In this document: piece after piece, positions 1 through 64,000 of the stretch | How the letters are laid out: every line of letters starts with the position of its first letter | How positions within the stretch are numbered: the first letter of the stretch is position 1 | NCBI RefSeq assembly: GCF_044704955.1 | Contig: NC_091980.1 | Coordinates: 129,766,001-129,830,000 of the forward strand | Source of the DNA: Pristiophorus japonicus | Taxonomy: Eukaryota | Length of the DNA: 64,000 nucleotides | Reading direction: 5' to 3' | Notes under the pieces: generated by a model | What the model was told of the DNA's origin: nothing | Database searches by the model: none | The model's input: the letters and a program-made list of their open reading frames with translations, nothing else | Made by a program: the position numbers and the translations under genes

Positions 1-285
1 ACGCCTGGGAGACCCTGGCCGAAGACGTCCCTAGGTGGAGAAAGTGCATCCGGGAGGGTGTTGAGCTCTTCGAATCTCAAAGCTGCGAACATGAAGAGGT
101 CAGGCGCAGGCAGCGGAAGGAGCATGTGGTAAATCAGTGCCACCCACCCCCTTCCCCCGATGAATATCTGTCCCATCTGTGACAGGGTCTGTGGCTTTCA
201 TGTTGGACTGTTCAGCCACCAAAGAACTCACTTTAGGAGTGAAAGCAAGTCTTCCTTTATGCCGAGCGACTGCCTATGATGATGG
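1..285 (+). mobile_element. RTE-clade LINE 3' end
   Basis: Translates WETLAEDVPRWRKCIREGVELFES (RTE ORF C-terminus); ends ctgcctatgatgatg ((ATG)n tail). The same family recurs at 28730-30603 and 41650-42245. Confidence 0.8.
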
Positions 286-339
286 GTTCAGCTGCAGGTA
301 TTCCTCGCTCTGAGTTCAGAACTGCGCTCATGGATAACC

Positions 340-570
340 CTCATCTGTGGCTTTTTAGCTCTAGAATTGACTATTTCAATGCTCTCCTGCTAGCCTTACA
401 TGCTCCATAAACTTAAGCTTATCCAAAACTCTGCTGCCTGTATCCTAACACACATCTAGTCCCACTCACCCATAACCCCTGTGCTTGTGGACCATCATTG
501 GCTCCCGGTCTGACAGCGCCTCAAATTCAAGATTCTTATCTTTGTATTAAAATCCCACCATGGCCCCTCA
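340..570 (+). mobile_element. L2-clade LINE fragment
   Basis: ctagaattgactatttcaatgctctcctg ... atccaaaactctgctgcc ... cattggctcccgg encodes SRIDYFNALL / IQNSAA / HWLP, typical L2 ORF2 C-terminal motifs. Confidence 0.6.
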
Positions 571-574
571 CTCA

Positions 575-740
575 CCTCTTTTTCCAGCACATTGATAACA
601 TCGGTGCCTTTTCCTGCTCTCACAATAAACTGGAAAATTTAATTCACTATGTTCCCAATTTTCACCCTTCACTCACCTTCACATGGTCCATCTCTGTCAC
701 TTCACTTCCCTTTCTCGACTTCTCTGTCTCTATTTCTAGA
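575..740 (+). mobile_element. Penelope-like element RT fragment
   Basis: ORF 498..878 contains FFQHIDNIGAFSCS...NFHPSLTFTWSISVTSLPFLDFSVSI, resembling the PLE RT (RYIDD...FHP.L.FT...LPFLD) motifs. Confidence 0.65.
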
Positions 741-879
741 CATAAGTCTATCGACAAATATCCAATGAGTTGTTTGGATGTTGCTTCAAACCCGCAGATA
801 CCTGCAAATGACCAACCCACCGAACAATCCAGAACTATTAAAAAGACACTGACTCGCAAACAACAGAGGATTCAATGAA

Positions 880-1110
880 TCTTTCAAGGTGGCCATGAAT
901 TGGTCCAGGCAGAGCACAGTCGATGGGTGTTCTCTCCATCTGCCTGCCTCTCTTCCGCGACTTTTTCCGTGCCCGAGTGTCCCTGGAATGGGAGCACGCG
1001 GTGTCTGCCGGTATGCTTGAGGCTTTCCGTGACCGGTGGGCACCAGAGGGACTGGAGTGCAGCGTGGATACAGGGAAATAAAGTAACATTTTTCAAGTTT
1101 TTATGTTAGT
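880..1110 (+). mobile_element. Tx1-clade LINE 3' fragment upstream of type-A promoter
   Basis: Paralogous to 9370-9580 and 48500-48720; the 9344 ORF reads AINRVGQW...DCPSLFHGYVRARVSLEMEHAASIGTLVAFRER, resembling a Tx1 ORF2 C-terminus. Confidence 0.55.
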
Positions 1111-1299
1111 TTTGTCATAATGTGGATCTTACAGTTTATTCCCTCTTATAAAGGGGGCACTTATTGTTTAAGTGTTTCCGATAGTTGAATTAAACATTCC
1201 AATAATTAGCCCAAAGAATAGAGGATCCAATTAAACCTGTGACTCGGGATATTTGAACTGTGTTTGAGGAAAGTTTGGACAATTGAGATCCTCATTGAG

Positions 1300-1480
1300 T
1301 TGTCAGCCAATGAAGCTCATTCTTCAAAGATCTGACTGGCTGTGGGAGTCCATCCCCCTCCTCCCTTTACTTGATTGGTGCTCTGAGAGGCTGCAACTTC
1401 TGATTGGGTATTGAGGACTGCCACTCATCATCAAGAGTGCCACACCCTGGATTATCCCTCAGTGTAAATATAGGAGTTTG
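1300..1480 (+). promoter_or_regulatory. Type-A ferritin promoter of g1 (two inverted CCAAT boxes, TATA variant TGTAAATA at 1463-1470)
   Basis: tgattggtg and tgattgggta followed by cagtgtaaatatagg about 80 nt before the ATG; aligns with the g2 and g5 promoters. Confidence 0.65.
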
Positions 1481-1546
1481 AGCTTTGCTCAATGTTACCT
1501 TTGTAATTTGATAAATTTTTTACTTTGAAAAAAATAAAACATTAAG

Positions 1547-5833
<4,287 letters not shown>

Positions 5834-6369
5834 AGCTTCTGACCAGTACTCGTGTGTGGTGTGTGGGTGTCCTGGGCTCTTGATGTGAAATGTAATTAAC
5901 TAAATAAACTGTTCAACATTGGACTGGGTTTTGTCTCCTTGCAAGTTTGAGTGGTTGCTTATTTTCCATTTACCATAACTTGTTTGCAGCACAAGTATTG
6001 CACTCAGCTATGCAACAGTCATACATTGGTTACAGCCCGGGAGGCCATTCAGCCCATCAAACCTGTGCTGGCTTGCCAAGAGCACTTCAGCTAGTCCTAT
6101 TCCCCTGCACTTTCCCTGTAGCACAGCAATTTTTATTCTTTCAGCTACTTGTCCAATTCCACGATTGAATCTGCCTCCACCACCCTCTCAGGCAGTGCAG
6201 TCCAGACACTAAGCACTCACTGCATAAAAGTTTTTCCTCATGTCCGCTGTGGTTCTTCTGTCAATCACCTTAAATCTGTGTCTGCTGGTTCTCAACCCTT
6301 CTGCCAGTGGGAACAGTCCTAATAATTTTTCTCTTTTTGCTGGGTTAATTTTAATATTTATATTCATAA

Positions 6370-7455
6370 AAACATATAGGAGCAGCAGTAGGCCATTCAG
6401 CCCTTTAAGCCTGCACCGCCATTCAATATGATCAAAACTGATCCTTTAACATCACCATGTTCATGCTTTTACCCCATAGCCCTTGATGCCTTTTGTATCA
6501 AGATATCTATCTTTCTTCCTCCTTTTTAAATAGTGAGGTTACATTTGCCACCATCCAATCCGCAGCAACTGTTTCATAATCTATAGAATTTTGAAAGATG
6601 ACAACCAATGCATTCACTATTTCGATGGTTACCACTTTTAGTACTCTGGGATGCAGATTATCAGGGCCCTGGTGATTTATCAGCTTTCAGTCCCATTAAT
6701 TTTTCCAGCACTATTTTCTTACTCATATTCATTCCCTTTAAGTTCTCTTGCTCACTAGACCTTTAGTTCCCTAGCATTTCTGGGATGTTATTTGTGTCCT
6801 CTTCTGTGAAGACAGCTGAAGTATTTAATTGTCTGCCATTTCCTTGTTCCCCATTATAAATTCTCCTGTTTCTGACTGTAAAGGACCTACATTTATCTTC
6901 AATATCTTTTTCTTTTTATGTACTTGTAGAAACTTTTGCTGTCGGTTTTTATGATCTTTGCAAGTTTAATCTCATACTCATTTTTCCCTCTTAATCAATC
7001 TCTTGATCCTTTTTTGATGAATTCTAAACTGCTCCCAATCCTCAGGCTTGCTACTTTTTCTGGCAATTTTGTATAACTCCTCTTTGGATCGAATATTACC
7101 CTTAATTTATTTTGTAAGCTGTGGTTTGGCCAATTTTCCTTTTGTGTTTATGTACCAGAAAGGAATGTATAAATGTCGCAATTCATGCATTCGTTCCTTA
7201 AATGTTAGCCATTTACTATCTATCGTCATGACTTTTAATTAATATTCTCAATCTATCATAGACAATTAATTCCTTACACCTTCGTAGTTTCCTTTGTTTA
7301 GACTTATGACCCGAGTTTTGGATTGGACTACTTCACTTTCCATCTTCTTGATGAATTCATGAAGAAATTCTATCATGTTATGGTCACTTTCCTAAAGGAC
7401 CCTGCATAAAAAGACAATTAATTAACCCCTTTTCATTGCACAAAACCCAATCTAC
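6370..7455 (-). mobile_element. CR1 LINE fragments
   Basis: Reverse-strand LKADKSPGP..LHPRVLK and RGPLGKSDHNMIEF-type segments; paralogous to 46040-47090. Confidence 0.75.
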
Positions 7456-8310
7456 GACAGATATCCAGACATGTTGAAGACCTCATTTCAATTCTACGTA
7501 TATCTTGCAAATTCTATTCATGCATTTCATTCTTGTGTTGCAATGCTGTAATACAACAGCTGAAATGGTCAAGTGTCTTAAAGGAGGCAGAGAGGTTTAC
7601 ATCATGTGATTAGTCCATTTGGCCACTCAAGCCTGCACCTCCATTCAGTAATATCATGACTAATCTGATCTTGGCCTCAACAATTTCCTGCCTGTTCCCC
7701 ATAACCTTTGACTCCCTTATCGTTCAAAAATCCATCTATCTCCACCTTAAATGTATTCAATGACGCAGCCTCCACAGCTCTCTGGGGTTGAGAATTCCAA
7801 AGATTCACCACCGACTGAGTGAAGAAATTTCTCCTCATCTCAATCCTAAATGGCCGACTGCTTATTCTGAAACTGTGAGCACGTATTCTAGACTCCCCAG
7901 CCAGGGGAAACATCCTCCCTACATCTATCCTGTCAAGCCCCGTCAGAATGTACTGCAGAATTACCGTAGTACATGTAAAATCAGACAGAATGCACAAGTG
8001 CAAAAGGTGTCTTCTCAGATATTTAAAACATAAAAAAAACCACATACACATTCAAAACTTGCATGGATCTAATAATAGGGGCGAGGCAGTCCTACAAATA
8101 CAAAGGTATCGAGATGGGCTGCTGGGTGGGAAATGGCATTAAATTTGGGAAGATGCAAGAGAATGAGAGAAGGGAAGTTAATTCGACAGTGGGAACACAA
8201 ACTAAATGGCTCTGGGCCACAAGCCACCAACACAGGAGTTGAGTCTGGGAATCGCGGAGGTAGAGACCGTGGAGAATTTAGAGATGATTGAGCTAGATAT
8301 TGACAGACAA

Positions 8311-8970
8311 GGGGTAGTACTGAGGGAGTGCTGCACTGTTGGAGGGGAAGTACTGAGGGAGCATTGCACTGTCAGAGGGACAGTACTGAAGGAGCGCTGC
8401 ACTTTCGGAGGGGCAGTACTGAGGGAGTGTTGCACTGTCAGTGGTGCAGTACTGAGGAGTGCTGCACTGTTGGAACGGCAGTACTAAGGAACTACTGCAC
8501 TATTGGAGGGGCAGTACTGAGGGAGCGCTGCACTGTCAAAGGCGCAATACTGAGGGAGTGCTGCACTGTCGGAGGGGCAGTACTGCGGGAGCGCTGCACT
8601 GTCAGAAGGGCAGTACTGAGGAAGACCAGCACTGTCGGAGGTGCTGCCTTTCGGATGAGGCGCTAGACCGCTGCTCACTGAGGTGGACATAAAAGATCTC
8701 AGGATGGTATTTCGAAGAAGCGCAGGGGGAGTTCTCTCTGTTATCCTTGACAATATTTATCCCTCAACCTAAACAGATTATCTGGTCATTATCACACTGC
8801 TGTTTGCGGGAGCTTGCTGTGCGCAAATTGTCTGCCGCACGCATTGTTGTAATTTCCTACATTACAACATTGACTATACTTCCAAAAATACTTCATTTGT
8901 TGTAAAGACCTTTGGGACATCTTGAGACCATGAAAGGCGCTATATAAATGTAATTATTTCTTCTTTCTAA
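8311..8970 (+). mobile_element. Deu-domain (SacSINE-like) SINE with a tandemly amplified 33-bp core
   Basis: About 10 copies of ggcagtactgagggagtgctgcactgtcggagg (8311-8641) running into ggtgctgcctttcggatgagg... and an L2-like tail aggcgctatataaatg. Confidence 0.7.
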
Positions 8971-9369
8971 TAGGATAAGCGTTCCCAAGGCTGCCACAAT
9001 GAAGTCTAGATGCAAGGAGATATTCGGATGCAAGTCTTTCTTTCTTTTTGGACAGCAGTCCATTTCATTGTTTGTAAAATGTCATGGTAACATAACAAGA
9101 ACTCAAAATCCCACGGTCCTCGCCACATTCTAGCTCCTGTGTGTACAGGTGCTCACTAAACTTGGAAGTGATGGAGTATCTGAGCACTTGCGCTTGTCAC
9201 ATTCCTCACACGCACTGTCCAGTCACCTGACCCGCTGTCGGTTGCTTTGCAGACTCACTGGTCTGCCTTTGGATGTTGCATCCGCAGATACCTGAAAATG
9301 TTCAACCCACTGAACCGCGCAGAACTATTAAAAAGACACTGACTTGCAAACAACGGAGGATTCAATTAA

Positions 9370-9580
9370 CCTGGGCAAGTGGGCCATCAACAGGGTCGGG
9401 CAGTGGCTGTTCGAGGTGTTCATTCGGTCCGACTGCCCATCTCTCTTCCACGGCTACGTTCGCGCCCGGGTGTCCCTGGAGATGGAGCATGCGGCGTCCA
9501 TCGGCACGCTCGTAGCCTTCCGTGAGAGAAGAGACTGGAGTGCATCATCACCTTGGGTATAGAATTTTAATTTAATTTCT
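9370..9580 (+). mobile_element. Tx1-clade LINE 3' fragment
   Basis: ORF 9344..9562 ...DCPSLFHGYVRARVSLEMEHAASIGTLVAFRER. Confidence 0.6.
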
Positions 9581-9689
9581 TAAGTTTCCTCTAACATATT
9601 TTTTAGCAGTCTTTATTGGTTATGCTCCTTTAAAAAGAGGGTACATGCTTGACTTTATATTGACAATTGCCGGCAAAAAGCAGAGTCAT

Positions 9690-9928
9690 TCAATGATGTT
9701 CATTCTTCAAAGTTCATGACTGGCGCTGGGAGTCATGGCCCCTCCTCCCTTTACTTGATTGGTGCTCTGACAGAGGCTGCAACTTGTGATTGGGTATTGA
9801 GGAATGTCACTCACAGCTAGGCTGTCCCCCCCTGGATTATCCAGCAGTGTAAAGACAGGAGTTTGAAATTAGCTAACTCTCAGCTTCTTGCTTCAATAAG
9901 GCTTAGAATTTTGGAAAAGCAAATTAGG
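9690..9928 (+). promoter_or_regulatory. Type-A promoter/5'UTR of g2 with degenerate TATA (TGTAAAGA 9848-9855) and IRE relic (9885-9916)
   Basis: Two ATTGG boxes; TTCTTGCTTCAA-TAAGGC-TTAGAA matches the 5' arm of vertebrate ferritin IREs but lacks the CAGTGN loop. Confidence 0.65.
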
Positions 9929-13421
<3,493 letters not shown>

Positions 13422-14355
13422 ACTGACTGCCAGGAACAAGCTTATTGTGTTTTATATAATTGTGCGCGAGATTCAATCAAGTAGAGAATGACGACTAGTG
13501 ACTTTGTATAGGTTGAGACCTGTGCTCTTGGTGTGAAATGTAATTAACTGTAAATAAACTGCCCAATATTGGACTGCGTTTTGTCTCCTTGTAAATTCGA
13601 GTGGTTGCTTATCTTCAGATTAACATGAATTGGTTTACATCAGACTAGAATTACACTGGGCTGTGTAACAGCTTTATTTTCGATTTTCCTTTAGATGTAA
13701 GTTTAATTTACTGAGCTGGATATTCAGTGTTGCATGTCGAAGATCTAATTTCAATTTGGTTTATAACTTGGGAGCAAATTGTCTTCTTGCCTTTCAGTGA
13801 TTGTGTTGCAGCAGAGGTGAAGATAAATGCTGTAACACAACAATTTGCCGATTTTATATAGCTCCTTTAACATAGTACATTTCACTAAGACATTTTGCAG
13901 GAGTGTCACTAAATACGTTTTGAGTGAGACACATGAGACAGGAAGGTATTAAGGAGTGTCTTAGACGAGGGAGGAGGGAAGAGAATTTTCGGGGTGTGAA
14001 CTTTGAGCTTGGGCCAAAGTAACTGCTTCTACTGGTAAATATTCTTTCTGCTCTCTGCATCAATGGCAACTCTCTTTAATCCCTCAATACAACAAACTCT
14101 CAGCTGCTGTAACTGTATTAAAATGCAAGGAGAGTTTGCCAATGAATTAGAGTGACATTGTTTCATTCCCAGAAACAATCCAATTTCAAGAATGGTATCT
14201 GCTTGGGAAGAACAGTCTAGGTATTTATTGTAAGCTTCTACCAGTCCCACTGAGTAGTACCTGTGGGATACACTGCAGGTCGCTCACGGAACCAAGCTCC
14301 ATGCTGCTGCTGCAGAATTTCTGTGCTACTTTACCCACAAAATTGACCAGAACGA

Positions 14356-14583
14356 GCTTGACCCATCCACCTCCACGGAGGTGTGTGGGGGACCTGACCC
14401 ATCCACCTCCATGGCACGAACCTGGTATTGCAGTACTTCCAGGAACGGTGCAGTGGCTCTAGGCCTTTTGGCTAAGAGCATTGGCACAGAGTGATCCTTG
14501 GCGTGTGCAAGGTGACCTCTGGCGTTTGTGATTTGACAAAGAATTGGAACGATTGGCTACGAATTTCAAAAAAAAAAAAAAAA
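14356..14583 (+). mobile_element. U2 snRNA-derived retroposon (SINE-like) with poly(A) tail and 17-bp TSD
   Basis: U2 3' part (gagcttg.ccatccacctcc...CCTGGTATTGCAGTACTTCCAGGAACGGTGCA, stem-loop IV at 14421-14443), then the U2 5' end (ctctaGGCCTTTTGGCTAAGAgca, 14462-14477), an ~85-nt unique tail and A16 at 14568-14583. TSD AAAATTGACCAGAACGA at 14339-14355 and 14580-14596. Confidence 0.85.
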
Positions 14584-15789
14584 TTGACCAGAACGACTGG
14601 CAACCAGCAATGTCTGAGCTCATTGTGAGAGCTCCCTGAACCCAGGGTACTAAAGGTAACTATGATTGTGAAATACACCTGAAATAATATATTTACTTAC
14701 TGGCCTCTTGGGGCAAAAAGTGTGGATTCCTTTTAGGGGAGAGGACTGAATTTGGTTCTTAACATTTTCTCTGTTTTGTCTCTCTCTGGATTGAATAACC
14801 TGTCTACTTCGACTCCTACATGTATAAAAAGTTGTACAAGGCATTAAAGGGAGAAGTAATCATGAATTGCACTCGAATAACATGTAATTCTTCGGGAAAG
14901 AGTAAATGTATTTCATTAAATGCAAAAAGCAGTTAACTTAAACACCAAGCAAAAACAATAGATATTTCTCCTGCCTCACCACACCCTTCCACAAATTAAT
15001 AAACCCAATACAGCTCCTCCATAATCTTATCCATTTGTGCATTTCATACCAAATAGCAATCAGCCTCTCCAAATCCTGCTGGATCCCCATGTGTCTCTTT
15101 CACTGCAGGAATGGATTCAAATGTTCACACTACAACTGTTTATCCAATGTTTATAAATTAATTATTTGAGAACTGCACTGCGTGCAATAAAATTGCCATC
15201 TTCAGTCATTCCTTGTTAATGTCTTTACATCTCTCCAAGTTTCCAGTCACCTTATTTGCTATTGTATGAAAATTCATCAAGGGCCAAGGAAGCATCTCAC
15301 CACCTTGGGCTTTCTGTGCCTATCACCATCCCGATTCCCCACAGGGAGTGACACTGAATTCGAAGAGATCCTGTGGAAAGGATCAAAGGTTCCCTCAGAC
15401 CCAGTAACCATAGGCCTGAATCAAAGTCTCGAGTGCCCACCGGGGTGGCCATTGAGTGTGACTATGTGATGTCCATCAGTTTGCTCAAAGCCCTTTGTGA
15501 CTGCATCATGGATCCTTCGACCAATACAGGTGTAAATACCCAGATACATGTTTGGTTCAGGTGGGTCAACATTCTCTCTCTATCCACTCTATCAAACTTT
15601 TCGTAATTATAAGGACCTGTGGTGTGATTGGTGGCTCCGGATCTGATTCATTGCCACTCCCTCTGCCCCATCTAAAGCAGAGTTTTAATCCAAGCGAATG
15701 CCTCTCATCAGCTAATCCAGGACTGAACCACTTCTGCACTGAAACCAGACATCATGGCTTTGGATCTCAGAGAAACACCAACATGAAAG

Positions 15790-16550
15790 GCAAAGGACCA
15801 GAGAGGAGAGATGAGAATTGTTTTTACACAGCGAGTTGTTGTGATCTGGAACACACTGCCTGAAAGGGCCATGGAAGCAGATTCAACAGTAACTATGAAA
15901 AGGGAATTGGATATATAAGAGGAAAGAAAAATATTGTAGGGCGATGGGGAAGGAACTGAGGAGTGGGACTAATTGGATCACTCTTTCAAAGAGCCTGCAC
16001 AGGCATGATGGGCTGAATGGCCTCCTTCTGTGCTGTATGAATCTATGACGAGGCACAGTTACAGAACAACTGAAGAGGGTGCAAAAAAGATTTACAAGGA
16101 TAATACCAGAAATGTGAGGATATACCTATCGTGAATGGATAAACAGGCTGAGTCTCTTTACTCTTGAAAAGAGAACGCTGAGGGGGGGGGGGTGACCTAA
16201 TAGAGGTCCTTATAATTATGAAAGGTTTGATAGAGTGGATACAGAGAGAATATTTCCACTTGTGGGAAAGAGCAAAACTAGAGGCCATCAATATATGATA
16301 GACACCAAGAAATCCAATAGGGAATTCAGGACAACCGTCTTTACGCAGAGAGTGGTGAGAACGTTGAACTCGCTACCACAGGTAGTGGTTTAAGTGAACA
16401 GTATGGAAGCATTTAAGGGGAGGATAGACAAGCATAAGATGGAGAAGGGAATAGAGGGTTATGCTGATAGATGTAGAGGAAAGGCGGGAGGCTCGACTGG
16501 AACATAAACACCGGCATGGACTGATTGGGCCAAATGGCATATTTTCCAAA
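15790..16550 (+). mobile_element. CR1 3' fragments in the spacer before type-B promoters
   Basis: CR1 3'UTR motifs (gggctgaatggcctccttctgtgctgta); the same block recurs at 21760-22530 and 63060-63770. Confidence 0.7.
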
Positions 16551-16907
16551 GCTCTGATTGGCTCTGGGCTTCAGCCCCACCCCGCCCCCCCCCCAAAAAA
16601 AAAGCAAGAATATGGTGTTGAGATAGAGGATCAGCCATGATCAAATTGAATGATGGTGCAGACTCTAGGGGCCGAATGACCTACGACTGCTCCTATTTTT
16701 CTATGTTTTCTTTGTTAATTGGTAACTGGATTCAAGGAAGATTCCTGATTGGCTCTCAGGGATTGTCAATCATCATTGGTGATGTCATTCCTTCTTTGAA
16801 TTCAGGCTGTCCCAGTCGTATAAATACAGGAGCTTGTGTGAGAAAGGGTCAGTGTTAGAATGTGGCAGGTGATTGTGAGAAATAATAGTATAATATAGAT
16901 AGTGAAG
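16550..16907 (+). promoter_or_regulatory. Type-B promoter of g3 (multiple ATTGG boxes, TGATGTCA, TATAAATA 16819-16826)
   Basis: Aligns with 22530-22757 and 63775-63994; interrupted by a CR1 3' fragment (~16595-16710) that g4 and g6 lack. Confidence 0.7.
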
Positions 16908-19437
<2,530 letters not shown>

Positions 19438-20418
19438 ATCTTGTGTTCTGTACTTGTGTTTTATATAAATGTGAGACTCTGTCCTGTAGAGAATGATGGC
19501 TTGTGAATTTGTACAGGCTGTGAGACCTGGGCTATTGATGTGAAATGTAATTAACTGCAAATATACTTTCCAATATTGGACTGGGTTTTGTCTCCTTGTA
19601 AATTTGAGTGGTTACTTCTCTTCAGATTAACATTTGGTTTACTTCAGACAAGAATTACACTGGGCTGTGTAACTGCTTTATTTTCCTCTTTCCTTCAGGA
19701 GTAAGTCTAATTTATTGAGCTGGATATTCATGGTTGAAGATCTAATTTCAATTCTGTTTATACCTTGGGAGCAAATTGTCTTCATGCATTTCTATATTGT
19801 GTTGCAACCATAGGTGAAGAGAAATGCTGTAACACAACTTGCTGATTATATAGCTCCTTTAACATAGTAAATGTTCCAAAGCATTTTGCAGGAGTGTCAG
19901 TATATTTGAATGAGACAGGAAAGATGAACAAACTCTTGGTCAAACAGGGAGGCTTTAAGGGTGTGTCTTAAAGGAGGCGGGAGGGAAGAGAATTTTCGGG
20001 GTGTGAACACTGAGCTTGGGCCACAGTAACTGCTTCTACTGGTAAATATCTTTCTGCTCTTTGCATCAATGGCAGCTCTCTTTAGTCCCTCAACATAACA
20101 AACTCTCAGCTGCTGTAACGTTGGCAAACTCTCCTTGCATTTTAACAATGAATTAGAGTGACACCATTTAATTCCAGGAACAATCCAATTTCAAGAATGG
20201 TATCTGCCCTGGGAAGAACAGTCTAGGTATTTTAAAGTAAGCTTCTACCAATCCCACTGAGTTGTCCCTGTGGGATACACTGCAGGTCACTCACACAACC
20301 AAACTCCATGCTGCTGCTGTAGACTTTCTGGTCAATTTTGTGGATAAAGTAGCATGGAATGATTGTGGAGACCAGCAATGTCTGAGCTCATTGTGGGAGC
20401 TCCCTCAACCCATGGTAT

Positions 20419-21325
20419 TGTAAGTGGTTTTGCTCTGTTATTTCAAATCACCCTTCCCCATTCCCCCACCCCCTTAATCACTTCTAGACCCCAGGATTAT
20501 AGTAGTGAACAGCATACACCATTATAGACAGATCTTTCAGTCTCAACCATCACAATGCTTTTATTCGAGTTAAAGCACACACTTGCTTCCAGTATAAAAC
20601 GCCCTGGTGGTGTGAAACAAACACAGTACAAAACACAACACTGCCCCATCTGAACAGGCCCCCTATTGCAAAGTATCCACTACTAACACACTCCTGATTG
20701 AGTGGTGCAATATTGATCTAATCTGTCCAACAGACTGTGCTTATGCCTAAACTCCTAAGGCTTGAATGGGACACGACACCCCTTCACACTATGCGGTGGT
20801 CTAAAGGATATGTGGGCTGGGATAATGCTCACCAGTTACCCCTCTGGCTTACTCGCTGCTTCTCCCGCTGCGTCGTATCTTCTGGTTCGGTACCAACCTG
20901 TGGTTTGCAAGTCCGAGTCTCAAGGTCAGGTTCCCAGTCAAAATAGTGAAGCTCTTTTTTTCGTAGATGGTTTATTCTCTCCGTCCCAGACAGAGTACTC
21001 GGTCCCTGAATGCGTTGAACGAAGCAAGCAAGTGTAGAAGAGGAAAGAGAGATGGCAGCAAACTGTCTTCTCTTATACCTAAAAAATGTTACTGAATCCT
21101 TGAGCCAAAAAACTGTCCTTTGCCTGTGAAGGCCCAACTAAAGAGCATGAATCACATCTCTGGCCTGTGTCTTTGTTACCGGGCTCTTCCTGGGGACAAA
21201 GGCTTCAGCGAGTCTGGGTGCCAATAACTTCCTTTGTTCCGAAGTTCCGGGTCTATCTCATTTCAGGATGATGGTTTGAGCACTGACCAGTTTACCTGAT
21301 CTCTCACTGATGGGTTCCCATTACA
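20419..21325. mobile_element. Truncated solo LTR shared with 55402-56519
   Basis: Starts TGTAAG; collinear with 55402-56300; right end removed by a deletion; absent from the homologous spacer after g2 (empty site near 14645). Confidence 0.6.
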
Positions 21326-22529
21326 TGATGAATTCAAAGAGATCCTGTGGAAAGAATCAAAGGTTCCCTCAGACCCAGTAACAGGCCTGAATCGAAGTCT
21401 CTGGTGCCCATCGGGGTGGCCATTGAGTGTGACCATGTGATGTCCATCAGTTTGCTCAAAGCCCTTTGTGACTGCATCATGGATCCTTTGACCAATACAG
21501 GTGTAAATACCCAGATACATGTTTGGTTCAGGTGGTTCAACATTCTCTCTCTCTATCCACTCCATCAAAACTTTCATAATTATAAGGACCTGTGGTGTGA
21601 TTGGTGGCTCCGGATCTGAATCATTGCCATCCTCTCTGCCCCATCTAAAGCAGAGTTTTAATCCACCGAACGTCTCTCATCAGCTAATCCAGGACTGAAC
21701 CACTTCTGCACTGAAACCAGACATTACAGCTTTGGATCTTAGAGAAACACCAACATGAATGGCAAAGGACCAGAGCAGAGAGATGAGAATTTTTTTTACG
21801 CAGCAATTTGTTGTGATCTGGAACGTGCTGCCATGAAAGGGCCGTGGAAGCAGATTCAACAGTAACTTTGAAAAGGGAATTAGATATATAGGAGGAAAGA
21901 AAAACATTGCAGGGCTATGGGGAAGGAGCTGAGGAGTGGGACTAATTGGATCCCTCTTTCAAAGAGCCTGCACAGGCACGTTGGGCTGAATGGCCTCCTT
22001 CTGTGCTGTATGAATCTATGATGAGGCACAGTTACAGAACAACTGAAGAGGATGTAAAAAAGATTTACAAGGATGATACCAGAAATGTGAGGGTATACCT
22101 ATCAGGAAAGGATGAACAGGATCGGTCTATGTACTCTTGAAAGGAGAAGGCTGGGGGGGGGGGGGGGGTGACCTAATAGAGGTCCTTATAATTATGAAAG
22201 GTTTGATAGAGTGGATACGGAGAGAATGTTTCCACTTGTGGGGAAGAGCAAAACTAGAGGCCATCAATATAAGATAGTCACCAAGAAATCCAATAGGGAA
22301 TTCAGGAGAAATTTCTTTATGCAGAGTGGTGAGATTATGGAACTCACTACCACAGGGAGTGGTTTAATGAATAGTAGGGAAGCATTTAAGGGTAGGCTCG
22401 AAAAGCATAAGAGGGAGAAGGGATTACAGGCTTATGTTGATAGATTTAGAGTAGGAAAGACGGGAGGAGGCTCAAGTGGAGCATGAACGCTGCCATGGAC
22501 TGGTTGGGCCGAATGTCATGTTTTACAAA

Positions 22530-22760
22530 GCTCTGATTGGCTCTGGGTCTCACTCCCTTCCCCACACACCCTCTCCTTTTTAATTGGTGCTTGAATTCAG
22601 GGAAGATTCCTGACTGGCTCTCAGGGATTGTCAATCATCATTGGTCATGTCACTCCTTGTTCGAATGTCGGCTGTTCCAGTAGTATAAATACAGGAGCTT
22701 GTGTGAGATAGTGTTAGTGCCAGAATTGTGTAGGTGATAGTATAAATATAGATAGTGATG
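22530..22760 (+). promoter_or_regulatory. Type-B promoter of g4 (ATTGG boxes, TATAAATA 22684-22691)
   Basis: Aligns with the g3 and g6 promoters; no IRE hairpin in the short 5'UTR. Confidence 0.7.
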
Positions 22761-27300
<4,540 letters not shown>

Positions 27301-29165
27301 ACTGACTGGATCAAGCTTGTTGTGTTTAGTACATGTATTTATAATTAGACCCTGTCCTGTAGGAAATGATGTTTTGTGACTTTGTGCAAAGAGCTGAGAC
27401 CATCACTCTAAATAAATTGTTCAACATTGGATTGGGTTTTGTCTCCTTTTTAAGTTTGAGTGGATGCTTATTTTTCATTTCACATAATGTGGTTTACATC
27501 AAACAAGAATTATACAGGGCTGTGTAACAGTGCTATGGGATTCAATCCAATGAAATTTGTTTATCCTCTTGTGTAATGTTGATTTTTGTATTGACTGGGC
27601 CATTCAGGCCCCTGTTGTAAGATCTAAAATGTTTCAAGGGTGCATTCAGACAGTTGACAGCCTGCTGGGTTATTGGCCCAGTGACCAAAAGCAGAGTTAA
27701 GGAGGTGCAGAGATGTTTTAGGGAGGGAGCTCCAGAGCTTGGGACTTGGACAGCTGTATAAAATTACCTGTTCCAATAATCAGCCCTTGCATAAATGACA
27801 ATTTTTAATCCAACAAACTGCAAGTTGAAACATGTTAAACTGAAATTTTGCCAGTAAATCAGTGTTGCACCACTTCAGTCCCGTGAAGAAAGTCCTGAAT
27901 TAGAATCCTATTTTAATAACTATTGGCCCTGGCATTAGTGAAGAGCAATTTGTATTTGGTAGTTGCTACAGATCCTGTTCAGTTATCCAAGTAGTTTAGT
28001 AACAGAATTCACCACTGCTGCTATAGCCTTTATGTTAAGCTATGTAGGCAGACAAGCAATGTCTCAGCACACTGAACTCTGCACTACAATTGGGCGAGGA
28101 GGGAAAGTGACAGGTGGCATCAGCTTGCTGTCACAGCTTCTTGGTGTGGATACCCTAGTGGATGTGGTTCTGGGACAGCTTCTCCTCTGCTTGCTTCCAT
28201 CATGGTTGAATAACATGCCAACACAACATAGATTCACATGAATAAGATATTGAAGGATGGACTACACTCCACCCAAATATAATCCTCTTGGAAGGAGTGA
28301 ATGTGTTTCATTAATTAGACAAAGCAAAAGGCCAAGAAGTTAAATCCATTTCTCCCTGGCCCCAATGCTTAAACCCTCAATTTATACACCACTATCAATT
28401 TGTATTTGGTCCCACTGTGCATTTCCTAACCATCATCCTGGATTCGATCTACATTTCTCTCCTTCACAGCTATGAATGGATTCAAATGTTAATGTTGCAG
28501 CTCCAATAATCCATTGTTTGCAAGTTATTTTCAGGAAATTAGCTAAGAACTCTCGGGTGCAATTGAATTGCCATGTACACCCATTCCAGGTTAATGCCTT
28601 AGCAACTTTCAAAAGCACCTATGGGGTATCAATGTAACAAAATGTCATATATTGATGAGCCACAGTTCCACGAGTCGACCCGGGTTTGCATGCTGATGGG
28701 TTTGATGGCTTCATGTATTTAACAAATATTTGTTCCTGCAAATCCCCTGGTAGGACAGATGCACCAACGTTAGTGTCATCGATCATGCCAACATCCCCAG
28801 CATTGAAGCGGCGGGTCACATTGTTCGCATGCGTGACACAAGACTCCCAAAACAAGTGCTTTACTCAGTACTCTTATACGGCAAGCGATTTCCCCAGGTG
28901 GGCAGAGGGAAATGCCTCCTTGATAAAATGCAACATCCCCACCAGCACCTGGGAGTCCTTGGCCAAAGACTGCCCTAACTGGATGAAGTGCATCTGGGAT
29001 TGCGCTGAGCACCTTGAGTCTCACTGCTGAGAGCATGCAGAAACCAAGCGCAGGCAGTGGAAGGCGCGTGCAGCAAATCAGTCCCACCCACCCTTTCCTT
29101 CAACAACTGTCTGTCCCACCTGTGACAGAGATTGTAATTCCCATATTGGACTGTTCAGTCACATA

Positions 29166-30527
29166 GGGCCCAAGTTTCGGGCCGCGCCTAAAATGACGCA
29201 GCCTGGACCTGGATGCCCGTTTTTCGCGCCAGAAAGTGCGCCTAAAAAAAAACGTACCTATTCTCCAGCTCCCTGGAGGCCCTCTGGAGCTGGGCGCAGC
29301 ACAGCACGAGCAGTAGGGGGCGGAGCCAGGTCCCTGCGCTGAAAACAGTGCCGGGACCTGTGCGCATGCGCGCTACAGTGTGGGAGGGGCCCGAAGCACG
29401 CAGCCCCTAGCCCTGGCCGAATGGCCTCACTGGGGCTGCGTGCATAAGGCTCCTCCCACCCGACCCGACCCCTGCTTCCCCCCCCCCCCGGACCTCCGCG
29501 ACTCTTCCCCCCCCCCCCCCCCCCACCACCGGACCTCCGCGACCCCTCCCCACCGAGACCCGACGCCACCTACCTGTAAATCCAGCCCGAGGCCTTGGGC
29601 CCGGCCATTCAGCCTCCTCTCCCTCCCCCCCTTCCCTCCTTCCCCCCTCCTCTCTCTTTACCTCCCTCATCTCTCCTTCCTTCCCTCCCTCCCTCCTCTC
29701 TCCTTTCTTCCCTCCCTCCCTCCCTCCTCTCTCCTTCCCTCCCTCCCTCCCTCCTCGCTCCTTTCTTCCCTTTCTCCCACCCTCCTCTCTCCTTCCCTCC
29801 CTCCTATCTCCTTCCCTCCCTCCCTCCCTCCCTCCTCTCCCCTCCCTCCCTCCTCTCTCCCTCACTCTCTCCCTTCTCCCCCCACCCCCGTTCCCCCCGT
29901 CCCCTCGCTGTCAGAAACACAGACACTGACAGACAGAGAGTGAGAGACACACACACACACACAGATAGAGACACTGACAGAGACACACTGTGGGGGCAGT
30001 CCCAGCACGCTGTTGGAGGACTCCCGGTGCTGCAGTCAGTAAGTAGAAAATGTTTTATTTATTGATTTTTTAAAACATTTTTTATTTTTTATTAATTTTT
30101 TTTGATTGATTTATTGGTTGATTTATTGATGTATTTATCATTTATTATTGATGATGGCTCTTTATTTGTAAAACTGAAGTGTTTAATGTTTGTAAACTTC
30201 CCTTTAAATCCACCCCCCCCACCCATTCCCTACGACTAATTTGTAACCTACACCTGTGTAGACAAGGTTTTTTCGAACGTACAAAAATTTTCACTTACTC
30301 CATTCTAAGTTAGTTTGGAGTAAGTTTTCACTGCCTAAACTTTGAAAACAGGCGTAAGTGGCCGGACACGCCCCCTTTTGAAAAAAAAATTCTGTTCCAA
30401 AGTGAAACTGTTCTAACTGATTAGAACTGGAGCAAACTAAATGCCGAGAATTCAAATTTCTAAGATACTCCATTCTAAACCAGTTGCTCCAAAAAAACAG
30501 GAGCAACTCAGGCCGAAACTTGGCCCC
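29166..30527. mobile_element. Non-autonomous TIR DNA transposon (PIF/Harbinger-like)
   Basis: Termini GGGCCCAAGTTTCGG / CCGAAACTTGGCCCC (inverted, 1 mismatch in 15); 3-bp TSD ATA at 29163-29165 and 30528-30530; CpG-rich, no transposase. Confidence 0.8.
29610..29990. repeat. (CCCT/CCT)n polypyrimidine tract and (CA)/(GA) repeats within the DNA transposon
   Basis: About 290 nt almost entirely C/T on the + strand. Confidence 0.9.
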
Positions 30528-30964
30528 ATAAGAACTCACTTTTAGAGTGGAAGCAAGTCTCCTTGATTTCGCGGGATGGACTATCATGATGATGATGATG
30601 ATGTATTCAACCAAGTCTCCAGCTCACTCGAGGTGAAACTTTACAGGTGCTCGTGTTTTGAGAATTACTTACAATTTACAGCACAGTAAAAGAACATTCG
30701 GGCCAACTGGGCCATGCTGTGGTTTATGCTCCATGTGAATCTTCTCCCACCATACTTCATCTAGACTTATTAGCACATCCTTCTATTCCTTTCTCCCTTG
30801 TGTTTATCTAGCTTCCCCTTAAATGCATCTGTACTCTTTAGATTCAGAGTTATTAATGCAGGTAGCTCAGTAAATGCACCACTACTGCTATGGATTTTCT
30901 ATTGAATTGTGTGGGCAAAAAAGCGAGTAACAGCTACAGAGACCAGCAATGACTGAGCTCAAGG

Positions 30965-33900
30965 CCAGCATTTATTGCCCGTCCCTAATTGTCCTTGAGA
31001 AGGTGCTGGTCAGCCATCTTCTTGAACCGCTGCAGTCTTGTGGTGAAGGTACTCCCACAGTGCTGTTAGGGAGTGAGTTCCTGGATTTTGCCCCAGTGAC
31101 GAAGAAGAAATGGCGATATATTTCCATGTCAGGATGGTGTGTAACTTGGAGGGGAACTTGCAGGTGATAGTGTTCCCAAATTCTGCTGCTTGTCCTCCTA
31201 GTTGGTAGAGCAAGTGCTGCTGAAGAAGCCTTGGCGCGTTGCTGCAGTGCATCTTGTCGGTGGTACACACTGCAGGCACGGTGTGCCAGTGTGGTGTAGG
31301 ATGTTTGTTTTACACTTTACCTTGTTTCGTAGACCTCGGGAAGTACAGGAAAAAAGGACTACACATGATGCACAGTTTAGGCTTAACTCAGTGTCAGTTT
31401 TATCACGCAAAACCTAACTAAAAACTACAGAACTAGACTTCGAAGAGAATTAACTGAAGACATACAATCACCCATCCAGTTCGTAGCTGTAATCGCAGAT
31501 TGTAGGTTCATGATCATTGGTTCCGTGACTGGTTGTTCCCTCTTCTGGTCGTTCTCTTCAGTTCTGTTTCTTTCCGTTTGCTTCCGTTCCTTTCCATTTG
31601 CTTCCGTATTTCGCCTCTGAGCTGCTTCTGGCTTGTATACTTATATCCATTATAAGAATAATACCCCTGCTGAGCTGCAGTTTCCGATAATGTGTTTGTA
31701 TCGATACATTGTTGGTGGTGATCCATTTAACAGACTGCCATGATGAACATGGATGTCCCCAATTTGCACATGGAGTCTACAGGGCAAAAGATAACTCCTT
31801 ATCTGAAGTACCCCATTCTTCAAAAATGTACACCTTGTGGGATCCCTTTGTTTTTCTGGTTCCTTGCAGACTTGGAGTCTTCAGAGAGAATTGTTTTTTC
31901 CCCCTCTGGCCAATCAGTTCAGGGGCTCTTCTATGGGTTTATATCAAATGTATCAAACCCATTGTTTCTATGCATAAACCGGTCTGGTTCTCAACTGCAG
32001 AGATTGTCCTTAATTGGCGATGAGTCACCACCTGCCCCAGGCTGGCACCCTTTTTCTCCCTTTGTCCAGTCAATCCCAAAAACTTGTATTAAATCAATTT
32101 AATCAATTTTTGTTCGTGGCCTCTTTCTGTGCCTTCTGTAAAAGTGTGTAACCTTACAGTGGAGGCAGTGAATGTTGAAGGTGGTGGATGGAGTGCCAAA
32201 CAAGCCGTTTGCTTTGTCCTGGATGGTGTCGAGCTTCTTGAAGATTGTTGAAGCTGCACTCATCCAGGCAAGTGGAGAGGATTCCACCACACTCCTGACT
32301 TGTGCAGTGTAGATGGTGGAAAAACTTTAGGAAATCAGGAGGTCAGACACTAACCACAGAATACCCAGCCTCTGACCCGCTCTTGTTACCACAGTATTCA
32401 TGCAGCTGGTCTAGTTAAGTTTCTGGTCAACGGTGAGCCCCAGGGGTTTATGCTGAGAAATTCAGTGACAGTGAATGTTAAGGGCAGGTGGTTACAACTC
32501 TCGCTTGTTGCAGATAGTCATGGCTTGGCACTTGTGTAGCGCCATTGTTACTTGCCCATTATCAGCCCCACACCGAATGTCATCCAGGTTTTGCTGCATG
32601 TGGGCATGGACTGCTTCATTTTCTGAGGTGTTGCAAATTGAACTGAACATTGTGTAATCATCAACACACATCCGCACTTCTGACCTTATGATGGAGAGAG
32701 GGTCGTTGATGAAGCAGCTGAAGATGGTTGGGCCTAGGACACTGCCCTGAGGAACTCCTGCAGCGATGTCCTTCGGCTGAGATGCTTGACCTCCAACAAC
32801 CACGACCATCTTCCTTTGTGCGAGATATGACTCCAGCTAGTGGAGAGTTTTCTATATTCGCATTGACTTCAATTTTACTAAGGCTCCTTGATGCCGCACT
32901 CCGTAAGATGCTGCCTTGATGTCAAAGGCAGTCACTCTTACCTCTGGAATTCAGCTCCTTTGTACATGTTTGGACCAAGGCTATAATGAGGTCAGGAGCT
33001 GAGTGGTCCTGGCGCAACCCAAACTGGGCATCGGTGAGCAGATTATTGATGAGTAGCACTGTCTACCACATCTTCCCTCACTTTGCTGATTATTGAGAGT
33101 AGACTGATGGGGCGGTAATTGATTGAAATGCATTCGCCCTGCTTTTTGTGGACAGGATGTACCTGGGCAGTTTTTCACATTGTCAGGTAGATGCCAGTGT
33201 CTCTGTACTGGAACCGCTTGGCTAGAGGCGCGGCTAGTTCTGGAGCATAAGACAGCTAGGATGATATCGGGGCCTATTGCCTGTACAGTATCCAGTGCGC
33301 TCAGCTGTTTCTTGATATCATGTGAAGTGAATTGAATTGAATGAAGACTGGCTTCTGTGGTGGTGGGCACTTCAGGAGAAGGCCGAGAAAAATCATCCAT
33401 GAGACACTTCTGGCTGAAGATTGTTGCAAATACTTCAGCCTTGTCTTTTGCACTCCTGTGCTCGGCTCCGCCATCATTGAGGATGGGTTTATTCATGGAG
33501 CCTCCTCCCTCCAATTGTTGTTTAATCGTCCACCACCATTCATGACTGGATGTGACAGGACTGCAGAGCTTTGATCTGATCCGTTGATTGTGAGATCGCT
33601 TAGCTCTGTCTAGCATGTAACTTCCACTGTTTAGCATGCATGTAATCCTGATTTGCAGCTTCCCCAATTGACAACTCATTTTTAGGTGCGCCTTGTGTTG
33701 CTCCTGGTATCCTCGTCTGCACTCCTCATTGAACCAGGATTGGTCACTTGGTTTGATTTTAAAGCTAGAGTGAGAGGTATGCTGGGCCATGAATTTACAG
33801 ATTGTGGTGGAATTCAAATCTACAGTTGCTGATGGCACACAGTGCTTCATGGATGCCCAGTTTTGAGCTGCTCGATCTGTTTTGAATCTATTCCATTTAA

Positions 33901-34990
33901 CACTGAGGTTGAGCCACTCACTACGAAGGAGGGTGTCCTCAGTGTGAAGACAGGCTTCATCTCCACAAGAACTGTGTGTTGGTCACTGCTCCCAATGCTG
34001 TCATTGGCAGATACATCTGTGACAGGTAGATTGGTGAGGACGAGGTCAAGTAGGTTTCTCCCTTGTGTTGGTTCTCTCACCATCTGTCGCAAGCCCAATC
34101 TGGCAGCTATGTACTTCAGGACTCAGTCCGCTTTGTCAGTGCTACTGAGCCCCTCTTGGTGATGGACATTGAAGTCCATTGCTACTATCAGTGCTTCTTC
34201 CAAGTGGCCTTCAACATGGAGGAGTACTTAATCATCAGCTGAGGGAGGGCGGTAGGGGGTAATCAGTAGGAGGTTTCATGCCCATGCTTGACCTCAACCC
34301 ATGGGACTTGATCAGGTCCAGAGTAAATGTTGAGGACTCCTACCGCTACTCCCTCCCAACTGTATACCACTGTGTCACCACCTCTGGCGTGTCTGCCCTT
34401 TCGGAGGGACAGGACATATGCATAAATGGTGATGGAGGAATCTGGGACATTGGCTGTAATGTATGATTCTGTGATTATGACTATGTCGGGCTGTTGCTTG
34501 ACTAACCTGTGGGACAGCTCTCCCCATTTAGGCACAAGATTCCAGATGTTAGTGAGGAGGACTTTGCAGGGTCGACTGGGCAGGGTGTACCATTGTCATG
34601 TCAGAAGCAGGTTCCGAGGTCGATACCAGGTGGACTGTCCTGTTTTATTCTTATTAATGCTTCTCGTAGTGGTCTGTTACAAATGAGTGGCTTGCTAGGC
34701 CTTTTCGGAGGGCAAATTAGAGTCGACCACATTGCTGTGGGTTTGGAGTCGCATATCGGCCAGATGAGGTAAGGACGGCAGATTTCCTTCCCTAAAGGAC
34801 ATTAGTGAAGCAGGTGGGTTTTGACAACAATCCGATTGTTCCCCGGTCAACATTACTGAAAATAGCTATTTAATCCAGATTTTTGTTTAATTAAATGAAT
34901 TTAATTCCCCAGCTGCTGTGGTGGGACTTTTACTCACGTCTCTGAATTATTAGTCCAGGCCTCTGTATTACTAGTCCAGAAATATAACTA
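30965..34990 (-). mobile_element. CR1-clade LINE, near full-length degenerate ORF2 (endonuclease + RT)
   Basis: Minus-strand PKWGELSHRLVKQQPDIVIITESY (APE N-term), QMVREPTQGRNLLDLVLTN...SDQ, WFNEECRR, GVPQGSVLGPTIFSCFIND; interrupted by a solo LTR at 31295-32158. Confidence 0.85.
31295..32158 (-). mobile_element. Solo LTR (864 bp), related to the LTR at 38825-39532
   Basis: TGTAGG...TAACCTTACA termini; TSD GTGG at 31291-31294 and 32159-32162; shares tttaggcttaac, aaaactacag.actagact and gatccatttaac blocks with 38825-39532. Confidence 0.8.
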
Positions 34991-37900
34991 CTTTGTTACC
35001 GTACTCTTTATACCTCTCAATGGCACTTTTGGAGTATCGATGTCACCACATTTCATACATTGATGAGTCACAATCCTACACTCAGGTTGGGTTTGCGTGC
35101 TGATTGGTTTGACGGCTTCATGTTTCAGACAAACCAAATTATTTTGCTCACTCGATGTAAAAAACTTCACAGGTGCCCGTGTTTTAAGAATTACATAGAA
35201 TTTACAGCACAGAAAAAGGCCATTCACCCCATGCCAGAGTTTGCATTCCACATAAGCCTCCTCCAACCCCACTTCACGAAACCCTATCAGCATGTCTTTC
35301 CAATCCATTCTCCCTCTTGTGTTTATCTCACTTTCCCTTAAATGCATCTATGCTTTTTGCCTCAACCATTCCTTTTGATAGTGAGTTCCACATTCTAACT
35401 GCTCTCTGAGTAAAGAAATTTCTCTTGAATTCCCTCTTAGATTTATTTGTGACTATCTTATATTTATGGCCCTTAATTTTAGACTCCCCCACAAGTGCAA
35501 ATAATTTCTCAACGTCTACCTTATCGAATCACCTTTATAATTTCAAAGGCCAGAATGATGTTGCCCTGCGTCACCCCTCAGCATTCTCTTTTCTCAAGAA
35601 AAGAGTTCCGTCCTGTCCAATCATACCTAATGGGTATAACCTCTCGGTTCTGGTATCATCCTTGTAAATCATTTTTGCACCTTCTTCAATAACTCTGCTC
35701 CTTTTTGTAATATTCTGCTTAGAGCAGAGACGGCTAAGAGGAGATTTGATCAACTTGATAGAGGTGTTCAAAACCATTGAGGGTAAATCAGGAGAAACAG
35801 TTTCCAATGGCTGAAAGGTCAATAACCAGCGGGTATTAAGGTAATTAACAAAAGAATCAGAGGTGACAATAAGAAAAACTTTTTAACTGAACGAGTGATT
35901 AGGATTTAGAATACACTGCCTGATAGGGTGGTGGAAACAGATTCAACAGTAGCATTCAAAAGGGAATTGTATAAATACCCTTATGGGGTATTTGGGGATT
36001 ATGGGGAAAGAACCGGGGAGTAGGACTATCTGGATTGCTCTTCGAATGAGCTGGCACAGACTCGATGGGTCAAATGGCCTCCTTCTGTGCTGTACTCCTC
36101 TATGATTCTATGGAGACCAGAACTTTGCATAGGACTCCAAGTGTTGTCTAGCCCAGGTTCTATACAAATTTAACATGCTGAACAGGGATATGGTTCAGCT
36201 GCAGGCATTCCTCACTCTGAGCTCAGAACTGCGCTAATGGTTAACCGTTTGCTTACGAATCACAAAATATGTCAGGTCAATGTTCCCCCCCACTCCATGC
36301 TAATAACATAAGAACATAATTTGGTGCAGGAGCATGCCCAATGGCACCTTGAGCCTGGTCCACCATTCAATAAGATCATGGTTGATCGTCAACTGTACTT
36401 TCCCACCCTATCTCCATATCCTTTGATTCCCTGTGCTGATACCTTCTGACTCAGAGACAAGAGTGTTAGCAACTGAGCCAAGGTTGATCAAATCTTGCAT
36501 TTATATGTCCGTTTCCTCCAGGACAGCCCAAAGCACTTCATAGCTAATGAAGTTCTTTTGAAGTTCAGTCTCTGTTTTGTAGCAGCCAATTTACACACAG
36601 AAAGGTTCCCCATCAGTCTGTTTACAATGGGGCGATCTGGATTTGGCTGAATGTACACAGGTGGATTTGTAACACTGCTCCAACTTAAGGAGACAGCCAG
36701 CCCCACTCAAAATAAATGCAAAGTCCTATATGTATGGAGGCTCAGGGAGGGACAAGCAATGAAGGGCTGCAACAACTGAGGATTGTGCCCACAATCAATC
36801 AGTGGAGAATCAGGTTGTGGATATTGACAAGTTCCTGTGTTAAGAGCCATCTTGTAAAGTCTGTGTGTTGTGATGTCATAATGAATATACAACTTTGGCG
36901 ATGTAGGATAGGATTTCTGGATACGTTAGCTGAAATTTTTGCTGGTGAATGATTCAGCCAACAAGACTTTGAGGGCTTATTTTTTTGAATAACAGCTAAA
37001 AATCCAAAGAAAATTTCAAGCACACTTGGCTGAACTGAGGATTCCAGATGGCTGCGCCTCTGGGAATAACTGGGCACTTGGATGAGTTTCAACGTGACTG
37101 AGGGACATTCGGAGCGTGTGTGGAGCGGCTAGAAATCTTTTTCACGGTGAATAGTATAATCGAAGTCCCCGATTTTGAAACCCGTAACTGGGTGGTTTTG
37201 GAAAGAAAACGGGCAATTTTCCTGAAAGAAGCAGGCCCCGAGGTGTATGAATCCCTGAAAAATGTGTTTGTTCCTGTCAAGCCAAATGACACTTCACTTA
37301 TGGAGATTCTAAACAGCACTAAAGTCTTGATCCCCTAGAAATTGCTGAAAGTTGTCATTTCAGAATACGAGATCAGTTAACTGACGAAAGTATGTGAGTA
37401 CATTGTAGCATTATAAAATCTGTCCATTTGCTGTCATTTCGGAAATTTTCAGGACTAAACATTGCATGACTGCTTTGTTTGTGGGGTGAAAAATGAAGCA
37501 AACATAAAAAAGGTGTTGACAACTCTTAACTTGACTTTTGATTTAGATTGTCAAACAGCAATGTCAATGAATATGGCCGACCAATATTCCCAAGTATTTT
37601 GAGCCATTTCCAGTCATCAGATAACCGAGGTGAATCGTCTGCAGATTAACAGAAAAAGGCAGTTGGGCCCCAAGGCCTCAGCCACTGGACAAAGCAACAA
37701 TACATTGAAGTCATGCTATCAGTGCCTGGGATTGCTCAAAATTGTCCATATATGAAGACAGAGTGTTTCTTCTTCAGGAAAACTGTGCATCTTGCGAAGG
37801 CATGCTCACTGAAGAGTAAACCAACTTTCAAGACTATAAGTAGAAATCCCCAGAGACTGAATAAGATGGAAGAAATGCAACAGGACGAGGAGATACAAAT

Positions 37901-38458
37901 CATCAGGAGCATGACGGTATGTAACAGCGATTCAAAAAGTATCGCCATCCAAGTAGATGGTGCAGGAAACAAGAATACCCATGGAAATTGACACTGGCAC
38001 ATCCATGAGCATAGTACCAGAATCGCTATATCTCTACAAATTGCATAATTTTATATTGGAGAAATACAAGGTAGAGCTGTGAGGCTACTCAGGAGATAAC
38101 ATTCCTATAGTAGGAAATACAAGGATCAATTTCAGAGCTTGCCTCTCTTCGTAGTAGCAGGAGACAAGCCTGCCTTATTAGGTAGTAACTGGTTGGGACC
38201 AATGAAGCTGGATTGGAACGATGTCTTCAAGAAGTATCCGAAGGTGTTCTGTGAAACAGGCAGTCCGAGCCAAGGCTTCAAGACGAGTGTTAGGGTACAG
38301 AAGGACGCTAGACCAGTTTACTGCAAGTCCGCGCACTCAAGGAGAAAGTTGAGCAAGAACTCAAAAGACTAGAAACTGAGAACATTATCTCTAAGATAGA
38401 TCGATGTAATTAGGCTACACCCATTGTTATTGTACCTAAGCCAGATGGTAAGGTAAGA

Positions 38459-38820
38459 TTGGGTGACCACTTTGTGGAGCACCTCCGTTCAGTCCGCAAG
38501 TGTGACCCCGAGCTTCCGGTCGCCTTTCACTTTAATTCTCCACTCCACTCCCACTCTGACCTCTCCATCCTCGGTCTCCTACACTGTTCCAACGAAGCTC
38601 AATGCAAACTTGAGCAACAGCACCTCGTCTTTCGTTTAGGCACTTTACAGCCTTCTGTACTCAATATCGAGTTCAACAATTTCAGATTATAACCACTGCC
38701 AATCTTTGGCTCCCTTTTTCTCGCTCTTCCCCCCCCCAACCCCACCCCCCACACCCCACCGAGCCTGTTTCTTTTTTTCTCCTTGTCTCTAATGGCAGCT
38801 GATCATTATTCTGCCATTCA
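38459..38820 (+). mobile_element. Penelope-like element 3' end (GIY-YIG endonuclease tail)
   Basis: GDHFVEHLRSV...PVAFHFNSPLHSHSDLSILGL...KLEQQHLVFRLGTLQPSVLNIEFNNF. Confidence 0.8.
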
Positions 38821-38824
38821 CACC

Positions 38825-41800
38825 TGTAGGGTGTTTGTTTTGTTCACTCTGCTCTGATTCTTAGACCTCAGAACTTATAGTGGGAAAGGACAGCACGTGC
38901 ACAACATTTTAGGCTTAACCCAGTGTTTTTTTTAATACGCAACAAAAACCGACTAAAAACTACAGGACTAGACTGCCCGAGAGAAATTGACCTAAGACAT
39001 ACAATCGCCAGCCCTGGCTGTAGCTATTGTAGTTTTGTGGTTCTTATTCTGGCCGTTAACTGCAGCTTCTGTTCCTTTCCTTCCGTGCCTACGTGCTGTT
39101 TCTTCTTGTGTTCTTCCTCCTGCTTCTGTTTAGCTGTTGCTTCGTATATTTATATCCAGGTTTTGAATAAGTTTCCTGCTGTGACGAAATTGGATTATTG
39201 ATCCATTTAACTGGTTGGTGATGAAGTTCAATGGTTCCTAATTTGCATGTGGAATTGACAATGCAAAAGATATTTCCTTATGCTGAAAGCTGTTAGCCCA
39301 AAATTTGTGGGGATTGTTTGTTGTTACAGACTCGATGTCTCCAGTGGCTGTTTTCCCCACCCTGGTCAATCAAGTTCAGGGCCTCACGTAACAACTCCAT
39401 TGTTGTTATGCATGAAGTCAGTTTTGGTTCCTGACTACAGGATGTCCTTAATTGTCCAGTTTAATTCCAAAGTTTGTATCAATCAATTTTTAGTTCATGG
39501 TCTGTATTTTTCTGAAGATTAGTAACCTTACAATATCCCTACTTTTAATGTCTCTTATAATAAACTCAGACATTATTCTGGGTGGCGTCCTCTTTTTCCA
39601 CACACGTTTTGGATGATTGCAGCCTTTGTCAAATCTCCCCATTACATTTCTTTTTACACACAAAACCCAATGTTTTTACAATACAACAGTGTTTCTTACA
39701 ACAAAACCATGTTTGGTCTTATTCTGATTTTGGTTTATACAATTTTTTACAAACACTTCAGACTGGGTTTACTTTAATAAACCTTCCCGATTTCCTTTCC
39801 TCATCCTTTTCTTTAATATATAAGACAAGTAGATACAACACTATTATCAATTGTACAACTACTAATGAGTGTGATACGATTCGAACCCAGGGGGGATTTC
39901 AATATTGAGTCCCAGATCCCATCATGGAGGGCCATCCTTTCCTCGATTTTCCCCCTTACTTTATCATTCTCCTGGAGTAACGTGTAATGTTTGTGAGACA
40001 GCTCGATTTTCTTTAATAGTTCAGTCAGATGTTCGGGTAACAGCGGAATATCTTTTCCAAAACGTGATATGTATTCCTGGAGGTTCAGTAAAGTACCGGT
40101 GTGATACTTATGTGTTTGTGGTCTGAAATAGGAATTATCCTTTCTTGTGCTACTTGTGTTTCTACCTGGGGTTTGAAACAAAAAGTAGAATCCCTCATTG
40201 GGCACCAAGTGTCCTGGTGTATTCTATACCGACTTTCCCTGGTGGTGACACAGTATGTACTGTTTCCCTTATACGCAACCTGTGGCAGAACATGGTTGTG
40301 AGTCGTCACTTCCATGATACGGCTTATAGGCTGCCCGTCCTCGTACTTGAACCCACATACCGGCCGGTCGAAAGGATTCAGATGATTGGGGCACAATATC
40401 ACAAGTGTACCCCTTCTCTGGCATCCCTCCAGATTAGCACTGGTTATTGAGTCTCCCAATTTTGCCAAATACTGCGGGGTTTTATGATGTTTCACATGTA
40501 TCCCATTCCGAATTACCCCAATTTTTCTACCCGGTATACCGGTACGGGTTGTTGGGATATCTCCCCGATATCCCAATCCTTTAATGATAATGGCCATCCA
40601 CAAGCTTATCCACAATGTCCACCTCATCTCATATTCCTGGCTCGATTCGCTCCTATTAAGACAAAAAAAGAAAGAAAATTATTTTGCTCTGTGGGGCCTC
40701 CTCCTCACAGGTCCTTCTTCAGTTATTCACCTCTTTACAGAACATCTTTTTACGATCACTGATTCCTTTTTCCTTTGTATCCTTAACTCAATTTAGCTAA
40801 ATCAATTTTAATTTCACGAACCCCTATGTCCAGCCTTTGTGATTTAACCTTACTGGAGTTCACACAGCACTGCCCCATAAATGTTCAAGTTCAGTAACAC
40901 CTTGAGGTCATTTCCATATTAAAGGACCTCTCTCGGTAATTGCCTGATTGAAAGAAAAGAAAAAGAACATCCATTGTGGCTTTTCCTGTCAGCCCAATGG
41001 GTTCATTCATCAATTCTGATCCCCTTTCTGTTACTTTGGGAAACCATCACTCAAATTCCAAACTTAAAATTTTCTTAAAAATGTTATAAATGCACAGAAT
41101 ATTTATTCGATTCTTAACAAGGTGTTGCTTTCTGAAGTCTTGTACAGAGTGTTACCTTTTTTGCATTTTAAAACTTCGATAAACATGCATACTAATGCAA
41201 GGTACCACACATACCAATAGCTTACACAGTACAATGGTTCTCTCTTTCATGCATAATAGCAGTACACACCCTTTTCTCCACTGGTCACACATCCTTAAAT
41301 CGGTCAGAAATTTTTTATTTTTAAAATACCAAATATATGTGATTGCCCCATGTCCGGAACTAGAGGTTTTTCACACAATTTAAACCAACCAGAATTCCAC
41401 TATGACCGTCATAAAAGTCTGGTGTTTAACAGGTTAATTAACCTCAATAACTCCTAATAGTTCAAACCAATTTCAAACTAACCAGTGCCAGTTGAAAAAA
41501 AAACTATACAGACACACACACTTAAAGACAAGCTAAAAACCATCCACATGCTTTTAACTTAACCATTCACACTGAAACATCAGAGGTTTTTAGTCCAGCT
41601 TTTCTCCACCCATGCCCCTAACCTGCTGTAATGCGGCCACTAACATCTGTCATCATCTTCATCATCATAGGCAGTCTCTCGGAATCAAGGAAGACTTGCT
41701 TCCACTCCTAAAGTGAGTTATTTGGTGGCTGAACAGTCCAATACGGGACCAAAAAGACCTTGTCACAGATGGGACAGACATTCGGTTGGAGGAAGAGTTG

Positions 41801-42960
41801 GGTGGGACTGATTTACCACACGCTCCTTCCGCTGGCTGCGCCTGACCTCTTCACGCTCTCAGCGTTGAGATTTGAAGAGCTCAACGCCCTCCCGGATGCA
41901 CTTTCTCCACCTAGGGCAGTCTTCGGCCAGGGACTCCCAGGTGTCAGTGGTGATGTTTCACTTCAACAGGGAGGCTTTCAGGGTGTTCTTGTAACGTTTC
42001 CGCTGCCCACCTTTGGCTTGTTTGCAGTGAAGGAGCTCCGCATAGAGCAATTGCTTAGGGAGTCTCGTGTCTGGCATGCAAACTATGTGGCCTGCCCAGC
42101 GAAGCTGATCAAGCGTGGTCAGTGCTTCGATGCTGGGGATGTTAGCCTGGACGAGGACACTGATGTTGGTGCGCCTGTCCTCCCAGGGGATTTTCAGGAT
42201 CTTGCGGAGACATCATTGGTGAGAGATCTCCAGTCTCTTGAGGTGAATCTGTACTGGGTGGTCGGCTGCCTTCCTGTGGCTGCGTTTTGCCTCAGCACCC
42301 TTGTAACCTGGCTTCCCTCCTTTCGGGAGCCTACAATCCCTGCTCCAGTGTCCCAACTTCCCACAGTTATAACACTCTTGGACTGCTGCTTTTTGCACTT
42401 GGTCACCTGGCATTGTAAATACTCTAAGTAATTCCGTGTCCTTTCTTCATTCCTACCCTGGTCCTGCCTTTCTTTCTCAGAACTAGCTACCTCATCTTTT
42501 AATCTTTTATCCTCCTCCTCCTGCTTTTCTACCTTTTCTCTTAACAGATGTGCCTACATGAGCCAAACCGTCTTCTCTTTTGACCCTTTGTGGTGGCTAC
42601 TGACTGTCCACTCTGCCGCTTTTTCCTGTGGATTCCCAGTGCAGCATTTCCTATTCCCATGGCTCTGAAATGTCCAATTTGTTGCATATATATGCAGCTA
42701 CCTTAGCCTCCATGGACTTTCTACGACTGCTCTTAGCCGCGGGCTCTACCACGTTTTGCTGCGGTGAGTCCATTTCCAGTTCCTCTGGCTGAGAAATTCT
42801 CCCTGACTACCTTGGTCTCCCCTGAGACCACCTCGCAGTGACCTGTGGTTCCTGTTACTCAGGCTTCTCTCTTTGGCTACCTTACTCCGGTCAGTCAAAG
42901 TATGTTTCTCTCCTGGTCCCCTAGTTGCCTTTGAGATCACCCTGAGACCCCTGTTTGCAG
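38825..42960 (-). mobile_element. Endogenous retrovirus-like remnant: 3' LTR, PPT, env-like region and gag zinc knuckle
   Basis: LTR 38825-39532 (TGTAGG...CCTTACA) preceded on the minus strand by PPT AAAAGTAGGGATAT; Cys-rich ORF 40085..40627, heptad-like ORF 39813..40208 and a frameshifted hydrophobic stretch WVRIVSHSLVVVQLIIVLYLLVLYIK; CCHC knuckle CYNCGKLGHWSRDC in ORF 42213..42413. Confidence 0.7.
41650..42245 (-). mobile_element. RTE LINE 3' portion nested in the ERV-like element
   Basis: catcatcatcataggcagtc tail at ~41651-41677; reverse complement matches the family at 1-285. Confidence 0.8.
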
Positions 42961-43480
42961 AAACATAGAAACATAGAAACATAGAAAGTAGGTGCAGGAG
43001 TAGGTCATTCGGCCCTTCGAGCCTGCACCACCATTCAATATGATCATGGCTGATCATGCAACTTCAGTGCCCCATTCCTGCTTTCTCTCCATACCCCTTG
43101 ATCCCTTTAGCCATAAGGGCCACATCTAACTCCTTTTTGAATATATCGAATGAACTGGCCTCAACAACTTTCTGTGGTAGAGAATTCCACAGGTTCACAA
43201 TTCTCTGAGTGAAGAAGTTTCTCCTTATCTCAGTCCTAAATGGCTTACCACTTATCCTTAGACTGTGACCCCCTGATTCTGGACTTCTCCAACATCATGA
43301 ACGTTCTTCCTGCATCTAACCTGTCCAATGCTGTCAGAATTTTATATGTTTCTATAAGATCCCCTCTCATTCTTTTAAATTCCAGTGAATATAAGCCCAG
43401 TTGATCCAGTCTTTCTTCATATGTCAGTCCTGCCATCCCGGGAATCACTCTGGTGAACCTTCGCTGCACTCCCTCAATAT
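42960..43480 (-). mobile_element. CR1 3' end with (CATAGAAA)n tail
   Basis: aaacatagaaacatagaaacatagaaa; minus ORF IEGVQRRFTRVIPGMAGLTYEERLDQLGLYSLEFKRMRGDLIETYKIL. Confidence 0.9.
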
Positions 43481-46039
43481 ATTGCAAATGTAGAAGATTT
43501 GTTCACAACAGTGACAGGTGGTCAGATCTTCTCAAAGTTAGATCTCAAAAATGCCCACTTACAACTGGAGCTAGATGAGGAGGCCAAGTCATGTTTGACT
43601 CTAAGTACTCATCTAGGCCTGTATCAATTTAATAGGCTACTATTTGGATTGTCTTCCACCCCTGCCATTTCCAAGGAGTGATGAACAAGATTTTGCAAGG
43701 TATTGAAGGGGTAGTATGTTATTTAGATGACATATTAATTCCAGCAACTAACAGGCAAATCCATACTAACGTATTGAATGAAGTGCTCAACTGGTTAGAG
43801 AAGCACAGAGTATGAGTGACTGCTCGCAAGTGTGTTATTTCAAAGCTCAGTGGAGTACTTACGGCACAGAACAGACAAAGATGGGTTACATCCAACCAAG
43901 GCAAAGGTGGATGCAATTAGAAATGCTCCCCTCCCAAGAATGTCACTGAACTTCGATCATTTTTGCGTCTTTTGAACTATTATGAGAAGTTCCTCACAAA
44001 TTGGGCTATGATGTTACATCCACTGAATGAACTGTTGAAGAAACAGGTCCAGTGGAAGTGGTCAGAAGAATGCGATACAGCATTCAAGGAGTGTAAAAAC
44101 CAGTTGATAGGGAGCTCCCTGTTTGTTCACTATAACGTATCTAAAGAGATCAAGTTAGCGTGTGACGCCTCTCTGTATGGAGTTGGGACAGTGATCTCTC
44201 ATGTACTACATAGTGGGGAGGAGAAACCAAATGATTTTGCTTCACGTAGTCTCAGTGCCAGTGAGCGTAATAATGTGCAACTTGAATGGGAAGTTTTGGC
44301 ATTAATTTTTGGGGTGAAGAAGTTCCACAAATACCTGTATGGTCTTAAGTTTAGCATCATTATGGACCATAAGCCCCTGACAGCAATCCTCCATCCAAAA
44401 TCCTCCATTGCAACCTTAGCTGTAGCCTGAATGCAGAGATGGGCTTTGATTCTGTCAGCATAAACATATGACATTGAGTACAGATGATCAGCTGATCACA
44501 GTAATGCTGATGCTATGTCCAGTTTGCCATCACCATCACAAGTTGCACCCAATAGGGAAGAAGTGTTGTATTTTTCATATATTGATGAACTGGCAATCAC
44601 AGCTGAAGAGATTGGTAGAGCAACCAAACATAATCCAGTTGTGTCAATGGTGTATGGTTACATTGCAAATAGCTGGCCAAACCATATATCAGAGAAAGAC
44701 ATTCATCCATACTTTGTTTGTCGGAATGAATTATCAGTGGATAAAGAGTGTATCATGTGGGGTGCAATTTGGTTATACCAAATAAATTCAGGTCCAAAAT
44801 TATTAGGAGATCGTCATACCCCCAGCACTTGGGAATATTCTTGACCAAGATTTTTGCATACAATTACTTATGGTGGCCAGGTCTAGATAAAGATATAGAG
44901 TACATCATTAGTCAGTGTACAATATGTCAATCGGTAAGCAAGAAACCACCATCAGTACCATTACAGCCATGGAAATGACCTCCCAGGTTGTGGCATATTG
45001 ATTTTGCTGAGCTAGAAGGACAGTAATTGTTCATTGTGATTGATAGCCATTCAAAGTAAAACACGAGATAATTTGCGAAGATTACTTTCTTCATTTGGCC
45101 TCCCAGAAGAAATTGGTCACAATTTTGTTCAAAAGAATTTGCACAGTTCACGAGCAAAAGTTTTGTGAAACATACCAAAGTTCCACCATACCACCCTGCT
45201 TCAAATGGTGCAGCAGAGGGCACTGTACAAATTGAAAACATGCCCTTATCAAACAAAAGTTGGATCCAAATCCAAAGAAACAACATTTGTCATTGGACCA
45301 CAAATTGGCTAATTTTCTAATTACGTATCGTAATACTCCTAGTACAGCTACTTGTAGAACACCAGCAGAGTTTTTCTCAAACAACAGCTATGAACTAGGT
45401 CCTCGTTTTTGAAGGCAAACTTGGCACAGTCCGTAGAAGAGAAACAATTAAGACAAAAAGAGAATCATGATAGAGGTAGAGTAAAAGAGAGAAGGGTGAA
45501 ATTAAATCAGAATGTTAAAGTGAAGAACCATCATCATAAATGGTTATAGTGGTTACCGGGAAGAATGGTAAAGCTATGTGATCCTCGCACATATTTGGTC
45601 AAGATGTTTGATTATGGACAGGTTATGTTTGTTCATATTGATCATATGTTACTTACAGATAGGGAAGAAGTTGGAATGATTTGATTATTTCTGACTCATC
45701 AGTTAGTCTATTACAAGTACAGTACCAGTAGCATATCCTACATCAAATGTACTAGAAACGAATCCAAGAAAAGTCAGAATTTAAATCCGAGTCCGAGACA
45801 GGCAGACAAACAGCCTGAAGTTGTAGAGAGTTCAAATGTAGATCAAGGGCATTCCTTGGAGGAAAAATCTCCTCAGGATCAGATCAGCCTAGAATGAATC
45901 TGTGTTCGACACCGTGTTTGGAAAGTTCGAGAGCGAAGGTAGCCTCTTCGAAACAGAGAACAAGTGGTAAAGTTTGATTAGTAAATATGGCAAAATAAGT
46001 TCATATCTTTTGTTATATATAACCATGCAAGTTATGTAT

Positions 46040-47090
46040 GATATTTCCATGGCTACCACTTTTAGTACTCTGGGATGCAGATTATCAGTCCCTGGGGATT
46101 TATCAGCTTTCAGTCCCATTAATTTCTCCAGCACTATTTTCTTACTAATAATCATTTCCTTTAATTCCTCTTGCTCACTAGACCCTTAGTTCCCTAGCAT
46201 TTCTGGGATGTTATTTGTGTTCTCTTCTGAGAAGACAGAACCAAAGTATTTATTTAATTGTTCTGCCATCTCCTTGTTCCCCATTATAAATTATCCCGTT
46301 TCTGACTAAAGGACCTACATTTGTCTTCACTAATCTTTTTCTTTTTACATGCTTGGAGAAACTTTTACATCGGTTTTTATGTTCCTTGCAAATTTTGTCT
46401 CATATTCTATTTTCCCCCTATTAATCAATCTCTTGGTCCTTTTATGCTGAATTCTAAACTGCTCCCAATCCTCAGGCTTGTTACTTTTTCTGGCAACATT
46501 GTATGACTCTGTTACACTCATAATAAATGGTGAGACTGAGTACTGTGCGTAAAGAACTAGTGTGACCTGAGCTCCTTTAATAAGATTCCAGAGTGCAGGT
46601 ACCTCGTGTGTAGCCTGCTTATATACTGTGCTCTCAAGGGATGCTGGGATGCCTTGGGACTCCAATAGGTGGGCCCTCTGTGGTCAGCTGTAATGCAGGT
46701 TACAAAGGGTTAAATATGTAACAGACTCCTCTTTGGATCTAATACTATCCTTAATTTCTTTTGTAAACCATGGTTGGGCCACTTTTCCTTTTGTGTTTTT
46801 GTGTCAGAAAGGAATGTATAATTGTTGCAATTCATGCATTCGTTCCATAAATGTTAGCCATTGACTGTTCACCTCATGCCTTTTAATCACTCTTCCCAAT
46901 CTGTCATAGCCATTCTTCATACCTTTGTAGTTTCCTTTGTTTAGATTTAGGACTCTAGTTTTGGCTTGGACTACTTCACTTTCCATCTTCATGAAGAATT
47001 CAATCATGTTATGGTCACTCTTCCCTAAAGGACCCCACACAACAAGACTATTATGTAACCCCCTTCTCATTGCACAATACCCAATCTACG
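46040..47090 (-). mobile_element. CR1 LINE fragment (paralog of 6540-7455)
   Basis: LMGLKADKSPGTDNLHPRVLK, GPLGKSDHNMIEF motifs. Confidence 0.8.
46510..46723. mobile_element. Solo LTR (214 bp)
   Basis: TGTTAC...GTAACA termini, TSD GACTC on both sides; absent at the paralogous site near 7075. Confidence 0.85.
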
Positions 47091-47131
47091 ATAGCTATTC
47101 AGACTTGTTGAAGACCTAATTTCAATTCTTC

Positions 47132-47330
47132 GTATACATAATGACTCAAAAGTCTAGTTACTGTAAACTCACTCAGGTGCAACCTGATCCATCTTTATTC
47201 CAGCCCAAGAGAGCCAGGGTGACAAAGACACCCAGCATATATACAGGTGACCAAGCACACATGCATACAGCCCGATGACGTCCGACCGTGGCTCTGGTGT
47301 CTGGTGACCCCCAAACATTAATACATAACA
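47132..47330. mobile_element. Solo-LTR-like insertion
   Basis: Ends atacataaca; absent from the paralogous site near 7500; left terminus unclear. Confidence 0.5.
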
Positions 47331-47689
47331 GTATATCTTGCAAATTCTATTCATGCATTTCAATCTAGTGTTGCAATACTGTAATACAACAGCTGAAAAT
47401 GTTCATGTGTGTTCAGCCACATGAGGCAGTGGGACCACAGGTAGATTTTAGCGTCTTAAAGGAGGCAGAGAGGTTTACATAATAACATGCATATGCCATT
47501 TATCACCTCGAGCCTGCTCTACCATCCAATAAGATCATGGCTGATCTGAACTTGGCCTCAACTCCACTTTCCTGCCTGTTCCCCATAACCCTTGACTCCA
47601 CTATCTTTCAAATAGCTATCTATCTATCTCCACCTTAAATGTATTCAATGACCCTGCTTCCACACACACACACACACGCACACAAACTC

Positions 47690-48095
47690 ATACAGTACTG
47701 AGAGAGTGCTGCACTCTCAGACAGGCAGTATTGAGGGAGCGCCGCACTGTGAGAGGAGCAATACTGAGGGATTGCTGCAGTGTCAGAGGGGACAATACTG
47801 ACGGAACGCTGCACTGTCAGAGGGGCAGTACTGAGGGAGCGCTGCACTATCGGAGGTGCCATCTTTCAGATGAGACGCTAGACCGTCTGCTCTCTTAGGT
47901 GGACGTCAAAGATCTCAGGATGCTATTTCGAAGAAGTGCAGAGGGAGATCTCTCTGGTTTCCTTGACAATATCTATCCCTAACCAAAACAGATTCTCTGG
48001 TCATTAACACACTGCTGAACTTGATTGGCTGTAAAGAGCTTTGAGACATCCTGAGGCCGTGAAAGGGCTATGTAAATGGAATTCTTTCTTCTTTC
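47690..48095 (+). mobile_element. Deu-domain SINE with about 5 tandem core units (paralog of 8311-8970)
   Basis: cagtactgagggagcgctgcact units followed by ggtgccatctttcagatgagacg. Confidence 0.7.
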
Positions 48096-48964
48096 TAAGA
48101 GGATAAGCGTTCCCAAGGCTGCCACAATGAAGTTCAGGTGCAAGGAGATATTCGGATGCAAGTCTTTCTTCCTTTTTAGACTGCAGTCCATTTCATTGCT
48201 TGTAAAATGTCATGGTAACATAACAAGAACTCAAAGTCCCATGGTCCGCACCACATTCTAGCTCCTGTGTGTACAGGTGCTCACTAAACTTGGAAGTGAT
48301 GGAGTATCTGAGCACTTGAGCTTGTCACATTCCTCACATACACTGTCCATTCACCTGACCCGCTGTCGGTTGCTTTGCAGACTCACTGCTCTGTCTTTGG
48401 ATGTTGCATCCACAGATACCTGAAAATGACCAACCCACTGAACCATGCAGAACTATTAAAAAGACACTGACTCACAAACAACGGAGGATTCAACTAATCT
48501 GGGCAAGTGGGCCATCAACAAGGCCGGCCAGCGGGCGTTTGAGTTCGTCGTTCGGCCCGACTGCACGCCTCTCTTCCACGGCTACGTTCACAACCGGAGA
48601 TGGAGCACGCGGTGTCCACCGGTACGCTCGCGGCCTTCCGTGAGAGGTGGGCGCCGAAGGGACTGGAGTGCATTATCACCCCTGGAAACCAAATTTTAAT
48701 TTGATTACTGTTGTTTAAAGTTTAATTCGTTTACTGTGCCGGTTTTAGTGGCCCCCCACCCCACACTTTTAGCCAAGGGTCACTTGTATAATTTGTGTTT
48801 CAATGCCCTAAAAAAAAAGGGACACTTGAAAAGTTTTTGGAGTGTGCACCCCCTTTAATCAGGGGGCACTTGATTTTTAATTTCAACAAAGATAGTTGTG
48901 TGCCTTTAAACAGGGGGACCATGCTTGACTTTAAATTGACAGTTGCCGGCAAAAAGAAGGGTCA

Positions 48965-49204
48965 AACAATGATGCTCATTCTTCAAAGTTCATGACTGGC
49001 TCTGGGAGTCATGGCCCCGCCTCCCTTCACTTGATTGGTGCTCTGACAGAGGCTGCAACTTGTGATTGGGTATTGAGGAATGTCACTCACAGCTGGGCGG
49101 TCCCGCCCTGGATTATCCAGCAGTATAAATACAGGAGTTTGGAATTAACTAGTTCCCAGCTTCTTGCTTCAACCAGGCTCAGATTTTTGGAAAAGCAAAT
49201 TAGG
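48965..49204 (+). promoter_or_regulatory. Type-A promoter/5'UTR of g5 (ATTGG x2, GC boxes, TATAAATA 49124-49131, IRE relic 49161-49192)
   Basis: Near-identical to the g2 promoter; TTCTTGCTTCAA-CCAGGC-TCAGA. Confidence 0.7.
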
Positions 49205-49709
49205 ATGGCTTCTCAAGTGTGTCAGCACTACCACAAGGACTGTGAGGCTGCTGTTAACCAGCAGGTCAATATGGAGCTCTGTTCCTCCTATGTTTATCTC
49301 TCCATGGTGAGTCTTATATTTCTGAGCACTTCACAATGGAACCTCTGCAATGTGAATTTACTATATTCTGTGCACCCCTCACTTGATGCACAGTGAATTC
49401 ATTTGTTAAATCTATACTATAATAGAAATGATCACCTTGTGTATTCTTTAACAAACTGCCTCTCTGTTCCATGCAGTACCTGAGCCATATTTGGAGAATC
49501 ATAATGACTTTCTTTCCTGGGCTCTTGTGAGCTTGTAGTTGAAGTTTATTTGGAATACACCCTGCATCCTATCCTCATTTCTAAATCACTCCATGGCCTT
49601 TCCCTACCTTGCTTTTTGCAATGAGGGGAATCAGTCTTCAAATTAGAACCAGACCATTTAGGAGGGAAGTCGGGAAGCAATTTTTCTCATTTGTGGTAGA
49701 CTGGAACAT

Positions 49710-49744
<35 letters not shown>

Positions 49745-50319
49745 CCTGCTTCCCACATTCTACCCACCCAAGGTTGTGATTGCCTGGAAAAGGTTTTAGT
49801 TGGGTAAGGGTATCAAGGAATTAGAATATAACAAATAGGAGTCGGCCATTTGGCTGATCTTCTCCCTCAATGCCACCTTCTGGCACTATCCCCATAGACC
49901 ATAATTTATTTCATTCCCAAAAATCTATTGACCTCTGTCTTGAAAATACTCAACGACTGAGTATCCACAGTCCTCTGGGGTAGAGAATTCCATAAATCAT
50001 CACCCTCTGAGTGAAGAAATTTCAACTCCTCTCAGTCTTTAATGGCCAACACCTTTATTCTCAGACTGTAACCCCCTGGTTCTAGATTTCCCCAGTTAGG
50101 GCAAACATTATTTCTGCATTCACCCTGTCAAGCCCCTTAAGAATTTTGTATAATTAGATTTGCACCTCATTCTACTAAACTCTAGAACATTGGCCCAGTC
50201 TATTCAATCTCTCTACATAGAGCCATCTCCTCATTCCAGCAACAAGTTGAGTGAACCTTTGTTCCACCTCTAAGGCAAGTATGTCCTTTGTTTGGTCAGG
50301 AAACCAGAACTGTACACAG

Positions 50320-51885
50320 GGTATTAAGAGATGGCGGAAGTTATAGCAGATGCATTTGTTATAATCTACCAAAATTCTCTGGACTCTGGGGAGGTACCAT
50401 CGGATTGGAAAGCAGCTAATGCAACGCCTCTGTTTTTTAAAAAAAGGGCAGACAAAAGGCAGATAACTATAGGCCGGTTAGTTTAACATCTGTAGTGGTG
50501 AAAATGCTTTAAGCTATCACCTAAGGAAGAAATAGCGGGACATCTAGATAGGCATAGTGCAATCAAGCAGATGCAACATGGATTCATGAAGGGGAAATCA
50601 TGTTTAACTAATTTACTGGAATTCTTTGAGGATATAAACAAGCATGGTGGATAGAGGTGTACTGATGGATGTGGTGTATTTAGATTTCCAAAAGGCATTC
50701 TATAAGGTGCCACACAAAAGGTTACTGCAGAAGATAAAGGTACGCGGAGTCAGAGGAAGTGTATTAGCATGGATAGAGAATTGGCTGGCGAATAGAAAGC
50801 AGAGAGTCGGGATAAATGGGTCCTTTTCGGATTGGAAATCGGTGGTTAGTGGTGTGCCATAGGATCGGTGCTGGGACCACAACTGTTTACAAATACATAG
50901 ATGACCTGGAAGAGGGGACAGAGGGTAGTGTAACAAAATTTGCAGATGAGACAAAGATTATTGGAAAAGCGGATTGTGTAGAGGACACCGAGAAGCTGCA
51001 AAGAGATTTAGATAGGTTAAGTGAATGGGCTAAGGTTTGGCAGATGGAATGCAATGTTGGAAAATGTGAGGTCATCCACCTTTTGGGGATGAGGGGGGGC
51101 TGGGGAAGAAACAGTAAAAGGAACTATTATTTGAATGGGGAGAAATTACAACATACTGTGGTGCAGAGGGACCTGGGGGTCCTTGTGCATGAATCCCAAA
51201 AAGTTAGTTTGCAGTTGCAGCAGGTTCAGGAAGGCAAATGGAATGTTGGTTTTCATTGCGAGAGGGATGGAGTACAAAAGCAGGGAGGTCCTGCTGCAAA
51301 TGTACAGGGTATTGGTGAGCCTGCACCTGGAGTACTGCCTGCAGTTTTGGTCACCTTACTTAAGGAAGGATATACTAGCTTTGGAGGGGGTACAGAGACG
51401 ATTCAATAGGCTGATTCTGGAGATGAGGGGGTTACCTTATAATGGTAGATTGAGTAGACTGGGTCTTTACTTGTTGGAGTTCAGAAGGATGAGGGGTGAT
51501 CTTATAGAAATATTTAAAATAATGAAAGGGATAGACAAGATAGAGGCAGAGAGGTTGTTTCCACTGGTCGGGGAGACTAGAACTAGGGGGCACGGCCTCA
51601 AAATACGGGTGAGCCAATTTAAAAACTGAGTTGAGAAGGAATTTCTTCTCCCAGAAGGTTGTGAATCTGTGGAATTCTCTGCCCAGGGAAGCAGTTGAGG
51701 CTAGCTCATTGAATGTAATCAAAGCACAGATAGATAGATTTTTAACCAATAAGGGAATTGAGGGTTACAGGGAGCGGGTGGGTAAGTGGAGCTGAGTCCA
51801 CGGCCAGATCAGCCATGATCTTGTTGAATGGCGGAGCAGGCTCGAGGGGCTAGATGGCCTACTCCTGTTCCTAATTCTTATATTA
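50320..51885 (+). mobile_element. Relatively intact CR1 3' half in g5 intron 1
   Basis: ORFs 50644, 50816 and 51135 give VVYLDFQKAF, KFADETK, LQRDLDRLSEWAKVWQM, LEGVQRRF; absent from g2 intron 1 (empty site near 11050). Confidence 0.9.
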
Positions 51886-53838
51886 TGTATTTTAGGTGTG
51901 TCCTCACCAATCCCTGTATAATTGTAGCAAGACTTCTTTACTCAACATTTGTTACAAAGGAATTAGATTTCAACATACCATTTGCTTTCCTAATTGTTTG
52001 GTGGATAAATGGAGTTAAGCTGCAAATCTAACCAAATTGAATGGTGGAACAGGTTTGAGGGGCTTAATGGCCTACTCCTGTTCCTAATGCTCTTGACCTC
52101 CTCGCTTTAGGTACCAGTTTTTGCACTTCTGTCTTTTCTCAAACTCCCTTTTGATTTTATTGGTGGTAAAGCCTTCAGCCATGTTTCCCCCAATTTGGTG
52201 GAACTCTCCCTCAACCCCTCTGCTTCCCCTGACCTCAAACTCTGAGGGGTGGTAATGGTTGTCTGCTGGAATGCCTTGATATTTAGTGATGTAGGTGCAA
52301 AATGAATGCTGCTTAGTTTTGGTTCCACAGGATGAATGTAGCCAGTAACACTTGGGCCAGATGTACTATGTGAATTATGCACTGTGACTAAATCGCTACT
52401 TTACTTTACTTCTAGTTCCAGTAGTGCCCCTTGGCTAGCCTGTACACAATAGATTGGTTTCAATAAACCATGATTGCAGTGGTACTGTTAATAATCTTTC
52501 ACTAATTTCTAAACCTATAATTGCATATAGGGTTCAAGATTAAGGATATGGTTTTGAGCTTGTTCTAACAAAGCTGAATTGATAACCATGGGATACTACA
52601 GCACTGAAGGAGGCCATTTGGCCCATCATGCCTGTGCTGACTGTTGGTTGGAGCTATCCAACTCGTCTCGCTCCCCTGCTTGATCTCATAGCCCTGCAGA
52701 TTTGTCCGTATTAAGTCTTTGTTTTAAATATTGCCATTTAATTTACTTCCACCATCCTTTCAAGCTGCCCATGCATTTAAAAAAAAAAAAAAAAAAGGTT
52801 ACCTCTGGTCCTCATCCTTTCGCCAATCACTTTTGATTTTCCATTAGCCAGTTTCCCTATTGCTAGGGGATTATTCATTCCACCACATTAGTGGAGTCGG
52901 TAGGCTGGTGCTAGCTTGTGTAATATTGTACATGGAAATTCAGGGAGACTTTGAATTATTTGAAGGAAGCAAAATTGAGTTTGGCTTTATGTACAATAGT
53001 GACAATAATAGATCTGCCATGTGATACCCAACCAATTTTCTGATCTCTCCGCAGTCCTTCTACTTTGATCAGGATGATGATGCCCTGCGTCACTTTGCTG
53101 AGTTCTTCAAGGAGCAGTCACATGAGGAACGTGAGCATGCTGAGAAACTGATGGAATTCCAGAATCGGTGTGGTGGCTGAATCATCTTGGTGGATGTCAA
53201 GGTTTGGCTCAATAAATGAGGTGCCTTCTGTCTGGCTCCCCTTAGTCTGATTGCTCCCAATACATTCTAAAGCAGTTGGTTCCAATTTACAGCACAGAAA
53301 CCAGCCATTCAGACAAACTGGTCTCTGCCAGTGATCAGGCTCCAAACATCTGCTCCCACCTTGCTTTATCTAGCAACAGATCCTTCTATTTCTTTTTACC
53401 TCATGTACTTATTTAGTTTCCCCTTAAAACCATCTGCTATTCACCTTCAATTTGACTCCAGTGGTTGATGGCTTAATGCAGTAATTCTATATTCTAACAC
53501 ATTGGTTCATGGTATCCTAGACTTCTGATATATATTTTCATCCCTAATTTCCTTCAATATTTGTGTTTTGTTTAATCCATTGTCAAGGAACTGACTTTCT
53601 TCAGAAAGCAGAGCAGGATGAGTGGAGCAATGGTTTGGAGGTGATGCAGAGAGCTCTGCAGATGGAGAAGAATGTGAACCAGAGTCTGCTGGATCGGCAC
53701 AAACTCTCCACTGGGAGTACTGACCCTCATGTAAGTACCTCATGTAGGTTTCTGGATAAGTTGGAGGTAGTGGAACCTTGCTATCCTTGAGCCGTTTCAA
53801 AAGATCTCTGCCCAAGAGCTTTATGTTGGGGTGGGTTT

Positions 53839-54068
53839 TGTCATGTATGTAACAACACTGCAATACTGAATATATGTAAAATGCGCACCTTGACCACAGT
53901 GGGTGAACTTGTCGGAGACATTCCTCACCTGGTCATCCAGGTATATAAAGGGAGGTCCCATGCAGAGTCATCACTACTTGTTCCTGTGATTAAAGGTTCA
54001 GGTCATGGAGTGGCCTTGTCCATATAATGTGCCTCGTGTGGATTTGTGGTATTGTGTAAGGATTTTCA
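53839..54068 (+). mobile_element. Solo LTR in g5 intron 3
   Basis: TGTCATG...TTTTCA flanked by GGGTTT direct repeats; internal gtatataaag and attaaa; absent from other copies. Confidence 0.75.
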
Positions 54069-54318
54069 GGGTTTTTCTGTGGGGGGGTGAGTGGGGTCGG
54101 AAAGGACAGGAGGTCGGTCTATTGTGGACATTGACTAGTACATGTGTCCCAGCAACTATTGTGCACAAGTTTAATCTAAATGATCCAGTAATTCCATTGA
54201 TTTCAATTGCACCACTTAACTCCTCCAGTTCAAGATGATTAACATCCAAACTCCTGAGGGGTAAGCTCCAATATTCCTTGATATCTGCTCTGTCTTAACT
54301 AGTTTCCCTTTTTCTTAG

Positions 54319-54456
<138 letters not shown>

Positions 54457-55401
54457 TGAGGAGAAAGTGACTGAAGCTTCTGTTCAGTACTCATGTTTAT
54501 ATAATTGTGTGTGAGACTCTGTCCTGTAGAGAATGTCAGCTTGTGTCTTTGTACAGGCTGTGATACCTGGGTTCTTGATGTGAAATGTAATTAACTGTAT
54601 AAAATGTTCAATAGTGCACTGGGTTGTCTTCTTGTAAATTTGAGTGGTTGCTTATCATGTAAACCAGATGTTAATATCAGTGAAGAATTACACTGGGCTG
54701 TGTAACAGCTTTTTTTTCTTCCTTTCCTTTTAGGTGTAAATCTAATTGATTGACCTAGGTATGTAGGGTTGCATGTTGAAGACCTAATTTCAATTCTGTT
54801 TATACTTTTTTGGGAGCAATTTGTCTTCATGCATTTCAATGATTATGTTGCAACCAGAGGTGAAGTGAGATGCTGTAATACTATCTTGCTGATTATATTA
54901 ACATTGTAAAATGTCTGAAGGCATTTTGCAAGAGTGTCACTAAATAAAATTTGAGTGATACAGGAATGATGACCAAACTTATGGTCAAACATGAAGGTTT
55001 TAAGGGAGTATCTTAGAGGAGGAATGAGGGAAGAGAATTTTAGGGGTGTGACATCTGGAGCTTGGGCCAAAGTAACTGTTTCCACTGGTAATAAGTAGTC
55101 TTGCTGCTATTTGCAGCAATGGTAACTCACTTTTACCTCCTCAATACAACAAACTCTCAATTGCTGTAATTTTGTTAAAACACAAGGAGAGTTTGCCAAT
55201 GAACTAGAGTAGAACTATTTCATTTCTAGGAACAATCCAAGTTGTTCCAGTGGGACACACTGCAGGTCTTTCACGGAACCAAACTCCATATTGTTGCTGC
55301 TGACTTGCTGGTCGGGTTTGTGGATACAGTAGCACAGAATGACTTTGGTGAGAGACCAGCAATGTCTGAGCGCATTGGGGGAGCTCCCTGAATTTATGGT
55401 A

Positions 55402-56519
55402 TGGAAGTGGTTGGTGGTCTCAAATCAACACCTCCCACATCAGTTTGAGACCCGGGAATTATAGCAGTGAACAGAATACTCAGTTAGAGACAGATCTTTT
55501 GGTCTCAACTGTCACAATGCTTTTATTCAAATTAAATCTCACACATGCTTCTTGTAAAACACACCCTGCTAGCATAAAACAAACACAGCACAACAACACT
55601 ACGTGCGCGCCCCCCCCCCACCGTCCCAAATCGCAAAGTAACCACAACTAATAGTCGTGCTTGGACCAATAGCATACCACTGAATCTGTGCAACAGACTG
55701 TGTGTATGCCTATGATCCACGTAGAACCTTCCCTACTAAACTTCTGAGGCTTGGTTGGATCACACGACACCCCTCCACACTATGCGGTGGTCTAAACAAT
55801 GTGTGGGCTGGGATAATGCTCATCCGTTACCCCTTTGCTTTACTGCTTCTCCAGACGAGGTATATCTTCTGGTTCCGTATCAAGCTGTGGTTTCCAAGTC
55901 ATAATTGAAATAGCGAGGTGCTTTTTTTTCGTAGATGGTTTCTTTCCGTCCCAGATGGAGTGCTCGGTCCTTGAATGCATTGAATGAGGCAAGCAAGTGT
56001 AGAAGAGAGAGAGAGATGGCAGCAAACTGACACTTCTTATACCTGAACAATGCTTGCTGAATCCTCGTGCCAAAAACCAGTCCTTTGCCTGAGGCAGTCC
56101 AACTAAACAGCATAAATCACATCTCTGGCCTGTACCTTTGTTACTGGGCTCCTCCTGGGGATAAAGGCTCCAACGAGTCTGGCTGGCCAATAGCTTCCTT
56201 TGTCCTGAGGTTCCTGTGTTCAGGGCTATCTCATTCCAGTTTGATGGCTTGAGCACTGATCAGTTTATCTGATGTCTCACTGATGGAGGGCCCCTTTGTC
56301 ATGTAATGGGAACCTATTAGCCATCTACCTGCGAAGAGGTTCCTGTTTTCAGCCATTGACTATCCCCACGCACCTGATGTGTATTCCTGTAGAACACGTC
56401 TGGGCCTGTCCCAGTCATGCTGTCAGCTCTTCTGCAGTAAATGAAATATGGAAAAGCAATGTCCAAACTTAAAGTCCAAAATCCTGAAGTTTGTGTCGAT
56501 GTTTGCGCTGATGCTTACA
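55402..56519. mobile_element. Solo LTR (~1.1 kb)
   Basis: TG(G/T)AAG...CTTACA termini, GTA-containing flanks; the empty site cccagggtactaaagg is present after g2. Confidence 0.65.
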
Positions 56520-57214
56520 GTACTAAAGGCAATACAATTGGGTGATTGGGAAATGCAGCTGAAATGCCATATTTACTTACAAGCCACTGGCCACTTGGGG
56601 CAGAAAGTGTGAATTCCTTTTGGGGAGAGGATTGAACTTGGTTCTTAGCATTTTTTCTGTGTTTGTCTCTCTCTTGATTGAATAACCTGTCTACCTCGCT
56701 CTTACATGAATAAGAAGTTGTACAAGGCATTAAAGGGAGAGGTAATTATGAACTGTACTCGAATAAAATGTAATCCTTCTGGAAGGAGTAAATGTAATCC
56801 TTCTGGAAGGAGTAAATGTATTAATTAAACACACAAAGCAGTTAACTTAAAACACCAAGCAAGAACAATAGATATTTCTCCTGCCCGCGGACTCTTCAAC
56901 ACTTTCTGTTCCAGCAATTAATAAACCCAATACAGCTCCTCCATAAACATATCCAGTTGTGCATTTCATACCAAATAACAATCATCCTCTCCAAATTCTG
57001 TTGGATCCCCATGTGTCTCCTTCACCACAGGAATGGATTCAAATGTTGACACTACAACTGTATTTATCCATGTCATGTTTTTGCACCTAAAATTTCATCG
57101 AACAACCATCTGCCTAGCCAACTGACTTATCTGTGTCCAAAAGTTCCTTACAGCCTTCCTCACAGTTAATCTATCTGATCCAATATCCTTTCCATCACAA
57201 AGACCACGTACTTC

Positions 57215-60200
57215 TGTTATGTATGGAGAAAGAGTCAGACTGAACACTGAGCTCAAAGTAAAGTGTGACCTTTGTCTTTTATTGCAGGTCTCCAGAGTGC
57301 TTCTCCAACTGTGAGGCCTCCTTAAATACCTGTGCTCCCAAGGGATTGTGGAATCCCTTGGGACTCCAGGGGATGAGCCCTCTGGTGGTTGTACAGAGTA
57401 TAGACAAGTTTACATATATAACAACACCCCCCTAAAGTTAACAGTGTAACTAGAAGGTGAGTCGATCTGGGACCCTTCTTGCCCTGGTTGATCGTCTCGG
57501 TGTGAATGCCGGTATTAGCGAATCATCTATTGGGCCCTCGCTGGACTGCTCTGCCGCTGGCCTTGCTGGGCTGCCTGGTGTGGTGGGTCCTGCTTGCCTT
57601 CTGTGGATGATGGGTTCTGCTTCGTGGCCAACCGTGGTGCCAGTTGCCACTGTTGTGTATGTTGGGGGGTCAAAAAAGGTAGGGTCCAATGTGGGTTGCT
57701 CAGGTTAGTCCGTGAATCTGAGTTTGATTTGGTCCAAGTGTTTCCGGTGAAGGAGTCAATTTGAAAGTTTGACCGGCAACACCCTGCTCCCCTCTTTGAC
57801 CATGACAGTGCCGGGAAGCCACTTGGGACCTTGTCCATAATTCAATACAAATACAGGATCATTGATTTCAATCTCGCATGACACATTTGCACTATCATAC
57901 TTTATTGAAGCCGCCTGCTCTCTATCTGTTCATGTAGATCAGGGTGAACTAACGAGAGCCTTGTCTTAAGTGCTCTTTTCATGAGCAGTTCAGCAGGTGG
58001 GATCCCAGTGAGCGAGTGGGGTATCGCGCGGTAGCTAAGTAGGACTCAGGAGAGGCGAGTCTGCAGTGAGCTTTCCGTTACCCTCTTCAAGCCCTGCTTG
58101 ATGGTTTGCACTGCTCTCTCTGCCTGATCATTGGATGCTGGTTTAAACGGGGCAGATGTGACATGTTTGATCCCGTTACAGGTCATGAATTCTTTCAACT
58201 CAGCACTGGCAAAACATGGCCTGTTGTCGCTCACCAGGACATGGGGTAGGCCGTGTGTGGCAAACATGGCCTGCAGGCTTTCAGTAGTGGCAGCGGACAT
58301 ACTCGCCGACATTATATCACATTCAATCCACTTGGAGTACACACTCCAACCACAAAGAACATTTTACCCAAGAACGTGTACCCTAGACCACAGATTGGAG
58401 GGCCAAGACTATGAACTTAGCAGCGCCTCACTGGGTGCATTGCTTAACTGTGAGCATGTATTACATCTGTGCATGCAGGACTCTAAGTCCACATCGATAC
58501 CGGGCCACCACACATAGGATCTGGCTATCGCTTTCATCATTACGATGCCTGGGTGGGTACTGTGTAGGTCACTAATGAAGGTGTCTCTGCCCTTCCTGGG
58601 AACCACTACTCGACTGCCCCACAGAAGGCAGCCTGCCTGTATAGACATTTCATCTTTGCGCCACTGGAACGGCTTTATCTCTTCCTGCATTTCCACTGGG
58701 ACATTGGACCAGCTCCAGTGAAGCACACAGTTTTTCATGAGGGATAATAACAATGTGCTGAGACCCGGTAGGAAGTTACCAAAATAGTTCAGGAGTCCTA
58801 GAAATGACTGCAGCTCTGTCACGTTCTGTGGCCTCGATGCGTTCTCGATTGCCTCCACCTTCGAATTGGTGGGCCTGATGCCGTCCGCCGCGACCTTCCT
58901 CCCCAGGAACTCCACTTCAGGCACCAGGAAAACACACTTCGAACATTTTAACTTGAGCCCCACGCAGTTGAGTCCACTAAGAACCTCCTCCAGGTTCTGA
59001 AGATGCTCAACTGTATCCCGACCTGTAACCAAGATGTCGTCCTGGAAGACCACAGTGCGCGGGACCGACTTCAGTAAGCTTTCCATGTTTCTCTGGAATA
59101 TCGCCGCTGCTGATCAAATTCCAAGCGGGCATCTGTTATCAATGAAAAGACCTTTGTGCGTGTGGATGCAGATGAGGCCCTTCAATGATTCCTCCAGTTC
59201 CTGCATCACGTAGGCTGAAGTCAAATCCAGCTTCGTGAATGTCTTTCCTCCCGCCATCGTTGGAAAGAGGTCGCTGGCCTGTGGTAGCGGGTATTGGTCC
59301 TGCAGGGAGAAACGATTGATAGTTACTTTGTAATCACCACAGATTCTGATGGTGCCATCTCCCTTGAGGACTGGGACAATAGTACTGGCCCACTCATTGA
59401 ACTCGATAGGTGAAATGATGCCTTCTCTTTGCAGCCGGTCTAGCTCGATCTCTATCCTTTCTCTCACCATGTACGATACTGCTCTCGCCTTCTGATGGAT
59501 GGATCTGCACTTTTGCTCCTTGGAATTTCCCGATGCCTGGTTCGAACAGCGAAGGGAACTTGTTTAAGACCTGGGCACACGAAGTGTTGTCAGCGGCCGA
59601 TAGGGCTCGGACGTCGTTCCACTTCCAGCATATCTTTCCCAGCTAGTTCCTGCCGAGTAGCGTGGGACCATTGCCCGGTACCACCCAGAGTGATAGCTTG
59701 TGCCACGCTCCATCGTAGGAGACCTTTACGGTAGCACTGCCGATTATGGGAATCAATTTCTTTGTATAAGTTCTTAATTTTGTGCGAATTGGAGTTAAGA
59801 CTAGCCTTGAGACCGTGCTGCACCACAATTTTTCCAAAGTCTTTTTGCGCATGATGGACTGGCTCGCGCCTGTGTCCAACTCCATTGACACCGGGAGTTC
59901 ATTTAGTTCAACATTCAGCATTATCGGGGGACACTTTGTGGTGAATGTGTGCACCCCATGTACCTCTGCCACCTTGGTCTGAGGCTCTAGTTCGTCATAA
60001 TCCTCCGTGGATCTGTCCTCCTCTGCATCATGGTGGTTTGCAGGATTAACAGGATTTACAGCTCGCCTGCACATACGTTGGAGGTGCCGCATTGTTCCAC
60101 AGCCCTTGCAACTGTACCCTTTGAATTGGCATGAATGAAAACAATGATCACCCCCACAGCGCCAACAAGGTGTTAATGGCCTTGCATTCATCACCCTTAA

Positions 60201-61072
60201 TGGTGGACTCTGAGACATCTGCGGACGTGCAGCTGCAGGCATGTGTGACCTGCCCTGTACGTTGTGATTTGAAAACAACATCACTTTTTTCACAGTACTT
60301 GTAGCAACACTTGTGTGCTGAGAGATTTGCTTCGTATTGTCACTGGTGGCAATGAATGCCTGGGCTCTCGCTATGGCTTTACTCAAGGTTGGGGCCTCTA
60401 CAGTCAAAAGTTTGCGAAGTATGGTTTCGTGGCCAATGCCAAGTACGAAAAAGCCTCTGAGCATGTGCTCCAAATGTCCTTCAAATTCACAAAGTCCTGC
60501 AAGGCATCTTAGCTCGGTGACATAATTCGCTGCTTCCTGGCCTTCAGAACTTTTGCAGGTGTAGAACCGTTACCTCGCCCTTTGGGTTCAAATGCTCCCG
60601 GACCAGTGTGCACAAATCATCGTACGATTTCTTCGTGGGTTTCGCTGGAGTAAGCAGATTTTCATGAGGCCATATTTTGGTGCCCCACAGACAGTGAGGA
60701 GAATTGCCCTTCGTTTGGCAGCGTTCTGTTCTCCATTCAGCTCATTGGTTACGAAGTATTGATCGAGTCACTCCACAAAGGTTTCCCAATCATTTCTCTC
60801 CGAGAATTACTCAAGGCTGCCCACTGATTTCTGCATCTTTGGGTTGGCTATCTGTATCTCGTTGCCAGTTGTTATGTATGGAGAAAGAGTGAGACTGAGC
60901 TCAAAGTAAAGTGTGAACTTAGTCTTTTATTGCAGGTCTCCAGATCGCCTCTCCAACTTGTGAGGCCTCCTTAAATACCTGCGCTCACAAGGGATTATGG
61001 AATCCCTTGGGACTCCAGGGGATGAGCCCTCTGGTGGCTATACAGAGTATATACAAATTTACATATATAACA
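57215..61072 (-). mobile_element. Gypsy/Ty3 retrotransposon with both LTRs (degenerate gag-pol)
   Basis: LTRs 57215-57423 and 60870-61072 (TGTTATG...ATAACA); PBS tggcaacgag and PPT-like G run on the minus strand; flanks ACTTC/ACTTT; gag CCHC (CWRCGGDH..C), protease MELDTGASQS, RT (FTKLDLTSAY, VFQDDILV), integrase (LVSDN..F, PASN.QAERAV). Inserted into an L2 fragment (57190-57214 + 61073-61250). Confidence 0.93.
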
Positions 61073-61944
61073 ACTTTCATCTCCATAATATTGCTCACTG
61101 CCTTCCCAGTCTATCTGCTGCCGAAACTCTCTTCCATGCCTTTGTCACCTTTAGTCTCGACTATTCCAAAGCTCTCCTGGCCAGCCTACCATCCTCAACT
61201 CTCCGTAAATATCCGCTCATTTAGAATTCTGCTGCATGTGTCCTATCTTAAGAGGACCAAGAGGTAAAATCAAATGAGAGGGTGGGGATGCTGGAAAAAA
61301 TTCAAAATTAAGATGAACAAAATGAAACTGGAAATCTGATGGACAAAAGGAAGAGAGCTGAAGAGAGAGAACAGCAAAGCAGGATTCTGAATGCAAGAGA
61401 GATGAACAAAATAGAGGTGGAGGAATTTGAAGGGACAAGAAAGCAAAAAGAGCTGGATATTTTGAAGGACAAAGTTAGAGAGAGATGCAGACCAGTGAAA
61501 GAATAACTGAGGGAGAGTCAAAATAAACAGAGCTACAGTATCTGAGAGTTGGAGATTGATAAATCAGAAAGATGATTTAGACAATATAATGAAGACCAAT
61601 TACAAAAGGAAAGGTTGGATAAAAGAGACAATATCAACAAAGTTACTTCCATGGAAAATTCGTTCTAAGCGGATAGATTTACAATTAATTCATCATATTT
61701 AGTATATTTTCATGACTGACGTTTAGTATGTGTGTTATGATTTAGTGTAATGTGAACTGAAATTATTCTGATTCTGTATTGCGGATGTAACATTTAGTCT
61801 AACTTTATTAGAGATGTTTATAACAAAAGTTAATTTGTTTCCAAAATATGCTCAGATTTGAGAGATGAATGAATGAATTTACATATGTGGCAAATGATCT
61901 TCAGGTTGCCACTGGATGTTAGCTTAATAAGGAAGCTTAAATAG

Positions 61945-62397
61945 TTTAGTTCTTGTGGCGGAGATGCGCTGAGAGATCGTGGCGGAAGTGTGGCGAATGT
62001 TTGACAGAGGAGCAGAGAATGTTTGTGGTGGAGGAGCGGCGAGAGATCGTGGCGTAGGTGCGGCAAATGTGGGTACGGTGCCCAGAAGAGCGGAAGACCC
62101 AAGGGCAGCAAGGGCCAGACCACACTGTGATATGTGTGCGCACTAGGTCCATGCAGCAGAGCAGGCCTCCAGGTCATCTTGGTTACCACTCGCCACAGGA
62201 TAAAGGCCTAGCTCGGTCAAGCCCGTGTGGTGGCTGATGTGCAATTCTAACCACGATAATAAAATCCACACACAGGCATCTTACACCCCTTCAATTGGAG
62301 TTCAGGACTAGAACATCGGGTCCTTCATTGAGAGATCTATGATCTCCTGTGAAAGCAAGTCATCCTTGTTCGAGGGACTGTCTATGATGCTGATGAT
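61945..62397 (+). mobile_element. Non-coding retroposon with an RTE-type 3' tail
   Basis: Ends gaaagcaagtcatccttgttcgagggactgtctatgatgctgatg, matching the RTE tails at 240-285 and 30550-30603; its 5' part is unlike the RTE ORF and carries gagagatcgtggcg repeats. Confidence 0.5.
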
Positions 62398-63774
62398 TTA
62401 TCCAATGTTTATAAATTAATTTGTTGAGAACTGCAGTGAGTGAAATGAAATTGCCATCTTCAGTCATTCCTCGTTAATATCTTTGCATCTCTCAAAGTTT
62501 CCAGTCACCTTATCCGATCTTTGCTATTGTATGAAACTTCATAAATTGCAAAGGAAGCTTCTCACCACCTTGGGCTTTCTGTGCCTATCACCAACCCTAC
62601 TCCCCACAGGGAGTGACACTGGATTCAAAGAGATCCTGTGCAAAGTATCAATCAAAGGTTCCCCCAGATTCTGTAACCACAGGCCTGAATCAAAGTCTCT
62701 GGTGCCTACCTGGGTGGCCATTGAGTGTGACCATGTGATGTCCATCAGTTTGCTCAAAGCCCTTTGTGACTGCATCATAGATCCTTCAACCAATACAAGT
62801 ATAAATACCCGATACATTTTCGGTTCAGGTGGTTCAACATTCTCTCTCTATCCACTCTATCAAAACTTTTCATAATTATAAGGACCAGTGGTATGATTGG
62901 TGGCTCTTGATCTGAATCACTGCCACCCCCTCTGACCCATCTAAAACAGAGTTTTAATCCAAGCGAACGCGTCTCATCAGCTAATCCAGGACTGAACCAC
63001 TTCTGCACTGAAACCAGACATCACGGCTTTGGATCTCAGAGAAACACCAACATGAAAGGCAAAGGACCAGAGAGGAGAGATGAGAATTGTTTTTACACAG
63101 CGAGTTGTTGTGATCTGGAACACACTGCCTGAAAGGGCCATGGAAGCAGATTCAACAGTAACTTTGAAAAGGGAATTGCATATATAGGAGAAAAGAAAAA
63201 CATTGCAGGGCTATGGGGAAGGAGCTGAGGAGTGGGACTAATTGGATCACTCTTTCAAAGAGCCTGCAAAGGCACAATGGGCTGAATGGCCTCCTTCTGT
63301 GCTGTATGAATCTATAATGAGGCACAGTTACAGAACAACTGAAGAGGGTGTAAAAAAGATTTACAAGGATGATACCAGAAATGTGAGGGTATACCTATCA
63401 GGAAAGGATGAACAGGCTGAAGTTGGCCTAATAAAGGTCCTTACAATTATGAAAGCTTTGAAAGAGAGAATGTTTCCACTTGTGGGGTAGAGCAAAACTA
63501 GAGGCCATCAATATAAGATAGTCACCAAGAAATCCAATGGGGAATTCAGGAGAAATTTATTTACGCAGAGAGTGGTGAGATTATGGAACTCACTACCACA
63601 GGGAGTGGTTTAGGTGAATAGTAGGGAAGCATTTAAAGGGAGGCTAGACAAGCATAAGAGGGAGAAGGGAATAGAGGCTTTTGCTGATAGATTTGGACAA
63701 TGAAAGACGGGAGGCTCGAGTGGAGCACAAACACCGGCATGGGCTGGTTGGGTTGAATGGCCTGTTTTCCAAAG

Positions 63775-63994
63775 CTCTGATTGGCTCTGGGCCTCAACCT
63801 CCAGCCCCTAAACCCCCTCTCCTTTGTTAATTGGTGCTTGGATTCAAGGGAGATTCCTGATTGGCTATCAGGGATTGTCAATCATCATTGGTGATGTCAT
63901 TCCGTGTGTGAATGCAGGCTGCCCCAGTAGTATAAATACAGGTGCATGTGAGAGAAAGGATTAGTTCTTGAATTGTGCAGTAATATAGATAGTC
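63775..63994 (+). promoter_or_regulatory. Type-B promoter of a sixth ferritin copy (g6)
   Basis: ATTGG at 63780, 63830, 63860, 63887; TGATGTCA; TATAAATA 63931-63938; aligns with the g3/g4 promoters. Confidence 0.75.
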
Positions 63995-64000
63995 ATGATG
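63995..64000 (+). CDS. Probable start (ATG ATG) of ferritin copy g6, cut by the window edge
   Basis: tatagatagtcATGATG matches g4 tatagatagtgATGATGgcctcc; the coding status of g6 cannot be seen. Confidence 0.6.

Follow-up and report, generated by a model that had tools for sequence, protein, structure and literature searches.

Probable remnants of an M-ferritin iron-responsive element in a shark ferritin array of about 300 genes, with IRP-independent translation predicted for the intact ones

The window, by which we mean the whole stretch of 64,000 nucleotides analyzed here, lies on contig 4 (129766001-129830000) of the 5.9-Gb genome of Pristiophorus japonicus and contains five complete ferritin genes and the beginning of another (g1 to g6), along with their promoters and with sequences resembling parts of an iron-responsive element (IRE), as follows.

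Positions 1503..1522, + strand: strongly decayed IRE relic of g1, type B, placed by alignment in register with the others and present in clearer form in type-B relatives
Positions 1547..5833, + strand: ferritin gene g1, intact, 176 codons; exons 1547-1648, 4465-4611, 5242-5367, 5678-5833
Positions 9848..9855, + strand: TATA position of g2, mutated to TGTAAAGA
Positions 9885..9908, + strand: IRE relic of g2, type A, reading TTCTTGC-TTCAA-TAAGGC-TTAGAA, with 6 mismatches in 20 letters when compared to the core of the M-ferritin IRE
Positions 9929..13421, + strand: ferritin gene g2, broken, with 2 nt missing at the start of exon 4; exons 9929-10030, 12236-12382, 12784-12909, 13268-13421
Positions 16850..16861, + strand: CAGTGT-TAGAAT at the predicted start site of g3; 2 of 12 letters differ, and 24 of 10000 shuffles are as good
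Positions 16908..19437, + strand: ferritin gene g3, with a leader of type C, broken, as exons 1 and 2 both contain stop codons
Positions 22761..27300, + strand: ferritin gene g4, type C leader, intact, with a TATA box at 22684 and without the 5'-arm relic
Positions 49124..49131, + strand: TATA box of g5, in a core promoter that aligns with that of the M gene
Positions 49161..49183, + strand: IRE relic of g5, type A, with the loop CCAGGC, reading TTCTTGC-TTCAA-CCAGGC-TCAGA, with 7 mismatches in 20 letters when compared to the core of the M IRE
Positions 49205..54474, + strand: ferritin gene g5, broken by a stop at codon 76
Positions 63931..64000, + strand: 5' end of g6, with a TATA box, a leader of type C, and the start codon at 63998; the gene extends past the window and is interrupted by a stop at codon 72

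The gene models agree with the initial annotation of this DNA in that g1 and g4 are intact, the other four genes being broken. Decayed retrotransposon reading frames, which to the eye resemble those of reverse transcriptase, integrase, and gag, are found between and inside the ferritin genes (44008-44844, 50816-51629, and 58046-60464).

As judged from exon matches, these genes are part of a tandem array of approximately 300 ferritin genes in both orientations, spanning 5.6 Mb of contig 4 (approximately 127.78-133.41 Mb). A pattern for exon 4 has 321 matches genome-wide, with 96 of the 100 matches listed falling inside this interval, and a pattern for exon 1 has 258. The array holds large, nearly identical duplicated blocks, one example being 129.04-129.22 versus 129.31-129.48 Mb. 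The leaders were sampled from 237 extracted 5' ends and from 16 of 20 further, previously missed regions (the other 4 being without exon 1 in the fetched stretch), amounting to 253 leaders from some 320 copies, with the remaining copies, about 70, covered by genome-wide searches, whose two patterns a divergent IRE would escape. The 237 5' ends fall into four leader types, P (n = 95), C (n = 57), B (n = 53), and A (n = 32). Type C possesses a different upstream promoter, with approximately 53% identity, and an upstream ATG is found within the final 55 nt ahead of the start codon in 41 of the 53 type B leaders, close to the predicted start site. Fusion of exons 1 and 2 was also noted in two array-type copies, one on contig 11 (L045:1965-2240) and one on contig 4, at 112.56 Mb (L044). 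The contig 11 copy extends into intron 2, and its TATA-like box is retained, suggesting that it is semi-processed or has lost intron 1 at the DNA level.

Vertebrate cytosolic ferritin is the textbook case of translational control by IRP, and the H (contig 14) and M (contig 19) ferritin genes of this same genome possess perfect IREs. It had been claimed that no array member carries a functional IRE, and the claim has been borne out well beyond the window. The IRE rules were applied through our own implementation of SIREs, following the available text of PMC2896125, with the 22 motifs of SIREs 3.0 (Table 2 in the available text of PMC12230718): none of the 253 array leaders, the 16 added ones included, match any of the motifs between -90 and +25, and the H and M controls are positive. 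Rfam, the other search proposed for the 5' leaders, returned no IRE for the window or for nine array-type loci, only unrelated sub-threshold matches, with the control found at 45.2 bits. Genome-wide, a ferritin-IRE pattern with one mismatch allowed has 27 matches and an arm-plus-loop-plus-start pattern has 21, none of either in the array, and two Rfam IRE models, with 82 and 87 candidates scored, gave no match there. The folds of the g2 and g5 leaders are not IRE-shaped (z of +0.5 and +0.6, versus -2.75 for the M and -3.30 for the H control). As to g1, g3, g4, and g6, described earlier as lacking an IRE-like hairpin, the description holds in that none of the six window leaders match the SIREs rules, and it needs amending for g1, which carries a decayed relic in register.

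Two sets of weaker candidates were considered and rejected. SIREs matches located 91-600 nt upstream are 10 in number, all weak, versus 12-16 in shuffles. An IRE-like core, C-AAGTT-CAGTGN-RACTT, is found in intron 1 of some type-P copies, approximately 120 nt before exon 2 (L050:1946-1965), and at 10969 and 50242 in the window, with 16 perfect matches to SIREs motif 1 among the loci examined. It is not accepted as a regulator, as it is intronic, broken in most copies, and without an Rfam match, and it is probably due to chance.

Two copies bear on the presence of a spliced upstream exon, the start sites themselves being predicted only. In a processed copy on contig 3 the four exons are joined, and a leader of 44 nt, starting inside the relic, runs directly into exon 1. 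The contig 11 copy is without intron 1, and its relic, with a paired upper stem, is continuous to the TATA-like box. No upstream exon is present in either.

What the leaders do carry is a recognizable part of an IRE. The letters reported for g2 and g5 are present as written, 29 nt past the TATA position in both genes, and the reading of them as a surviving 5' arm with a broken loop and 3' arm is confirmed, in that the arm is identical to that of the M gene, G16 is lost, and the upper stem is mismatched. In g2, the 5' arm and C8 are intact, the loop TAAGGC is devoid of G16 and U17, and the upper stem is mismatched. The 12-mer TTCTTGCTTCAA is the 5' arm of the species' own M-ferritin IRE, and within the window it occurs only at the g2 and g5 relics (the H gene has TTCCTGC). 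The relic had been assigned to type-A copies. It is indeed real, and yet its presence in types A, B, and P (169 of 237 copies) makes it array-wide rather than type-A-specific, and both carriers named, g2 and g5, are broken genes. The commonest form, TTGC-TTCAA-CAAAGT-TTAGA, compares with TTGC-TTCAA-CAGTGT-TTGAA in M, and its 4 mismatches are reached by 7 of 20000 shuffles. Among the 180 non-C leaders, 23 are at 4 and 46 at 5 differences from the 20-nt M IRE core (69 of 180 within 5).

Could such likeness have arisen by chance, from a pyrimidine-rich stretch beside the initiator? We consider this very improbable. It is true that the g1 relic alone is not significant, with 180 of 1000 shuffles being as good, that the protein tree does not resolve the ancestry, and that loosely scored local alignments of whole 600-nt regions do not rise above shuffles; the latter were uninformative and were set aside for focused alignments. 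However, none of the 237 upstream control windows come within 5 differences of the M IRE core, and in global alignments of the leaders from TATA to ATG with the M leader, four leaders (g5, another type A, and two of type P) beat all of 1000 dinucleotide shuffles, with 996 beaten by g2, 988 by one type B leader, and 820 by g1. Against the H leader, the same leaders are matched by 30-188 of 1000 shuffles, with a far lower score for types A and P, pointing to M over H. In a MAFFT alignment, three blocks, the TATA region, the IRE arm, and the leader end, follow in the same order as in the M leader, separated behind the relic upper stem by a gap of approximately 86 nt that includes the lower-stem GGAA strand, the placement of the gap being approximate. 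The highest score against the M leader belongs to type A (35.9 versus 32.4), which forms one clade in the leader tree (support 1.0), nested on a weak backbone. The core promoter of a further paralogue, X, is as close to that of the array as the M promoter is. In type C (57 of 237) the 5'-arm relic is missing, and in 8 of the 57 the predicted start site bears a likeness to the loop and 3' arm of an IRE. This may be a second relic or just an initiator, and likewise the CAGTGT-TAGAAT of g3 is possibly a loop-and-3'-arm remnant without its 5' arm, or merely an initiator, and is no IRE.

The state of the relic was assessed in 169 copies, the other 11 of the 180 being too decayed, interrupted, or mis-anchored to give a usable register. 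The determinants contacted by IRP, as listed in the available text of PMC8466369, are A15, G16, U17, C8, and a helix of five pairs. Several bases of the element persist in most relics (C8 in 145, C14 in 149, A15 in 164, and G18 in 147), and two are essentially gone, with G16 kept in none and U17 in 2. The apex, A15-G16-U17 in a working element, reads AAG in g2 and CAG in g5. The five-pair upper helix does not form, with pair 11-22 present in 23 of 169 relics, and while C8 is a C in both g2 and g5, its bulge depends on this very stem. The C14-G18 cross-loop pair is C-G in g5 and in 128 of 169 relics and U-G in g2. Repression of initiation by IRP is not possible without the AGU apex and the helix. 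Parsimony changes per site, counted on a tree built from 165 distinct leaders, are 6.7 for the relic, 7.1 for intron 1, 6.6 for the leader behind the relic, 4.5-4.8 for the promoter, and 3.0-3.9 for exon 1. The rate for the relic is thus intron-like and above those of the promoter and exon 1, giving no sign of selection on it.

These rates bear on the proposal that the remnant has been re-used, as a CTT-centered hairpin (TTTGTTG-CTT-CAACAAA), as a site to which IRP would bind weakly and in a non-canonical way, or as a downstream element of the core promoter. The commonest relic is a quasi-palindrome, and some copies fold at up to -9.8 kcal/mol; two of the hairpin pairs persist in nearly every copy (167-168 of 169), and the persistence of C8, C14, A15, and G18 (145-164 of 169) could be read in the same sense. 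The remaining five hairpin pairs, however, are kept in just 96-115 of 169 copies, the predicted folds vary by subfamily, the overall rate of change equals that of intron DNA, and no SIREs motif fits, making re-use improbable. The alternative hairpin as a conserved structure was rejected, being possible in some copies and not kept. Compared to the vertebrate ferritin 5'-UTR IRE (Rfam RF00037, IRE_I), the relic is alike in its position just behind the predicted cap, in its 5' arm, in C8 and mostly in C14, A15, and G18, and in the ordered homology to the M leader, and it is unlike in having no G16 or U17, in its mismatched upper stem and deleted 3' strand of the lower stem, in matching neither Rfam nor SIREs, and in showing no excess conservation.

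The proposed descent of the family from an IRE-bearing gene is likewise supported, and the parent may now be named as the M-type paralogue on contig 19, from the leader homology and the colinear alignment. A cluster of approximately 130 kb on contig 19 contains an L-like gene, M, a leader-bearing gene Y, X, and three damaged or partial array-type genes, with an IRE in M only. A protein tree, built by a quick method from 15 intact models (of 59) and 37 fetched proteins (of 98), unites array proteins from many sharks with those from a ray and from Callorhinchus in a chondrichthyan clade (SH-aLRT 93), and its basal forks do not settle a sister link between array and M. The M-like descent therefore rests on the leader homology and the gene order. 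The family is also expanded in other sharks, with parallel expansions in many genera and clusters of 138, 180, 127, and 69 proteins. The nearest named proteins are from sharks, and over their first 170 residues three of our intact models agree with named proteins of Pristiophorus japonicus. In Heptranchias, array-type proteins and a Y ortholog are recorded on contigs of equal length. The 21-30 leader-end letters displayed for four runs of other organisms, from relatives whose leaders are less than 80% alike, do not include the relic, and one of them resembled type C. For a second shark paralogue, P0079, no distinct gene was recognized in this genome among the 150 of 1406 candidates scored.

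Two members of the contig 19 cluster deserve mention on their own account. Ferritin Y (approximately 93.128-93.142 Mb; L126:9522 to L038:2733) contains introns and encodes a 31-residue, Arg-rich, acid-free N-terminal extension resembling a mitochondrial targeting leader, and its Heptranchias ortholog (P0087) is also leader-bearing. As mammalian FTMT is an intronless FTH1 retrogene, Y may be an independent mitochondrial ferritin. The L-like ferritin (93.189 Mb; L039:3326) is missing the ferroxidase ligands, and unlike in mammalian FTL, no IRE is found in its scanned region, nor is there one in X or Y.

The array genes themselves have four exons and encode the Pfam PF00210 domain. Gene models could be built for 132 of the 142 loci of sufficient length (95 short loci fall outside this count), of which 59 (approximately 45%) are intact and 73 broken, with none of the 4 type A copies examined being intact. 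Contigs from runs X1, X2, and X8, which derive from related organisms, lie mostly over exons and join them across introns that have GT..AG ends. The runs carry no RNA label on record, such joints could also come from processed copies, and summed contig depth was not used as a measure of expression. The residues that we take to be the ferroxidase ligands (human H numbering, with the positions anchored on structure matches) are nearly invariant, E27, Y34, E61, E62, H65, E107, and Q141 being present in 56, 56, 55, 56, 54, 56, and 56 of 56 intact copies, respectively. Two further positions set the family apart. One is a Met at residue 141, beside the ligand Gln141, shared by all 56 intact copies and by 125 of 129 fetched proteins of array type, in contrast to Ala in human H and to Ser or Asp in the frog subunits; this signature may alter iron oxidation. 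The other is the Arg23 position, with a Lys in all 56 intact copies and in 115 of 122 array-type proteins and an Arg in the species' own H, M, L, and X. Arg to Lys is a conservative change, and one normal subunit per cage is enough for NCOA4 targeting. Arg23 of FTH1 is needed for NCOA4 binding, as judged from R23A, Lys not having been tested there (available text of PMC4592949).

Is the loss of the IRE then real and devoid of adaptive meaning, the array having merely arisen through unequal crossing-over and being for the most part silent or dispensable, with storage left to the IRE-bearing H and M? The 73 broken copies of 132 modeled also fit a drift of copy number, 92 of 237 copies are without a clean TATA box, and the large blocks are near-identical, recent duplicates. 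This explanation nevertheless appears unlikely, given the invariant metal ligands and a pN/pS of 0.23 in 56 intact versus 0.40 in 24 broken copies, the parallel expansions across many shark genera, and the processed copies, which show transcription in the germ line. As judged from these substitution ratios, the intact copies are under purifying selection.

Ferritin paralogues outside the H/L pair are known from other animals, and the comparison helps define what is distinct here. FTMT and FTHL17 (in the available text of PMC7760355) are such paralogues, with mouse Fthl17 forming a cluster of six genes, and FTMT, according to the same text, is not under IRE/IRP control. However, FTMT is an intronless FTH1 retrogene, and the shark genes have four exons, a TATA promoter, and no targeting leader, the start codon being at the ferritin start, while FTHL17 has no ferroxidase activity, and the shark genes keep the ligands and number approximately 300. 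Another example is fthl27 of the hadal snailfish, also a tandemly multiplied heavy-chain-like gene proposed to be an oxidant buffer, though in a teleost and in 14 copies versus approximately 300, the term "iron-responsive" not appearing in the main text of the paper, as far as available (PMC10746142). The closest structures are the middle- or higher-subunit ferritins of amphibians and teleosts (PDB 1mfr, 1bg7, and 6lk9; E of approximately 1e-62 to 1e-64), which share the ferroxidase ligands. The array proteins differ from them in having Met in place of Ser or Asp, carry Lys at the position of Arg23, and form a separate chondrichthyan clade. The proteins of sharks and rays named "ferritin heavy chain B-like," "oocyte isoform-like," or "higher subunit-like" in NCBI and UniRef belong to the same family, with names assigned automatically, by similarity, and silent on leaders, IRE loss, and tissue. 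Thus an IRE-independent FTMT, small clusters, the 14-copy snailfish expansion, and the automatic shark annotation are already known. The full-text literature, as far as available, gives no account of a shark ferritin array or of IRE loss in it (subscription papers and supplements, a possible home of expansion lists, being largely outside this scope), and the array family is not described in the available text of PMC13007054, PMC6312339, PMC5568229, or PMC1488847.

Overall, we consider it quite probable that the motif is a decaying IRE remnant, likely from an M-type gene, and that the intact copies of the array of approximately 300 genes are translated, as predicted from their leaders, without IRP control. 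The initial annotation spoke of iron-independent ferritin synthesis, and this goes too far, as iron or oxidants could still act on transcription; IRP-independent is the safer term, and translation of the array copies would be so. In the scenario that we propose, a tandem duplicate within the M/L ferritin cluster would have lost approximately 86 nt behind the upper stem, with the 3' strand of the lower stem, as well as the loop bases G16 and U17, and would then have multiplied by birth-and-death, in this genome mainly on contig 4. Output would be set by transcription, through copy number and the conserved TATA promoter, resulting in a large stock of iron-oxidizing cages not waiting on a rise in cytosolic iron. 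The most likely use would be to sequester iron in bulk and to buffer oxidants, in a single tissue or a small number of them. As a further guess, having Lys instead of Arg at position 23 may slow the recycling driven by NCOA4. A broader proposal, which we put forward tentatively and regard as possible rather than probable, is that of an ancient, amplified class of shark and ray ferritins freed from both IRP (in synthesis) and NCOA4 (in recycling), a one-way iron sink built by gene dosage, in which types A, B, and P on the one hand and type C on the other perhaps lost opposite halves of the IRE independently.

If the main reading is true, regulatory escape would have preceded, and perhaps allowed, amplification by gene dosage. 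The shark would possess some 300 intron-containing, ferroxidase-complete ferritin genes with a remnant still traceable to the parent paralogue, and the array, as 169 natural copies of a decaying IRE, opens testable questions on iron storage in sharks. It is also an example of how automatic names such as "oocyte isoform-like" may mask a distinct family.

The IRE searches of this genome uncovered other elements as well. Four dispersed copies of the first 91-100 nt of the M leader (L002-L005; contigs 10, 12, 17, and 18) are 93-99% identical, each with a perfect IRE, and share a T-rich end site and no coding sequence, suggesting retroposition of a discrete, short 5' RNA; if transcribed, they could possibly be IRP decoys. 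On contig 6, two adjacent IRE_II matches are found at 264590205-264590348, as expected for the 3' UTR of a transferrin receptor.

What the first reader, a model, noticed from the sequence alone, without database searches (positions are those of the whole stretch)
14339..14596. U2 snRNA-derived retroposon with permuted U2 parts, a unique tail, poly(A) and a perfect 17-bp TSD
Seen: a 228-nt insert absent from paralogous spacers. It contains a duplicated TGACCCATCCACCTCCA (14359-14375, 14395-14411, the first inside a CACCTCC/GGAGGTG hairpin), U2 stem-loop IV through the U2 3' end (CCTGGTATTGCAGTACTTCCAGGAACGGTGCA), then U2 5' stem-loop I (GGCCTTTTGGCTAAGA), ~85 nt of non-U2 sequence and A16. Known: simple U2 retrocopies keep the 5'-to-3' order; snRNA-headed SINEs (SINEU) are described from crocodilians; long TSDs with poly(A) indicate L1/Tx1 machinery, and some Tx1 elements (Keno) target U2 genes. 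Inference: a 5'-truncated copy of a young snRNA-derived SINE family with a tandem or permuted U2 head, possibly undescribed in this lineage. It retains the U2B''/U2A' loop but no branch-point recognition region or Sm site.
Basis: partly seen in the sequence, partly recalled or inferred. Interest (0 to 1): 0.8.

Follow-up and report, generated by a model that had tools for sequence, protein, structure and literature searches.

The report
Shark SINE built from spliceosomal RNAs
This is one broken copy of a young jumping element, thousands of copies strong in a shark-like genome, made from pieces of the U2 and U1 splicing RNAs, and it may get transcribed by jumping into U2 genes and using their promoter.

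Summary
The insert is real: 212-nt body, A-tail, exact 17-nt duplication, absent from two paralogous spacers of a ferritin cluster. It is a 5'-truncated copy of a 348-nt family with 2,411 exact matches to its tail motif, plus 200 for a younger subfamily. Full copies start at U2 +1: U2 1-35, U1 3-57, U2 Sm-like tract, doubled stem-loop III, stem-loop IV, a second U2 7-29, tail. So the order reflects stacked heads, not permutation. The family inserts at U2 nt 38/39, the published Keno site, which it shares with an intact 5.7-kb APE-type LINE in the U2 array. Eighteen copies of the younger subfamily sit directly behind U2 upstream sequence; 4 of 31 dispersed copies carry array haplotypes. This suggests promoter capture, an answer to how snRNA-headed SINEs are transcribed. 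Not shown: any RNA, promoter activity, or a source for the window's own subfamily. My literature searches found SINEU only in crocodilians; Repbase and Dfam could not be searched. An earlier scan note describes an analogous spliced-leader-targeted system in another genome, not this family.

The parts
14339..14355 (+). 5' target-site duplication (host sequence)
   Evidence: exact 17-nt repeat; present once, inverted, in paralogous spacers
14356..14567 (+). SINE body, positions 137-348 of the 348-nt family; main (M) subfamily, sub-lineage with A at element position 267 (window 14486)
   Evidence: one difference from full-length copy L028; 5 of 40 scored loci identical over all 212 nt
14356..14377 (+). 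3' arm of first U2 stem-loop III-like hairpin (U2 ~126-147); its 5' arm was lost by truncation
   Evidence: alignment to own U2; stem 121-133/143-155 in full-length fold
14377..14411 (+). second, duplicated stem-loop III-like hairpin
   Evidence: 17-nt duplicate; fold
14420..14453 (+). U2 153-186 (stem-loop IV)
   Evidence: 32/34 identity to own U2
14458..14480 (+). internal U2 7-29 (stem-loop I); probably the head of an older, shorter SINE
   Evidence: 21/23 identity; sister family has the same U2-end / U2-head / tail order
14481..14567 (+). tail of unknown origin, related to the sister family's tail
   Evidence: no match to U1/U2 or LINE 3' UTR; 2,411 exact matches to a 25-nt tail motif
14568..14579 (+). 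A-tail (run continues to 14583 into the 3' duplication)
14580..14596 (+). 3' target-site duplication
9929..13558 (+). context: neighbouring ferritin heavy-chain-like gene (start codon to AATAAA); the SINE lies about 785 nt downstream
   Evidence: translations and AATAAA at 13553; Pfam Ferritin hit on the paralogous exon

Best explanation
The window insert is a dead, 5'-truncated copy of a young non-autonomous retroposon (SINEU-like) made of U2 and U1 pieces. SHOWN: family size, structure, dispersed copies with TSDs and A-tails, insertion at U2 nt 38/39, an intact APE-type LINE at the same site, and SINE copies sitting in U2 gene units. INFERRED: (1) the LINE's ORF2 moves the SINE in trans by target-primed reverse transcription from the A-tract; (2) a full-length copy that lands at U2 nt 38/39 joins through its own U2 head to the host gene's 5' end, so it lies behind the external U2 promoter and is transcribed from +1; (3) the RNA runs through the genomic A-tract into the U2 remainder and is primed internally at that tract, since the SINE has no poly(A) signal; (4) U2 array turnover amplifies and later removes such sources, giving successive waves (sister, M, R). 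About 0.9 for the family and its Keno-type mobiliser; about 0.6 for promoter capture.
For: Family: 2,411 (M) and 200 (R) exact tail-motif matches, reversed-pattern controls 0. 116 insertion sites with 149 copies examined; 64 of 116 gave a TSD by a strict script, median 13 nt. 28 of 149 copies start exactly at U2 +1 and none of these shares more than 3 nt with U2 upstream sequence. U1 piece: element 36-92 vs U1 3-57, score 58, shuffle maximum 30. Target: 15 M-type tails followed by A-tract and U2 39-50, control 0; 57 A-tract/true-U2 junctions, of which 56 were classified: 29 LINE, 20 R, 6 sister SINE, 1 older M-like. Published Keno and Utopia 3' flanks start at U2 nt 39 (PMC4640811; PMC6136364). 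LINE: 5,721 nt, ORF1 ~569 aa, ORF2 ~1,145 aa with APE endonuclease, RT and zf-RVT, copies ~99% identical, in the U2 array and also starting at U2 +1. Promoter position: 17 R copies behind type-A U2 upstream sequence, 16 of 17 with 0 mismatches in 200 nt to the intact neighbour, A-tracts up to 77 nt, then the rest of U2; one R copy behind type-B upstream sequence, 0 mismatches in 220 nt. Two nested haplotypes occur in the array and both occur dispersed (L165, L219; L221, L231). No exact A or B box, internal T4-T6 runs, no AATAAA. R is younger than M: A-tail median 19.5 vs 12 (p 3e-7), R is 5' of M-like copies in 6 of 6 mixed trains.
Against: No M copy, the window's own subfamily, was found behind either U2 upstream type, and the one older M-like copy in a true U2 lacks the promoter flank. 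Only 4 of 31 dispersed R copies match array haplotypes; 3 are uninformative; 24 carry haplotypes with no exact promoter-bearing counterpart, and the 8 that share a variant with the C9 copy lack its private base at position 28. The 17 array copies are probably amplified from one or two events. Type-A upstream sequence shows no PSE-like core in register with U1 and type-B U2 and no exact octamer (motifs recalled). SINE tail and LINE 3' UTR share no sequence. Most copies of both elements lie outside U2; none of 30 zf-RVT loci had a U2 flank.
Confidence: 0.65

Rival explanations
1. Same family and same mobiliser, but the copies in U2 genes are only sinks at the preferred target; the sources are copies transcribed from unrelated flanking promoters or from an unrecognised internal promoter.
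For: No promoter-bearing M copy; 24 of 31 dispersed R copies have no exact array counterpart; any full-length insertion at this site would give the same junction, as the C9 copy shows. Kojima proposed flank-driven transcription for SINEU.
Against: None of 28 copies starting at +1 carries a shared 5' extension, unlike SINEU-2; nested array haplotypes have dispersed twins; no exact A/B box and several T-runs; the type-A array is split over unplaced contigs, so sources can be missing.
Confidence: 0.27
2. The source is a functional variant snRNA gene and the dispersed copies are its retrocopies.
For: Full-length copy passes the Rfam U2 threshold, folds far better than shuffles (z -5.0 and -6.6) and is amplified in the U2 array.
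Against: The branch-point region is replaced by U1 sequence; array copies end in an A-tract inside a disrupted U2, the form of an insertion; subfamilies turn over fast; folding is inherited from U1/U2 hairpins.
Confidence: 0.05
3. One-off chimeric U2 retrocopy, or the 3' end of a longer LINE.
For: 5' truncation, A-tail and long TSD fit either.
Against: Thousands of copies with one structure; shared sequence ends at U2 +1, 136 nt upstream of the window copy's start, with TSDs around the 348-nt unit; no match to the LINE's 3' UTR.
Confidence: 0.02

Closest known systems
SINEU-1, -2, -3 of crocodilians (Kojima 2015, PMC4494074; parts 1-4 of 5 of the text read, figures and supplements not seen)
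   Same: U1/U2-derived stacked heads, internal partial duplication, under 500 nt, A-tail, internal T-runs, tandem copies with a TSD between them, Tx1-type mobiliser inferred from shared targets.
   Different: Cartilaginous-fish host (closest named ORF2 relatives are shark proteins, 74-77%); very young; preferred target is U2 nt 38/39, not Mariner-N4_AMi; copies lie behind U2 upstream sequence, whereas no promoter or start site was found for SINEU. Sequence relation to SINEU consensus not tested.
Keno (Tx1 clade, U2-specific; via PMC4640811 section 6 and passages, PMC6136364 passages)
   Same: The partner LINE has an APE-type endonuclease and is followed by U2 from nt 39.
   Different: Specificity is relaxed here, with many dispersed copies; no non-autonomous SINE partner of Keno turned up in my searches; clade not placed by a tree.
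R2 in 28S rDNA (as cited in PMC4494074)
   Same: Target gene supplies transcription; array turnover governs survival.
   Different: R2 is autonomous, uses a restriction-like endonuclease and Pol I co-transcription (recalled); here a non-coding SINE at a Pol II snRNA locus.
snRNA/L1 chimeric retrocopies (as cited in PMC4494074)
   Same: A full U2 fused 5' of another retroelement is the likely origin of the U2-end / U2-head junction.
   Different: Those are single events; this is a self-propagating family with subfamilies.

Membership tests
SINEU | 5' region derived from U1 or U2 snRNA | tested here: met
SINEU | short (<500 nt), 3' poly(A), many copies of one structure | tested here: met
   348/343 nt
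SINEU | shares target preference with a Tx1-type LINE | tested here: met
   both at U2 nt 38/39
SINEU | preference for Mariner-N4_AMi (crocodilian families) | tested here: not met
   recurrent targets are U2, own copies and a Gypsy-type pol site
SINEU | sequence homology to SINEU-1/2/3 beyond U1/U2 | not testable with these tools
   Repbase consensus sequences not on hand; common descent not claimed
Pol III SINE (tRNA/7SL/5S head) | internal A/B-box promoter, no internal terminator | tested here: not met
   no exact box, T4/T6/T4 runs (box patterns recalled); no tRNA in window
Pol III SINE (tRNA/7SL/5S head) | 3' tail shared with partner LINE | tested here: not met
   p 0.12-0.96 against the LINE's last 120 and 650 nt; one LINE family only
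Keno (partner LINE) | APE-type endonuclease plus RT | tested here: met
   Exo_endo_phos, RVT_1, zf-RVT
Keno (partner LINE) | 3' flank starts at U2 nt 39 | tested here: met
   29 of 56 classified junctions, many of them array duplicates
Keno (partner LINE) | Tx1 clade by RT phylogeny | tested here: inconclusive
   37% over 1,133 aa to Danio rerio pol-like protein BAC82621.1, weaker to human L1 ORF2, CCHC-knuckle ORF1; no tree with named references
Keno (partner LINE) | strict U2 specificity | tested here: not met
   0 of 30 zf-RVT loci flanked by U2

The most novel reading that the evidence does not exclude
An snRNA-headed SINE outside crocodilians whose life cycle uses its target as its promoter: a U2-targeting LINE delivers promoterless SINE copies into U2 genes, the U2 head restores a +1 start behind the host promoter, array turnover amplifies and purges these sources, and each turnover yields a new subfamily wave.
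Probability: 0.5. Interest if true: 0.76.

Novelty: new variant of a known kind. Interest (0 to 1): 0.62.

Why it matters
How SINEs with snRNA heads are transcribed is stated as open (PMC4494074; PMC5786205), because snRNA promoters lie outside the transcript and are lost on retrotransposition. This genome offers named candidate source loci with diagnostic variants and an intact candidate mobiliser, so the question becomes a direct RNA and cell-assay test. It would also extend SINEU-type elements to cartilaginous fishes and explain why U2 5' pieces are added to such elements again and again. The window copy itself is probably inert.

Tried and rejected
Rfam at gathering threshold over the window: 0 hits; prion-pseudoknot, PVT1, miRNA and snoRNA matches are below threshold and dismissed. 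Idea that the tail is degenerate U1: rejected. Tail against LINE 3' ends: no match in 30 zf-RVT loci or the intact LINE; other L1/Tx1 families among 3,758 candidates were not examined. Promoter-bearing M copies: none for two U2 upstream types; other U2 types would show only if the junction is exact. Extra G at -1 as a cap trace: 2 of 28, no signal. Sequencing runs: no RNA holder listed; 7 runs of one organism hold half or more of the words and one run of a second organism 0.32, none laid, so no evidence on expression, polymorphism or range. Sm-ring block as the cause of the truncation hot spot: not favoured, since R has the better Sm match yet fewer truncations (4 of 30 vs 17 of 47, p 0.04, differently sampled). 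Rows dropped before counts: L099-L106 (segmental duplicates of L098), L133 (same place as L107), L168 (overlaps L167); U2-site loci L161-L175 were left out. Literature searches without a report of this family: (open-access library only). Earlier scan notes by sequence and by genome: none.

Full report
OBSERVATION. The window is a tandem cluster of ferritin heavy-chain-like genes. About 785 nt past one gene's poly(A) signal lies the insert: exact 17-nt repeats at 14339-14355 and 14580-14596, a 212-nt body, and an A16 run whose last four bases belong to the 3' repeat. Two paralogous spacers lack it. The repeat is host sequence: it lies at the end of a ~34-nt segment that is inverted relative to the paralogs. 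The U2 pieces match the genome's own U2 genes. The tail matches neither U1 nor U2.

THE FAMILY. A search of the 5.9-Gb genome gave 40 of 40 scored hits at about 100% identity. A 25-nt tail motif has 2,411 exact matches and the tail of a second subfamily (R) has 200, with reversed-pattern controls at 0. Shared sequence extends 136 nt upstream of the window copy and stops at U2 +1. The 348-nt unit reads: U2 1-35; U1 3-57 at element 36-92 (score 58, shuffle maximum 30); a Sm-like U-tract at 108-113; a stem-loop III-like hairpin and a duplicate of it; stem-loop IV; U2 7-29 again; an 87-nt tail; A-tract. It passes the Rfam U2 threshold but the branch-point region is replaced. Of 116 insertion sites (149 copies), 64 gave a TSD by a strict script, median 13 nt, with a weak purine-purine-pyrimidine / AA nick preference (A at -1 is excluded by construction). 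The window copy differs from full-length copy L028 at one base. A sister family, 79% alike over the shared part, has U2 39-186, then U2 2-29, then a related tail. I infer that an older short SINE (U2 head plus tail) gained a whole U2 at its 5' end, and that our lineage then replaced the middle of that U2 with a U1 piece. The host is a cartilaginous fish by inference: the closest named relatives of the LINE's ORF2 are shark proteins at 74-77%.

TARGET AND MOBILISER. Fifteen M-type tails are followed by an A-tract and U2 from nt 39, control 0; most sit in sister-family copies. A census of A-tract / true-U2 junctions gave 57; 56 were classified as 29 LINE ends, 20 R copies, 6 sister copies and 1 older M-like copy, many being array duplicates. 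U2 nt 39 is the published 3' flank of Keno and Utopia (PMC4640811 section 6; PMC6136364 passage). The LINE in the U2 array is intact: 5,721 nt, ORF1 with CCHC knuckle, ORF2 with APE endonuclease, RT and zf-RVT, copies about 99% identical, itself beginning with U2 1-44. It is 37% identical to a zebrafish pol-like protein over its length; I did not place it on a tree. It shares no 3' sequence with the SINE, and none of 30 dispersed zf-RVT loci had a U2 flank, so specificity is relaxed. Mobilisation by this LINE is inferred from the shared site, not shown.

HOW IT MAY BE TRANSCRIBED. The element has no exact A or B box, has T4-T6 runs and no poly(A) signal (motifs recalled). Seventeen R copies sit in units of a tandem U2 array, starting at +1 behind upstream sequence that is identical over 200 nt to the intact neighbour in 16 of 17, and ending in an A-tract of up to 77 nt followed by the rest of U2 and its 3' flank. 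One more sits behind the second U2 upstream type. All 17 matches of the type-A pattern are in the array contigs, and none of 28 dispersed copies starting at +1 carries upstream U2 sequence, as expected if RNA starts at +1. Two nested haplotypes exist in the array, and each has dispersed twins: 4 of 31 dispersed R copies. R is the younger wave by A-tail length (median 19.5, n 24, vs 12, n 67) and by lying 5' of M-like copies in 6 of 6 mixed trains. Against: 24 of 31 dispersed R copies have no exact promoter-bearing counterpart, no M copy has one, the C9 copy has a private base absent from its 8 closest dispersed relatives, and the type-A upstream region shows no PSE-like core in register with U1 and type-B U2. 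No RNA or read data were obtained, so transcription, promoter activity and polymorphism remain open. Array copies may be sinks.

UNEXPLAINED. 5' ends are bimodal: of 47 copies in tail-selected loci, 27 start at 1-22, 3 at 33-87, 17 at 116-139 and none at 140-262; R shows the same gap. The window copy (137) is in this hot spot, which covers the 5' arm and loop of a 13-bp hairpin. Fold-back of the nascent cDNA is my preferred guess. 25 of 116 sites are trains of 2-3 copies with the TSD between them; in three the 5' duplication includes the first bases of the next copy's head, which points to repeated use of the same nick.

COMPARISON. It works like crocodilian SINEU (PMC4494074, parts 1-4 of 5 read; figures and supplements not seen, so its consensus sequences were not compared). 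That paper found no SINEU outside crocodilians and left transcription open; a 2018 paper repeats that (PMC5786205 passages), and a 2017 review mentions such SINEs only for crocodilians (PMC5381603 passages). Eight searches of the open-access library found no report of this family; Repbase, Dfam and subscription journals could not be searched. It is not a Pol III SINE by the tests run. An earlier scan note (e1-7803915) describes an analogous spliced-leader-targeted LINE and SINE set in another genome; I did not check it.

VERDICT. Real, young, high-copy snRNA-derived SINE; a new variant of a known kind, with a testable candidate for its transcription. Interest 0.62.

Noticed in passing
window ~1500-56000: Tandem cluster of about five ferritin heavy-chain-like gene units (repeat families D2-D4, D6; Pfam Ferritin).
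   Followed up: partly
window 14319-14352: A ~34-nt micro-inversion between short inverted repeats, relative to paralogs at ~20326 and ~55304; the SINE's TSD overlaps its end.
   Followed up: partly
L014, L022, L134, L160, L204, L208, L211, L212, L218 (3' flanks): Nine of 116 insertion sites hit the same base, antisense, in the pol region of a Gypsy-type LTR retrotransposon; L217 and L228 share the upstream flank.
   Followed up: partly
L121:2730-3240; L234-L239: Sister U2-derived SINE (U2 with a small internal deletion, second U2 head, related tail) in tandem at U2 nt 38/39 behind a LINE end; copy number not determined.
   Followed up: partly
L262 minus strand, 1223-6943: Intact U2-targeting LINE with its own U2 1-44 head, followed by CCAAT-like and octamer motifs at +46 and +59 (motif names recalled).
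   Followed up: partly
L098-L106 (G000:C7 226-236 Mb): One SINE insertion multiplied nine times by segmental duplication; flanks 97-99.9% identical.
   Followed up: no
L032 (G000:C1003) and L121 (G000:C9): Two U2 gene types with unrelated upstream sequence: a ~760-nt tandem array with trinucleotide spacers, and a cluster with ~18-21 kb spacing whose units carry a truncated LINE end plus a headless U2.
   Followed up: partly
L009/L011, L015/L140, L096/L112, L125/L137: Pairs of independent-looking insertions at the same position of other abundant repeats.
   Followed up: no
window 8310-8641 and 47693-47856: 33-nt tandem repeat arrays at the head of a dispersed repeat.
   Followed up: no
window 58100-60600 (minus) and 43900-44430: Degraded Gypsy-type LTR retrotransposon pol fragments; 39800-40700 (minus) holds ORFs of unclear origin.
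   Followed up: no
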